From assembly GCA_963836845.1 (NCBI GenBank), contig CAWILK010000046.1:1582-65581 (forward strand): a stretch of DNA of 64,000 bases, given 5' to 3'. Made by a program: the position numbers and the translations under genes. Below are positions 1-64,000 of this stretch, in pieces. The notes beneath the pieces are model-generated. The model was not told the origin of the DNA. It searched no databases and saw nothing but the letters and a program-made list of their open reading frames with translations. Position 1 is the first letter of the stretch. Every line of letters begins with the position of its first letter. The stretch is from an uncultured Alphaproteobacteria bacterium (lineage in GTDB: Bacteria; Pseudomonadota; Alphaproteobacteria; ATCC43930; CGMCC-115725).

Positions 1-1184
1 GCTCGGCATCTGGGTCGATGTCGGGACGCGGCACGAGCCGCCCGAGATCAACGGCGTCGCCCATTTTCTCGAGCACATGGCGTTCAAGGGCACCGAGCGG
101 CGCAGCGCGCGGGCCATCGCCGAGGAGATCGAGGCGGTGGGCGGCCACCTCAACGCCTATACCTCGCGCGAGAGCACGGCTTATTACGCCAAGGTGCTGA
201 AGGAGGACGTGCCGCTCGCGCTCGATATTCTCGCCGACATCCTGCAGCACTCCACCTTCGACCCGGAGGAGCTCGAACGCGAGCGCACCGTGATCCTGCA
301 GGAAATCGGCCAGGCGAACGACACGCCGGACGACATCATCTTCGATTATTTCCAGGAACGCGCCTTTCCCGACCAGGCGATGGGCCGGCCGGTGCTGGGG
401 AGCCCGGAGATCATCCGCGGGCTCCGCCGCGAGGCCGTCGTGACCTATTTGCGAGACCATTACAGCGCCGAAAAAATGGTGGTCGCCGCGGCGGGAAATG
501 TCGAGCACGAACGGCTCGTCGATCTGGCCGCGACGCTGCTGTCGGAATTGCCCGCCCAACGCGCCGTCACCACCGAGCCGGCGCGCTACGCCGGCGGCGA
601 CCGGCGCGAAGAGCGGGACCTCGAGCAATTGCACCTCGTGCTCGGATTTCCCGGGCGTGGTGCTCGGCGACCCGGATTATTACGCCGCCTCGGTGCTGTC
701 GACCGCCTTCGGGGGCGGCATGTCCTCGCGGCTGTTCCAGGAGATTCGCGAAAAACGCGGCCTCGTCTATGCGATCCACTCCTTCGCTCACAGCTACCGG
801 GACGGCGGGCTGTTCGGGATCTATGCCGGCACCGGCGAGACCGAGGCTGCCGAGCTCGTGCCGGCGCTATGCGAGGAGGCGGCGCGTCTTGATGACGGCT
901 TCACGACGGTCGAGCTCAACCGCGCGAAGGCACAGATGAAGGCGGGCCTCCTGATGTCGCTGGAGAGCACCTCGGCGCGCTGCGAGCAGCTGGCCCAGCA
1001 TCTGCTGATCCACGGCACCCCCTTCAACCCGCCGGAGATCGTCCGGCGCATCGAGGAGGTCGACGATGCCGCGATCCGCCGCGTCGTCGGGCGCTGGCGC
1101 TCGGCGCCGCCCACCCTGGCGGCGGTCGGGCCGTTGAGCGGTCTGGAGCAATTCGACCGCGTGCGGGCCCGGCTGCCCGCCTGA
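1..1184 (+). CDS. M16 family zinc metallopeptidase (processing-protease-like), 5' partial, one apparent frameshift near 650-660
   Basis: Frame from nt 2 reads ...GVAHFLEHMAFKG (HxxEH zinc motif). ORFs 77..892 and 498..1184 join as ...HLVLGFPG|VVLGDPDYYAASVLSTAFGGGMSSRLFQEIREKRGLVY; the junction lies in a CCCGGG run. Confidence 0.85.
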
Positions 1185-1197
1185 TCCTGCCTGCTCG

Positions 1198-1791
1198 ATG
1201 GCGCCGCAGCGGAAATCATTTCCCCGATTGTTCCTGGCTCGCTCGGAGCCGTTCCGCTTGGCCGGCGATCGGGTGTTCCTGCGCCAGCCCGAGCGCGGCG
1301 ATTACGAGGCCTGGGCGAGCCTGCGGGCGGGCTCGCGCGATTTTCTCGCCCCGTGGGAGCCGAGCTGGCCGCCGGACGCGCTCAGCCGGGCCAGCTTCCG
1401 CGCGCGCGTCGCCCGCTACGCCGAGGACTGGCGCACCGACCAGTCATACAATTTCTTTATCTTTGCCCATGACGAAACCCTGGTCGGCGGGATCGGGCTC
1501 TCCAATCTGCGCCGCGGCGTCTCGGAGACGGCGAGCCTCGGCTACTGGGTCGGCGAGGCCTTTGCCCGGCAGCGCTATATGACCGGTGCGCTGCCGCTGG
1601 CGCTCGATTTCGCCTTCGAGCGATTGGGGCTGCACCGGGTCGAAGCGGCGTGCCTGCCAACGAACATCCCGAGCCGGGCCCTGCTGGCCAGAGCCGGGTT
1701 CCAGCAGGAAGGCTACGCCCGCGAATACCTCTGTATCGAGGGCAAGTGGCAGGACCACCTGCTCTTCGCGATCCTGCGCCGCGACCGCTAG
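1198..1791 (+). CDS. GNAT family N-acetyltransferase (RimJ/RimL-like)
   Basis: Intact 197-aa ORF with GNAT core ...GLSNLRRGVSETASLGYWVGEAFARQRYMTGAL...LGLHRVEAACLPTNIPSRALLARAGFQQEG. Confidence 0.8.
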   Translation: MAPQRKSFPRLFLARSEPFRLAGDRVFLRQPERGDYEAWASLRAGSRDFLAPWEPSWPPDALSRASFRARVARYAEDWRTDQSYNFFIFAHDETLVGGIGLSNLRRGVSETASLGYWVGEAFARQRYMTGALPLALDFAFERLGLHRVEAACLPTNIPSRALLARAGFQQEGYAREYLCIEGKWQDHLLFAILRRDR

Positions 1792-2029
1792 TCGTGCCGC
1801 CGCATCGCTGGGCGACCGTGTAGGCGGGTCGAGCCAACGAGGCTGAGAAAGAAATCCCAGCATCTTTTTTGATTTCGGATCGGCGGTTGATTTCAGCAGC
1901 CTGCAAGACCGGGGGCATCCTATCGGCTCTGCATCATCGAAGCCTCAGGCATGTTCGGAAACATGGTTGCTTGCGAGAACGGCGTGCTAGGCTGGCCTCG
2001 ATCACGTTGCTTGAACCCAGGAGGAAGCC

Positions 2030-2350
2030 ATGGCGCAATCACAACCCTCATCGGCCCGCGACCAGGTCCGCAACATCGTGCCGGGGCTGATCGACCTCAG
2101 CGAGCGCGTGCTGTTCGGCGAGGTCTGGGAGCGACCGGGCCTGTCGAAGCGCGACCGCAGCCTGATCACCTGCGCGACCCTGATCGCGCTCGGCCGCGAA
2201 AAGCAGCTGGTCGGCCATCTGCAGCGGGCGCTCGACAACGGGCTCACCAAGAACGAGCTCAGCGAAGTGATCACTCATCTCGCCTTCTATGCCGGCTGGC
2301 CGGCGGCGATGACGGCGGCCCTCGTCGCCAAGGACGTGTTCGAGAAATAA
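2030..2350 (+). CDS. carboxymuconolactone decarboxylase (CMD) family protein
   Basis: Intact 106-aa ORF ...VWERPGLSKRDRSLITCATLIALGREKQLVGHLQRALDNGLTKNELSEVITHLAFYAGWPAA, a typical CMD/AhpD-like fold signature. Confidence 0.8.
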   Translation: MAQSQPSSARDQVRNIVPGLIDLSERVLFGEVWERPGLSKRDRSLITCATLIALGREKQLVGHLQRALDNGLTKNELSEVITHLAFYAGWPAAMTAALVAKDVFEK

Positions 2351-2388
2351 TCCCGGTCGACACCACGAGCTGATTGCGGGAGGGCGAG

Positions 2389-3347
2389 ATGAAGATAGGG
2401 TTTATCGGGCTGGGCATGATGGGCTCGGGGATGGCGGCCAATTTGCAGAAGGCTGGCCACGACCTCGTCGTGCATGATCTGCGGCGGGCCGCGGCCGAAC
2501 CCTATCTCGCCGCCGGCGCGGTGTGGGCGGACAGCCCCGCGCGGTCGCCGAGGCCGCCGAGGTGGTTTTCACCTCGCTGCCCGGACCGCCCGAGGTCGAG
2601 GCGGTGGCGCTCGGCGACAACGGCCTGCTCTCGCGGCATGAGCCGCGGCAAGGCCTATTTCGACCTGTCGACCAATTCGCCGACCATGGTGCGCAAGATC
2701 AACGCCGCCTTCGCCGAGCGCGACGTCTACATGCTCAATTCACCGGTCAGCGGCGGGCCGCGCGGCGCGCGCACCGGCAAGCTCGCGCTGTGGGTCGGCG
2801 GCGACGAGCAGATCTTCAACCGCTTCAAGCCGGTGCTCGACGCGATGGGCGACAAGGCGCGCTATGTCGGGCCGATCGGCGCCGGCTCGGTGGCCAAGCT
2901 GGTGCACAACGGCGCCGGATATTGCATCCAGACCGCGCTCGCCGAGATGTTCACGGTCGGCGTCAAGGCCGGGGTCGAGCCCTTGGCGTTGTGGGAGGCG
3001 GTGCGCGACGGGCGCCGGCGGCCGACGGCGCACCTTTGACGGGCTGATCGACCAATTCCTGCCCGGCAAATACGAGCCGGCCGCCTTCGCCCTGCGCTTG
3101 GCGCACAAGGACATGTCGCTCGCGACCCAACTCGGCCGCGATTTCAACGTGCCGATGCGGATCGCCAATATGGCCTTGGCCGAGCTCTCCGAAGCGCTCA
3201 ACCGCGGCTGGGGCGACCGCGACTCGCGCTCGCCGATGCTATTGCAGGAGGAACGGGCCGGTGTCGAGATCCGTGTCGAGCCGAAGCGCCTGCGAGGAGG
3301 CGATCGATCGCGACCCCCCGGCCTCGGGCGACCCGAAGCACGGGTGA
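2389..3347 (+). CDS. NAD(P)-dependent oxidoreductase, 3-hydroxyisobutyrate dehydrogenase family, at least 4 apparent frameshifts
   Basis: MKIGFIGLGMMGSGMAANL Rossmann start. The segments AVAEAAEVVFTSLPGPPEVEAV / YFDLSTNSPTMVRKI...SPVSGGPRGARTGKLALWVGG...VGPIGAGSVAKLVHN / FALRLAHKDMSLATQLG lie in three frames. The C-terminus ...RLREAIDRDPPASGDPKHG* is reached after a shift near 3293. Confidence 0.75.
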
Positions 3348-3349
3348 GC

Positions 3350-3772
3350 CTACGCGCTCACTTGCCGAGGACGGTCAGACCGAGCGCGTCTGCGCCAGCC
3401 CGCTAACTCGCCATCCAAGGTTGCCAGAGGCAGCGCAAGCCTGTGCGCCAGCTCCAGGTAGACTGAGTCGTAAACCGTCAGCCCGAAGCGGTCGGCGAGG
3501 TTCAGGGCAATACTCCAAACCCGGCCGTCGCCTTCCGCGTCGACGCTGATATCGAGGAGCCCGAGATCGGCTATCGAGGCGTCGCGGTACTGTGTGTCTA
3601 TTCGGCCTCGGCGGACAGCGGTCAGCAGCGCGTTCGCCACTTCGATCCGCCAAAGCGCCGGCACGACCGCGCCCGATTGTGCGACACGGCCGAGGATCTC
3701 TCGGACCGCTTCCGTCTGCTCGTCCCGAAACAACCAGGCGATGGTGACCGAGCAATCGATCACCAAGCTCAA
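3350..3772 (-). CDS. vapC: type II toxin VapC (PIN domain)
   Basis: The C-terminal part of ORF 3350..4093 reads (M)SLVIDCSVTIAWLFRDEQTEAV...LTVYDSVYLELAHRLALPLATLD. Its TTG start overlaps the reconstructed antitoxin stop (TTGA). Confidence 0.75.
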   Translation of the reverse strand: MSLVIDCSVTIAWLFRDEQTEAVREILGRVAQSGAVVPALWRIEVANALLTAVRRGRIDTQYRDASIADLGLLDISVDAEGDGRVWSIALNLADRFGLTVYDSVYLELAHRLALPLATLDGELAGWRRRARSDRPRQVSA

Positions 3773-4012
3773 CGGCGGCCCTCGGCAATCAACTCCTTGA
3801 TCGTTTATCCCGCCGAGCGACGCGGATCGGCTCCTCTCGAGAATCCGGTTTGCGGCCTCGCGTGCCACGCCCCGATCGATCACAGGTTTGACAGGACCTA
3901 ACCTGGCCACTGGCTTGCCGCGCCGAGTGATTAGGATCTCCTCGCCGCGTTCCGCCCTCTCAAGAAGAGCGGACAATCGGTTTTTGGCCTCGAAAGCTCC
4001 AACTTCGTCCAT
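3769..4012 (-). CDS. Phd/YefM-type antitoxin (VapB partner), one apparent 1-nt indel near 3805
   Basis: MDEVGAFEAKNRLSALLERAERGEEILITRRGKPVARLGPV... After removing one A in GGGATAAACGATC the frame reads ...SLGGITIKELIAEGRR* with TGA at 3771..3769. As assembled it is fused to vapC. Confidence 0.7.
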
Positions 4013-4147
4013 ATCGCCTCTATCTAGCTTGAATTCTAGATTACAGCGTTCAACGGAACGCAGCAACCGCTGAGTTTCCCGGGGCGCGGTCACGCGCTAT
4101 AGTCGGCCTACGGCAGCAATTGGTGACATCGGGAGGAGTGAGAGCAA

Positions 4148-5380
4148 ATGGATGGAACTGGCGTCGAGCTGGATTGTCTCGAAGGCGTCAAGGTGGTCGA
4201 TTTCACGCAATTCGAGGCGGGTCCGTCCTGCACCGAAGCGCTCGCTTGGCTCGGCGCCGAGGTGGTCAAGATCGAGAACCCCAAAACCGGCGATCCCGGC
4301 CGGCGGTTGCAGCCTGGAAAGCCGGATGACGATCCCTGGTATTTTCACCAGTTCAATGCGAACAAGAAGTCGGTAACCCTCAATCTCAAATCGCCGCGCG
4401 GCCTGGAGATCGTCAAGGAGCTGCTTAAAGAAGGCCGACATCACGATCGAGAACATGGCGCCCGGCACGATCGAGCGACTGGGCCTCGGCTATGACGCCG
4501 TCAAGGAGCTGAACCCGGGGATCATTTATTGCCAGGTCAAGGGCTTTGGCACCGGAAGCCCTTACGAAAAAAATCTCGCCTTCGACATGATCGCGCAGGC
4601 GGCGGGCGGCACGACCAGCGTCACCGGTACGGCGACCGTCCGCCGGTCAAGCCGGGGCCGTCGTTCGGCGACACCGGCACCGGCATGCTGATGGCGATCA
4701 GCATCCTGGCCGCCCTGCGCAAGCGGACCGCACCGGCAAGGGACAGCGGCTGCAGGTCGCGATGCAGGACGCGATGATCCATTATATGCGGGTGCCGTTT
4801 TCACGCACCCAGCTGAGCGGCAAGGCCCAGCTTCGCGGCGGCAGCGACCGGTCGCAGCCCGGCGGGCTCGTGCCATCGGCTTTGTATCCGTGCAAGCCCG
4901 GCGGGCCCAACGATTATGTCTATGTATTCACCAGCCGCGCCAATCCGGAGCATTGGACCCGGCTTCTCAAGGTGATCGGCCGCGAGGATTTGGTCGGCGA
5001 CCCCCGCTACGAAACCAATCAGGCCCGCAGCGAACGCGCGGCCGAGGTCGACGAAATCATCGCCGCAATGGACGCGCCAGCACACCAAGGAAGAAGCGAT
5101 GAAGATCATCGGCGAGGCCGGGGTGCCGGCCGGTGCGGTGTTCGACACGCTCGAGCTGATGAACGATCCGTCGCTCGCCGAACGCGGGATCATGCAAGAC
5201 GATCGAGCACCCGACGACCGGCAAGGTAAGATGCCGGCCTGGCCGGTGCGCTTCGACGGCGCGCCGGCGAAGGTCAAGCCGTCGCCGCTGCTGGGCCAGC
5301 ACAACGCCGAAGTCTTGGGCCAATGGCTCGGCATCGCTGCCGGCGAGGTCGAGGCGCTGCGCGCCGAGGGTATCATCTGA
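4148..5380 (+). CDS. family III CoA-transferase (CaiB/BaiF), 4 apparent frameshifts (pseudogene or indel errors)
   Basis: ORFs 4148..4495, 4455..4691, 4529..4777, 4762..5229 and 5099..5380 tile a full-length homolog of the intact paralog at 6504..7703 (GVKVVDFTQFEAGPSCTEALAWLGAEVVKIENP...GFGTGSPYEKNLAFD...PGPSFGDTGTGML...YPCKPGGPNDYVYVFTSRANPEHW...WPVRFDG). Confidence 0.8.
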
Positions 5381-5398
5381 GGAGAGAGGGGCGCACTC

Positions 5399-5799
5399 TC
5401 AGCGCCCCTGTTCCTTTGCCGGGTAGCACGGCGCGACGTTGATCTTGTCGATCTTGTGGCGGTCCCCAGTCGGCCTTGCTGAAGATCGCGCAGTGCCGCC
5501 TTTTTGAGCGCGATCCGGGCGACCGGGAACACGAACTCCTTCGGGCTGCTGCCGAAGGAAACGGTGAACTCGTCGCCGACCTGGATGCGGGCCGGCAAGG
5601 GGATGTGCTGATAGGATTTGCAGGTGCTGGCCATCAGCCAGTTGCGGCACTTGGTCAGCACGCCGGGGCCGCCGGGCGTGACCGCGGCAACATTTTCGGC
5701 CTGGGCACCGGCCGCGCCCACAAGCCGGCGGCCGCAATCCATCAGAGCCGCGATCCAGATCCGAAACCGCATCACCATTCGCCGATCCGAGCGCGCCAT
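5399..5799 (-). CDS. hypothetical secreted protein (one apparent frameshift)
   Basis: It lies inside the shadow ORF 4801..6474. It reads MARSDRRMVMRFRIWIAALMDCGRRLVGAAGAQA (signal-like), then ...FTVSFGSSPKEFVFPVARIALKKAALRDLQQGRLG, shifting into ...DRHKIDKINVAPCYPAKEQGR*. No family recognised. Confidence 0.3.
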
Positions 5800-5850
5800 G
5801 CTAAATCTGCGCCTGCCGTCACGTCGATTTAATCTGACGAGGAGACCGCA

Positions 5851-6463
5851 ATGAAGCTCTATTATGCCCCCGGCGTCTGCTCGATCGGCATTCATGTCTT
5901 GCTCGAGGAAATCGGCAAGCCCTACCAGCTCGAACTCGTAAACCTGCGCGAGGGCGCACAGTTCAAGCCGCCCTTTACCGGCGTCAGTGCGAAGGGAAAG
6001 GTTCCGGCTCTCGAGCGCGACGACGGCTCGATCCTGACCGAGTTCCCGGTGATCGCCCGCTGGCTCGGAAGGCAGGCGAACCTGCTGCCAAAGGACGACG
6101 AGGCCGACACCCGCGCGATGGAGGCGATGGAATACGCGGTCGGCACGATGCACGGGCAGGGCTTTGCCCGGCTGTTCCGCACCGAGCGCTTTGCGCCGTC
6201 CGCTGCCGATCACGATGCGGTCAAGGCCGCCGGACGCGAGGTCGTCGAAAAAGGCTTTGCCGTGCTCGACAAGGCGCTGGAAGGGAAGAATTATGTCGCC
6301 GGAAGCGAATTTTCGCCGGCCGATACGGCGCTGTTCTACGTCGAATTCTGGGCGGCAAAGCGGCTCAACATGAAATTGCCGCCGCAATGTTTCGGCGCAT
6401 TTCGACCGCATGATGGCGCGTCCCTCGGTGCAACGGGTGATGCAGCAAGAGGGCCTCAACTGA
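5851..6463 (+). CDS. glutathione S-transferase, one apparent frameshift near 6385
   Basis: MKLYYAPGVCSIGIHVLLEEIGKPYQLELVNL...KGKVPALERDDGSILTEFPVIARWL. The C-terminus is recovered in another frame as NVSAHFDRMMARPSVQRVMQQEGLN* (TGA 6461-6463). Confidence 0.8.
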
Positions 6464-6503
6464 GGCTTGCGCACGTGCGCAGCGTTTCGGAAGGAGAACG
6501 CAA

Positions 6504-7703
6504 ATGGATGGAACGACCGTACCGCCGAATTGTCTCGCCGGCATCAAGGTGCTCGATCTGACGCAGTTCGAAGCCGGCACCAGCTGCACCGAGGCGCTCG
6601 CCTGGATGGGCGCCGATGTCGTCAAGGTGGAGAACCCCGAAGGCGGCGAGGCGGGGCGCCGGGGCGTGTCGGACCCCTATTACTTCATGGCGTACAACGC
6701 CAACAAACGGTCGATCACCGTAAACCTCAAATCCGAGCGCGGCTTGGCATTGGTCAAGGACATGGCCAAGCATGCCGATGTCTTTACCGAGAATTTCGGG
6801 CCGGGCGTGATCGAGCGGCTGGGTCTCGGCTATGACGTGATCAGCGCTCTCAACCCGCGCATCGTCTACGCCCAGGTCAAGGGCTTCGGGGTTGGCAGCC
6901 CCTATGAAAAGGGCCTGTGCTTTGATCCGATCGCCCAGGCTTGCGGCGGCGCGATGAGCATCACCGGGGAGCCCGGCGGAAAGCCGGTCAAGCCGGGGCC
7001 GACGATCGGCGACACCGGCACCGGGATGCTGCTCGCCTTCAGCATTGTCAGCGCGCTCTATCAGCGGGCCTCGACGGGCAAGGGCCGGCGGCTGCAAGCG
7101 GCGATGCAGGATTCGGTCATGCATTACAGCCGCGGCATGTTCATCAGACAGGCACAGACCGGCCAAGCTGCGCCGCGGCGGCCGGCGGGCGGCAATGCGC
7201 CGTCCGGGATTTTTCCGTGCAAGCCCGGCGGGCCCAACGACTACGTCTATCTGTTGACCAGCCGCGCCAATCCGGAGCATTGGCCGCGCCTGCTGAAACT
7301 GATCGGGCGGGAGGAGTTGATCGGCGATCCGCGCTACGACAAAGCCTCCGCCCGGGTGGAGCGCGAGGCCGAGGTCAATGAGATCATCGCCCAATGGACG
7401 CGCCAGCACACCAAGGAAGAGGCGATGGCGCTGATCAGCGGAGCCGGGGTACCGGCGGGTGCGGTGTTCGATTCGATGGAGCTGACCAACGAGCCGAGCT
7501 TTTACGAGCGCGGGATCCTGCAGAACATGCAGCACGGCGAGTGGAAAATGACGATGCCGACCTGGCCGGTGCGGTTCGACGGCAAGCCCGCACCGATCAA
7601 GCCGGCGCCGCTGTTGGGCGAGCACACCGCCGAGGCGCTCGGCGATTGGCTGGGCCTTAGCCCCGCCGAGGTCGAAACGCTGCGCACAAAAGGCGTCGTC
7701 TAG
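6504..7703 (+). CDS. family III CoA-transferase (CaiB/BaiF), intact
   Basis: Uninterrupted 399-aa ORF: GIKVLDLTQFEAGTSCTEALAWMGADVVKVENP...PGPTIGDTGTGML...FPCKPGGPNDYVYLLTSRANPEHW...WPVRFDGKPAPIKPAPLLGEHT. Confidence 0.9.
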   Translation: MDGTTVPPNCLAGIKVLDLTQFEAGTSCTEALAWMGADVVKVENPEGGEAGRRGVSDPYYFMAYNANKRSITVNLKSERGLALVKDMAKHADVFTENFGPGVIERLGLGYDVISALNPRIVYAQVKGFGVGSPYEKGLCFDPIAQACGGAMSITGEPGGKPVKPGPTIGDTGTGMLLAFSIVSALYQRASTGKGRRLQAAMQDSVMHYSRGMFIRQAQTGQAAPRRPAGGNAPSGIFPCKPGGPNDYVYLLTSRANPEHWPRLLKLIGREELIGDPRYDKASARVEREAEVNEIIAQWTRQHTKEEAMALISGAGVPAGAVFDSMELTNEPSFYERGILQNMQHGEWKMTMPTWPVRFDGKPAPIKPAPLLGEHTAEALGDWLGLSPAEVETLRTKGVV

Positions 7704-7749
7704 ACCGACCCTGGCTGCCCTCCCTCGCCAAGACGTGAGGGAGGGCCGC

Positions 7750-8010
7750 TCAGCCGATAATGTCCGACGGCACCCGCCGGCGCGGGCGTGCTGCTAGCCG
7801 CTCCACGTCCGTCGCCCGGCCGCCGAACCGCTCGGCGAACGCTTGGGCTTGCGATGCCGCCTTGAAAAAGAGCTGGATCTGAACCCCGTCCTCGGCATCG
7901 TTGCAAGAGAAGCCCGAAGACTCGTAGCCTTGCGCATCCAGCCAAATCCGCATCGCTCCCATTTGCATCGAAAGCTCATGGTGGGGCAGGCGAATTTCGA
8001 CAGTGTTCAT
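7750..8010 (-). CDS. hypothetical small protein
   Basis: ORF 7750..8040 with an internal start: MNTVEIRLPHHELSMQMGAMRIWLDAQGYESSGFSCNDAEDGVQIQLFFKAASQAQAFAERFGG. No family recognised. Confidence 0.4.
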   Translation of the reverse strand: MNTVEIRLPHHELSMQMGAMRIWLDAQGYESSGFSCNDAEDGVQIQLFFKAASQAQAFAERFGGRATDVERLAARPRRRVPSDIIG

Positions 8011-8085
8011 GTGCGATTTCCGATGGCCATACCGAGCCAAGACTTTAGCATGTTGGCGAGCCTGTGCGCGGATGCCGCCGTAATC

Positions 8086-11465
<3,380 letters not shown>

Positions 11466-11594
11466 CGGCGATTATTCGCGTAGTGTCACGCGGCCGTCAA
11501 GCACGAGCCGAGAACCGCGAACCGACCCGATCTTTGTTTGCCCAAGCCCCCGCGCTAAGGTGCAGGATAGCTGAGCCCGCGAGGATCCCGACCG

Positions 11595-12836
11595 ATGAGC
11601 GTGCCGCAAAAGTCCTTCGAGCCGGGGGCGGCGTGCCCGCTCGACGGGATCAGGGTGATCGACATGTCGCGCCTCGTCTCGGGCAACATGGTCAGCCTGC
11701 AGCTCGCCGATTTCGGCGCCGAGGTGCTGAAGATCGAGGACCCGAAGCGCGGCGACCCGCTGCGCGCCTGGCAGACCGATGGCGTCAGCGTGCATTGGAA
11801 GGTCTATTCGCGCAACAAGAAGAGCGTGGCATTGAGCCTGCGGGAGCCGCGCGGCCGCGAATTGCTGCTCGATCTCGTCGACACCTCGCAGGTGCTGATC
11901 GAGAATTTCCGGCCCGGCACGCTGGAGGCGATGGGGCTCGGCCCCGAGCTGCTGCACCGGCGCAACCCCGGCCTGATCATCGTCCGGGTGTCGGGCTGGG
12001 GGCAGGACGGGCCCTACCGCGACCGCCCGGGCTTTGGCACCCTGGTCGAGAGCATGTCGGGCTATGCGGCGCGCACCGGCTTTCCCGACCGCGAGCCGGC
12101 CTTGCCGCCGACGGCGCTCGCCGACATGGTCGCCGGTCTCTACGGCGCGTGCAGTGTTCTCGTGGCGCTGCGGCATCGCGAGATCGGCGGGGGCAGGGGA
12201 CAGGTCATCGACCTGCCGTTGCTCGACCCGCTGTTCTCGTTCATTGCCACCGAGGCGGCGATCTACCGGCTGACGGGGACGGTGCGGCAGCGCACCGGCA
12301 GCCGCTCGGAGACGACCTCGCCGCGCAACGTCTTCCGCACCAGGGACGGGCGCTACATCGGCATCTCCGCCTCGATCCAGGCGATGGCCGAGCGGCTGTT
12401 CCGCGCGATCGGCCGGGAGGACATGATCACCGACCCGCGGTTTCGCACCAATAGCGACCGGGTGCGCAACGCCGAGGCCTGCGAGGCGCCGATCGTCGCC
12501 TTCATCGGCGCGCGGACTCTTGGCCGAGAACATGGAGATCTTCGAGCGCGGCCGAGGTCACCGCGGCGCCGGTCTACGACATCGACCAGTTCATGGCCGA
12601 CCCGCATGTGAATGCCCGCGAGATCCTGGTCGACCTGCCCGATGACGAGATCGGCGCGGTTGCCGATGCACAACATCATTCCCCGCCTGTCCGCGACCCC
12701 CGGCCGGCTGCGCCGCCCGGCGCCTCGGCTCGGCGAGCATACCGCGGAGATCCTGGGCTCGCTGGGCCTCGGCGCGGCCGAGATCGAGGCGCTGGCGAGC
12801 GAAGGCATCATCGGGATTGCAGGAGGCGCATCATGA
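11595..12836 (+). CDS. family III CoA-transferase (CaiB/BaiF, third and more distant paralog), about 2 apparent frameshifts near the 3' end
   Basis: ORF 11595..12611 (GIRVIDMSRLVSGNMVSLQLADFGAEVLKIEDP...RVSGWGQDGPYRDRPGFGTLVESMSG) continues through ...ENMEIFERAEVTAAPVYDIDQFMADPHVNAREILVDLPDDEIG into ORF 12612..12836 (...PMHNIIPRLSATPGRLRRPAPRLGEHTAEIL). Confidence 0.8.
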
Positions 12837-13733
12837 CTGCTTCGTCCTTGCCGGTGTGGCGCTCGTTGTTGTTCGTGCCGGTCACCGCGCGGCGCTTTGT
12901 CGACGGCGCGGCGAGGCGCGGCGCCGACGCGATCATCCTCGATCTCGAAGACAGCGTCGCCGCCTCGGAGAAGGAGCGGGCGCGCACTCTGGTGCCGGAG
13001 GCGGCCGCAGATCGTGTCGCGCGGCGGCGCCGATGTCGTCGTGCGCATCAACCGGCCATTGCGCCTGGCGGTGCGCGACATCGAGGCGGCGGTCGGACCC
13101 GGCGTCCTGGCGCTGGCGCTGCCCAAGGTCGACGGCCCCGAGCATGTACGGCTGCTGGCCGAGATCGTCGACGAGGTCGAGGCCGAGCGCGGCATCGCGC
13201 CCGGCACCACCCGGCTGATCGCGATGGTCGAGACCGCGGCGGCGTTCTTCCGCATCGCCGAGGTCGCGCGGGCCCACCCGCGGCTCTGCGCGCTCAACCT
13301 CGGCGCCGAGGATTTCGCGACCTCGGCCGGCATCTTGCCCGAGGCCGAGGCGCTGTCGATGCCGAAGCAGATGGCGGTCTTCGCCGCCCGCGCCGCCGGC
13401 ATCATGCCGTTGGGCTTCATCGGCTCGATCGCCGAGTTCCACGATCTCGACGGTTTCCGCCAGACGATCCGCCGCTCGCGCCGGTTCGGCTTTATCGGCG
13501 CCTCGGTGATCCACCCGAGCCAGATCGCGATCCTCAACGAGGAGTTCCGGGCGAGCGCCGAGGAGGCCGATCACGCCCGCCGCGTCGTCGCCGCCTATGA
13601 TAAGGCGCTCGCCGAGGGGGTCGGCGCGGTCACCGTCGACGGCAAGATGATCGACGTGCCGGTCGTCGAGCGCGCCCGCCTCCTCCTCGAGCGCGAAGAC
13701 GCGATCGCCGCCCGCGAAGCCCGCCGGCCCTAG
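12833..13733 (+). CDS. HpcH/HpaI aldolase / citrate lyase beta (CitE)-like acyl-CoA lyase, one apparent frameshift near 13010
   Basis: MTASSLPVWRSLLFVPVTARRFVDGAARRGADAIILDLEDSVA... then ORF 12897..13733 ...VVVRINRP...LALPKVDGPEHVRLL...LIAMVETAAAF...LNLGAEDFATS...GASVIHPSQI. Its ATG overlaps the CoA-transferase stop (ATGA). Confidence 0.8.
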
Positions 13734-13808
13734 AGCGCCGAAAGCCGACCTTGCGAGCCGCCACGCAGATTCCGGATTCGACTCCTTGCAGACATTCGCA
13801 CCGGGAAT

Positions 13809-13865
13809 CCGCACCGCCTAAGGCGTTGAAATCCGGTGCGCCCGCCGCGGTGCGAAATTTTTGGT
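13809..13865 (+). terminator. possible intrinsic terminator after the CitE-like gene
   Basis: CGCACCGC (13810-13817) pairs with GCGGTGCG (13847-13854), with an alternative inner hairpin CACCG/CGGTG, followed by AAATTTTTGG. Confidence 0.35.
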
Positions 13866-13917
13866 TTCTGCAGGCGATAGAGATTCCATACTGAGTCTTG
13901 TCCTTTCGACAGACCTC

Positions 13918-14217
13918 CTAGTTACCTCTACCGCCATCGCCGTTTCCTCCTCGGGTGCCATCTACGCTCGGCCCTCGCAACGCCTGCGGTAGCGGTCCTA
14001 CAAACTGCTCATATTCCCAGCGGTTTATTAAGCCGGCCCGGTAAGCGTCCTCCGGGGTCGGCGCGGGGAAAGGATATGATTGATAGGTGCCGCCGGAATA
14101 ACCCGCCGGCGGCAATTGCGGCGGGGCAACAGCCACCGAGGGACCCTGCGCCTGGACGGGAGTGATGACGGTGGCCACCGTGACGGCCAGCGTGACGTAC
14201 ATCAACAAATGCCTCAT
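13918..14217 (-). CDS. hypothetical secreted protein (99 aa)
   Basis: MRHLLMYVTLAVTVATVITPVQAQGPSVAVAPPQLPPAGYSGG... has a signal-peptide-like N-terminus with an AQA/AQG site. It is the 3' part of ORF 13918..14712. Confidence 0.4.
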   Translation of the reverse strand: MRHLLMYVTLAVTVATVITPVQAQGPSVAVAPPQLPPAGYSGGTYQSYPFPAPTPEDAYRAGLINRWEYEQFVGPLPQALRGPSVDGTRGGNGDGGRGN

Positions 14218-14755
14218 CCCGGTGTCCTTCCCACGACTGATCCTATGCCCGCTAACGGGAGCACTTTGCCACACTCGCATGCGTGTTAGTTGCGCCTTAC
14301 ATTCGGAATTGCAATAGAACATAACTCCTCTATGCCGCCCGCATCTCCGATCTCGGCCCCGGCGATTTCGTCCGGGTCGAGTGTGTCTGCGGGTGCTGAG
14401 ATGATCCCGGCAGCAGCCTTGACGCAGTGGCTGCGGCTTCAGCCGTATGAGCGTATCCTTGATCTCGCGCCGCGGCTGCGGTGCCGGGAGTGCGATGAGC
14501 GCGGGAAGGGAGCCTGCGATTGACAGTATCGAGCCGCAACCGAGAACGCCGAGGCAGTGATTCTGGAAAATAAGCCGCTCGAATGCTCCCCCGAGCGTGC
14601 CTCGGCCCACCCAGCGAGGGCCGAGGCCAAGCGGTTCGTAAATTTTGATTTTCGCACCACACCCGGATGGTTTGACAGCCTCCAGCACCATCGGACTTAT
14701 ACTTGAGGTCAAATTCCGTATCCGTGATCCACAGCACCGCTCAGCCCAAGGCTCG

Positions 14756-15538
14756 TTAGAGCGCCGAGCGGCGGCTCGAGCCGCCGCCGTCGATCGTGAT
14801 GATCGAGCCGGTGGTGTAGGCCGAGAGATCGGAGGCGAGGAAGGCGGCCATCCAGCCGATCTCCTCGGGCTTGGCGGCGCGGCCGAAGGCGAGCGGCTTC
14901 ATGTATTCGGTCCAGCGCTCGGCGTCGCCGAACTGGGTCTGGGCGCGGGTGCGCATCAAGGTGACGAGACGGTCGGTCATGACCGGGCCGGGGTTGATGC
15001 CGATGACGCGCAGCCCGTCGCGCGGGGCCGTGCCGCCCATCGCCCGGGTGAACGCCATCAGGGACGCATTTCCCGACGATCCGGCGATGTAATTGAAGTC
15101 CGGATTTTCGCCGGCCGCGCCGAGGATATTGACGATGACCCCCTTCTTGCGTTCGCGCATCAGCGCGTAGAACCGGCGCGTCATGTTGATGTAGCCGAAC
15201 ACCTTCAGGTCCCAGGCCTCGCGCCAGCGGGCCTCGTCGATCGCGGCGATGTCGCCGCCCGGGATGGCGCCGGCATTGTTGACGAGGATCTCGGTGTCGG
15301 CGAATTCTTCGGCGAGCTTGTCGACATTGCGGCTGTCCGACAGATCGGCCGGAAAGCAGCGCACCGCGACATTGTGCTGGCCGACGATCTTGGCCCTGAC
15401 CGCTTCGAGGTCGGCCGCGGTGCGCGACACCAGCACGACGTCGCAGCCTTCTTCGGCCAACACCTCGGCGCAGGCCCGGCCGATCCCCTTCGAGGCGCCG
15501 GTGACCAGCGCCTTGCGCCCCCGCAAACCCAAATCCAT
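14756..15538 (-). CDS. SDR family oxidoreductase
   Basis: Intact 260-aa ORF: KALVTGASKGIGRACAEVLAEEG (TGxxxGIG), NNAG, and the catalytic region ...YIAGSSGNASLMAFTRAMG. Confidence 0.9.
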   Translation of the reverse strand: MDLGLRGRKALVTGASKGIGRACAEVLAEEGCDVVLVSRTAADLEAVRAKIVGQHNVAVRCFPADLSDSRNVDKLAEEFADTEILVNNAGAIPGGDIAAIDEARWREAWDLKVFGYINMTRRFYALMRERKKGVIVNILGAAGENPDFNYIAGSSGNASLMAFTRAMGGTAPRDGLRVIGINPGPVMTDRLVTLMRTRAQTQFGDAERWTEYMKPLAFGRAAKPEEIGWMAAFLASDLSAYTTGSIITIDGGGSSRRSAL

Positions 15539-15701
15539 TGCTTACCTCCCGATGACAGTAGTGGCGAGTTATGCCCGTTTTCTAGGCGGCAGACCTCCGC
15601 CAACGGCACGCGCGCGACACAGTGCTACCGGATACGACGACTTCGCGCTTATGAATATCGATATCGACTTCCGACCCCGCGATTAGGAACCTCGTTTCGA
15701 C

Positions 15702-15719
15702 GTGTGATCTATCTCACAC
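15702..15719. promoter_or_regulatory. perfect CRP-type palindrome GTGTGA-N6-TCACAC in a divergent promoter region
   Basis: gTGTGAtctatcTCACAc lies between the SDR gene (-) and the acyl-CoA dehydrogenase gene (+). Confidence 0.35.
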
Positions 15720-15843
15720 TCGATGGCTGATTGCTGTGCCATTTTTCTTAGCCACGAAGAGGTGCATGAAATCCGGCCGCCTTGAGATATAATTCAGCCG
15801 AAGCCCCGCCACCGAGAGCGGGCCATTTGACGGGAGAGCACGC

Positions 15844-17018
15844 ATGCCGACCAAGCGATCCTTTCGGAAAATCTATTGGAGCGCTGTGCGCATCGAGCCG
15901 CTGTGTACGACCGCGAGAACCGCTTCTTCTTTGAAGATTTCGAGGAGCTGCGCGAGGCCAAATATCTGCTGGCGGCGGTGCCGAAGGAATTCGGTGGGCT
16001 CGGGTTGACGTTTGCCGAGATCTGTCAGGAGCAGCGCCGGCTGGCGCGGCGCTCGGCGCCGACGGCGCTCGCCATCAATATGCATCTCCTGGCGACTGGC
16101 ATCGCCGCCGATCTATGGCACAAAGGCGACGGATCTCAAACCTGGATGCTCGAGGCGGCCGCCAGAGGTGAAGTCTTTGCCTACGGCTATTCGGAATCGG
16201 GCAACGATCTTGAGCCCCTGTACGCGGCTGGGACTGCCGAGCGGGTTGACGGCGGATATCGCTTTTTTGGCCACAAGCATTTCGGCTCACTAACGCCGGT
16301 CTGGAACTGGCTGAAAATCCATGGGCTCGACACCGCCGACCCTGATGATCCAAGGATCGTGCACGCGGTAATGGCACGCGATACGGCGGGCTACCGAATT
16401 GTGGAGACCTGGGACACCCTCGGCATGCGGGCGACCGCTAGCCAGGACACCGTTATTGAAGGAGCGTTCGTGCCCGACCGGCACGTGATCCGAGTAACGA
16501 AGCCCGGCTTTGCCGGCGCTGACGAATTCATTCTCGGGATCTTTGGCCGGTTTGAGCCGACCATAGCTAACATCTATATCGGCGTGGCAGAGCGAGCCCG
16601 CGATTTGGCAGTCGAGAGGATCAAAAGGAAGACCTCGGTTGCCGATATGACGCGCTCGATGGCCTACCACCCAGAGGTGCAGCACGTAATCGCCGAGATC
16701 ATCATCGAATTGGAGGGGATCATTGCGCACGCCGACCGGATCGCGGCGGACTGGACAAACGGCGTCGACCACGGAGCAATGTGGCCGGCCAAGCTGGTGG
16801 CCGCAAAATACCATTGCGTTGAAGGCGCTTTCCGCGCTGTCGATCTGGCAATGGACGTATCCGGCGGCCGCGGGATGTTCAAGGGTGATGAGCTCGAACG
16901 GCTCTACCGCGATGCACGCTGCGGCCGCTTTCACCCGGCCAATGCAATGACAGTCCACGAAGTCGTGGGCAAATCCGCGCTCGGCGTCCTCGGCGAGGCC
17001 GGGCCGCGTTGGGGTTGA
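15844..17018 (+). CDS. acyl-CoA dehydrogenase family protein (apparent 1-nt indel just after the ATG)
   Basis: ORF 15876..17018 ...YDRENRFFFEDFEELREAKYLLAAVPKEFGGLGLT...WDTLGMRATASQDTVIEGAFVP...YRDARCGRFHPAN. The upstream frame reads ADQAILSENLLERCAH with ATG 15844 one base out of frame. Confidence 0.85.
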
Positions 17019-17044
17019 GACACTCGCACTGGGAGGAGTGAGAA

Positions 17045-18103
17045 ATGGTTGACGATGCGAAACTGCATCAGTTTATGGGGCAGATGCTATCCGATCTGGG
17101 GGGTGCCGCCAGCGTCGCCCTGGTACGGATCGGCGATGCGCTTGGTCTTTACAAGACCCTGCATGAGCGCGGTCCGATGACGGTGGCGGAGCTCGCCGCT
17201 GCATCCGGAATCAATCAGCGCTACCTGCGCGAGTGGCTCTCGCATCAGGCGGCGTCGAATTACCTTTCCTACGAGGCGGCGACCCAGAAGTTCGCTCTGC
17301 CGCCGGAACAGGCAATGGTCTTCGCGATCGAGGACAGCCCCGTCTACATGATGGGGGCCTTTGACTTGATGACATGGATCACCGAGAGCAAGGATCAGGT
17401 CCAGGCGGTGTTCCCGACCGGGGGCGGCGTGCCGTGGAGCGATCACACGAGCTGTTTCTTCTGCGCGGTCGCACGCTTCTTCCGTCCCGGCTACCACAAC
17501 AATTTGGTGAGCAATTGGCTCCCTGCGCTCGACGGCGTCGTCGAGCAAGCTGCAGCGTGGCGCCAAAGTCGCCGATGTCGGGTGCGGGCACGGATGGTCG
17601 ACCGTGCTGATGGCCAAAGCCTTCCCGAACTCGCAGTTCATCGGCTACGACTTCCATCCGAACTCGATCGAACACGCTGCAAGCACACGCTCGGGAGCAC
17701 GGGGTCACCGCAAACACCCGCTTTGAGGTCGCTACGGCCAAGGGCTATCCGGAGAAGGATTTCGATCTCGTCGCCTTCTTCGATTGTCTGCACGATATGG
17801 GCGATCCGGCGGGCGCAGCAGCGCACGTCCGGCAATCGCTGAAAGCCGACGGATCGTGGATGATCGTTGAGCCGATGGCGGGCGACCAAGCTCGAAGACA
17901 ATTTAAACCCCGTCGGACGGATCTATTACGCCGGCTCCACGATGGGTTGCGTACCGACCTCGCTATCGCAGGAGGTCGGCACCGCGCTCGGCGCGCAAGC
18001 CGGCGAGGCCCGACTCCGCGAAGTCATCACCGCGGGCGGGTTCCGCAATGTCCGACGGGCCGCTGAGACGCCGTTCAACATGATCCTGGAGGCGCGGCCG
18101 TAA
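17045..18103 (+). CDS. class I SAM-dependent methyltransferase, about 3 apparent frameshifts
   Basis: ORF 17045..17842 has a winged-helix-like N-terminus. The SAM motif VADVGCGHGWSTVLMAKAFPNSQFIGYDFHP, then ...DLVAFFDCLHDMGDP and ORF 17867..18103 (...NPVGRIYYAGSTMGCVPTSL) lie in shifted frames. Confidence 0.75.
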
Positions 18104-18255
18104 ACGGAAACTCGCGCCGCTATTCCGGTTGGGTGCTTCGGTGCTGAGGGCGGATTGCCGTCGGCACCGTCGAAGTCCTGGCGCGTCACGTCGGGTCCAA
18201 CTACGCGACGCTCACGCTTGCGCAGCTGGGAAAACACGACCGTGTCGATCAAGTA

Positions 18256-19545
18256 TCACAAATCGACATTCCGCGGCTTGACCGGGCCACGCTCGAAAGG
18301 GCCGTCGTGTTGCGGCACGCCCAGGAGATGGTCGACGAAATTCGCTGCGGCAGCCTCCTCGGCCAACGGCACGCGCGCGACCCGGTGGGCCTGCAACGCC
18401 GGCAGTACATCGCTGGCGAAGCGGCGGATCTGCTCCATGAACATCTCGTGCGGCAATACGCCGCGATTGAGGCTGATCTGGACATTGTCGGCGCCCGCGG
18501 TCTCCGCCGCGTCGATGATCCGCTCGGTCACTTCGGCCGCCGTGCCCCAGGGCATCTGCTCGGCCTGCCGTTCGACATCGGCCATGGTCAGACCGCGGAA
18601 ATCCTCGCGCGCGAACTCGGCTGCGCGGCGGTTTTCCGGGCTGACGTAATCGGTCGACGCGGCGCTGGAATAACCGGTCTGGCGCTGCAAGTCGGTCTCG
18701 GTGAAATTGCCGTGGCTGAACAAAGTGCGATTGAAATAGAGGTGGTAGGGTCCCATTTCGCGCACCGCCTCGGCCTTGCTGTCGGCGACATAGGCGCTGA
18801 TGCCGAGCGACAGATGGTCGGGCGTGATCCGGTGGCCGGCCTGGCTCAGACAGCGCGCGTAGTAGCGGATGATGTCGTCGCGCAATCCGCGCGAGCGGCC
18901 GAGCCCGGGTGTGATCGGCAGGTCGTGCCGGGCCGCGAACTCGATCAACTCTTTGCTGCCGACGATCGGCATCCAGATCGGCGGATGCGGCTGCTGCACC
19001 GGCCGCGGCCACAGCGCGACATCCTTGTAGGACCAGAACTCGCCCTGATACGAGAATATTTCCTCGGTCCAGGCCTTGCGGATGATGTCGAAGGCCTCCT
19101 CGAAACGGGCGCGCGACTGCGCCAATGGCACATTGTGGACCTGGTATTCGCGGGGGATGCCGCGGGCGAAGCCGGAAATCAGCCGCCCATTGGACATGCA
19201 GTCGAGCATCGCCAGCTCTTCGGCGAGCCGCAGCGGCTCGTGCAGTGGCAACAGATTGCCGTAGATCAGCAGTTTGAGCCTTTTGGTGCGCTGCGCCGCC
19301 GCGGCCGCCAGCAGGTTCGGCGAGTTCATCAGCCCATAGGGCGAGCAATGGTGCTCGTTGAACCCGACCCCGTCATAGCCCAGGCGGTCGAGCTCTTCCC
19401 ACGCTTCGAGATGCTCGGCGTAGGTGCGCGCCGCGACCTCCGGCTTGAAGTATTTCTTCGGCAGCGGATAGGGCAGCTCGTTGCCGATTTTCAGATGCTC
19501 GAGCTGCTCGCCATAGGCCAGGAGATCAAATACAAAGACTTTCAT
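18256..19545 (-). CDS. LLM class flavin-dependent oxidoreductase (luciferase-like), intact
   Basis: Uninterrupted 429-aa ORF: ...LGYDGVGFNEHHCSPYGLMNSPNLLAAAAAQRTKRLKLLIYGNLLPLHEPLRLAEELAMLDCMSNGRLISGFARG... Confidence 0.9.
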   Translation of the reverse strand: MKVFVFDLLAYGEQLEHLKIGNELPYPLPKKYFKPEVAARTYAEHLEAWEELDRLGYDGVGFNEHHCSPYGLMNSPNLLAAAAAQRTKRLKLLIYGNLLPLHEPLRLAEELAMLDCMSNGRLISGFARGIPREYQVHNVPLAQSRARFEEAFDIIRKAWTEEIFSYQGEFWSYKDVALWPRPVQQPHPPIWMPIVGSKELIEFAARHDLPITPGLGRSRGLRDDIIRYYARCLSQAGHRITPDHLSLGISAYVADSKAEAVREMGPYHLYFNRTLFSHGNFTETDLQRQTGYSSAASTDYVSPENRRAAEFAREDFRGLTMADVERQAEQMPWGTAAEVTERIIDAAETAGADNVQISLNRGVLPHEMFMEQIRRFASDVLPALQAHRVARVPLAEEAAAANFVDHLLGVPQHDGPFERGPVKPRNVDL

Positions 19546-19677
19546 GTGGTTCGGTTGCCTCCTCTGACCGTCGGTCCGGCGGCCGATAGCCGGTCGAAAT
19601 TATCAGAGCTTGCCGGCGCGGCGATGTTGTGACAACCAGAAGATCGATAAACCTGCGATGACGGAATGAGGCCGCCG

Positions 19678-21055
19678 ATGCCGCGCTATGATTTCGACAT
19701 GTTCACGATCGGCGCCGGGTCGGGCGGGGTCGCCAGCTCGCGCCGCGCCGGGAGCTACGGCGCTCGCGTCGCGATCTGCGAGGAGAGCCGGGTCGGCGGC
19801 ACCTGCGTGATCCGCGGCTGCGTGCCGAAGAAACTGCTCGTTTATGGAGCGCAATTCGCCGACGCCTTCGCCGACGCCGCCGGGTTTGGCTGGACGGTGC
19901 CGGTGCCGAGCTTCGATTGGCCCGCCCTGATCGACGCCAAGGACCGCGAGATCGAGCGGCTGTCGCAGATCTATCGCAATATGCTGAAGAACAGCGGGGT
20001 CGAGCTGATCGAGGGTCGGGGGGTGCTGGTCGATCCGCATACCGTCGAGATCGACGGCCGGCGCCTACACCGCCGACAAGATCCTGATCGCCGCCGGCTC
20101 GCACCCGACCGTGCCCGACATCCCGGGCATCGAGCATGTGATCTCGTCGAACGAGGCGCTCGACTTGCCGGAGCTGCCGCGCCGCATCGTCATCGTCGGC
20201 GGCGGCTATATCGCGGTCGAGTTCGCCGGCATCTTCAACGGCCTTGGCGCCGAGGTCGTCGAGCTGATCCGCCGCGAGGAACTGCTCTACGGCTTTGACG
20301 ACGACATCCGCATCGCGCTGGCGCAGGAGATGCGCGGCCGCGGCGTCGAGATCCACGCCCGCACGCAGGTGGCGCGGATCGAGAAGCAGGACCACGGCTA
20401 CTCGGTCTATACGGCTATCGGCCAGGAATTTTCGGCCGATGTCGTGATGTATGCGACCGGGCGAAAGCCGAACACGAGAGGCCTCGGTCTCGCCGAGATC
20501 GGCGTCAAGACCACCGATAACGGCGCGGTCGTCGTCGACGAATGGTCGTGCAGCAATGTCCCGAACATCTACGCCGTCGGCGATGTCACCGACCGGATCA
20601 ATCTGACGCCGGTCGCGATCGCCGAAGGCCGCGCGGTCGCCGAGACCCTGTTCAACGACAATCCGATCAGGATGGACCACGCCAATGTGCCCTCGGCGGT
20701 GTTCAGCCAGCCGCCGATCGGCGCCGTCGGCCTGACCGAGGAGGAGGCGCGCCGGCAATACGGCGAGGTCGACATCTACTGCGCCCGCTTCAAGCCGATG
20801 AAGAATACCTTGTCCGGACGCGACGAGCGGACCATGATGAAGCTCGTCGTCGATGCGCGCAGCGACCGGGTGCTCGGCTGCCATATGCTGGGTCCCGACG
20901 CGCCCGAAATCCTGCAGGGCCTGGCGATCGCCGTCAAATGCGGCGTCTCGAAGCGCATGTTCGACGAAACCATCGGCATCCACCCGAGCGCCGCCGAGGA
21001 ATTCGTGACGATGCGCGAAAAGCTCGTCCGCCCGACGAAGCTGGCGGCGGAATAG
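19678..21055 (+). CDS. gor: glutathione-disulfide reductase, one apparent frameshift near 20060
   Basis: [53 protein letters not shown] (redox-active CxxxxC) joins ORF 20111..21055 (...[17 protein letters not shown]...[22 protein letters not shown]...[13 protein letters not shown]). Confidence 0.85.
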
Positions 21056-21462
21056 CGCGAGGTACCAACGGGCTCATCCTTGAGATCTCGGAACACGAGA
21101 GCACATTCGCTCCATAACTGGGCTCAGACCTGTTCAAATGTTCGAAATGATCGACGTTTCGCAAGAGGTGATGCTGATCGAGGCGCTCAGCGCGGAGATT
21201 TCTCCCTCCGGCGGTGCGCAATTGCTCGGGCAGCTCACAAGCAGCAGGACGAAGCCCGTGCCGCGCATGAAGGAGAAGGCGGATCGCTCTGGAAAAGTCG
21301 TATGAAGACGCTCGAGGCGGCGCGGTTGATCTGGCTCGACTGGCCGAAATCGCCGCGATAGCGGTTGAGAAAGCGCGGGCTGGCGCCGAGCGGCTGTCCC
21401 GCGATCGAGGCATTACAGCAGAAGATTGCTGCCACGCCGCAACCCTTGACCCCGAGATCCGA

Positions 21463-21670
21463 ATGTCCGTTCAGGAAAGCCTCGAAATCCTGGCGGCTGG
21501 CTGCCGCTCTACCAGGAATTGCGAGAGAGACTACTTGAATTGACGGAGCGCGCTCCGCGAAATTCCGGAAGGGTCTTGCGGGCTCGGCCAGCGTGGAGGT
21601 CGACCACGAAGCGTTGAGCCGCGAGTTTATGGTGAGGTTCCCGAAGATCCGAGCGGCCCTTGCCAAATGA
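21463..21670 (+). CDS. putative Doc-associated antitoxin, fragmented (family not recognised)
   Basis: MSVQESLEIL... (frame 1), ...LYQELRERLLELTERAP (frame 0), and ...AKFRKGLAGSASVEVDHEALSREFMVRFPKIRAALAK* (frame 2). The final TGA overlaps ATG 21667 of the Doc gene (ATGA). Confidence 0.25.
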
Positions 21671-22012
21671 GCCAAGCTGGCTGCCCATCGAGGCGGTCAT
21701 CAATTACAATCGGCTTGAGGCGGAGGCGACGGGAGAGCCCCACTTCTTACGTGATCGTGGCTTGCTCGAAAGTGCATTAGCGCGGCCACGAAACTTCTTT
21801 TGCTTTGGCGAAGAAGACATTGTTGTACTCGCCGTCGTTCTTATGGCGGGTATTGCGCGAGCGCACGCCTTCGAGCAGGGCAACAAGCGAACTGCCTTTG
21901 AGGCAATTTGGCATTTTCTGCGTCAAACGGCTACGAGCTTACCATCGACGACACCGCGCATTGGGCCGACGAGGTGATCGCGCTTGTCGAGCATCGCATC
22001 GACCGAGCATGA
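21667..22012 (+). CDS. doc: Fic/Doc family toxin (death-on-curing), about 2 apparent frameshifts
   Basis: ORF 21660..21977: EPSWLPIEAVINYNRLEAEATGEPHFLRDRGLLESALARPRNFFCFGEEDIVVLAVVLMAGIARAHAFEQGNKRTAFEA. The C-terminus is in another frame: NGYELTIDDTAHWADEVIALVEHRIDRA* (TGA 22010-22012). Confidence 0.7.
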
Positions 22013-22198
22013 TTTTGTTCGGACCATTCGGCCGTTTGTGGTTGCAAGATACATAAGGCGCTTGCCTCGGCACGACGCCTTATCGCTAACGTGCTGTTAT
22101 GGAGCTAACGTAGGGTATGTGGCCGCTGCCAGATCGCGCGATTTTGGTACTGCCGGTACATGACGGCGGCCTAGGATCGCGCTTTGCGCTTTTTTCCG

Positions 22199-22229
22199 AA
22201 GCCGCCCCACCGAGGCGGCTTTCGTTTTT
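22199..22229 (+). terminator. orphan intrinsic terminator-like hairpin
   Basis: AAGCCGCC-ccaccga-GGCGGCTT followed by TCGTTTTTC. It lies about 190 nt past the Doc stop and about 110 nt before the DAHP synthase ATG. Confidence 0.45.
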
Positions 22230-22340
22230 CATGCTTTCGCTGATCCGAATGTCGCCGAAGGTGAGGCGGCTTCCAACCTCGGAGGTGATGCATGACCAGA
22301 GCGGCCCAAATGCGCGAAGATTGCGCGGAGGGACGGTGAG

Positions 22341-24886
<2,546 letters not shown>

Positions 24887-24938
24887 AACAGGAAAGGGGC
24901 GTGAGCAGCGCTCGCGCCCTTGGTGCAAAAACTTTGGG

Positions 24939-25227
24939 TTAGTGCGGTTTCGGCCCGAAGCCTTTGCCCGTATAGTAGCTGCCCGCGTGCTCTCCCCGCC
25001 GGAATCTGACCCCGTAGAGGGAGGCCGCGTCATGCGGCGACGGGATCCAAGTGCTGGGGCCGACTTTCGGCCCGGGAGTCCGTGCCGGGGAATATGGTAG
25101 GCCGGGATTGGTTGCGACCTGGGGCGGATTGACTGGCGGCGTCGGCGCTGGGTCCGCCGCATACGCTGTAATTGCGACAACGCGATGCCAAGACAGCGCC
25201 CAAAATCGCTGTTTTTATAATCATCAT
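24939..25227 (-). CDS. hypothetical small secreted protein (one apparent frameshift)
   Basis: MMIIKTAILGAVL... then, shifted, ...AITAYAADPAPTPPVNPPQVATNPGLPYSPARTPGPKVGPSTWIPSPHDAASLYGVRFRRGEHAGSYYTGKGFGPKPH* (TAA at 24941..24939). Confidence 0.35.
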
Positions 25228-25561
25228 GACTAAGTGTACTCCAGCCGAACGTTTCTGACGATCGCAAGGATGCCATAATTGAGAGACAAATCGAGAGGAG
25301 CGGCCTGCATGTATCAATATGCTGCTATGCAGCAATGCAGGGAATGCGACGGACCTACTGCGGCCTATGATAAGGCCTTGCTTTCCTGAATTTACCTGAT
25401 GCGGGGTATGATGGCATAGCCAGACGTCATTTTGACGGCAGGCGGGTGCAGGTCGATGCGTTCGGATTAGCATATGGTGCTCCGCAGCAAAAGGAATGGC
25501 TAGTTAAATCGGCCGATCCGAGCCAGAGGCAGTGCACCGACTCGGACCGGTCCGATGGGCG

Positions 25562-26815
25562 TTATTCGGCAGCGGCCCGAGCCGGTTGATCCGTGCCGTC
25601 CATGTAGTCGACGCTGACCGGCTGGTTTGTCTCGAACGGGCTCTTGAGGTCGAGTTCCTTGGCCATTTCGCGCACCGCCGGGAACACCTCCTGTCCCAGC
25701 AGGCGGATGCAGGTCTTGGCGTCTTCGTGCGTCACCGATGCCGTCATTTCCCCAGAATGCCGAGAATGCCGGGCCGCGTTTCTTCGAGCAGGATGCGCAA
25801 TTTGGCGATCACCTGCTTCGGCGTGCCGGCGATGATCATCAAATCTTCGAGTTGTTTTTCGAGCGCCGGGCGGTAGCGCGGGTTTTTCGACCGGCCGGTG
25901 GCAAACTCGACAAACGCGCGGCGGTTTTCCGGGCTGCCATAGCCCGAGGGCGTGCTCCACACCGGATGGGCGAGACCGGTGAACTCGCCCTGCATCCACA
26001 TGAACTGGCGCGGCGTTTTCGAGCGCCTTCTCCTCGGTCTCGGCGACGTGGATCTGCTTCAGCATGCCGTGATAGTCCGGAGCCGCCGGTAAAGCCGGCC
26101 TCGGCCGCCACGTTGTCGTAGATCTCCCAGATCCGCTTGGTGCGGTCGATCGGCGTGTTGAGCGCGATATACGGATAGCCGTGCTGCGCGGCCCAGACGA
26201 TCGTCTCCGTGCTGATGACGCCAGGGATCCACACCCGCGGGATGCGGCTTCTGCAACGGCACCGCCCAGGGGTTGACGACGCGGTGCTGGTAATGGGTCG
26301 CCCTCCCAGCGGAACGGGCCCTCGCGGGTCCACGCCGCGACGATCAGATCGTGCGCCTCCTGAAAGCGCTCGCGGTTGAAGGCCGGGTTGACGCCGGCGG
26401 CGAGCTGCTCCTGTCCGCCGCCGCGGACAAAGCCGGAGACCAGCCGGCCCTTCGAGATCATGTCGATCATCGACAATTCTTCGGCGAGCCGCACCGGGTT
26501 TTCGGCCAAGCGGCAGCGGGTTGCCGAGCAGGACGATCTTCGCCTTCTTGGTCACCGCCGCGAGGATCGAGGCGAAAGACGTTGCACTTGGCCTGCATGC
26601 AGAACGGCGCGTTGTGATGCTCGTTCAGCATGATGCCTTCGATGCCCATTTCTTCGGCGTAGATGTAATGTTCCGAGATATTCGTTGTAGAGCCGGCTGC
26701 CGGCGACCGGATCGAAGTACTTGTTCGAGAACATCAGCGCGGTGGCGCCGAACTCCAGGCCCTCCTGGGCGGGATAGGCCGACATCGGCTGCTCGGTGAA
26801 GTACATCAAATGCAT
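25562..26815 (-). CDS. LLM class flavin-dependent oxidoreductase, about 7 apparent frameshifts (pseudogene or indel errors)
   Basis: MHLMYFTEQPMSAYPAQEGLEFGATALMFSNKYFDPVAGSRLYNEYL / MGIEGIMLNEHHNAPFCMQAKCNV / KKAKIVLLGNPLPL / AENPVRLAEELSMIDMISKGRLVSGFVRGG... / ...PLQKPHP.VWIPGVISTETIVWAAQHGYPYIAL / MWMQGEFTGLAHPVW...MIIAGTPKQVIAKLRILLEETRPGIL / ...SVTHEDAKTCIRLLGQEVFPAVREM. Confidence 0.8.
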
Positions 26816-27030
26816 GGCTTTCTCCGTCTCCGGCGTTGCTCGGCGCCGCGCTCGGGACCGGGGAGTGTCGCCCCGGGCCGGGTCCACGAGCGACGAATAT
26901 AAACGCTGGCAGGCGAGACCGCACCATCGAGGGTCGGCCCGCGCCGCAATTTCGCCGCGCGCATGTGCGAGGCCAGGGCAGCGGGCAATTTACCCCAGAG
27001 AGACAGTCATGGCATCCCAGGTAGTCGCCG

Positions 27031-28080
27031 ATGCTTGATATCAGCCCGGCCGGCGCGTCATCCCCGCAAGAGCGATTTCCTTCCGGGCAGCCGCACAGCG
27101 GAGATTCGGACAGATTGCCTCCTCTGCCGGCGCGTTTTCTCGAACCCTCGCGGTTTGTCTGGGGCGGTTTTGCCGCGTCGGATGGGGCGAGGCTGCGCTG
27201 GGGTCATTTGCCGGCCGACCGGCCGCGCGCCGAATGCGTGATGGTCGGCGGCTTCACCGAGTGCATCGAGAAATATTTCGAGACGATCGCCGACCTTGCT
27301 GCTCGCGGGCTGTCGGCATGGTGCCTCGATTGGCGCGGTCAGGGGGGCTCCGATCGGCCTCGGCGATGGCCGAGCCCGCCCGCGTCCGCGCCGCTTTGAG
27401 CGCGATGCCGATGACCTCGCGCGGTTCACCGCGGCCCTGCCCCCGCCTCGCAATCCCCGCCTGTTGATCGCGCATTCGATGGGCGGAGCGATCGCGCTCC
27501 TATGCCTGCGGCGGTGCCCGGGCCTGTTTGATGCGGCGATATTGTCGGCGCCGATGCTCGGCATCCGCACCGGCCGGCTGCCGCGCAGGGCTGCTCGCTG
27601 CATCACCGGCGCCGCCCGGGTGTCCGGGTCTCGGGCTCTGCTTGCATTCCAGGAGCGGCGCGCTGGCGTCATGACCGCGACCCCTCGCCCGAAGCGGAGC
27701 CGCATATCGAGTGATCCCGGAACGCTGCCGGGTGCAATACGGCTGGTTCTCGGCGCATGCCCGGATTGCGCGTCGACCCGCCGACTTATGGCTGGCTCGA
27801 CGCGGCATTTCGGCTGGTCGCAAAGATCGGCCGGGCGGAGTTTCTTGCCGGGATCGATACCCCGATACTGCTCGCCAGCCCCGGGATCGAGCGGTTCGTC
27901 GAGCCCGAGGCGCACCATCGGGCGGCGCGGCTATTGCCGAACTGCACGCTGATCGAGCTTTTGGATTCGAAGCACGAGCCATTCCTCGAGCAGGATGCGA
28001 TCCGCGATCGTTGGCTCGATGCGATCGACGGGTTTGTCGCGGAGCGGGTCGCCGCCCGCAAAAAAATGCAGGCCGTCTGA
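27031..28080 (+). CDS. alpha/beta hydrolase (lysophospholipase-like), about 3 apparent frameshifts
   Basis: ORF 27031..27399 (...VMVGGFTECIEKYFETIADLAARGLSAWCLDWRGQGGS), ORF 27296..27952 (...LLIAHSMGGAIALLCL nucleophile elbow GxSxG) and ORF 27757..28080 (...TPILLASPGIERFVEPEAHHRAARLLPNCTLIELLDSKHEPF). Confidence 0.75.
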
Positions 28081-28176
28081 CCGCTAGCTTATAAAGCCTG
28101 AATTGGTAGCTGTGCTACTAACCAGACGAATAACTCCCGCGCTCGCCGCGAAATGGGCTCTCGAGGACCCGCTTTT

Positions 28177-28350
28177 CTCTCCTCTCCCCCCGCCGGCCGG
28201 GGGGAGAGGGCAGGGTGAGGGGGGCCGACGGACCGGTTTGCGGCGCCGCCCACCTCACCTTCCCAGGCCCCACGGATTAAGTCCATGGGCTGAAGGCCCA
28301 CGTCGCACCTGGGCCCCTCCCTCTCCCCACTGAAGGGCGCAGAGGGGCTT
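28177..28350. repeat. GC-rich composite palindromic (REP-like) element, copy E2
   Basis: Hairpin CTCTCCCCCC-N7-GGGGGGAGAG (28182-28208), GGGTGAGG... / ...CCCACCTCACC boxes, and a second hairpin CCCTCTCCCC...AGAGGGG. It lies between the hydrolase and the FkbM gene. Confidence 0.6.
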
Positions 28351-28495
28351 TTCCTCGAAACCCATCCCGCCGAATTCTGCGCTTTTGGTTGAGCTGGCGG
28401 CGATGCTGCAGCCGAATTCGATTCCCCGGACAGCCCTGCGCTTTCGCGGGCATGACGATGAGGAGGGGTGGGAGCCGAATGTTAGAAGCCTACCA

Positions 28496-29374
28496 CTAGC
28501 AGTCAAAGGCACGCGCCCATGCGCCTTTGAGTCGGTTGATCCCTTTTGTCAGGCGAGCCGAAAGCAGGCTCGCCGCGCGGCGAGCGTGGGCGACGTCGCT
28601 TTCCGGTGTTCTCGTCAGCACGCAGAAGTTGGCGCCGCGTAACCTCTGGCCGCGGTCGATCAGTTCGAGGCGCCCGCCGGGCAGCACCCGGCAAATTCTC
28701 AGACCCAAATCTTCGATCTCGGCGGAGAATGCATCGGCATCGACTGTCTCCGCCAGAAAGGCTTCGACAAATTCGAGGAAAATACGAATGTTCGGCGACC
28801 GGTGTATCGTATCTACCATGCCTCTCAACGCGAAGGGTTCGTGGCCTTCGATATCGATTTTGACCAGATCCACTGCCAAACCCCGCGGCAAGAACTGATC
28901 GATGGTGATTGCGTCGACCTCGACGGAGCGCTTGTCGCGGCCCCAGTGCCCGACATCGGTCATCGTCGCCCCGCCGAGAAATCTCGGCAGATAGTAGAGC
29001 TTCCTCCGTCCGGCCTCGTCGGCTACCAGGGCATTGACCGCAACGATATTCGGTCGTAGCGCAAGCCGGTTGGCGTAGAGCGTTCTTTCCAGCAGCTCGA
29101 AGGTATGGGGATTTGCCTCGAAAGCATAAAGGCGGCCGTGCTTCTTGACGAATGTGGCCGAGATCGCCGTGTAAAGCCCGAAATTCGCGCCGATGTCGAG
29201 AACCACGGAGTTGGGCTGCAGAAAGCTTCGGAACAACGGGAGCACATTGGCTTCCATGTCCCAGCCGAGCAGGTAATCGATGGAATCCAGCGAATTGGTG
29301 TCAACGCAAACGAATTCGCCGGAGCCGAGCCGGACCAGAGCCCGGTCCGCACCGGCATAAATTGGGCGATTCAC
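28496..29374 (-). CDS. FkbM family methyltransferase, intact
   Basis: Uninterrupted 292-aa ORF: ...VVLDIGANFGLYTAISATFVKKHGRLYAFEANPHTFELLERTL...VDLVKIDIEGHEPFALRGM. Confidence 0.85.
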   Translation of the reverse strand: MNRPIYAGADRALVRLGSGEFVCVDTNSLDSIDYLLGWDMEANVLPLFRSFLQPNSVVLDIGANFGLYTAISATFVKKHGRLYAFEANPHTFELLERTLYANRLALRPNIVAVNALVADEAGRRKLYYLPRFLGGATMTDVGHWGRDKRSVEVDAITIDQFLPRGLAVDLVKIDIEGHEPFALRGMVDTIHRSPNIRIFLEFVEAFLAETVDADAFSAEIEDLGLRICRVLPGGRLELIDRGQRLRGANFCVLTRTPESDVAHARRAASLLSARLTKGINRLKGAWARAFDC

Positions 29375-29478
29375 GTTTAAACTCTCGATTGCACGTGAGG
29401 TGGGATGACGATAGGTGTAGACTCGGGACAGAGCCCGCTCCCGTCATCCGGTCCGACCGGTACAGGAAACTGCGATCG

Positions 29479-29937
29479 GTGCCCAGCTCCGGTTATCTGC
29501 TGCGGCTTCTGCGAGGTGCGGCGCTCCTGATGGTTGCCGCGGGGCCGCTCGGCTGCGTCATCGCCTCAAAGCCGCGTCGATAACCCGTTTGTTGGAAACT
29601 GGGCGACGGCGGAGAATGCCAGCATCACGATCCGTTCCGACACCGTCGTTCAGCACCAAACCGACGGGCAGAGCACCACCCTCGACAAGGCGCTTGTCGT
29701 GGGGTGTTCCGCTTCACCTACGGCACGAAGACCCGCCAAGCCCTCGCCGAGCTGCTTCCGCGCCAGCCCGAGCTGCAGCGAAGATTGGCCGACGTGCTGG
29801 TCGAGCCGAGCTATCAGGTCGCCGAGCTCGACTGCGACCGCGGCGACCAAACCTATGTCCTGCTGAACGATCGACAGCTATTGGCGATCTATCGGGACGG
29901 GGATATCGGCGCGATCGACCGCTTGGCGCGTCGTTGA
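29479..29937 (+). CDS. hypothetical lipoprotein (2 apparent frameshifts)
   Basis: A GTG start gives (M)PSSGYLLRLLRGAALLMVAAGPLGC (lipobox-like). It continues through ...VDNPFVGNWATAENASITIRSDTVVQHQTDGQSTTLDKAL and ORF 29704..29937. Confidence 0.4.
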
Positions 29938-29980
29938 TCTGTGCTATGTTGCTGCCGCGAGGCGGACCGTGGCAAGGCTG

Positions 29981-30563
29981 ATGGGGGCGGAGCGGCGAGG
30001 GTTGCTACTCTACCTTGCTTTGCTGGGCGTCACGGTGGGCATCCTGGGCTCTTGCGCTACCGAGCAGCGCCCTCCGCCGCAGACCTCGGCGGTCCGGCCC
30101 CTGCCGCCGCCGGCTCCGGAAAACGTGGTGCGGCCGCGGCCTGTGCCCCGCCCGGCGCGCAAGCCCGCACCGCCGGCGCCGGTGGAAGGGCCTGCCTCGC
30201 CGACAGGGGCGTCTCTCGTGCTGCCTCCGCCAACACCCCTGTTGACGCCGGGAACCGCAACAACGCCCGCCTCCATCCCTCCCGTTGAGGCCGGCCCGCC
30301 GCCTCCCGAAGCCAGCGAATTGATCGGCCTCGACCAGCCCGCCGCAACGCGGTTGTTCGGGCCGGCGGCAGAGCGGTCGGAGGAGCCGCCCGCGACGGTG
30401 TGGCGGTACAAGACCGCGAGCTGCGAGCTCGATTTGTTCTTCTATCTCGATCTGCGTAGCGGCCGGATGCGGACCCTGCATTATGCATTGAAGGGCGACG
30501 GCGCCGATACCACGAGGCGCCAGGGATTGCTTGCGGTCGTTGGTCGCCTCTCGCGGCGGCTAG
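29981..30563 (+). CDS. proline-rich lipoprotein (one apparent frameshift near 30525)
   Basis: MGAERRGLLLYLALLGVTVGILGSC (lipobox), a long P-rich linker, then ...ATVWRYKTASCELDLFFYLDLRSGRMRTLHYALKG. The shifted tail is DCLRSLVASRGG* (TAG 30561-30563). Confidence 0.5.
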
Positions 30564-30576
30564 CGCTAATCCCGCG

Positions 30577-31300
30577 ATGCCGCATCTCCTTGCTCGTCGA
30601 CGACGACGACCTGTTCCGAGAATCGCTCGGCCTCAACCTGATCGACGAAGGATACGAGGTCACAAGCTTCGGCAATGGCGGAGAGGCGCTCGCCTATCTG
30701 GATCGCGGCGGCGGGGCGGACGTGATCCTCTTGGATTGGCGCATGCCGCAGCCTGACCGGGCTCGACGTGTTGCGCCGGATCCGGGCGGCCGGGATCACC
30801 ATTCCCGTCATATTTTTGACGGTGCTGTCGGACGATATTTACGAAGAGGCGGCGCTCGAGGGGGGTGCCGTCGATTTCATCGACAAATCCCGCCGGCTGC
30901 CGATCCTGCTTGAAACGGCTGCAACTGATCGCCGAAGGCGGCCGGCCGACGATGCGAGCCGGAGCCGGGCCGGCTGCCGCCGCTGCGGCTCGGCGCGCTC
31001 GACGCTGCGGTTTGATACGAATCGAGCGATCTGGGCCGGGCCATAGCGTCGATCTGACTTTGACGGAGTTTAAGATCCTGACCTTGCTCGCCGAGAAGGC
31101 GGGCAAGATGTCGGCTACAGGGAGATTTATGATTTAGTTCATGGTAAAGATTTCATAGCCGGGCACGGCTCGGAGGGATATCGCGCCAATGTTCGCACCT
31201 TCATCAAGCGAATCCGCAAGAAGTTCCGCGATGTCGACCCCGCTTCGACCATATCCAAAACTACGCCGGTTTCGGATACCGCTGGACCGCGGCAACATAA
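30577..31300 (+). CDS. OmpR/PhoB-family response regulator, several apparent frameshifts
   Basis: Receiver domain: ISLLVDDDDLFRESLGLNLIDEGYEVTSFGNGGEALAYL...DVILLDWRMP / GLDVLRRIRAAGITIPVIFLTVLSDDIYEEAALEGGAVDFIDKS. Winged helix: HSVDLTLTEFKILTLLAEKAGK / VRTFIKRIRKKFRDVDP / FDHIQNYAGFGYRWTAAT* (TAA 31298-31300). Confidence 0.75.
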
Positions 31301-31318
31301 GACCCGGCGTAGCAGTCA

Positions 31319-32838
31319 TTGGCCGTGGTCGCTTACGGCGAAGACCGGATATCTCGCCGTTGTATTCATCCTCGTTCCGGTGTTTCTCTACATCGAGTTC
31401 CGCTCTGCGTACGAGGAGAGCCAGGAGCTGTTGCTGCGGCGCTGTGCGCGCCGAGGGCCGCACCATCAGCCAATCCTTGCTGCCGCTGCTCGAAACTGCC
31501 GATGTCGCCGCCCTCCCCGAACTGGGTCGCGATCTCGCCCGCTATGCGAGTGAGGCAACGACTGTCAAACTGCTGCTGCAGCCGGCCGGAGCGCGCAACG
31601 GAACAAAAGGTTTCTATTATGTCGCGTCCTGGCCCCCGGTCGCGCCCAGCAACCTTGAGGCGGAACGCGAGACCCTCGCTAAGCCAGGGCGTGCTCGACT
31701 CGTCTCGCGGAGGATTGCCGCGGCGAGATGCCGTTCTCCTTGATTTACCATCGCCCGACCGGCGGTACCGAGGTCGTCACGGCGGTGACGCCGCTCTCGA
31801 CACCGGCCGGCTGTTGGGCGGTAGTCGCCTCGTTTTCCGAAGACGCATATCCGGCGGCGCATTTGAACCAGCCATACTGGGCGACCCCGCCGGTGGTGGT
31901 TGCAGCGGTTATCTATTTGATCATGGCGGCCATCACCTTTGCGACGCTGCAGAGCGTGCGTAGCGGATTGCGCCGCTTTGCCTCGCGCGCTCGCCGCATA
32001 CGGGAGCAGGGTCCCGACGCCGCTTCCTTCGCCGACCGCAACAACCTTCCCGAATTGGTCGACGTGGCGGCCGAGTTCGACAGGATGGTGGATGCGTTGC
32101 ACCGTTCGGCAGCCGATATCCGGCGCACCGCGGAAGACAACGCCCACGCCTTCAAGACGCCGATCGCGGTCATCCGCCAATCGATCGAGCCGTTGCGGCG
32201 CGCTCTCCCCGAGGGAAACCAGCGGGCCCAGCGGGCCGTCGGCGTCGTCGAGCACTCGCTCGATCGGCTGGATGCACTCGTCGCGTCAGCCCGCGAGCTC
32301 GACGAAGCGACTGCCGATCTGCTGGGCAAGCCGCTGGTGCCGGTCAATCTGGGGCGGGTGATCGGCGGGTTGGTGCAAATTCGTTCCGCTGTTCTCGCCA
32401 GCCGCGACGTATCAATCGTAGTCGCCAGCCACGACCTGACGATTTCAGCAGACCTGCTGCCGGGGCTGTTCGTGCTCGGCACTGAAGAAATGGTTGAGAC
32501 TGTCGTCGAGAACTTGATCGACAATGCGGTCTCGTTCTCTCCGGCGGGCGGCGAAATTCTGATCCATCTGACCCGCGACGGTCGCCTTGCCCAATTGACG
32601 ATTTCTGACCAGGGCCCCGGTGTTCCAAACGACCAGCTGGAGCGGATCTTCGACCGTTATTATTCGGAGCGGCGCGCCGACGAGACGAGCGACGGGCAAT
32701 CGAGCTATTTTGGGATCGGGTTATGGATCGCGCGCCGCAATGTCGAGGCGATGGGGGGGACGATCGAGGCGGAAAATCGAGCGCCTGCATGGGATGGCGG
32801 TGCACGTTCGCATGCCGTTGGCGCCCGATCGTCCCTGA
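31319..32838 (+). CDS. sensor histidine kinase (HAMP-HisKA-HATPase), 3-4 apparent frameshifts; start approximate
   Basis: TM segment ...GYLAVVFILVPVFLYIEF, a periplasmic-like domain (ORF 31189..31743 frame), then ORF 31728..32870: ...AEDNAHAFKTPIAVIRQSIEPL (H-box)...VENLIDNAVSFSP...ISDQGPGVP...GIGLWIARRNVEAMGGTIEAEN. Ends at TGA 32836-32838. Confidence 0.75.
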
Positions 32839-32872
32839 ACCGGCCTTGCCGGCTGGTAATCGTAATTTGAAG

Positions 32873-33208
32873 ATGGAAGCCGCAGGCTGAAAAGCGGCAT
32901 CTGGATCAAGGCGCTGATTCGGCGCTGTGATCTTGCTGCGATCCCCATCGCCGTGCTCGCCCGCGGCGACGGCGACGCCGGTGCGATCCTGCTCAAGTTC
33001 AATGGCGGTGCAGACGGCTGCTCGGTGCTGACGCAGGCGCGCGGGCAGAATGGCGAGCTGTTATGGATGCGGGCAACCGGCCCCGACCCGGTCGGCGAGG
33101 CGAACGCCGATGCCTACATCGATCGCCAGCGAGGACGAGATCCCGACACCTGGGTCATCGAGATCGAGACCGGGTCGGCGCAACGTGATCGACGGGCAGA
33201 TTGTTTGA
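32873..33208 (+). CDS. DUF1491 family protein (2 apparent frameshifts)
   Basis: ...RLKSGIWIKALIRRCDLAAIPIAVLARGDGDAGAILLKFNGGADGCSVLTQARGQNGELLWMRATGPDPVGEANADAYIDRQRGRDPDTWVIEIE. Assignment is from memory of the family pattern (KSxIWVxALxRR ... DPDxWVxExE). Confidence 0.6.
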
Positions 33209-33262
33209 CAGCAGTTGTCCGGGCGTGGCCCCTCCCGCATTCTTCGACCGGGAAATTATTGC

Positions 33263-33605
33263 ATGAGCTTCAGCATCCTGATCGTCGACGACGAGCCGGA
33301 CATCGCGGACCTCTTTCGCCAGCGGTTCCGGCGGGAAATGCGTCAGGGCCGGAACGTGCTGCATTTCGCAGCATCGGCGGAGAGGCTTTGCGTCGGTTTT
33401 CCGGGATCCATCCCGAGCCGATTATGATCCGGTGCGGATATCAACATGCCGGGGATGGACGGGATCGAGCTGCTGCCGAGCAATGAGGCAGGCGGCGAGC
33501 GCCGGCGCTACGGCCGTCCTTGCCAAGCCGAGTGGACGACGTAAGTCGCACTCAAAAAGCAGGTGACAACGCATTCTCGCCAAGGCGCGGAGTCCGGGCA
33601 AATGA
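33263..33605 (+). CDS. single-domain CheY-like response regulator, 3-4 apparent frameshifts
   Basis: MSFSILIVDDEPDIADLFRQRFRREMRQGRNVLHFAAS / GEALRRF / ...DINMPGMDGIELL / ...AVLAKP... The reconstructed tail ...QRILAKARSPGK* has its TGA (33603-33605) overlapping ATG 33602 of the next gene. Confidence 0.6.
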
Positions 33606-34401
33606 GTTGGATCTATCGCGGGATATTTGGATTGCCTGCACATTTGCTCGGCAATCGGCGAAAGGGCGTCTTCGCGCTACTTAGTGACAAGCGTTATCCC
33701 GTGTGGAACCCTTGGAGCGCAAAGTTCTTCAGTGGAAGATAGCGTTATCGCCCAGCATTTGGCAGAAATGCTGCAGGACGGCCCGCACTGTCATTTCCAA
33801 TGAGCAGGAGCTGATCAACGATCCGCAGCTCGGCGATAAGCGTCTGACCGGCAAGGTGGTGCTCGATCGTGCGGTCGAGCATTTTTCGCGGGCGACCGGC
33901 GTCAATCCAATAAAGATCGATCCCGAGTCTCGGGAAGGGCGCCTGGTGCGCGCGATGATGCAGGCGATTGTCCAAGTAGTCGATGACAATCAGGGGACCA
34001 TTAACGCCAAGGGGACTGCGTTCAAAGGCTTTATTCCCGCAGTATTCGGGCGCCTCGTTTCGGAAGAATTCGGGCAGCTGGCGAAAGGCGAAGCGGAGGT
34101 CAAGGTCACCGCGCCGCCGGACTTGGTGCGCAACCGCAAGGCGCGGCCTGACAAATGGGAGGCCGAGATCATCAAAACAAAGCTGCTCGATCCGGCCTGG
34201 CCCACTGGGCAGCCCTACTCTGCGACGGTCGACACAAATGGACGTTCGGCATTCCGGGTTATGGTCCCGGAGTATTACGTCCAGTCTTGCCTAGCTTGTC
34301 ACGGTACGCCAAAGGGCGAAATGGACATCACCGGTTATCCCAAGGAGGGTGGAAAGCTGAACGACCTCGGCTCGGCGATCAGCATCATCCTTTATCACTG
34401 A
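33602..34401 (+). CDS. DUF3365 (Tll0287-like) c-type heme sensor-domain protein, about 2 apparent frameshifts in the signal/N-terminal part
   Basis: ORF 33703..34401: ...ARTVISNEQELINDPQLGDKRLTGKVVLDRAVEHF...FKGFIPAVFGRLVSEEF...FRVMVPEYYVQSCLACHGTPKGEMDITGYPKEGGKLNDLGSAISIILY (CxxCH heme motif). The upstream frames give a signal-like ...RRKGVFALL/VTSVIPCGTLGAQSS. Confidence 0.7.
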
Positions 34402-34427
34402 ACCGGGCTAGCGATGGCGGAAGCGGA

Positions 34428-36571
34428 ATGATAGCTCGGTTAACGATCCGGACGCGATTGATCCTGCTGACGAGCGCGGGCCTGATCGTGCTGATCGCGA
34501 CGAATTCGTACCTGACCCGCAAGCTTGGTGACAATTCTGCGGGAATGGTCACGGCAGCCGAGCTTCTGACGAGCATCGAAGAGGCGAATAGTGCGCAAAT
34601 CGCCTTTGGCGAGATGCGCTATTGGATGACCGATCTCGCCGTCAGCCAGCTATTGTCGGCAGAACGTAATGCCGCGGCGGCGCGGACGCGGATGGAACAA
34701 CATCTCGACAAGCTGGCGGCCATGGAACCCGGAACGTGTGACCGCAGTCCGCAGCGAGCTGGCGCAATATGAGGAGTTTGCCGAACAGGCGGTCGACCAG
34801 TACACCAACGACCGCCGGGTGATCGGCAATTCACTGCTGGCTCAGGCGCGCCGGCACAGCATGGCGGCCGATCAGCTGCTCGCATCGATTGTTTCCGACC
34901 TGACCGGCGAAGCGATCGCCGCCCGAGAGCGGGTCGTCGCCGGGGCGGCGACGGCGACGCGAATTTCGCGAATTGTTGTGACCGCGGCAGTTCTAATCGG
35001 GGCTCTGCTGACCTATCTTGTCCTGCGCTCGATCATCCTTCCGCTGCGGCGTCTCACAGTGGCGATGGACGGCCTGAACGCGGGCGATGTCGACGGTGGC
35101 AATTCCCGATGCCCGGCCCGGACGAGATCGGGGCAATGGCCCAGACCTTGGCGATCTTCCGCGACACGCTCAAGGAGTTGCGCGAGACCTTGGCGCAATT
35201 CGAGGCGTTGCGGTCGGTCGGTCGCGCGGTAGGCTCGACCCTCGATCTCGAGACTGTACTGTCGATGGTTGCGGCGCGCGCGGTCGAATTCTCGCACGCG
35301 CAAGCCGGCATGATCTATGAGTATGACGAGGCGGCGCAGGAATTCCGCTTCCGCACGAGCCACGGCACCGAGCGAGAGCTGACCGAGCAGCTCAAGGCAG
35401 AGCCGATTCGCCTGGGAGACGGGGCAATCAGCACTGCGGCGGTGATCGGCTCGCCGGCCCAGGTGCACGACCTGCTTAGTGAACGGGAGCTCGCTGTTCC
35501 CAAACTGGGGGATGCGCTTGCTCGCCTGGGCTATCGCTCGCTGATCGCCGCGCCTCTTCTGCACGAAAAGCATATCCTCGGCGGTCTTGTGGTCGCCCGC
35601 CACGAGGCTGGCGATTTTCGAAAGAGATCGTCAGCCTGATCGAAGCTTTTGCGACGCAATCGGCGCTAGCCATTCGCAACGCCAAACTGTTCGAAGAGCA
35701 GCGTCAGCGCGAGCGCGACCTGCGTGTCGCTCATGACGAGCTGAAGGCGGCTCAAGCCAGTCTGGTCCACGCCGAGAAGATGGCCTCGCTGGGGCAGCTG
35801 ACCGCGGGCATCGCCCACGAGATCAAGAACCCGCTGAATTTCGTCAACAACTTCTCCGAGCTTTCGCGCGAGTTGTTGCAGGAGCTGGAGGAGGCGATCG
35901 GGACCCACGGACGCCGAGCAGAGTGAGCTGATCGCGACCCTGACCGAGCAATCTTTCCAAGATCGTCGAGCACGGGCGGCGAGCGGACAGCATCGTAACC
36001 AGCATGCTGCTGCATTCTCGCGGCGGCAGCGGCGAGCGCCGACGGAGTCGATCTCAACGGCGTTGGTCGAGGAAGCGCTCAATTTGGCCTTCCATGGCGC
36101 GCGCGCTAAGGACAGGAGCTTCAACATCGCCTTGGAGCGCGATTCGATGCCAGCCTCGGCGCGATCGACATCGTCCCGCAGGACATCTACCCGGGTGCTG
36201 CTGAACCTCTTTGGGAACGGCTTTTATGCAGCGAACAAACGCCGGCTGGAAGGCGCGGACCCGGCATTCCAGCCGGTATTGAAGGTGACGACCCGCGACC
36301 TCGGAGATCAGGTCGAAATACGGGTTCGTGACAACGGGGTCGGCATGTCGCCGGAGGTGCAGAGCAAGCTGTTCCGCCGTTCTTCACGACCAAGCCGACC
36401 GGGGAGGGGACAGGGCTGGGCTTGTCGATCAGCTACGAGATCGTCGTCCAGGAGCACGGCGGCACGATCACCGTCGACAGCCGCAACGGGCAATTCACCG
36501 AGTTCATCTTGCGCTTGCCGCGCAGTTTCGCCCGGTCGGAGACGACGGCGGCGGCGAGGGCTTCGGCATGA
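34428..36571 (+). CDS. sensor histidine kinase (TM-HAMP-GAF-HisKA-HATPase), about 9 apparent frameshifts including compensating pairs
   Basis: [29 protein letters not shown] (TM)...second [23 protein letters not shown] ...[21 protein letters not shown] ...[21 protein letters not shown]...[21 protein letters not shown]-box ...[23 protein letters not shown] boxes ...[13 protein letters not shown]...VRDNGVGM...[20 protein letters not shown]. Confidence 0.8.
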
Positions 36572-37220
36572 CCGAACGGCCGCGCCAGGCCGAACTCCCG
36601 AGCATCCCGATGCGGAATTCGTGGAGGGCAGAGACCGCTTTCGAGCGCTATTTGCGGATCGATACTTTCGGTTTCGGCACCGGCTGTTTTCCGGCGAGTG
36701 GAGCGAGCGTGCGGAGCTATGACGTGCTGCGGCGCGGGCGGGCGGTCGCGATCGTGCTCTACGATCCCGATCGCGACAGCGTCGTGCTGGTCGAGCAGTT
36801 CCGCCTGCCGGCGCTGCTCGCCGGGAGCTCGCCCTGGCAGATCGAGGCGGCCGCCGGGATGATCGACCGCGACGAGACGCCGGAGGCCGTCGCGCTGCGC
36901 GAGACCCGCGAGGAAACCGGCCTCTACGTTGATCGGCGAGCCGATCCGGATCCAGCGGTATCTTGCCCTCAGCCGGCGGCTCCGACGAGAGCCTCGTGCT
37001 GTTCTGCGGGCGCGTCAATTCGACCCTCGCGGCCGGAGTGCACGGTCTGGAGGAAGAGCACGAAGACATCCGCGTCGTCGTAAAGACAGTTGCCGAGATC
37101 GAGGCCTTGCTCGACAGCGGGGCGGTCGAGAACGGTCACACCTTGGTTGCCCTCTTCTGGCTTCTGCGCCACCGGGACCGGCTGCGAAGGCTATGGGGTA
37201 CCGCCGGAGGGGTGCAATAA
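36568..37220 (+). CDS. NUDIX hydrolase (ADP-ribose/NDP-sugar pyrophosphatase-like), one apparent frameshift near 36935
   Basis: [36 protein letters not shown]...[24 protein letters not shown]...[30 protein letters not shown] (Nudix box), then ORF 36963..37220. Its ATG overlaps the kinase stop (ATGA). Confidence 0.75.
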
Positions 37221-37227
37221 GCGAGGC

Positions 37228-38196
37228 TCAGGGCAGTCCGGGCATGCTGTCGGGCGGGTCCAGCCCGACACCGACGAGATGGCCGAACAGCTTTGCGAGG
37301 GTTTGCCGGTCGGCCAGCGGCAATGGCGGCGCCAAGATCGAGGCAACGTTTATCCGCAGGTGATCCGGGTCGCCGGTGCCGAAGAGGACCACGTCCACTC
37401 CCGGCTCGTGCCGGACAAACCGGTACGCGGCCTCGGGGATCGTGCGCGCACCCGCTTCGTGAACCAGGAAACCGAGCGGGTTCGGCGCGTCGGCGAGCCA
37501 GCGCGGCAGCTGACCGCTCGCGGTGAGCTCGCGCAATGCTGCGGCGAGGCGCTCGGGCCGCGAGAAGATGTTGCGGACCGCAAACATCAGCAATGTCCCG
37601 ACACGATTGGCGATCGTCAGCGGGAACACCCTGGTTCGGGCGTTCTGGTGCATCATGTGGAACGCGACCATCACAACGTCCCAGATGCCGTCCGCGACGG
37701 CGCGCTGGACCATGGCGTGCTCGGAATCCGAGGAGCCGGTCTCGGTGACGCCGAGATATCCGATCTTTCCCTTTTCCCGCTCCTTGAGGAGCGCCGGCGC
37801 GATGACATCGATCGCGCGGTCATAGCCTTTGGGCGAGACCCCGTGCAGTTGAAAAATGTCAATGTGATCGGTGCCGAGCTGCCGCAGTGAATTGTCGAGG
37901 CTGGCGACCGCGCGATCGGCGGCAGTGCGCCCCTCTCGCGGCGGGATCCACGCCTTGGTGGCGATCACGACGCTGTCCCGGGGAACGCTCTTGATCGCCT
38001 CGCCGACGACCGCCTCGGTGCCGTAGACCGCGGCGGTGTCGATCAGAGTGATCCCCAGATCGAGCGCCTGGCGAACCAGGCCGACGGCCTCGGCCTCGCT
38101 CTTTCCGGTGCCGAGGCCGAGCCGGCTGAACCCGCCGCAGCCGAGCCCGGCGACGCTGACCCGAAGCCCGGTGCGGCCAAGCGTGACATAATCCAT
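37228..38196 (-). CDS. aldo/keto reductase, intact
   Basis: Internal start of ORF 37228..38319: MDYVTLGRTGLRVSVAGLGCGGFSRLG...ITLIDTAAVYGTE...IDIFQLHGV...GYLGVTE. Confidence 0.9.
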   Translation of the reverse strand: MDYVTLGRTGLRVSVAGLGCGGFSRLGLGTGKSEAEAVGLVRQALDLGITLIDTAAVYGTEAVVGEAIKSVPRDSVVIATKAWIPPREGRTAADRAVASLDNSLRQLGTDHIDIFQLHGVSPKGYDRAIDVIAPALLKEREKGKIGYLGVTETGSSDSEHAMVQRAVADGIWDVVMVAFHMMHQNARTRVFPLTIANRVGTLLMFAVRNIFSRPERLAAALRELTASGQLPRWLADAPNPLGFLVHEAGARTIPEAAYRFVRHEPGVDVVLFGTGDPDHLRINVASILAPPLPLADRQTLAKLFGHLVGVGLDPPDSMPGLP

Positions 38197-38299
38197 GCTT
38201 CGTGTTCGATTGCGACATCCCACCCCGGCGACGTTGATAGCAAACGGCGCGAAATTGGGACAGACTGATGCAAACCTCAAATGCCCGGAGGGACCCAGC

Positions 38300-39466
38300 A
38301 TGATCACAAAGTTCACCACCGTATATGCCGGCCACGTTGATCTGCCCGATCGCGGACAGGAGACGACCCCGGCAAACGAGCGGCGCTATTCGAACGAGCA
38401 TCTCGCGAGCGTCTTCGAGAAGACGGAAGCGATCGCCAAGAGGATGGACGCGCTCGGCTACGACACGGTGTGGCTGGCGGAGCACCATTTCCAGCACGAA
38501 GGCTACGAGTGCATCCCCAATGACCTGATGCTGGCGGTGCACCTCGCGCATGTGACCAAGCAGATCAAGATCGGCTGCGCCTTCAACATCGCGCCGATGT
38601 GGCACCCGCTGCGTCTGGCCGAGGATTTCGCGACCGCCGACATCCTGACCGGCGGCCGCACGATCTTTGGCGTGGGGCGCGGCTATCACACGCGCGAGGT
38701 CGAGACCTTCGGCGCTCCGATGCTCGACCAGAACGCCAATCGCGAGCTGTTCGAGGAGCAGGTCGAGATCATCTTCAAGGCGTTCAACGAAGAATCGTTC
38801 TCGCACAAGGGCAAATACTACACGCTGCCGCCCGAGGTCCCTTACCGCGGCTATCAGCTGAAGGAGCTGACGCTGGTGCCGCGGCCGATCCATCGGCCGG
38901 TCGAATGCTGGCAGCCGATCGTCAGCGCCAATCCGCGCGGCCTCGATTTCATGGTGAAGCACGGCATCAAGGGCGCCGTCGGCGGCGGCGCCGCGACGAT
39001 GCAGGCCGGGCCGATCACCGGCTATCGCGACGCTGCGGCACGCGCCGGCAAGGATCTGAAGCTCGGGGAGAACCTGCAGCTCGGCCTCCATCTGCACCTC
39101 GCCAAGACCCGCGAGCAGGCTATTCGCGAGATCACGCCGATCTATGAGGAGCACGTCAAAATGTTCGCCCCCCTGGGCTTTGTCCCGGGCCTGACGCAAG
39201 AGCAGGCGGCCGCGGTCGCGCGGCGTGGCGGTTGGGCCGCTGCCGGCGTGCCGACCGTCGAGCACTACATGGCGCTCGGCTCCTGGTTCGCCGGCACGCC
39301 GGAACAGCTCGTCGAGCTGCTCAAGGGGTTCGAGGAGCACTACCCCGGCATGGAGCACATCAGCCTGTCGAGCCCGATCGGCACCCCCAAGGCGATGATG
39401 CTCGAACAGATCCAATGGATCGCGGAAGAGGTCATGCCGGCCTTCAGGTCAGCCCGCCGGAATTAG
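38300..39466 (+). CDS. LLM class flavin-dependent oxidoreductase, intact
   Basis: MITKFTTVYAGHVD...LGYDTVWLAEHHFQHEGYECIPNDLMLAVHLAHVTKQIKIGCAFNIAPMWHPLRLAEDFATADILTGGRTIFGVGRGYH... is uninterrupted to the stop at 39466. Confidence 0.9.
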   Translation: MITKFTTVYAGHVDLPDRGQETTPANERRYSNEHLASVFEKTEAIAKRMDALGYDTVWLAEHHFQHEGYECIPNDLMLAVHLAHVTKQIKIGCAFNIAPMWHPLRLAEDFATADILTGGRTIFGVGRGYHTREVETFGAPMLDQNANRELFEEQVEIIFKAFNEESFSHKGKYYTLPPEVPYRGYQLKELTLVPRPIHRPVECWQPIVSANPRGLDFMVKHGIKGAVGGGAATMQAGPITGYRDAAARAGKDLKLGENLQLGLHLHLAKTREQAIREITPIYEEHVKMFAPLGFVPGLTQEQAAAVARRGGWAAAGVPTVEHYMALGSWFAGTPEQLVELLKGFEEHYPGMEHISLSSPIGTPKAMMLEQIQWIAEEVMPAFRSARRN

Positions 39467-39770
39467 CCGTTTATGCCGCGTTGGTCGTGCGTGCGTCCCT
39501 GGCTCGGCTCTGCCGACTTTCGTCTGCCTGGAGCAATGCTCAGCCGCTGAGAGGAGGTCCAAGCTGTTGCGTGCAATCCCGGCTCGAGCTGTGAAGCAGA
39601 CTACTACGATCGCATGGACGCTCGCCTTCCGGCGTTGCCGGTCTGTCTCGGATTGAGCAGGGGCCGCCAACTCTGTTCCATTGTCTAAGCTGAACTCAGC
39701 CTGCAATGGTACGTCGCATATGTCGGGCGATTTTCGGTTCGATCAAACGAGCGGTATTGGCAGTCAAGCC

Positions 39771-39905
39771 ACCCGCACGGGTTGGCGCAGTCGAATACCG
39801 GCAGGTGCTCGGGTTTCAGGTGCGGCACCCTCCAAGGTCATCGCGCCGCAGCAATAGGCATTGTCGGCATCAATCTGGACCCTAGTGTAACCGAGCGTGG
39901 CGCCC
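39771..39905 (-). pseudogene. relic fragment of a second, diverged nrdJ copy (about 45 codons)
   Basis: 39781-39900 aligns by eye at roughly 80-85% identity with nrdJ nt 41690-41810 (gttggcgcagtcgaa.acc.gcaggtgctcggg.ttcag.tgcggc...ccctccaaggtcatcgcgccgcagcaata.gc.tt). The minus strand encodes ...[36 protein letters not shown] versus nrdJ ...[36 protein letters not shown]. Confidence 0.6.
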
Positions 39906-39950
39906 GCCGGCTATTGACACTCGAAATATTCCTGATCGAATGGTTTTCGG

Positions 39951-40166
39951 ATGACCGCGGGCGAATTTGTCCGCCGGGTACAGGCCCTCGGCGCGGCCCG
40001 TGGCGTGCCGGTGCGGTTCGATAGCACCCGCGGGAAAGGCAGCCATGGCACACTCTACCTCGGCGACCGTCACACCATCGTGAAGGACAGGCGGAAGGAG
40101 TGCGGCCCTGGTCTCCTCGGCAAAATGCTTGCTGATTTGGGCTTGAGCCGTCGTGATCTGAGGTAG
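39951..40166 (+). CDS. hicA: type II toxin HicA (mRNA interferase)
   Basis: Intact 71-aa ORF: MTAGEFVRRVQALGAARGVPVRFDSTRGKGSHGTLYLGDRHTIVKDRRKE..., a HicA-like fold signature, immediately upstream of hicB. Confidence 0.85.
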   Translation: MTAGEFVRRVQALGAARGVPVRFDSTRGKGSHGTLYLGDRHTIVKDRRKECGPGLLGKMLADLGLSRRDLR

Positions 40167-40172
40167 TCAAGC

Positions 40173-40610
40173 ATGGAACGGAATTTCGAATATCCGGCCA
40201 AAATCGAACAGGACGAGGCCGGTTTTTATCTCGTGACGTTCCCGAACTTTCCTGAAGCCGCGACGGACGCCCGCTCGTTGAATGAGGCGTTAGCCGCGGC
40301 GACCGACTGCCTGGAAGAGGCCGTCGCCAGCCGCATGAAACGCGGCGAGGATATACCCGCTCCGTCACCGGCCCAGAACGGCTCGGTTATCGTCGTATTA
40401 CCGGCGCTGTACGCAATGAAAGCGGCGCTCTACGACACCATGCGCAAGGAGCGGCTCTCGGAAACCGCTCTCGCGAGCAAGCTGCACAAGGGCGAAAAGG
40501 AGGTGCGCCGGCTTCTCGATCCTTCTCACGCAACCCGAACATCAGCCATAGAAACGGCGCTGCGCGTCATCGGGCAACGCGTCCGTGTTACCGTGGAGGA
40601 TATAGGCTAG
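40173..40610 (+). CDS. hicB: type II antitoxin HicB
   Basis: Intact 145-aa ORF: FEYPAKIEQDEAGFYLVTFPNFPEAATDARSLNEALAAATDCLEEAV... plus a C-terminal DNA-binding region. Confidence 0.85.
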   Translation: MERNFEYPAKIEQDEAGFYLVTFPNFPEAATDARSLNEALAAATDCLEEAVASRMKRGEDIPAPSPAQNGSVIVVLPALYAMKAALYDTMRKERLSETALASKLHKGEKEVRRLLDPSHATRTSAIETALRVIGQRVRVTVEDIG

Positions 40611-40628
40611 TCGGGTAGCGTTGATAGC

Positions 40629-43600
40629 TTAACTACACCCGCTGGTCGCGCCGCAGGTGTCGCATTTGAGGCAGGTGCCGTTGCGGATCAGGGTGAAGTT
40701 GCCGCATTCGTCGCAGCTGTCGCCTTCGTAGCCCTTCATGCGGGCGGCGCGGATGCGTTCGAGGCGGAGGTCCCCTTCCGGCATCGGCGAGAGGGCGAGG
40801 GGGCCGTCGGTTTCGGGGTCGGAGAAGGCGAGGGCGGTGGCGCGGCCGGCGCCGCCGTCGAGCACGGTCAGCTTGTTGCGCACAAAGCCTTTGGGGGCGG
40901 CGCTCGGCGCATCAGGTTCGATTCGGCCTCGCCCTTGCCGACCGTGTCGGGCATCAGATCGCCGGGCTGGACATGGGCGAGGTCGCCGCGGTCGAGATAG
41001 GAGATCGCCAATTCGCGGAACAGGTAGTCGAGGATCGAGGTCGCCATCTTGATCGCGTCGTTGCCCTCGACGATCCCCGACGGCTCGAACCGGGTGAAGG
41101 TGAAGGCCTCGACAAACTCCTCCAACGGCACGCCGTATTGCAGGCCGATCGAGATCGCGATCGCGAAATTGTTCATCAAGGAGCGGAAGGCGGCACCCTC
41201 CTTGTGCATGTCGATGAAGACCTCGCCGAGCCCGCCGTCTTCGTATTCGCCGGTCCGCAGATAGACCTTGTGGCCGCCGACCACCGCCTTCTGGGTGTAG
41301 CCCTTGCGGCGGCTCGGCAGCCGCCGGCGGTCGCCGCGGCTGACGACGCGTTCGATGACCCGCTCGACGACGCGTTCGACGATCCGCTCGGCGACGAGCG
41401 GCGCGCGCGCCGCCGGCGATTGATCGAAGAGCTCCTCGGCTTCCTCGTCGTCGCCAAAAAGGCTCGAGGCCAGAGGCTGCGACAGCTTCGAGCCGTCGCG
41501 GTAGAGCGCGGTCGCCTTGAGGCCGAGGCGCCAGGACAGCATGTAGGCGTTCTTGCAGTCCTCGACCGTGGCGCCGTTCGGCATGTTGATCGTCTTGGAG
41601 ATCGCCCCCGAGATGAAGGGCTGGGCCGCCGCCAGCATCCGGATGTGGCTGTCGACCGACAATGCGCGGCGGCCGATGCGGCCGCACGGGTTGGCGCAGT
41701 CGAACACCGCCAGGTGCTCGGGCTTCAGATGCGGCGCGCCCTCCAAGGTCATCGCGCCGCAGCAATAAGCGTTGGCAGCGTCGATCTCGGCCCGGGCGAA
41801 GCCGAGCGCCGCCAACAGATCGAAGGCCGGATCATCGAGCGCGCCCGGCGCGATCCCCAGGCCTTCAATGCAAAACTCCTCGCCGAGCGTCCATTTGTTG
41901 AACGCGAATTTGATGTCGAAAGCGGAGGCGAGCGCCGCCTCGGCGGCGGCGAGCGACTGCGTCGTCGAAGCCCTTTTCCCGCAGGCTCTCGTGGTTGATG
42001 CCGGGCGCCCCGGCGAGCGTCCCGCGGCCCAACGCATAGCGCTCGATCGCGGCGATCTCGTTCGGCGCTCGTAGCCGAGTGTCGTCAATGCCTGCGGCAC
42101 CGCGCGGTTGATGATCTTGAAATAGCCGCCGCCGGCGAGCTTCTTGAATTTGACGAGCGCGAAATCGGGCTCGATCCCGGTCGTGTCGCAATCCATGACG
42201 AGCCCGATCGTGCCGGTCGGCGCGATCACCGTCGCCTGGGCGTTGCGGAAGCCGTGCTTCTCGCCGAGCGCCAGCGCCGTGTCCCAGCTGCGCCGCGCCG
42301 CCGCGGCGAGCTCCGGGTCGGGGCAGTTCGCCGCGTCGAGCGGCACCGGCGGGATCGACAGCCCCTCGTATTCTTCGCCCTCTCCGCCCTTAAGGGGGGA
42401 GAGGGAGGGGCCCGCGCGAAGCGTGGGAGGGTGAGGTGGGCGTCCGCCGTCGCTCGCAGCGCGTCGCCCCCACCTCACCCCGACCCTCTCCCCCCCGAGG
42501 GGCGGAGAGGGAGAGGTCTGCGGGGGCGGAGAGGGAGGAGGGGACCCGTGGGCGGCGCGGCGGTGGTTGCGGATGACCCGCAGCATCGCCTCGCGGTTCT
42601 CGGCAAAGCCGGGGAAGCGGGCCGAGCTCGCCCGCCATTTCGGCGGAGGCGGCATAGCTCGCGCCGGTCATCAATGCGGTGACCGCGCCGCCGAGCGCGC
42701 GGCCGGCGTCGCTGTCATAGGGGATGCCCATCGACATCAACAGCCCGCCGAGATTGGCGTAGCCGAGCCCCAAGGTGCGGAAATCGTAGGAGCGGCGCGC
42801 GATCTCCTTCGACGGGAACTGCGCCATCAGCACCGAGATTTCGAGGACGATCGTCCACAGCCGCACCGCATGCTCGAAGCCGGCGACATCGAAGCTCCCA
42901 TCCGCCCGGCGGAACGCCATCAGGTTGAGCGAGGCGAGGTTGCACGCCGTGTCGTCGAGGAAATTGTATTCCGAGCACGGGTTGGAGGCGTTGATCCGGC
43001 CGCTCGCGGGGCAGGTGTGCCATTCGTTGATCGTCGTGTCGAACTGCAGCCCGGGATCGGCCGAGGCCCAGGCGGCGTGGCCGATCTGCTCCCACAGATC
43101 GCGCGCCCGCAGGGTCTTGGCGACCTTGCCGTCGGTGCGGCGGGTCAATTCCCAGGCGCCGTCATGAAGGACACGTTCGAGAAAATCGTTCGAGACCCGC
43201 ACCGAATTGTTCGAGTTCTGTCCGGCTACGGTGACATAGGCCTCGGATTCCCAATCGGTGTCGTAGGTGCGGAACGCGATCGCGGTGTAGCCCTGGCGTG
43301 CGAACTGGATCACCCGCTGGATGTAGCTTTCCGGGATCATCGCCCGGCGGGCGGCGCGGATCTCCCGCTTCAGCGCCGGATTTGCCGCCGGATCGGCCCC
43401 GTCGCGGCAGGCCGCCATGATCAGGTTCAGGTGGCGGGCGGCGAGCCGCGAGCCCGGCGACGAGCGAGGCGACCTTCTGCTCCTCGACGACCTTCCAGTC
43501 GATAAAGGCCTCGATGTCGGGGTGGTCGATGTCGACAATCACCATCTTGGCGGCGCGCCGCGTCGTGCCGCCGGATTTGATCGCGCCGGCGGCGCGGTCG

Positions 43601-44396
43601 CCGATCCGCAGAAAGCTCATCAGCCCCGAGGAGCGGCCGCCGCCCGACAGCGGCTCGCCGTCGCCGCGAATCTTCGAGAAGTTCGAGCCCGAGCCGGAGC
43701 CGTATTTGAAGAGCCGCGCCTCGCGCACCCAGAGGTCCATGATGCCGCCCTCGTTGACGAGGTCGTCGGCGACCGACTGGATGAAGCAGGCATGCGGCTG
43801 CGGATGCTCGTAGGCGCTGCCCGAGGCGTGCAGCTCGCCGGTCTGGTGATCGACGTAGAAATGGCCTTGCGACGGGCCGTCGATGCCGTAGGCCCAGTAG
43901 AGCCCGGTGTTGAACCATTGCGGCGAGTTGGGCGCGCCGATCTGGCGCGCCAGCATCAGCCGGATCTCGTCGTAAAAGGCGCAGGCGTCCTCCTCGGCGT
44001 CGAAATAGCCGCCCTTCCAGCCCCAATAGGTCCAGGTCCCGGCCATCCGGTCGAAGACCTGCCGGGCGCTTGTTTCACCGCCGTGACGGGCGCTCTCGGC
44101 CAGCGCCGCGAGACCCGCCCCCCGCCTTCGCAGGCGTCGGCGGTGCGCCGCCACAGCCAGGGCGGAAGGCCCTGTTCCGCAACCGGCGCCAAGCGCGCGG
44201 GCACACCGGCTTTGCGGAAGTATTTCTGCGCAAGGATGTCGCAGGCCACCTGGCTCCACTCGGCCGGGACCTCAATTCCCTCGGCCTGGAAGACGACCGA
44301 GCCGTCGGGGTTGCGGATCTCGCTGCTGGCGGTCCGGAACGGAACCGCCGCGTAAGGATCCTTGCCGGCAATCGTAAAGCGACGCGTGATCTGCAT
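40629..44396 (-). CDS. nrdJ: adenosylcobalamin-dependent (class II) ribonucleoside-diphosphate reductase NrdJ, about 6 apparent frameshifts and one in-frame repeat insertion
   Basis: ORFs 43956..44396, 43162..44259, 42390..43538, 40868..42655 and 40629..41765 tile NrdJ: [21 protein letters not shown]... / ...[15 protein letters not shown]...ACFIQSV...[13 protein letters not shown] / ...[22 protein letters not shown] / ...[36 protein letters not shown]...ISKTINMPN...ALYRDGSK / ...C-terminal [28 protein letters not shown]. Confidence 0.9.
42371..42544. repeat. GC-rich composite palindromic (REP-like) element, copy E3, inside the nrdJ reading frame
   Basis: CCCTCTCCGCCCTTAAGGGGGGAGAGGGAGGGG...GGGAGGGTGAGGTGGG...CCCCCACCTCACCCCGACCCTCTCCCCCCCGAGGGGCGGAGAGGGAGAGG. 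It shares end and internal boxes, in the same orientation, with intergenic copy E5 (48218-48360). Confidence 0.65.
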
Positions 44397-44430
44397 TCTT
44401 GTCTCCGTTGCCGGCGACCTGCCGTATACC

Positions 44431-44478
44431 CGACCAGATCTAGTTGCTCATCACAACGATTTCACCCACATATAGCCT
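44431..44478 (-). promoter_or_regulatory. possible tandem NrdR boxes upstream of nrdJ
   Basis: The minus strand has aggCTATATgTgGgtg (44478..44463) and caaCTAgATcTgGtcg (44446..44431), each a roughly 9-10/16 match to acaCwAtATaTwGtgt. The starts are 32 bp apart, about 3 helical turns. Confidence 0.3.
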
Positions 44479-44604
44479 ATCCAAAGGGTGTCGACAACGT
44501 AATTTGTGGCTGTCGGACCATGGCGACACCACATGTTGCGGGTTTGCAACGCGCCGGCGGGGCTTTACGCCCGGCGGGAAGCGGTGCAATAAACCCGCTC
44601 GGCG

Positions 44605-45001
44605 ATGGCGAAGGCAGGGATGGAGGCGATGACGCTCGGCACGCGTCTGTTGACTTGGCTCCGCGGCGAGCTGGTCGGGACAGACAGCTTCGGCAACCGC
44701 TATTACCGCGAGAGGGCAGCCGGCCGCTGCGACGCGGCGGCGGCCGGCCAGCCGCGAGAAGCGCTGGGTGATCTACAATGGCGAGCCGGAGGCGTCGAAG
44801 GTGCCGTCGGAATGGCATGCCTGGCTGCATCACACGATCGACGAGCTGCCGAGGCCCGACCGCCCGCGCTATCCCTGGGAAAAACCGCATCAGCCGAACA
44901 TGACCGGCACGCCCTACGCCTATCACCCGCCGGGCTCGATCCTGCGCGGCGGGCGTCGCTCCCGGGCGACCGGGGATTACGAGCCGTGGACACCCGAATA
45001 G
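44605..45001 (+). CDS. NADH:ubiquinone oxidoreductase subunit NDUFA12 family protein, one apparent frameshift near 44750
   Basis: ...MTLGTRLLTWLRGELVGTDSFGNRYYRER joins ORF 44768..45001 (...WVIYNGEPEASKVPSEWHAWLHHTIDELP...HQPNMTGTPYAYHPPGS...YEPWTPE*). Confidence 0.8.
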
Positions 45002-45017
45002 CGCGGCAGCCCCGATC

Positions 45018-45512
45018 ATGACCGGAAATGTGATCGAGACCGTGATGGGCGGAGTGGTGCTGGTCGTCGCGGCGCTGTTCCTGTTCTTCGCCTACACGAC
45101 GAGCCAGGTCCGGGCGGTGCAGGGCTACCAGGTGACCGCGCAATTCGACCGGGTCGACGGGATCCGCGACGGCAGCGACGTCCGCATCGCCGGGGTCAAG
45201 GTCGGCTCGATCCTGTCGGAAAAGCTCAATCCGAAGACGTTTCTCGCCACGCTCAGCATGAGCATCGATCCGAGCTACAAGCTGCCGGACGATACGGTCG
45301 CGGAGATCGTTTCGGCGGGGCTGCTGGGCGACAGATACGTCGCGCTGGTGCCCGGCGGCTCGGAGCAGATGATCCCGGCCGGCGGGCAGATCAAATACAC
45401 CCAGTCCCCGGTCAGCCTCGAAAACCTGATCGGCCAGATGATCTTTTCGCAGCCGGGCGGTCAGAAAAAGCCGGGCGAGGGTGGCGAAGCGCCGCCGGCC
45501 CCTCCAAAATAG
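45018..45512 (+). CDS. mlaD: outer-membrane lipid asymmetry maintenance protein MlaD, intact
   Basis: 164-aa ORF with an N-terminal TM (VMGGVVLVVAALFLFFAY) and an MCE domain ...YQVTAQFDRVDGIRDGSDVRIAGVKVGSI...TVAEIVSAGLLGDRYVALVPG. Confidence 0.85.
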   Translation: MTGNVIETVMGGVVLVVAALFLFFAYTTSQVRAVQGYQVTAQFDRVDGIRDGSDVRIAGVKVGSILSEKLNPKTFLATLSMSIDPSYKLPDDTVAEIVSAGLLGDRYVALVPGGSEQMIPAGGQIKYTQSPVSLENLIGQMIFSQPGGQKKPGEGGEAPPAPPK

Positions 45513-45520
45513 AGGACGCT

Positions 45521-45745
45521 ATGTCCGACAGCGAAGCGGTCGATTTCCCGGTCTGGCGCACGCCTGAAGGCGAGCCCGTCTCGTGCGTCGAAAAGATCAA
45601 GGTGCTGAACGAGAACCTCGCGGAATTGCGCGAGCTCGCCCAGGAAGCGCTCGAAGACGCGGTATTGATGGGCTGCGACGAGGTACAGGTGCGCGAGGTG
45701 CTGACCGGGCTCGTCGGCAGCATCGTCAATCCCTACCGCAAGTGA
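45521..45745 (+). CDS. hypothetical small acidic protein (74 aa), intact
   Basis: MSDSEAVDFPVWRTPEGEPVSCVEKIKVLNENLAELRELAQEALEDAVLMGCDEVQVREVL... starts 9 nt after the mlaD stop. No family recognised. Confidence 0.5.
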   Translation: MSDSEAVDFPVWRTPEGEPVSCVEKIKVLNENLAELRELAQEALEDAVLMGCDEVQVREVLTGLVGSIVNPYRK

Positions 45746-45747
45746 GC

Positions 45748-45858
45748 GCCCCTCACCCTCCCGCTGGCGCGGGCCCCTCCCTCTCCCCGCAAGCGGGGCG
45801 AGGGGATACAAGCGCTCTCCCTCGCCCCGCTTGCGGGGAGAGGGTCGGGGTGAGGGGG
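45748..45858. repeat. GC-rich palindromic (REP-like) element, copy E4 (two units head to head)
   Basis: CCCCTCACCC...CCCTCTCCCCGCAAGCGGGGCGAGGGG-atacaagcg-CTCTCCCTCGCCCCGCTTGCGGGGAGAGGGTCGGGGTGAGGGG is a long imperfect palindrome. Confidence 0.65.
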
Positions 45859-46272
45859 CTGCTCGGTGCGGCGCTTCTGGCGATCGCGCTGACGGTCCCG
45901 GCTGCCGCGGAAACGACCCCGGAGCCGGTAGCGGAGTTGCAGGGCCTCGACAAGATCACCGCGCGCGTCTCGAAATTCGAGGCGCCGGTCGATGCGCCGG
46001 TGCGGTTCGGCACCTTGTCGGTCCGGGTCCGCGACTGCGAAAGAAGCCCGCCCGAGGAGACGCCGGAGAGCGCGGCCTTTGTCGAGATCGACGAGACGCG
46101 CCCGGGCGAAGCCACGGCAAGACGCGTGTTCAGCGGCTGGATGTTCGCCTCGAGCCCGGCGTTGTCGGCGCTGGAGCACCCGGTCTACGACGTCAACCTG
46201 CTCGACTGCAGGGCGGCGAGCGGGTCGCGGGAGAGCGCTTCCGGCAGCTCGGCGGGGAAGACTGCCCGGTAG
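45850..46272 (+). CDS. DUF2155 domain-containing periplasmic protein
   Basis: A GTG start gives (M)[25 protein letters not shown] (signal), then ...[54 protein letters not shown]...[28 protein letters not shown]. The 3' end is uncertain (convergent overlap with aat). Confidence 0.65.
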
Positions 46273-46845
46273 GCGAGCGCCTCGGCGAGCAGGCGGCGGT
46301 AGCGGGCGCGGCTGATTTCGACGCCGCCGAATTGCGCCAGATGCGGGGTCAGGAACTGGGTGTCGAGCAGGCGGTAGCCGCCGAGCCGCAGCCGGGCCGC
46401 CAGATGGACGAGGGCGGCCTTGCTCGCGTCGGTGGCGCGGCTGAACATGCTTTCACCGAAGAAGGCAGCTCCCAACGAGACGCCGTAGAGCCCGCCGACC
46501 AGCTCACCGCCGAACCACGCTTCGACGCTGTGCGCCGCCCCGCGGGCGAACAGCGCCGAATAGAGCTGCACGATCTCATCGTTGATCCAGGTATTGGGGC
46601 GCTTTTCGGTCGCCTCGGCGCAGCCGCTGCATGACCTCGCCGAAGGCGGTGTCGCAGCGGATTTCGAAGGCGCTGTGCCGCACCACGCGGCGGAGCCGGT
46701 GCGGCACGTGAAATCCGTCGAGCGGCAGGATGCCGCGGCGCCGCGGATCGACCCAGAACAGCTCGGGGTCGTCGGCCAATTCGGCCATCGGGAAGACCCC
46801 CGCGGCGTAGGCCGCGAGCAACAGGTCGGGGGTCAGCCGCAGCAC
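46185..46845 (-). CDS. aat: leucyl/phenylalanyl-tRNA--protein transferase, one apparent frameshift near 46600
   Basis: ORF 46576..46899 (...[50 protein letters not shown]...) joins ORF 46185..46571 (...[42 protein letters not shown]...[15 protein letters not shown]). GTG 46845 is the proposed start. Confidence 0.8.
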
Positions 46846-46858
46846 GGCTCGAATGCCG

Positions 46859-48206
46859 TCACCCCCGGTCTCCGACAAACCGCTCCAGCCAATGGACATC
46901 GTAATCGCCGTCGATGAACTCGGCGGCGGCGGCGAGGCGCTGATGCAGCGGGATCGTCGTCTCGATGCCGCCGATCACATACTCGTCGAGCGCGCGGCGC
47001 AGGCGCATCAGGCATTCGTTGCGGCTCTTGCCGTGGACGATCAGCTTGGAGATCAGGCTGTCGTAATGGGGCGGCACCTGGTAACCTTGGTAGAGCGCGC
47101 TGTCGACGCGCACCCCGAGGCCGCCCGGGGCATGGTAATCGGTCACCCGGCCGGGGGAGGGCAGGAAGGTCTGCGGGTCCTCGGCATTGATCCGGCATTC
47201 GATGGCGTGGCCGCACAGCCTGATATCCGATTGGCAATAGCCGAGCGGCGCGCCGGCGGCGATGCGGAGCTGCTCACAGACGATATCGATGCCGCTGACC
47301 ATCTCGGTGATCGGGTGCTCGACCTGCAGGCGGGTGTTCATCTCGATGAAAAAGAATTCGCCGTCCTGATATAGGAATTCGAGCGTGCCGGCGCTCTTGT
47401 AGCCGAGCTCGCGCAGCGCCGCGACGGCGAGCGCGCCGAGCTGATCGCGCTCCTCGCAATTCAACGCCGGGGAGGGGGTTTCCTCGAGCAATTTCTGGTG
47501 CGATCGCTGCAGCGAGCAGTCGCGCTCGCCGAGCTGGATGATCCCGCCCTGGCCGTCGCCGAGGATCTGGATCTCGATGTGCCGCGGCCGCTCCAGATGG
47601 CGTTCGAGATAGACCTCGCCGCTGCCGAAGAACGACATCGCCTCGTTCTGCGCAATCGGCAGCAGCCGGGCGAGCTCGGCGGGGTTGCGCGCCACCTTCA
47701 TGCCGCGCCCGCCGCCGCCCGCGGCGGCTTTGATCAGCACCGGGTAGCCGATGTCGCGAGGCCGCCGCCTCGGCCGCTGCCGCATCGCGCACCGCGCCGG
47801 CCGAGCCCGGCACGGTCGGGATGCCGAGCTGGCGCGCGGCCGCTTTGGCGGTCACCTTGTTGCCCATCAGCCGGATGTGCTCGGGGCGCGGGCCGATAAA
47901 GGCGAACCCATGCTCTTCGACCGTGGCGGCGAAATCGGCGTCTTCGGCGAGAAAGCCGAGACCCGGATGGATCGCGTCCGCGCCGGTGATCGCCGCGGCG
48001 GAGAGGATCGCCGCCACGTTGAGATAGCTGTCGCGGGCGGGCGGCGGCCCGATGCAGACGGTCTCGTCGGCCAGCCGCACATTCATCGCATCGGCATCCG
48101 CGGTCGAATGCACGGCGACGGTCTTGATCCCCATCTCGCGGCAGGCGCGATGGATCCGCAGCGCGATCTCGCCGCGATTGGCGATCAAAACCTTTTCGAA
48201 CATCAC
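46859..48206 (-). CDS. accC: acetyl-CoA carboxylase biotin carboxylase subunit, one apparent frameshift near 47760
   Basis: [41 protein letters not shown]... (ORF 47274..48206) joins ORF 46859..47785 (...[20 protein letters not shown]...[22 protein letters not shown]...ECRINAEDP...). Confidence 0.9.
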
Positions 48207-48217
48207 TGCGCAATACG

Positions 48218-48360
48218 CCCTCTCCGCCCTTTAGGGGGGAGAGGGAGGGGACCCGTCGCGTCGAGCGGCGGGGAGGGTGAGGTGGGTTGGGCCGTTCGCG
48301 ACGGCGGCTCCCCCCGCCTCACCCCGACCCTCTCCACCCCCAGGGGTGGAGAGGGAGAAG
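48218..48360. repeat. GC-rich composite palindromic (REP-like) element, copy E5
   Basis: CCCTCTCCGCCCTTTAGGGGGGAGAGGGAGGGGACCC...GGGAGGGTGAGGTGGG...CCGCCTCACCCCGACCCTCTCCACCCCCAGGGGTGGAGAGGGAGAAG lies immediately upstream of accC. Confidence 0.65.
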
Positions 48361-48645
48361 TCGAGTTCTCTGCGTATCGTCTCCAATACGCCCGCAAGTT
48401 TCTCCATCACATCCCCGTTCCAGAACCGGATGACCCGGTAACCGCGGCGGACGATTTCCAGGCTGCGTGCCTCGATCCGCATCGTGCCGAATCGCGTGCT
48501 GTCCGCCATCCAACTCGATCGCCAGCTTCGCGGTCGGACAGGCGAAGTCGACGATGTGCCTGCCGATAGGGTGCTGGCGTCGAAAGCGGACAGAGGTGAC
48601 CACCTCTCGCAGCTCGCGCCAGAGCCGTTTCTCGGCCTCCGTCAT
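48231..48645 (-). CDS. DUF559 (endonuclease-like) domain protein, one apparent frameshift; C-terminus runs into the repeat
   Basis: ORF 48319..48645 (MTEAEKRLWRELREVVTSVRFRRQHPIGRHIVDFACPTAKLAIELDGGQH) joins ORF 48231..48509 (...RIEARSLEIVRRGYRVIRFWNGDVMEKLAGVLETIRRELD...), then repeat-encoded GGGEGRGEAGG... Confidence 0.65.
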
Positions 48646-48690
48646 GTCCCGACGCAGACGCCGGCGAGCTCTTCCTCGCGCGCTCCCTGA

Positions 48691-49141
48691 TCACTCGATC
48701 AGCATCAGGGGAGCGCCATACTCGACGGGCTGGGCGTCGGCAACGAAGATCTGCGTGATGCGGCCGGAACGGTGCGCGCGGATCTGATTCATCACCTTCA
48801 TCGCCTCGATGATCAGCAGCGGCTGGCCTTCCGCGACCGAATCGCCGAGGCGGACGAAGGGCGGGTCGCCCGGCTGCGGGGCGAGATAGGCGGTTCCGAC
48901 CATCGGCGCCTTGACCGTGCCGGGATGCTCGACGGGCACCGCGGAGGCGGGGAGGGGAGAGAAGGGCGCTGCGGCGGGAACGGCCGCCGGCGCCGATCCG
49001 GCGGGTACGCGCGCGATACGGATCCGCCGGTCCGCCGATCGCGTATTCGATCTCGGTCAGGCCGGTTTCGGTTAGGAGAGCCGCCAGGGTGCGGATCAGT
49101 TCGGCGTCGGGAAAAGGCGGGCTGCGGCCGCCTATTTTCAC
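48691..49141 (-). CDS. accB: acetyl-CoA carboxylase biotin carboxyl carrier protein, 1-2 apparent frameshifts
   Basis: A GTG start gives (M)[36 protein letters not shown]..., then ORF 48691..48939: ...[58 protein letters not shown] (biotinyl-lysine EAMKVMN motif). Confidence 0.85.
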
Positions 49142-49596
49142 TGATCCGCCTCGCCCGCTTCGCCCTCGATCAGGCTCGCGACCGCGTCGAGCGCGAGCTC
49201 GTAGCCCTGCGGCCCCAACCCGCAGATCACCCCGTTCGCCGCGAGGCTGACATAGGAGTGGTGGCGAAAGCTCTCGCGCCGGAAGATGTTCGACAGATGC
49301 ACTTCGACGAGCGGCAGCGCCGCCGCCGACAGCGCATCGAATATCGCGACCGAAGTGTGGGTCAGCGCTCCGGCATTGAGGATGATCCCGTCGGCCGATT
49401 CTCGGGCCTCCTGGATCCAGTCGACCAGCTGGCCCTCATGATTGGTCTGGCGAAACTCGATCTGCACATCGAGCGCCGCGGCGCGGGCCAGGCACCGCTC
49501 CTCGATGTCGGCCAGAGTGTCGTGGCCGTAGACCGCCGGCTCCCGAACGCCGAGCAGGTTCAGATTGGGACCGTTCAGGATGAAGACCGTAGCCAA
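49138..49596 (-). CDS. aroQ: type II 3-dehydroquinate dehydratase, intact
   Basis: [32 protein letters not shown]...[17 protein letters not shown]...[19 protein letters not shown]...[19 protein letters not shown]. The stop overlaps the accB GTG (GTGA). Confidence 0.9.
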
Positions 49597-49654
49597 GCGA
49601 GCACCCCCTCAGACGAGCTCATCATATCACGGGGCCCGCGCTTCCGCCGGCCTT

Positions 49655-51412
49655 TCAATCCGCCAGCCCCGCCTTACGAAAGCCGGCGATCAAATGCTCG
49701 CGGTCTTCGGGACGAATCTCTCGAAGCTCGTCCAAGGGCAGCGCCATATAGCGCCGGAACCCGTCGCCGAACCGCGCCAGAGCCTCCTCCATGACCGCGC
49801 GCGCCTCGTCGACTTCGCCCAATTGGCCCAGAGCCGCGATCAGCGTGTTGTAAGGCTGCCGGAAATTCGGCACCGAATGGCGCAATTTGCGCACCGCTGC
49901 GATCGATGCGGCGTAATCCCCGGCCCAGTAATGCGCCCTGGCAATAAAATGGAGCCACAACGGGAACAGCGGGTCGAATGGGCTCAGGCGCATCGCCGTC
50001 TGCAACGGCTCGATCGCCTCACGCGGCCGGCCGCCCCACAGGCGGGCGCCGCCTTGCGCGGCATGGGCCGCGGCGGAATTGGGATCGGAGCCGACCGCGA
50101 GATCCGCTTGTGCGAGGCTTTCGGCGCGCCGCCCCGACATCCACAAGGCACGCGCCATCGCGGCGTGCGCCGTCGCGTCGGTTGCATCGATCTGGATCGC
50201 GCGACCCGCGTGGTCAAGCGCGCGCGCTATGTTCGGCGCTCGATCGACCAGCTGAAACAGCGTGATCTCGTTGAGATAGGTCAGTGCGAGCGCGGCCTCA
50301 GCCGCGGCGAACCGCGCATCGAGCTCGATCGCGCGGCGAAAGAAGTCCCGAGCTTTCTGGTTTTCCGCCGCGTCGACAAGCGCAACGTGCCACATTCCCC
50401 GGTGGTAGCTTTCCCACGCATCGAGACTGTCTGGGGGCTTGCGTGCGGCGCGCTCGCGCTCGCTGCGCTCGAGAGCCGGCTGGATCGCCTCGGAAACGCG
50501 CGCCGTGATCTCGTCCTGCACGGCAAAGATATCGGCCAGATCCCGGTCATACCTTTCTGCCCAGAGATGCCCGCCGGTCGCGGCGTCGACGAGCTGCGCG
50601 GTCACCCGCACCCGGCTGCCGCCCCGGCGCACGCTGCCTTCGAGGATGTACCGCACGCCCAGCTCGCGCCCGATTGTTCTGACCGCGACGGCTTTCCCCT
50701 TGTAGGTGAAGCTCGAGTTGCGGGCGATGACGAACAGCGAGCGGGATTTCGACAATGCGGTGATGATGTCTTCGGCGATCCCGTCGGCGAAGAACTCCTG
50801 CTCGAGATCGCCCCCGATTGCAGCGAACGCCAAAATCGCAATCGACGGCCTATCCGGCAATGGCAGCGACGGGCGCGTGCCGATGCCGCTGCCGATCTGA
50901 TAGACCCGCACCGGCCGCGTTATATTGTGGAGGTGCTGCTCCCCCAAATCTTCAAAGACGGCATCCAATTTGCCTGCAGCATCCTCCTGCACGCGTGCCG
51001 AGACGCAGATCCCTCCGGGCGGGGCCACGCCTTCGAGGCGAGCCGCGATATTCACGCCGTCGCCGAATATGTCGCCGTCCTCGGCGACGACGATCTCTCC
51101 GACATTGATCCCGATGCGCCACTGGATTTGCAGATCGGCAGCAGCTCCGGCGTTTTGCTCGGGCATGCCGGCCTGCACCTCGGTCGCGCAGCGCAATGCA
51201 TCGAGAACGCTCGAGAATTCGGCCAAGACCCCGTCGCCCGTCGTTTTGACGATCCGGCCGCGATGCTCGCCGATCTTGCTGTCAACCAGGTTTCTGCGGA
51301 TCGCCTTTAGGCGCCCGAGGGTACCATCCTCGTCGAGGCCGATCAGGCGCGAATAGCCGGCTACGTCCGCCGCGAGGATTGCGGCGAGCCGGCGCTCCGG
51401 TCGGGTCTGCAT
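49655..51412 (-). CDS. class III adenylate/guanylate cyclase fused to TolB-N-like and TPR domains, intact
   Basis: Uninterrupted 585-aa ORF: RRLAAILAADVAGYSRLIGLDEDGTL...GRIVKTTGDGVLAEFSS...RIGINVGEIVVAEDGDIFGDGVNIAARLE. This is followed by ...PSIAILAFAAIGGDLEQEFFADGIAEDIITALSK and TPR-like repeats. Confidence 0.9.
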   Translation of the reverse strand: MQTRPERRLAAILAADVAGYSRLIGLDEDGTLGRLKAIRRNLVDSKIGEHRGRIVKTTGDGVLAEFSSVLDALRCATEVQAGMPEQNAGAAADLQIQWRIGINVGEIVVAEDGDIFGDGVNIAARLEGVAPPGGICVSARVQEDAAGKLDAVFEDLGEQHLHNITRPVRVYQIGSGIGTRPSLPLPDRPSIAILAFAAIGGDLEQEFFADGIAEDIITALSKSRSLFVIARNSSFTYKGKAVAVRTIGRELGVRYILEGSVRRGGSRVRVTAQLVDAATGGHLWAERYDRDLADIFAVQDEITARVSEAIQPALERSERERAARKPPDSLDAWESYHRGMWHVALVDAAENQKARDFFRRAIELDARFAAAEAALALTYLNEITLFQLVDRAPNIARALDHAGRAIQIDATDATAHAAMARALWMSGRRAESLAQADLAVGSDPNSAAAHAAQGGARLWGGRPREAIEPLQTAMRLSPFDPLFPLWLHFIARAHYWAGDYAASIAAVRKLRHSVPNFRQPYNTLIAALGQLGEVDEARAVMEEALARFGDGFRRYMALPLDELREIRPEDREHLIAGFRKAGLAD

Positions 51413-51750
51413 GGCGCTCCTTCTGCGCCCACGATCCTACACCTGCCGGCGTCGCGTTGCATCGTTGTCGTTTTCCCAGAGGATCCACCAAGTCGGCGGT
51501 AGCCGCTAATTGCTCTACCCTCCGCGGCGTGGAGGTGGTGCGAGACGTCCAGCACTCGGGCGATCCAGTGGATGTCGACATCATGCCGGCGATTTGTCAC
51601 ATTCGCTCGGCAATCGGCCATCAGAGCCGCTGCCTTGGTCACAAACAGCGGTTCTGCGCCTCCAGGGAGCAGGATTCGTCCGAGCCCAGGGTTAACGATC
51701 GCGATGCGCCGACCCGCGATTACCCTCTCATGGAGGATGGTATCGACCAT

Positions 51751-52029
51751 ATGGCTAGCGCGGATCTTCACCAGAGCCACCCTGAGATCCTCAAACGTCT
51801 GAAGCGCGCGGAGGGACATCTGCGCAGCATCTCCGAGATGATCGAGCGGGGCCGCTCTTGCCTCGACATCGCCCAGCAGCTGCACGCCGTTGAAAAGGCG
51901 ATTTGCCAGGCGAAGCGGACATTGATCCAGGATCACATCGACAATTGCCTCGAGGCCGCCGCCGGCCCGTTGCCGCGCGAGCAGCGGCAGTCGATCGCCG
52001 AGTTCAGGGAAATCACGAAGTACCTCTGA
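51751..52029 (+). CDS. metal-sensing transcriptional repressor, CsoR/RcnR/FrmR (DUF156) family
   Basis: MASADLHQSHPEILKRLKRAEGHLRSISEMIERGRSCLDIAQQLHAVEKAICQAKRTLIQDHIDNCLE... is a typical four-helix CsoR-like pattern with the C-H-C/H ligand region. An alternative ATG lies at 51730. Confidence 0.8.
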   Translation: MASADLHQSHPEILKRLKRAEGHLRSISEMIERGRSCLDIAQQLHAVEKAICQAKRTLIQDHIDNCLEAAAGPLPREQRQSIAEFREITKYL

Positions 52030-52089
52030 CGCGCCCGGCCCTGAGGCGCGTGGCGGCCATGCGCTGGCGCCGCAGCGAGCGCCGTGTCG

Positions 52090-53085
52090 TCAACCATCCG
52101 AACGATCGAACGTAATGTTTGCGGTGCGCAGCGCCGGCACGTGCTCGAACAGCTCCTGCTTGAGCCTGCTTGCGATCCCGCGCGCGGCCGGGAGCGTCAG
52201 CGTGTCGTCGACATCGATCGCGACATCCGCATGGAGCTGGTGCCCGATCCAGCGGGCCTTGGCGTCGACGACCCGCGCAATACCCGGGACATGCTCCGCG
52301 GCATGGCGGATCTCGGTTGTCACGCTTGGTTCGGCGCCGTCGAGGCTGCGCGTGATCACTGCGCGCGCCGATTGCCAAACGATGCCGAAGATGGCGATGG
52401 TGATGAGCAGTCCGACAATCGGATCGGCCGGGGGGTAGCCGAGCCAGACGCCGGCGGCGCCGAGCACGACTGCGAGGGAAGTCAGCCCGTCGGTGCGTGC
52501 GTGGTAGCCGTCCACGATCAAGGCCGTGCTGTTCATCCTGCGCCCCACCCGGATGCGGAAGATCGCGACGATCTCGTTGCCCAAAAAGCCGATGATGCCA
52601 GCGGCGGTAAGCCAGCCGAGATGCTGGACCGGCTGCGGATTTATGAGGCGCTCGATCGCCTGGTACCCGGCCACGATCGCGCTGAACAGAATGATGAGCA
52701 CGATCAGCATGCCGGCCAGGTCCTCGGCCCGGCCGAGGCCGTAGCTGAAGGTTTTTGACGGCTTGCGGCGCGCCAGCACGAACGCCACCCACAGCGGGAT
52801 CGCGGTTGTGGCGTCTCCGATGTTGTGGATCGTGTCGGCGAGCAGAGCGACGGAGCCCGAGACGAACACGATAGCGAGCTGGAACGCCGCAGTGATCGCG
52901 AGGATCACAAACGACCACTTGATGGCCCGGATCCCCTGTTCCGTGGTGGTGAGCGAGGGATCGATCACGCCATGCTTATGGCCGTGCTCGCCGGCGCCGT
53001 GGTGCGCGTGACCGTGTCCCCCATGGCTGTGGCCGTCGATACCCCGGCCCCCGGGGCCGAGCCAATTGAGAACCTTCGTTATCAT
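52090..53085 (-). CDS. cation diffusion facilitator (CDF) family metal exporter with His-rich N-terminus, intact
   Basis: MITKVLNWLGPGGRGIDGHSHGGHGHAHHGAGEHGHKHG... then TM core ...SGSVALLADTIHNIGDATTAI...GLGRAEDLAG...IVDGYHARTDGLTSLAV... The start is internal to ORF 52090..53178. Confidence 0.9.
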   Translation of the reverse strand: MITKVLNWLGPGGRGIDGHSHGGHGHAHHGAGEHGHKHGVIDPSLTTTEQGIRAIKWSFVILAITAAFQLAIVFVSGSVALLADTIHNIGDATTAIPLWVAFVLARRKPSKTFSYGLGRAEDLAGMLIVLIILFSAIVAGYQAIERLINPQPVQHLGWLTAAGIIGFLGNEIVAIFRIRVGRRMNSTALIVDGYHARTDGLTSLAVVLGAAGVWLGYPPADPIVGLLITIAIFGIVWQSARAVITRSLDGAEPSVTTEIRHAAEHVPGIARVVDAKARWIGHQLHADVAIDVDDTLTLPAARGIASRLKQELFEHVPALRTANITFDRSDG

Positions 53086-53123
53086 GGACGGTTCAGGCGG
53101 TTGGGGATTGCGGGGTGCGCGGA

Positions 53124-53149
53124 GGGATAGTCCTATCCCCCAGGATAGG
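53124..53149. promoter_or_regulatory. candidate CsoR/RcnR-type operator upstream of the CDF gene
   Basis: GGGATAG-tc-CTATCCCCCA-GGATAGG consists of overlapping inverted repeats (GGGATAG/CTATCCC and CCTATCC/GGATAGG) around a C5 tract, i.e. TAT-C5-A-GG-ATA. It lies 40-65 nt upstream of the CDF start (53085, minus strand). Confidence 0.45.
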
Positions 53150-53334
53150 GTAATACAAGAGGGGAAGTGGTCACGCAACCCGATCGCCCTCGTCGCTCGA
53201 CGTCAGCATCGCAAGCATCGGGTTCGCCTTCTGGGTTCGGCCGGTCATCTTGGCCCCCGCCCGGCGCAAGATGCTTTGCGCCAATTGTCGAGCCGGCCAT
53301 AGTGTTGCTCCACACCAGCCGGCGGAGGAGTCCC

Positions 53335-54030
53335 ATGGCCATCACCCTTTACGATCTCGCCGGCGCCGAGGCGGAGCGGCGGTTCAGCCCGTTTTGCTGG
53401 CGCACCAAAATGGCGCTTGCCCATAAGGGGGTGGAGGTCGAGACCGTGCCGTGGCGGTTCACCGAGAAGGACAAGCTGCCGCAGCCCAATGCCGGCCGCG
53501 TGCCGGTCATCGTCGATGGCGGCGAGGTGGTGCACGATTCTTCGGCAATCGCCGAATATCTCGAAAAGCGCTATCCCGACCGCCCTTCCTTGTTTGGCGG
53601 CGAGACCGGCCGCGCCTTGACCCGGTTCGTGCAGAATTGGACCGAGACCGTATTGCACCCGGGGATGATCGGGTTTGTGGTGCTCGACATCTGCCGCCAT
53701 GCCGCGCCGCAGGACCAGCCCTATTTCCGGCAATCCCGCGAGGAGCGGTTCGGGCGCAGCCTCGAAGACGTCGTCAAGGACCGCGACACCAGGTTGCCCG
53801 CTTTCCGGGAGAGCCTAACGCCGTTGCGCCGCACCCTCGAGCGCCAGAAGTTTGTCGCCGGCGACGCGCCGGCCTATGCCGATTACCTTGTCTTCGGCGC
53901 TTTTCAATGGGCGCGGGCAATCAGCGATTTCGAGCTGCTCGCCGCCGACGACCCGATCGCCGCCTGGCGCGGCAGATTGCTCGACCTTTACGGCGGCCTC
54001 GCCCGCAAGAGCCCCGCCTACGGCGGTTGA
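53335..54030 (+). CDS. glutathione S-transferase, intact
   Basis: MAITLYDLAGAEAERRFSPFCWRTKMALAHKGVEVETVPWRFTEKDKLPQPNAGRVPVIVDGGEVVHDSSAIAEYLE... The start is internal to ORF 53167..54030. Confidence 0.85.
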   Translation: MAITLYDLAGAEAERRFSPFCWRTKMALAHKGVEVETVPWRFTEKDKLPQPNAGRVPVIVDGGEVVHDSSAIAEYLEKRYPDRPSLFGGETGRALTRFVQNWTETVLHPGMIGFVVLDICRHAAPQDQPYFRQSREERFGRSLEDVVKDRDTRLPAFRESLTPLRRTLERQKFVAGDAPAYADYLVFGAFQWARAISDFELLAADDPIAAWRGRLLDLYGGLARKSPAYGG

Positions 54031-54033
54031 GCG

Positions 54034-54510
54034 ATGGACTGGACGACGGCTGTGGCGACGGCCGCGCTGATCGTTCACGCCCTCTCGGCCGTCGTCTGGG
54101 TCGGCGGCATGTTCTTCGCGCATCAGGTGCTGCGGCCGGCGGCCGGAGCGCTCGAACCCGCGCCGCGGCTGCAGCTGTGGTCGGGCGTCCTCGGGCGCTT
54201 CTTCGGCTGGGTCATCGCCGCCATCATCCTGCTGCTGGCGAGCGGCTACGCCATGATTTTCCTGGTGCTGGGCGGTTTCGCCAGGGTCGGGATCCATGTC
54301 CATCTGATGCAAGGGATCGGCATTTTGATGATGCTGTTGTTCTTTCACCTCTACTTCGCGCCGTGGCGACGCTTCCGCTCCGCCGTGGCGCGGCAGGACT
54401 GGGCCGAGGGCGCGCGTCAGCTAGGGCAGATCCGCACGATCGTCACGACCAATCTGATGCTCGGCCTGATCGTCGTCGCCATCGGCAGCAGCGGGCGTTA
54501 TTGGGGCTGA
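54034..54510 (+). CDS. CopD-like integral membrane protein (putative), intact
   Basis: 158-aa ORF with 4 predicted TM helices (ALIVHALSAVVWVGGMFFAHQVL..., GWVIAAIILLLASGYAMIFLVL..., GIGILMMLLFFHLYF..., LMLGLIVVAIG). It starts 4 nt after the GST stop. The family call is tentative. Confidence 0.5.
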   Translation: MDWTTAVATAALIVHALSAVVWVGGMFFAHQVLRPAAGALEPAPRLQLWSGVLGRFFGWVIAAIILLLASGYAMIFLVLGGFARVGIHVHLMQGIGILMMLLFFHLYFAPWRRFRSAVARQDWAEGARQLGQIRTIVTTNLMLGLIVVAIGSSGRYWG

Positions 54511-54519
54511 TCGGCGGGC

Positions 54520-54864
54520 TTATAAATCAGTCTCGGTTGACTGGCCGGGGAACAGGGTGGCCCGACTCCATCCCGACCAGACGCCGGCGACCGGATTGTT
54601 CGGATTGCGGTCATGCCGCCAGCAGATGTTCTCCGCGTTGGGAGCCTCGATACGCTGGGTGCGCCCTTTGGTCATCACGAATTCTTGAGTCGAGACGTAG
54701 GCCTCGCGCTTGTCGCAGTCAGGGCTTTTCGTGACCGCTGCCTCGACGTTGACGCGTTCCCAGGTTGGATTGTTCAACAACAATGTCGCCGACGGCCCCG
54801 ATCCGACCGATCCGCAACCGGAGAGCAGCAGGAGCAATGTGGGGAGGCATCCGGAATACCGCAT
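54520..54864 (-). CDS. hypothetical lipoprotein (114 aa)
   Basis: MRYSGCLPTLLLLLSGCGSVGSG (lipobox LSGC), then ...NNPTWERVNVEAAVTKSPDCDKREAYVSTQEFVMTKGRTQRIEAPNAENICWRHDRNPNNPVAGVWSGW. It is the 3' part of ORF 54520..55098. Confidence 0.5.
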   Translation of the reverse strand: MRYSGCLPTLLLLLSGCGSVGSGPSATLLLNNPTWERVNVEAAVTKSPDCDKREAYVSTQEFVMTKGRTQRIEAPNAENICWRHDRNPNNPVAGVWSGWSRATLFPGQSTETDL

Positions 54865-55030
54865 TAATCCTTCCCTCCAAAACTGCACATTGCCACGTCC
54901 AGGACTGCCGAGAATGGCCCCGTCGTTTAGAAAGCTTCGCCCTTCCAAGCAAGCAGAATTGCGCCCATTCGGGATCGACGCGCAGACCGCTTTGCAGGTC
55001 AGACCGGGTCGCATGCGGAGAACGAACGCG

Positions 55031-55171
55031 ATGAGGAGGTTGATCTTCTTTTTCGTCATACTCGCCGGGCTGGCGGGCTCGCTCTCGACCTGTGCCAATC
55101 TGCAAGACGTTCTATGCCGGCCCGCAGGTCACTGTCCGGACGCCCCGGACGGGGTCAATAAGGACCACTGA
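55031..55171 (+). CDS. possible small membrane/lipoprotein (46 aa)
   Basis: MRRLIFFFVILAGLAGSLSTCANLQDVLCRPAGHCPDAPDGVNKDH* has a signal-like N-terminus. Support is weak. Confidence 0.25.
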   Translation: MRRLIFFFVILAGLAGSLSTCANLQDVLCRPAGHCPDAPDGVNKDH

Positions 55172-55274
55172 GCGAGTTCGCGCTTCGCCCTATTCTGATG
55201 GGTGGAAAGGGCCGGGAATAAACGCCGCGCCGGGTCGGTCTGGATCGCCGCAACCATAGTAGCGGGAGAGACAA

Positions 55275-56246
55275 ATGGCCGATCATGACGAAAATGAGAT
55301 ATCGGGCGCTGCCCGGATGGATCGTCGCGGATTGTTGAAATGCATGAGCTGGGCCGGAACCGGCGTGCTGTGGACCTTGAGCGGCGGCGTGCCGCGTTCG
55401 ATCGGGCTGGTCGGCGAGGCCTTGGCTGCCGAGAAGCAGGCCGGCAGCTTCACCTTCCTGCAGATCAGCGACAGCCATGTCGGGTTTGACAAGCCGGCCA
55501 ACCCCAACGCGCTCGGCACGTTCCAGGAGGCGATCGCCAAGGTCAATGCGATGCCGGCGCAGCCCGCCTTTATCATCCATACCGGCGACATCACCCACCT
55601 GTCCAAGGACAAGGAGTTCGACGACGCCGATCAGGCGATGAAGGCGCTAAAGCAAAAGGTCTATGTCATCCCGGGCGAGCATGACGTCGCCGATGCCGAC
55701 AACGGCAAGGCCTATCTCGACCGCTACGGCAAGGGGACCCAGGGCAAAGGCTGGTACAGCTTCGACCACGGGGGCGTGCATTTCATCGCGCTGATCAACG
55801 TCTTCAATTTCGCGCCGGGGTTCAAATCCGCCGGCCTCGCCCAGCTCGGCGACGAGCAGCTCGAATGGCTGGAAAAGGATGTGGCTGGGCTCTCGTCCAG
55901 CACGCCGATCGTCGTCTTCGCGCATCTGCCGCTGTGGACGATCTACGCCGAATGGGGATGGGGCACCGAGGACGCCGGCCGCGCGCTCGGCTATCTGAAG
56001 CGCTTTGGCTCGGTGACCGTGCTGAACGGCCACATCCACCAGATCGTGCAGAAGGTCGAGGGCAATGTCTCGTTCCATACCGCGCGGTCGACGGCATTCC
56101 CCCAGCCGGCTCCCGGGACCGCCCCCTCGCCCGGGCCGATGAAGGTGCCGGCCGAGCAACTGCAGTCGGTGCTCGGGGTGCGGACCGTCAACTATGTCCG
56201 CGGCAAGAGCCCGCTCGCCTTGATCGAAACCCCGCTCGGCGCTTGA
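55275..56246 (+). CDS. Tat-signal metallophosphoesterase, intact
   Basis: MDRRGLLKCMSWAGTGVLW (twin-arginine motif), then ...FLQISDSHVGF...IIHTGDITH...VIPGEHD...FIALINV...VFAHLPL...LNGHIHQ (calcineurin-like phosphoesterase motifs). Confidence 0.85.
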   Translation: MADHDENEISGAARMDRRGLLKCMSWAGTGVLWTLSGGVPRSIGLVGEALAAEKQAGSFTFLQISDSHVGFDKPANPNALGTFQEAIAKVNAMPAQPAFIIHTGDITHLSKDKEFDDADQAMKALKQKVYVIPGEHDVADADNGKAYLDRYGKGTQGKGWYSFDHGGVHFIALINVFNFAPGFKSAGLAQLGDEQLEWLEKDVAGLSSSTPIVVFAHLPLWTIYAEWGWGTEDAGRALGYLKRFGSVTVLNGHIHQIVQKVEGNVSFHTARSTAFPQPAPGTAPSPGPMKVPAEQLQSVLGVRTVNYVRGKSPLALIETPLGA

Positions 56247-56259
56247 GGAGCATCACGCG

Positions 56260-56622
56260 ATGATCAACCGGAGAATTGCCGCGGCGGTCGGGGCTGCGGG
56301 CTTCGGCGCGCTGCTCCTCGCCCCCGCCCCGGAGGTCCGCTCGGCGGCCGAGCCGGTGCTCCCGTCCGCCGCGATCCGCATCGACAATTTCAATTTCACG
56401 CCGCCCACCCTGGTCGTCGCGCCCGGGACGACGGTGACCTGGACCAATGCCGACGACGAGGCGCACACCGTGGTCGAGAAGGACCGGAAGTTCAAATCCG
56501 CGGCGCTCGATACCGACGAGACGTTCTCGCAGACCTTCACGGCGCCGGGCGAATACGACTACATCTGCTCGATCCACCCCTACATGGCCGGAAGGATCGT
56601 GGTCAAAACGGCTGGCTCATGA
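56260..56622 (+). CDS. cupredoxin family copper-binding protein (plastocyanin/amicyanin-like), intact
   Basis: Signal peptide MINRRIAAAVGAAGFGALLLAPA, then ...IDNFNFTPPTLVVAPGTTVTWTNADDEAHTV...GEYDYICSIHPYMAGRIVV (H...C..H....M type-1 copper ligands). Confidence 0.85.
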   Translation: MINRRIAAAVGAAGFGALLLAPAPEVRSAAEPVLPSAAIRIDNFNFTPPTLVVAPGTTVTWTNADDEAHTVVEKDRKFKSAALDTDETFSQTFTAPGEYDYICSIHPYMAGRIVVKTAGS

Positions 56623-56627
56623 TTTCT

Positions 56628-56660
56628 CCTTCGCCCCGCTGGCGGGTGGGAGGGGTGGTC
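56628..56660. repeat. partial REP-like element, copy E6
   Basis: CCTTCGCCCCGCTGGCGGGTGGGAGGGGTGG. Its reverse complement matches the CCCGCAAGCGGGGCGAGGG core of E4. Confidence 0.4.
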
Positions 56661-56705
56661 GGATCGCTACGTGGCGGCTCTCACAAGCCGCTCACGGTAG
56701 ATCCG

Positions 56706-57272
56706 TCAGGGGAGCTCAGTGGGACGGAATATAGGCCGGCCGACGACGCTGGCGGGGAGCAGGTAATCGAGCTGTATCACCAGCTGGGCAATGAAGCCGA
56801 TACCAGTTCCGGTAGCCCTGGTAGTGGGTATTAGAGCCTCGATGCCCAATTCCCAGCCCCTGCCCTGGGAGTAGCTGATGCCCGGGGCGACCACAAGGGT
56901 CGTGTTAATGGTCTCGCGGTAGACGTGCCCTACCGGGGTAGTGAAAAACACCTCGGTGATGGGGGTGATTCCGCTAAGGAATGGAGGCAGGTCGACATTC
57001 GCCACCTTGGACACGAGATACGGTATCGAATATTGGATGGAGAAGCCGGCCTGGAACACGTCGGTCCGCGCCCCCGCGGTGGCCTGATACCCGGCAAAGC
57101 CGGTGATTGCGAGCGGGCGCCAATAGCCGATCGGAAGGTCACCCAACCCTTTGGCAAAGGTTACCGCAGGCGTTGTTCTGGGGCCCATGAACTGGGCACC
57201 AAAACTGTGTGCGACCGCGACTGTTAACAAGAACTCCTGCGGTTGATCGAGGATCACCTCGTCCTGGAGCAA
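56706..57272 (-). pseudogene. outer-membrane beta-barrel protein (MetA-pathway/transporter-like), C-terminal part, separated from its 5' part by an IS
   Basis: ...LLQDEVILDQPQEFLLTVAVAHSFG...WRPLAITGFAGYQATAGARTDVFQAGFSIQYSIPYL...VVAPGISYSQGRGWELGIEALIPTT...IGFIAQLVIQLDYLLP has an alternating beta-strand pattern with no start or signal peptide of its own. The family call is tentative. Confidence 0.55.
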
Positions 57273-58595
57273 GTATTTTGTGTAAGTGAGGGTCGTGAGA
57301 GATTGGAGTTGTAGAGGGGATCACGGATTATGGCACAAGCGATCAGGGACGAGCTCATTGAGGAGCTGCTTCAAGGTCACACTCGCCGCAGGATCTGATC
57401 GGCGAAGAAGGGCTGTTCAAAGAGCTCAAGAAGCGACTGATCGAGCGAGCGCTCGGGGCCGAACTGAGAGAGCATCTGGGATACGAGAAGGGCGACCCGG
57501 CCGGCCGCGGCGGTGGCAACAGCCGCAACGGGTATCGAGCAAGACGGTGATGAGCGATGACGGTGAGATCGAGATCGCGATGCCGCGCGACCGCGACGGG
57601 AGGTTCGAGCCGAAGATAATCGCGAAGGGACAGACCCGTCTCGATGGGTTTGACGATAGGATCATCAGTCTTATGCCCGAGGCATGACGGTGCGCGAGAT
57701 CCAGGGTCACCTGCAGGAAATATACGGGATCGAGGTTTCGCCCGACCTGATCAGCCGGGTCACCGACGCCGTGCTTGAGGAAGTTCGGGAGTGGCAGAGC
57801 CGGCCACTCGACCCGGTCTACCGGTCTCTTCTTCGACGCGCTGCGGGTCAAGATCCGTGACGAGGGTCTGGTGAAGAACAAAGCGGTCTATGTCGCTCTG
57901 GCGCTCAACAGAGAAGGCGAGAAAGAGGTGCTCGGGCTGTGGATCGAGCAGAGCGAGGGGGCCAAGTTCTGGTTGAAAGTGATGAACGAACTCAAGACAC
58001 GCGGCGTCAACGATGTTCTGATGCGGTCGTCGACGGGCTTAAGGGCTTCCGGAGGCGATCGGGACGGTGTTCCCGCAAACCACGGTGCAGACCTGCATCG
58101 TGCATTGATCCGTAACAGGCTGGCTTTGTGTCGTGGAAGGATCGCAAGGTGATCATGCCCGATCTGAAGGCGATCTACCGGGCGGAAACGCCGAGATGGC
58201 CGCCGCCGAACTCGATGAATTCGAGGCCGAATGGGGCAAGCGATACCCGGCGATCGGGCAGGCGTGGCGGCGAGCCTGGGAGAATGTGATGCCGCTGTTC
58301 GCGTTCGCGCCGGGGATCCGCAAGATGATCTACACGACGAACGCGGTGGAAGGCCTGAACCGCAGCCTGCGCAAGATCATCAAGAACGCGGCAGCTTCCC
58401 GAACGACGAGGCGGCGTTGAAGCTGCTTTATCTGGCGATCAACAATGCCGGCTTGCACTGGCGACGATCGATTGAATGGACCGCAGCGATAGGGCAATTT
58501 GCCATTCAGTTCGGCGACCGTTTTGAGCCTTCAGCGCGCTGAAGGCTCAAAACGTTGAGATACACTTCTCTTACACAGAGATCCGGACACTCCCG
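57273..58595 (+). mobile_element. IS256-family insertion sequence (ends approximate)
   Basis: A mutator-type transposase gene is flanked by TGTGTAAG-containing termini (left ...tattTTGTGTAAGTGAGGG; right, inward, GGGAGTGTCCGGATCTCTGTGTAAGAGAAG, resembling the IS256 IR core GTCCG.AT...TGTGTAA). It interrupts the OMP gene. Confidence 0.7.
57330..58542 (+). pseudogene. IS256-family transposase, about 7 apparent frameshifts
   Basis: MAQAIRDELIEELLQG / LFKELKKRLIERALGAELREHLGYEKGDPAGRGGGNSRNG / [38 protein letters not shown] / [45 protein letters not shown] / [25 protein letters not shown]...GAKFWLKVMNELKTRGVNDV / ...YPAIGQAWRRAWENVMPLFAFAPGIRKMIYTTNAVEGLNRSLRKIIK / SFPNDEAALKLLYLAINNAGLHW. Confidence 0.8.
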
Positions 58596-58913
58596 CACGC
58601 TAAAATTCTGAACACTGCCTTGCTCAAGTTGAATGCCAAACCGTTCAGTGATCAATTTGCTGTAATTTCCGGTGAACTGAGTTTGCCATCCCTTCGCCGT
58701 CGGCTGGCTGCTGAAAGTGCCCCAAAGAGCGTCTGTCGGGCCAACCTGCGGCAAGACAAGGGTGGCTGGAAAATTTCGGTCGCCAGCGGCCGTGTAGGCG
58801 TTACTCGCGGCCGGGATCAGAGTGCCGACCGCGAGTGCGAGAAACCCACCGACGCTCCATCGACGATCCAAACGATCCCGGCGATTTGGGTGACCGGTCC
58901 AGCTGTTTTTCAT
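58596..58913 (-). pseudogene. outer-membrane beta-barrel protein, N-terminal part (signal peptide plus first strands)
   Basis: MKNSWTGHPNRRDRLDRRWSVGGFLALAVGTLIPAASNAYTAAGDRNFPATLVLPQVGPTDALWGTFSSQPTAKGWQTQFTGNYSKLITERFGIQLEQGSVQNF, then IS-end sequence (ORF 58506..58913 reads on into the IS). Confidence 0.55.
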
Positions 58914-58946
58914 ACCAATCCCCCAGCGACTGTCGTTTGTCCCCGG

Positions 58947-59529
58947 CTATTCAGCGACACGGAGGACCGCATTGAACTCCATCTGAGTCCATACCCGCGG
59001 TAGCACGGGCGCACGCCCGGCTTCCAGGCGCGTCCCCCAGTGAGACGGGATCGAAACTGATTGTCCCTCCCACAACGCTCGTCAAATCGATGGTGCCGGC
59101 CAACACCCCGACCTGCGCCGAGCCGGCCTGCACTGTAATCACCCAGTCGGCCGAATCGGAAGCTACCGATGCGGTACCGGCCGAGGTCGAAACCGCAAAG
59201 GGCCGTGTGACCGAAGCGACATGCAGTAGCCCATGTGTCAACGAGAGCTTCACATCGCCGATATTGTAGCTTGCCACAGTCATGCTGCTGCCGGGCGCAA
59301 CCGAGATTGTCGACCCGTCGGACATCTGCAGCTTCAGGTGGCCGTCTGCCGCTACGTCGACCGTATCCCCGATCTGCACCGCATCGCCCTGTTTCAGCGC
59401 ACGGCCGTTATCGGTGCATGATCCGCTCATCATGACGACCTTACCCGCCGGCGCGGCGGCCGCTGCGCTGGCCCAAAATAATAGGCCAAAGATCGCCAAC
59501 AGCACGCCAACCAGGTTGCCTTCCATCAT
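58947..59529 (-). CDS. FecR-domain secreted protein (possible frameshift near 59040)
   Basis: Signal MMEGNLVGVLLAIFGLLFWASAAAAAPA, then GKVVMMSGSCTDNGRALKQGDAVQIGDTVDVAADGHLKLQMSDGSTISVAPGSSMTVASY (FecR-like pattern). An alternative C-terminal frame ends at TAG 58949..58947. Confidence 0.7.
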
Positions 59530-59682
59530 TCTCGAAGCCCGACGCCGGCCCGAATTCTGTTATTCGTCGAACAGTTCATCTGAGTTCTGATCGACATCGG
59601 TGAGATCCTACTCGGCTCAACCGTGGCAATGTCGGTCATCTTGCCGGACAGACTTTGCGCCGAGGTTCAGGCCTCTGCCGCC

Positions 59683-62084
59683 TCACGCAACGTTCCGTGG
59701 ACGGGGCGACCGCTTCCGTGACCGCCGTCCAATCTCGGCGTGCGTCTCGTCCCTCCGGGTCTCGACGATGCAAATCCAATCGGGCGGCCAGACAGAAGTG
59801 GTGACCGCCAGGCACGCGTTCCAAGCCGATACCGCCTCCTCCAGACGCGCCGTCCCGCTCGCGCGCCCGCCCAATTCCGAGAGCGCGTTGCCAAGGTTCA
59901 TCTGCGTCATCGCCCAGTCGAGTGGTGCCCGATCTCGCGTCCTTTCCTCTAGCGCCGTCCGATAGGCGGCAACCGCTTCCTCCAGACGCGCCGTCCCGCT
60001 CTCCCGCTCACCCAGACTCTCAAGGGCAGTGCCGAGGTTCATCTGCGTCATCGCCCATTGAAGCGGCACCCGATCGCGCGTCGTTTCCTCCAGCGCCGCG
60101 CGAAACGCCGCCACCGCCTCCTCCAGACGCGTTGTCCCCTTCTCCCGCGCGCCGAGTGTCGAGAGCGCCGCACCGAGGTTCATCTGCGTCATCGCCCATT
60201 GGAGCGGAACCCGGTCGCGCGTCCTTTCTTCCAGCGCCGCCCGGAACGCTACGACCAATTCCTCGAGACGCGCCGTCCCACTCTCACATTCGCCAAGATT
60301 CACAAGCGCGCTGCCAAGGTTAACCTGCGTCATCGCCCATTGTAGCGGCACCCGATTGCGCGGCATCTCCTCCTAGCGCCGCGCGAAACGCCGCCACCGC
60401 CTCCTCCAGATGCACCGTCCCGCTCTCACGCGCGCTCAGCATCGAGAGCGCGGAGCCGAGGTTCACCTGCGTCATCGCCCAATCACGCGGTACCCGATCG
60501 CGCGGCGTCTCCTCCAACGCCGCGCGAAACGCCGCCACTGCCTCCTTCAGGCGCGCCGTCCCGCTCTCGCGCGCGCCCAACATCGAGACCGCACAGCCGA
60601 GGTTCACCTGCGTCATTGCCCAATCACGCGGCGCCTGCTCGCGCTTCGTCTCCTCGAGCGCCGCGCGAAATGCGACTACCGCCTCTTCGAGACGCGTCGT
60701 TCCGCTCTCCCGCTCGCCTAGTCTCCACAGTGCTGTGCCGAGATTGCTTTGCGTCATCGCCCATTGGAGCGGTACGTGATGGCGCGTTCTTTCCTCCAAA
60801 GCCGCGCGATACGCTGCGACTGCTTCGTCCAGACGCGCCGTCCCGCTCTCACGCTCGCCAAGCGTCGCAAGGGCGGAGCCGAGGTTGTTTTGAGTCGTCG
60901 CCCAGTAGAGCGGTACCCGATCGCGCGGTAGCAGTTCGAGCGCGCGGCTGTAGAGTGGGATTGCCTCCTGCAATACCGTGTTGTCCCCGCGTTCCTCACC
61001 TTCGCGCTGCATCGCGTCGGCTTGTCGCCGGAGCAGGATGCCCTTCTCGTTCGGCTCTCCGCTGGGCACCAGCAACGCGGCCTCCCCAAATAGCTGCGCG
61101 GCCTCTGCATATTCCAGCGCCGTCAGGGCCAGTTCCGCTTCGGCCGCCACGGCTCGAGCAGCCTGGAGCATCTGTTTTTCTGCTGCTGCTTCCGCCTCCC
61201 TAGCGAGCCGCCGCGCCTCAGCGGCCGCCGCTTCCGCTGCAGCTCGCGCCGCCTGAAGATGACGCCGAGCTTCGTTTCGATCGCCTGAGGCCGCTGCCTG
61301 CGAAGCCTTTGCCGCATGCTCCTGCGCGACAGGGTTCTCCGGATCCAGGGCGGCAATCGCCGCAGCTGCCTTGCGATAATGCTGGAAAACCTCGGCCAGC
61401 TTCTCGGCCAACCGTTCCTCCGGGACCTCCGCCTGACCGAGGGTAGCGAGCATCGTTCGCATCGCCCCCTGCGTCACGCCAAGCCGGCGACTGACCTCGG
61501 CAACCTTCTCGTCCGCTCCCCTCGTCGCGGCTTCGATCAGCATTCGCACCTGCTCGGCCGTAAAGCCGACCGAGAGGTGTTCACCCTGCAGGACTGTCGC
61601 ACCCGCTCCGACATCGCCGATGAGGTAGCGCGACGCACCGGAGGGCATATCGCTAGCTACAAATGGGGCGATCGCCGCCTTGGTCGCTGCCTCGGTCACG
61701 GTGCCAAGGGTCTTCTGCGCCGCCTCGCTCTTCACGATCTCGCCGAGCGCACCGCCCACCCAGGACGCGGTGGCGCCAAACCACGATTTCGCGTCCAGCA
61801 ATGCGCGGCGCAGAGTAGTCGGCAATTCCTGGACCTTGGCAATTCCCTCGGCGACCGCCTTGGTCTTGTCTAGGGCAAGTGCGCGCGTGTCCTCGTCGAG
61901 CGACGCATCCTCGGCTATCCGCTTCAGCAGCGAGTCGAATTGCCGAATGAGCGATTCCCCGCTCGGCAGGCTCGCGACCCCCTCGAACCCAGGAAATATT
62001 TTCGCCCTGCGCAACGCGCGCGCCGGCCCCGACATTGCCCATCTGATAGCTGCGTTCCGCAGCAGGTTTTGGCTCATCGGGCAT
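59683..62084 (-). CDS. large repeat protein: uncharacterised N-terminal region, Ala-rich coiled-coil-like segment, and eight 47-residue TPR-like helical repeats; 2 apparent frameshifts
   Basis: ORF 61653..62084 start (MPDEPKPAAERSYQMGNVGAGARVAQGENISWV) joins ORF 60320..62077 near 61985 and ORF 59683..60366 near 60360. The repeat unit is RDRVPLQWAMTQMNLGxALxxLGERESGTARLEEAVAAFRAALEExT. Confidence 0.75.
59790..60930 (-). repeat. tandem array of eight 141-bp coding repeats
   Basis: The marker (a/c)(t/c)ctgcgtcatcgccca recurs at 59900, 60041, 60182, 60323, 60465, 60606, 60747 and 60888. The period is 141 bp, except one 142-bp interval that coincides with the frameshift near 60360. Confidence 0.75.
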
Positions 62085-62432
62085 CTTTTCCTCCCGGTCG
62101 CGGCATTCTGCAGGCCCTGGTTAACGAGTATCGGAGTGGATCTTCGTTAACCTTAACATCGCCCACGACCCGCGTGAATAGCAGGGAGAAGGGGGCAATG
62201 GCCAGACAAAACTCGGCGTTAAGAGTAATTTCTTTCAGCTCGTGCGTTTATTACCAGCCACGTCCGGCCTCACCGGATCGGATCCGACCCCCTTTAACAG
62301 GATGTTGCTTGCGGTGCGGATCGCAGCGCGCCACTCGCCGCGGACAGGTGCGGGGCGCCATGCGCCATTGATCGAGCCTGGTCGGATCGCTACCGTGGTA
62401 GTCTGCGCCGAGCCGCCACGGGAGATCCGATC

Positions 62433-64000
62433 ATGCCAGACGATGTTCGCCGCCCTGCGATCGACAAGTCGCGCCTGCCGAGCCGGCACGTCACGGTCGG
62501 GCCGGAGCGGGCGCCGCACCGCGCCTTTCTCTATTCGATGGGGCTGACGACCGAGCAGATCAACCAGCCGATCATCGGGGTCGCGACCACCTGGAACGAG
62601 GCGGCGCCGTGCAATATCGCGCTGTCGCGCCAAGCGCAGGCGGCCAAGAAAGGAGTGGCGGCGGCGGGCGGCACGCCACGCGAATTCACCACGATCACCG
62701 TCACCGACGGCATCGCGATGGGCCATGAGGGGATGAAGTCCTCGCTGGTCAGCCGCGAGGTCATCGCCAACTCGGTCGAATTGACGATGCGCGGCCATTG
62801 CTATGACGCGCTGGTCGGCCTCGCCGGCTGCGACAAGTCATTGCCCGGACTGATGATGGCGATGCTGCGGCTCAACGTGCCGTCGGTGTTCATGTATGGC
62901 GGCTCGATCCTGCCCGGCCGCTTCAAGGGCAAGGACGTGACGATCGGCGACGTCTTCGAGGGGGTCGGCGCGCACAACGTCGGCAAATTGTCGGACGAGG
63001 AATTGCACGAGCTGGAATGCGTCGCATGCCCCTCCTCGGGGTCCTGCGGCGGCCTCTTCACCGCCAACACGATGGCCTGCGTTTCCGAGGCGATCGGGCT
63101 GGCGCTTCCCGGCTCGGCCGGAGCGCCGGCGCCCTACAACTCGCGCGACGCCTATGCCGAGGAGTCCGGCAAGGCGGTGATGGCCCTGGTGCGCAGCAAC
63201 CTGCGGCCGCGCGACATCGTGACCCGGAAGGCGATCGAAAACGCCACGATGGTCGTCGCCGCGGCCGGCGGCTCGACCAATGGCGGCCTTCATGTCCCCG
63301 CGATCGCCAATGAGGCGGGCATCGAATTTACGCTCCACGATTTCGGCGAGATTGCCAAACGCACCCCCTATATTGGCGATTTGAAGCCGGGCGGCCGCTA
63401 CGTGATGAAGGATCTGCACGATGTCGGCGGCGTGCCGGTGCTGATGAAGGCGTTGCTCGACGGCGGCTATCTGCACGGCGACTGCATGACCGTCACCGGC
63501 AAGACGATCGCCGAGAACCTGCGGGATGTGAAATTCCCGACCGGGCAGGATGTCGTCCGCCCGACCTCGAACCCGATCGCTCCGACCGGCGGGCTCGTCG
63601 TCCTCAAGGGCAACCTTGCCCCGCAGGGCGCGATCGTCAAGGTCGCCGGCATGAAGAGCGTGCGCTTGACCGGGCCGGCGCTCTGCTTTGATCGCGAAGA
63701 GGATGCGTTCGAAGCGGTCGAGCAGCGCCGCTACAAGGAAGGCGACGTGATCGTCATCCGTTATGAGGGGCCGCGCGGCGGGCCCGGCATGCGCGAGATG
63801 CTGTCCACCACCGCGGCGCTTTACGGCCAGGGCGTCGGCGAGAAGGTGGCGCTGATCACGGACGGCCGCTTCTCGGGCGCTACGCACGGCTTCTGCGTCG
63901 GCCACGTCGGGCCGGAGGCGGCGGCGGGCGGGCCGATCGCCCTGATCCGCGACGGCGACGTGATCACGATCGACGCCACTGCCGGCGCCCTCGAAGTGGC
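62433..64000 (+). CDS. ilvD: dihydroxy-acid dehydratase, 3' partial (runs off the window); not in the ORF track because it is open-ended
   Basis: Read directly: [64 protein letters not shown]...[24 protein letters not shown]...[11 protein letters not shown]...[16 protein letters not shown]...[23 protein letters not shown]. No frame break over about 1.57 kb. Confidence 0.9.

Follow-up and report, generated by a model that had tools for sequence, protein, structure and literature searches.

The nrdJ gene for the class II adenosylcobalamin-dependent ribonucleotide reductase (40629–44396, minus strand), located on the 64,000-nt stretch of alphaproteobacterial DNA that was analysed here (the window), carries an in-frame block of 58 codons (42371–42544, minus strand) that is very probably a copy of a GC-rich, REP/BIME-like composite repeat, inserted into a linker of NrdJ, in frame and tolerated. 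A copy of this repeat would have landed directly behind the Gly codon of ...RNHRRAAHG, would be translated as part of an interhelix linker and would be tolerated by the enzyme. In related lineages, full or truncated versions of the element apparently leave the gene readable throughout, although they are read in different frames.

Results

The block is placed between ...RNHRRAAHG and YEGLS... of NrdJ and is read in a single frame, as a Pro/Gly/Ser/Arg-rich stretch, within the minus-strand ORF 40868–42655, in agreement with the position, the strand and the in-frame continuity on both sides that the initial annotation had assigned to it. Two of its other statements stood in part: the uninterrupted frame is found locally across the block, but nrdJ as a whole is cut into several frame pieces by seven small indels (the nearest of which lies 74 nt upstream), and while the 58 codons are indeed present (the repeat-derived DNA spanning ~42376–42544), the net insertion amounts to 54 residues, because insert-free homologues have a 4-residue linker at this site. 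Alignment of the frameshift-corrected product to PDB entry 7b9q, for which our literature search found no paper, extends over residues 1–619 and then 623–925, with 7b9q resuming at 622/623 after the block and residues 619–623 marking the site. In an AF2 model (mean pLDDT 52), a helix at 575–594 (pLDDT 84–90) and a helix at 672–692 (pLDDT 92–95) lie on either side of coil at 597–651 (pLDDT 33–39), and the site is thus predicted, with low confidence, to be a short linker between two helices, with the insert unstructured. Scanning 42100–42800 for terminators and promoters yielded none in or adjoining the block. An intein was also considered and rejected, as the 54 low-complexity residues compare with at least ~130 expected, the peptide is not conserved between lineages, and the product of a related gene that carries the full insert (L097, see below) gives Pfam matches to RNR domains plus a below-cutoff match to TACO1_YebC_N only.

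Comparison with homologues confirmed that orthologues do without the ~58 residues, as the initial annotation had anticipated: 113 of the 120 best homologues have the 4-residue linker, and 7b9q has the same 4-residue spacing. Extra residues at the site were found in only one (L023) of 80 species-representative genomes. The relatives had been sought among the Hyphomicrobiales, an assignment that did not hold, the nearest named relatives being Stellaceae/Allostellaceae (Rhodospirillales). L023 is a close relative (81–88% nucleotide identity, syntenic) whose nrdJ, an intact ORF of 1219 aa, contains one half of the element, likewise in frame and at the same codon. Two further assemblies also carry the insert: L097 nrdJ has the full composite in frame, with Pfam domain matches on both sides, and L081/P0026 nrdJ has a truncated element in frame, a 31-aa version. 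Position and orientation of the insert are identical in L023, L097, L081 and the window; of the window-specific parts of the element as assembled, the 73-nt right half is common in sequence, but not in junction, with L097, and the 23-nt half-arm is common with L081. The lack of the insert in 113 of 120 homologues, together with the intact L023 gene and the full in-frame composite of L097, supports the proposal of a tolerated in-frame palindromic insertion akin to the palindromic elements of Rickettsia (RPEs).

These orthologues also bear on the suspicion that a chimeric assembly produced the join through the element by misplacing an intergenic repeat into nrdJ, a caveat that had accompanied the original description. 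Repeats are classic sites of misassembly and this assembly is demonstrably error-prone, but nrdJ sequence is contiguous on either side, correctly ordered and in the correct frame, and three independent assemblies of other samples (L023, L097 and L081) have the same element at this codon, also with the same orientation. We therefore consider a chimera very improbable and the caveat dispelled for the insertion as such.

The DNA of the block belongs, as had been claimed, to a repeat family that is otherwise found in intergenic DNA. The hairpin pattern CCCTCTCC-N4-14-GGAGAGGG occurs four times in the window (42378, 42484, 48218 and 48328) versus none in 100 shuffles, and the block is collinear over its full length, including all four helices, with 36 other copies in a 37-copy alignment, among them a copy in the window (48216–48362, same orientation) and 34 copies from related DNA. 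The initial annotation had described the first ~34 nt, the box and the hairpin as common with the copy at 48218–48360 in the same orientation. The repeat is a four-helix composite of ~140 nt in the order hairpin A, hairpin C, GGGTGAGGTGGG box, spacer, complementary box and hairpin B. In the nrdJ copy, hairpin A (CCCTCTCCGCCCTTAAGGGGGGAGAGGG, 42378–42405), recognised by the pattern search and in the family alignment, is translated on the gene strand and is accompanied by hairpin C (CCCGCGCGAAGCGTGGG, 42411–42427), whose helix covaries across the family, both sides having changed in 15, 6 and 6 sequences at three pairs. The GGGTGAGGTGGG box (42429–42440) pairs with its complement, box' (CCCACCTCACCC, 42469–42480), in an invariant long-range helix of 11 bp, and hairpin B (CCCTCTCCCCCCCGAGGGGCGGAGAGGG, 42484–42511) constitutes with box' a 45-nt core that is common to L023, L097 and L081. 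An extra half-arm with a second copy of GGAGAGGG (42519–42544) lies at the junction that is upstream in the gene direction; it is present in L081 but absent from L023 and L097. Folded as RNA, the element has an MFE of -120.9 kcal/mol (z = -3.2), with the arms of hairpin B pairing with those of hairpin A. Rfam gave no match of the block at gathering score, only sub-threshold matches to miRNA hairpins; a scan of the whole window with Rfam located a TPP riboswitch elsewhere in the window.

Four related copies are present in the 64 kb, three of which are intergenic: the full-length copy at 48216–48362, which lies between co-directional genes and has an orthologous copy at L023 4620–4765; a related copy at 45746–45852, which closely precedes a gene and has its two half-elements swapped in order; and a more divergent family relative between genes at 28213–28353. 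The site filled by 45746–45852 in the window is empty in L023, which has 2 nt there. Beyond the window, a 22-nt core was found in at least 120 metagenome stretches and the full order of hairpin A, box, box' and hairpin B in 49 of 81 occurrences, the reversed order of the half-elements being seen in copies within imuA as well as at 45746–45852. Sampling of 122 metagenome occurrences revealed eight in-frame copies, in hosts including imuA, dnaE2, an RND pump gene and a MiaB-like gene, whereas the other 114 were not detected as in-frame copies within recognisable genes. Two in-gene candidates proposed on the basis of GC3 (L116 and L161) proved on inspection to be spurious ORFs. The repeat family is abundant, and mostly intergenic, in soil Alphaproteobacteria.

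That the block could instead be a native, lineage-specific low-complexity linker of NrdJ, repeat-like by composition only, seems scarcely conceivable. Loop length does vary in a few homologues (by +7 in P0014, and by +5 or +11 residues nearby in others), but the collinearity of the block with intergenic copies extends base for base through the four helices and the two boxes, its peptide is wholly different between lineages because the frame differs, and it is lacking in 113 of the 120 homologues.

The core of the element is more conserved than the gene around it. Variation among the four lineages affects 1 of 45 core columns, versus 53 of 112 third codon positions (Fisher p = 5e-9), the flanking variation corresponding to 47% of third and 12% of first and second positions; between lineages the core is identical at 44–45 of 45 positions and the flanks, computed on 336 nt, are 82–90% identical. 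The reading phase of hairpin B in the window is one base off compared to L023, L097 and L081, and applying the phase of these other lineages to the window would turn the loop of hairpin A (TTAA) into an in-frame stop. As the frame differs, the insert peptide differs completely between lineages. Since a near-invariant core is translated in different frames, the constraint acts on the nucleic acid and not on the peptide. The peptide thus looks like a passenger, with conservation residing in the element as DNA or RNA.

Such conservation independent of the reading frame favours the possibility that selection on the DNA or the RNA retains the in-gene element, beyond mere tolerance. The element might, for instance, be bound by a protein that recognises members of the family, form an RNA structure affecting the processing or translation of the nrdJ mRNA, or still be active, excising and re-inserting precisely at this codon. 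The near-invariance of the core relative to the flanking third, and also first and second, positions is unlike a purely neutral passenger and counts against the passenger reading. Pointing in the same direction, box' is kept in L023 and L081 even though its pairing partner is deleted there, hairpin C covaries across the family, the predicted RNA fold is stable relative to its background (see the z value above), and in-frame copies recur in imuA (4 loci), dnaE2 and nrdJ. The insert is, moreover, patchily distributed on a neighbour-joining NrdJ tree, which requires that it was either lost precisely several times or gained repeatedly at a single codon. On the other hand, gene conversion from the many genomic copies could hold the consensus without any function at the locus, most close relatives do without the insert, and the tree is poorly resolved, with low bootstrap support within the key clade. 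We regard selection of this kind as possible but doubtful. To be taken just as tentatively is the notion that the nrdJ copy is no fossil but a nucleic-acid module under active maintenance, which closely related lineages would gain and lose precisely at one codon, in a family that prefers genes of DNA synthesis and repair (nrdJ, imuA and dnaE2); the near-consensus state of the module would then be held by selection or by a dedicated recognition protein.

In the window, no single ORF covers nrdJ. Relative to the intact L023 orthologue, indels were located at ~44123 (-1), at 43455, 42618, 42070, 42062 and 41960 (+1 each) and at 40905 (+2). Seven frameshifting indels in 3.8 kb could mean that nrdJ is a decaying pseudogene here, the insertion being unpurged rather than tolerated. 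However, like indels split thiC in three and accC in two within the window, +1 indels versus L023 also occur in neighbouring genes, and nearly all of the indels are +1 insertions, an error signature. Frameshift-corrected nrdJ moreover has a dN/dS of 0.14 versus L023 and no internal stop, and the insert-bearing orthologues are intact. Because thiC and accC are split as well and the dN/dS of nrdJ is low, the frameshifts most likely reflect errors of the assembly and not decay of the gene, and we find a pseudogene very unlikely. With no intact nrdJ ORF in the window, tolerance in this organism is deduced from the relatives and from the error pattern, and the NrdJ protein with the insert would be active.

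Discussion

Rickettsia provides the best-known cases of palindromic DNA within genes, and a catalogue exists for the GTAG and CGTC REP families (PMC3733652); in-frame intragenic REP and RPE elements are documented in many bacteria (PMC3733652, PMC3184786). The initial annotation had taken intragenic copies to be unrecognised for this repeat type, and a literature search with the element's sequence strings indeed returned no relevant paper on the family itself, but for other REP families such copies are known (PMC3733652, PMC3184786). Br-REP1 and Br-REP2 of Bradyrhizobium were examined as candidates and rejected, as their sequences differ from the element.

RPEs (Ogata et al. 2000, as outlined in PMC3733652 and PMC3184786) are likewise palindromes of ~100–150 nt that occur between genes and in frame in conserved genes, and according to the same outlines they lengthen the product by a few dozen residues while leaving the host ORF open, as here. 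In-frame insertion with the ORF intact is seen in L023 (1219 aa); L097 and L081 also have the insert in frame, and the window is open locally only. Compared by description only, the element differs from RPEs in its host, a free-living, GC-rich soil alphaproteobacterium (nearest named relatives Stellaceae) rather than Rickettsia, and in that sister lineages translate the same DNA in different frames, with nucleotides more conserved than the flanking silent sites.

GTAG/CGTC REPs (Di Nocera et al. 2013, PMC3733652) are short GC-rich hairpins, often dimers in opposite orientation and mostly intergenic, a minority of which lie wholly inside ORFs and encode 20–82 residues, many of them in DNA synthesis and repair genes including dnaE2. 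Our element resembles them in its in-gene copies in nrdJ, imuA and dnaE2, and differs in its fixed composite unit of four helices, to which two conserved boxes outside the hairpins belong. No GTAG or CGTC tag flanks the stems in the 37-copy alignment, in which the flanks of hairpins A and B are variable or AGA/AGT, while CGTC occurs inside hairpin C, at a covarying position, in many copies. The text of PMC3733652 and those of its supplements that are searchable contain no nrdJ.

As a GC-rich imperfect palindrome with many, mostly intergenic copies and inverted units arranged in a composite, the element has the attributes of REPs and BIMEs. BIMEs/REPINs, pairs of REPs mobilised by RAYT transposases (PMC2817692, PMC3116915), are like the element composites in which palindromic units face each other across a spacer, occur in many copies and lack a target-site duplication. 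MITEs, which have been found inserted in genes, e.g. in Coxiella and Anabaena (PMC5896051, PMC3184786), are similar to the element as small non-autonomous repeats that have a long stem-loop fold and can fuse in frame with host ORFs; unlike MITEs, the element has no target-site duplication and no terminal inverted repeats related to known IS. Target-site duplications were absent from 52 full copies, in which flank matches were distributed as in shuffled pairs, and this would fit a mechanism of the IS200/IS605-RAYT type. Because of one filled versus empty site and the patchy distribution, the element probably is or was mobile.

For annotators, low-complexity inserts in conserved proteins can be real, and the assembly of this window has frequent single-base indels. 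For NrdJ, the insert marks a permissive loop. If the nrdJ copy were a maintained module in a family with a preference for DNA synthesis and repair genes, it would link REP-like spread to single-stranded DNA or SOS-type transactions. The four lineages constitute a natural experiment, with the same DNA in two frames and in full and truncated versions, so that constraint on the nucleic acid can be separated from constraint on the peptide. The insertion widens the range of in-gene selfish palindromic DNA, which now includes a widespread repeat family from free-living Alphaproteobacteria of soil and, on the side of the host genes, one for an enzyme central to the synthesis of DNA precursors.

Location and build of the nrdJ block

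The class II adenosylcobalamin-dependent ribonucleotide reductase gene nrdJ (40629-44396, minus strand) is present in at least six frame pieces, and a single frame (ORF 40868..42655, minus strand) runs through a block of 58 codons rich in Pro, Gly, Ser and Arg (42544 down to 42371) with NrdJ sequence on either side. The block harbours two hairpins, each 28 nt long, that fit the pattern CCCTCTCC-N-GGAGAGGG (four matches in the window versus none in 100 shuffles), as well as a GGGTGAGGTGGG box (42429-42440) and its exact complement, box' (42469-42480), and it is collinear, in the same orientation, with an intergenic copy at 48216-48362. The location, frame and repeat make-up reported in the initial annotation are therefore correct, and its single uninterrupted frame holds locally across the block, but not for nrdJ as a whole, in which the NrdJ sequence changes frame, a point that had been missed.

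Relative to the intact nrdJ orthologue of L023, a metagenome-assembled genome (MAG), the gene carries indels at 44123 (-1), 43455, 42618, 42070, 42062 and 41960 (+1 each) and 40905 (+2). Since the genes neighbouring nrdJ also harbour +1 indels relative to L023, since thiC (8086-11285, minus strand) and the biotin carboxylase gene accC (46859-48206, minus strand) lie in three and two frame pieces, respectively, and since frameshift-corrected nrdJ lacks internal stops and has a dN/dS of 0.14 in the comparison with L023, the assembly behind the window appears to be rich in indel errors, and the organism itself most likely has an intact nrdJ. Nearly all single-base indels that split housekeeping genes in the window are +1. 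The fragmented thiC is preceded by a TPP riboswitch (11351-11469, minus strand; RF00059, 71.7 bits).

Several other features accompany nrdJ in the window. A relic nrdJ fragment (39742-39901, minus strand; residues ~837-890, 66-77% identical and itself frameshifted) follows the nrdJ stop at a distance of ~730 nt, past a HicB-like antitoxin gene (40173-40610, plus strand). Six tandem ~141-nt units (59825-60971), 72-78% identical to the reference copy, probably form a repeat-containing gene, and adjacent paralogous genes (4144-5378 and 6500-7701; 70-80% nucleotide identity) have a third, weaker relative at 11702-11758.

The element is inserted at the same codon in several lineages

A comparison with orthologues, as the initial annotation had proposed, showed that 113 of the 120 best database homologues possess a 4-residue linker of standard spacing (AAHG-xxxx-YEG), and the sequences flanking the block in frameshift-corrected NrdJ both align with 7b9q, a B12-dependent reductase of solved structure, such that the block falls between chain residues 619 and 622/623. 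NrdJ of the window is longer by a net 54 residues, and L023 is the only one of 80 species-representative genomes with additional residues here. The nearest named relatives belong to the Stellaceae/Allostellaceae (Rhodospirillales), not to the Hyphomicrobiales as previously assumed. An AF2 model of frameshift-corrected residues 1-956, poor overall (mean pLDDT 52), locally predicts a coil (597-651, pLDDT 33-39) between two confident helices (575-594 and 672-692), and the block site would thus fit an inter-helix linker.

L023, syntenic with window positions 40636-49581 at 81-88% nucleotide identity, encodes an intact 1219-aa NrdJ with 22 extra residues whose DNA corresponds to hairpin B and box'. 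In the soil metagenome contig L097 the whole composite lies in frame and adds 47 residues, with RNR Pfam domains matched on both sides of the insert, and the Stellaceae MAG contig L081 (encoding protein P0026) has 31 extra residues made up of a half-arm, hairpin B and box'. In all three of these independent assemblies the element occupies the same codon in the same orientation, and a junction alignment revealed a left junction common to L097 and L023, an extra half-arm common to the window and L081, and a right half common to the window and L097. As far as the insertion itself is concerned, this excludes misassembly, a caveat raised in the initial annotation. The tolerated in-frame insertion of a palindromic repeat that was first proposed is real, and the inserted DNA in the NrdJ linker is a composite repeat of the REP/BIME-like kind, with the intact L023 ORF and the in-frame L097 and L081 versions attesting to its tolerance.

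The presence/absence pattern was placed on a bootstrapped neighbour-joining NrdJ tree (256 columns). A clade with 78% bootstrap unites the window, L023 and L097 with the insert-free proteins P0001, P0004, P0012, P0017 and P0091, and resolution inside it is poor. P0026, with its insert, pairs with insert-free P0002 at 82%. On this poorly resolved tree, the pattern would need several clean losses or repeated gains. The contig encoding P0014 (L202) reads AAHG-ESEPALAKAGG-YEG at the nrdJ site, and the DNA of these 7 extra residues contains a small palindrome, GCCCTTGCGAAGGC, that may be the footprint of a lost element.

Reading frames and nucleotide conservation

Hairpin B is read as ..LSAP(W/G)GGEGRGEVG.. 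in L023, L097 and L081 and in another frame in the window, the hairpin A loop of the window (TTAA) would give an in-frame stop in the phase of the other three, and L097 has an out-of-frame TGA at this position. Each lineage thus has its own set of segment lengths that keeps the ORF open, which speaks for selection on the function of NrdJ and against a role for the peptide sequence of the insert.

The 45-nt core comprising box' and hairpin B (CCCTCTCCGCCCCTnGGGGGGGAGAGGGTCGGGGTGAGGTGGGGG) is identical at 44-45 of 45 positions in every pair of the four lineages, and the flanking 336 nt of nrdJ are 82-90% identical overall and 63-79% at third positions. Only 1 of 45 core columns varies, versus 53 of 112 third positions (Fisher p = 5e-9) and 26 of 224 first and second positions (p = 0.06). 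Box' is conserved in L023 and L081 even though its pairing partner has been lost there. This conservation may reflect selection acting at the DNA or RNA level, gene conversion by other members of the family, or turnover.

A repeat family with intragenic members

An exact search of metagenome contigs with a 22-nt core recovered at least 120 stretches, and the full composite is present in 49 of the 81 occurrences examined among the matches listed. The consensus of a 37-copy alignment (~137 nt) has four helices, with hairpins A and B and the 11-bp box-box' helix near-invariant and compensatory changes at three pairs of hairpin C, where both partners differ in 15, 6 and 6 sequences. As RNA, the nrdJ copy folds at -120.9 kcal/mol (z = -3.2); no terminator was found at the element, and no Rfam family matches it. 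One filled-versus-empty polymorphism is seen beside nrdJ: a related palindromic element whose half-elements stand in opposite order occupies 45746-45852 and is absent from the syntenic position of L023, where there are 2 nt.

The search for further intragenic copies that the initial annotation had suggested found none in the rest of the window, where all other copies are intergenic. Among the metagenome matches listed, 8 of 122 occurrences are in-frame copies within recognisable genes: nrdJ (L097), ImuA-like genes at one conserved site in four contigs (L113, L124, L158 and L190), the error-prone DNA polymerase gene dnaE2 (L180), an AcrB-family pump gene (L146) and a MiaB-like radical-SAM gene (L142). 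The nrdJ gene of a Sphingomonadaceae MAG (L055, 2255-2400) holds another GC-rich palindromic element, distinct from this one (..TLSPSPRGRGEGALQDAQIRGKAPSPGSQERSDLSPQAGRGKEK..), in frame in a separate loop after NLLTF, where L049, L073 and L004 have extra residues too.

Palindromic repeats lying in frame inside genes are already known, among them Rickettsia palindromic elements (RPEs; summarised in PMC3733652 and PMC3184786) and other repeat families (PMC3184786). GTAG and CGTC REPs occur in frame in many bacteria, often in DNA synthesis/repair genes including dnaE2, where a dimer encodes 20-30 residues and a cluster as many as 82 (PMC3733652). In its behaviour the nrdJ element resembles an RPE or a REP dimer within a gene, but it differs from GTAG/CGTC REPs, as no conserved GTAG or CGTC tag was found in the 37-copy alignment, and from MITEs, as no target-site duplication of the repeat was found. 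Our literature search found no description of the nrdJ-resident family, and the main text and searchable supplements of PMC3733652 do not list nrdJ as a REP host. The nrdJ element thus adds another family to an already known phenomenon, and its interest lies in its being kept in several lineages and read in different frames with strong nucleotide-level conservation, and in its recurrence in DNA synthesis/repair genes.
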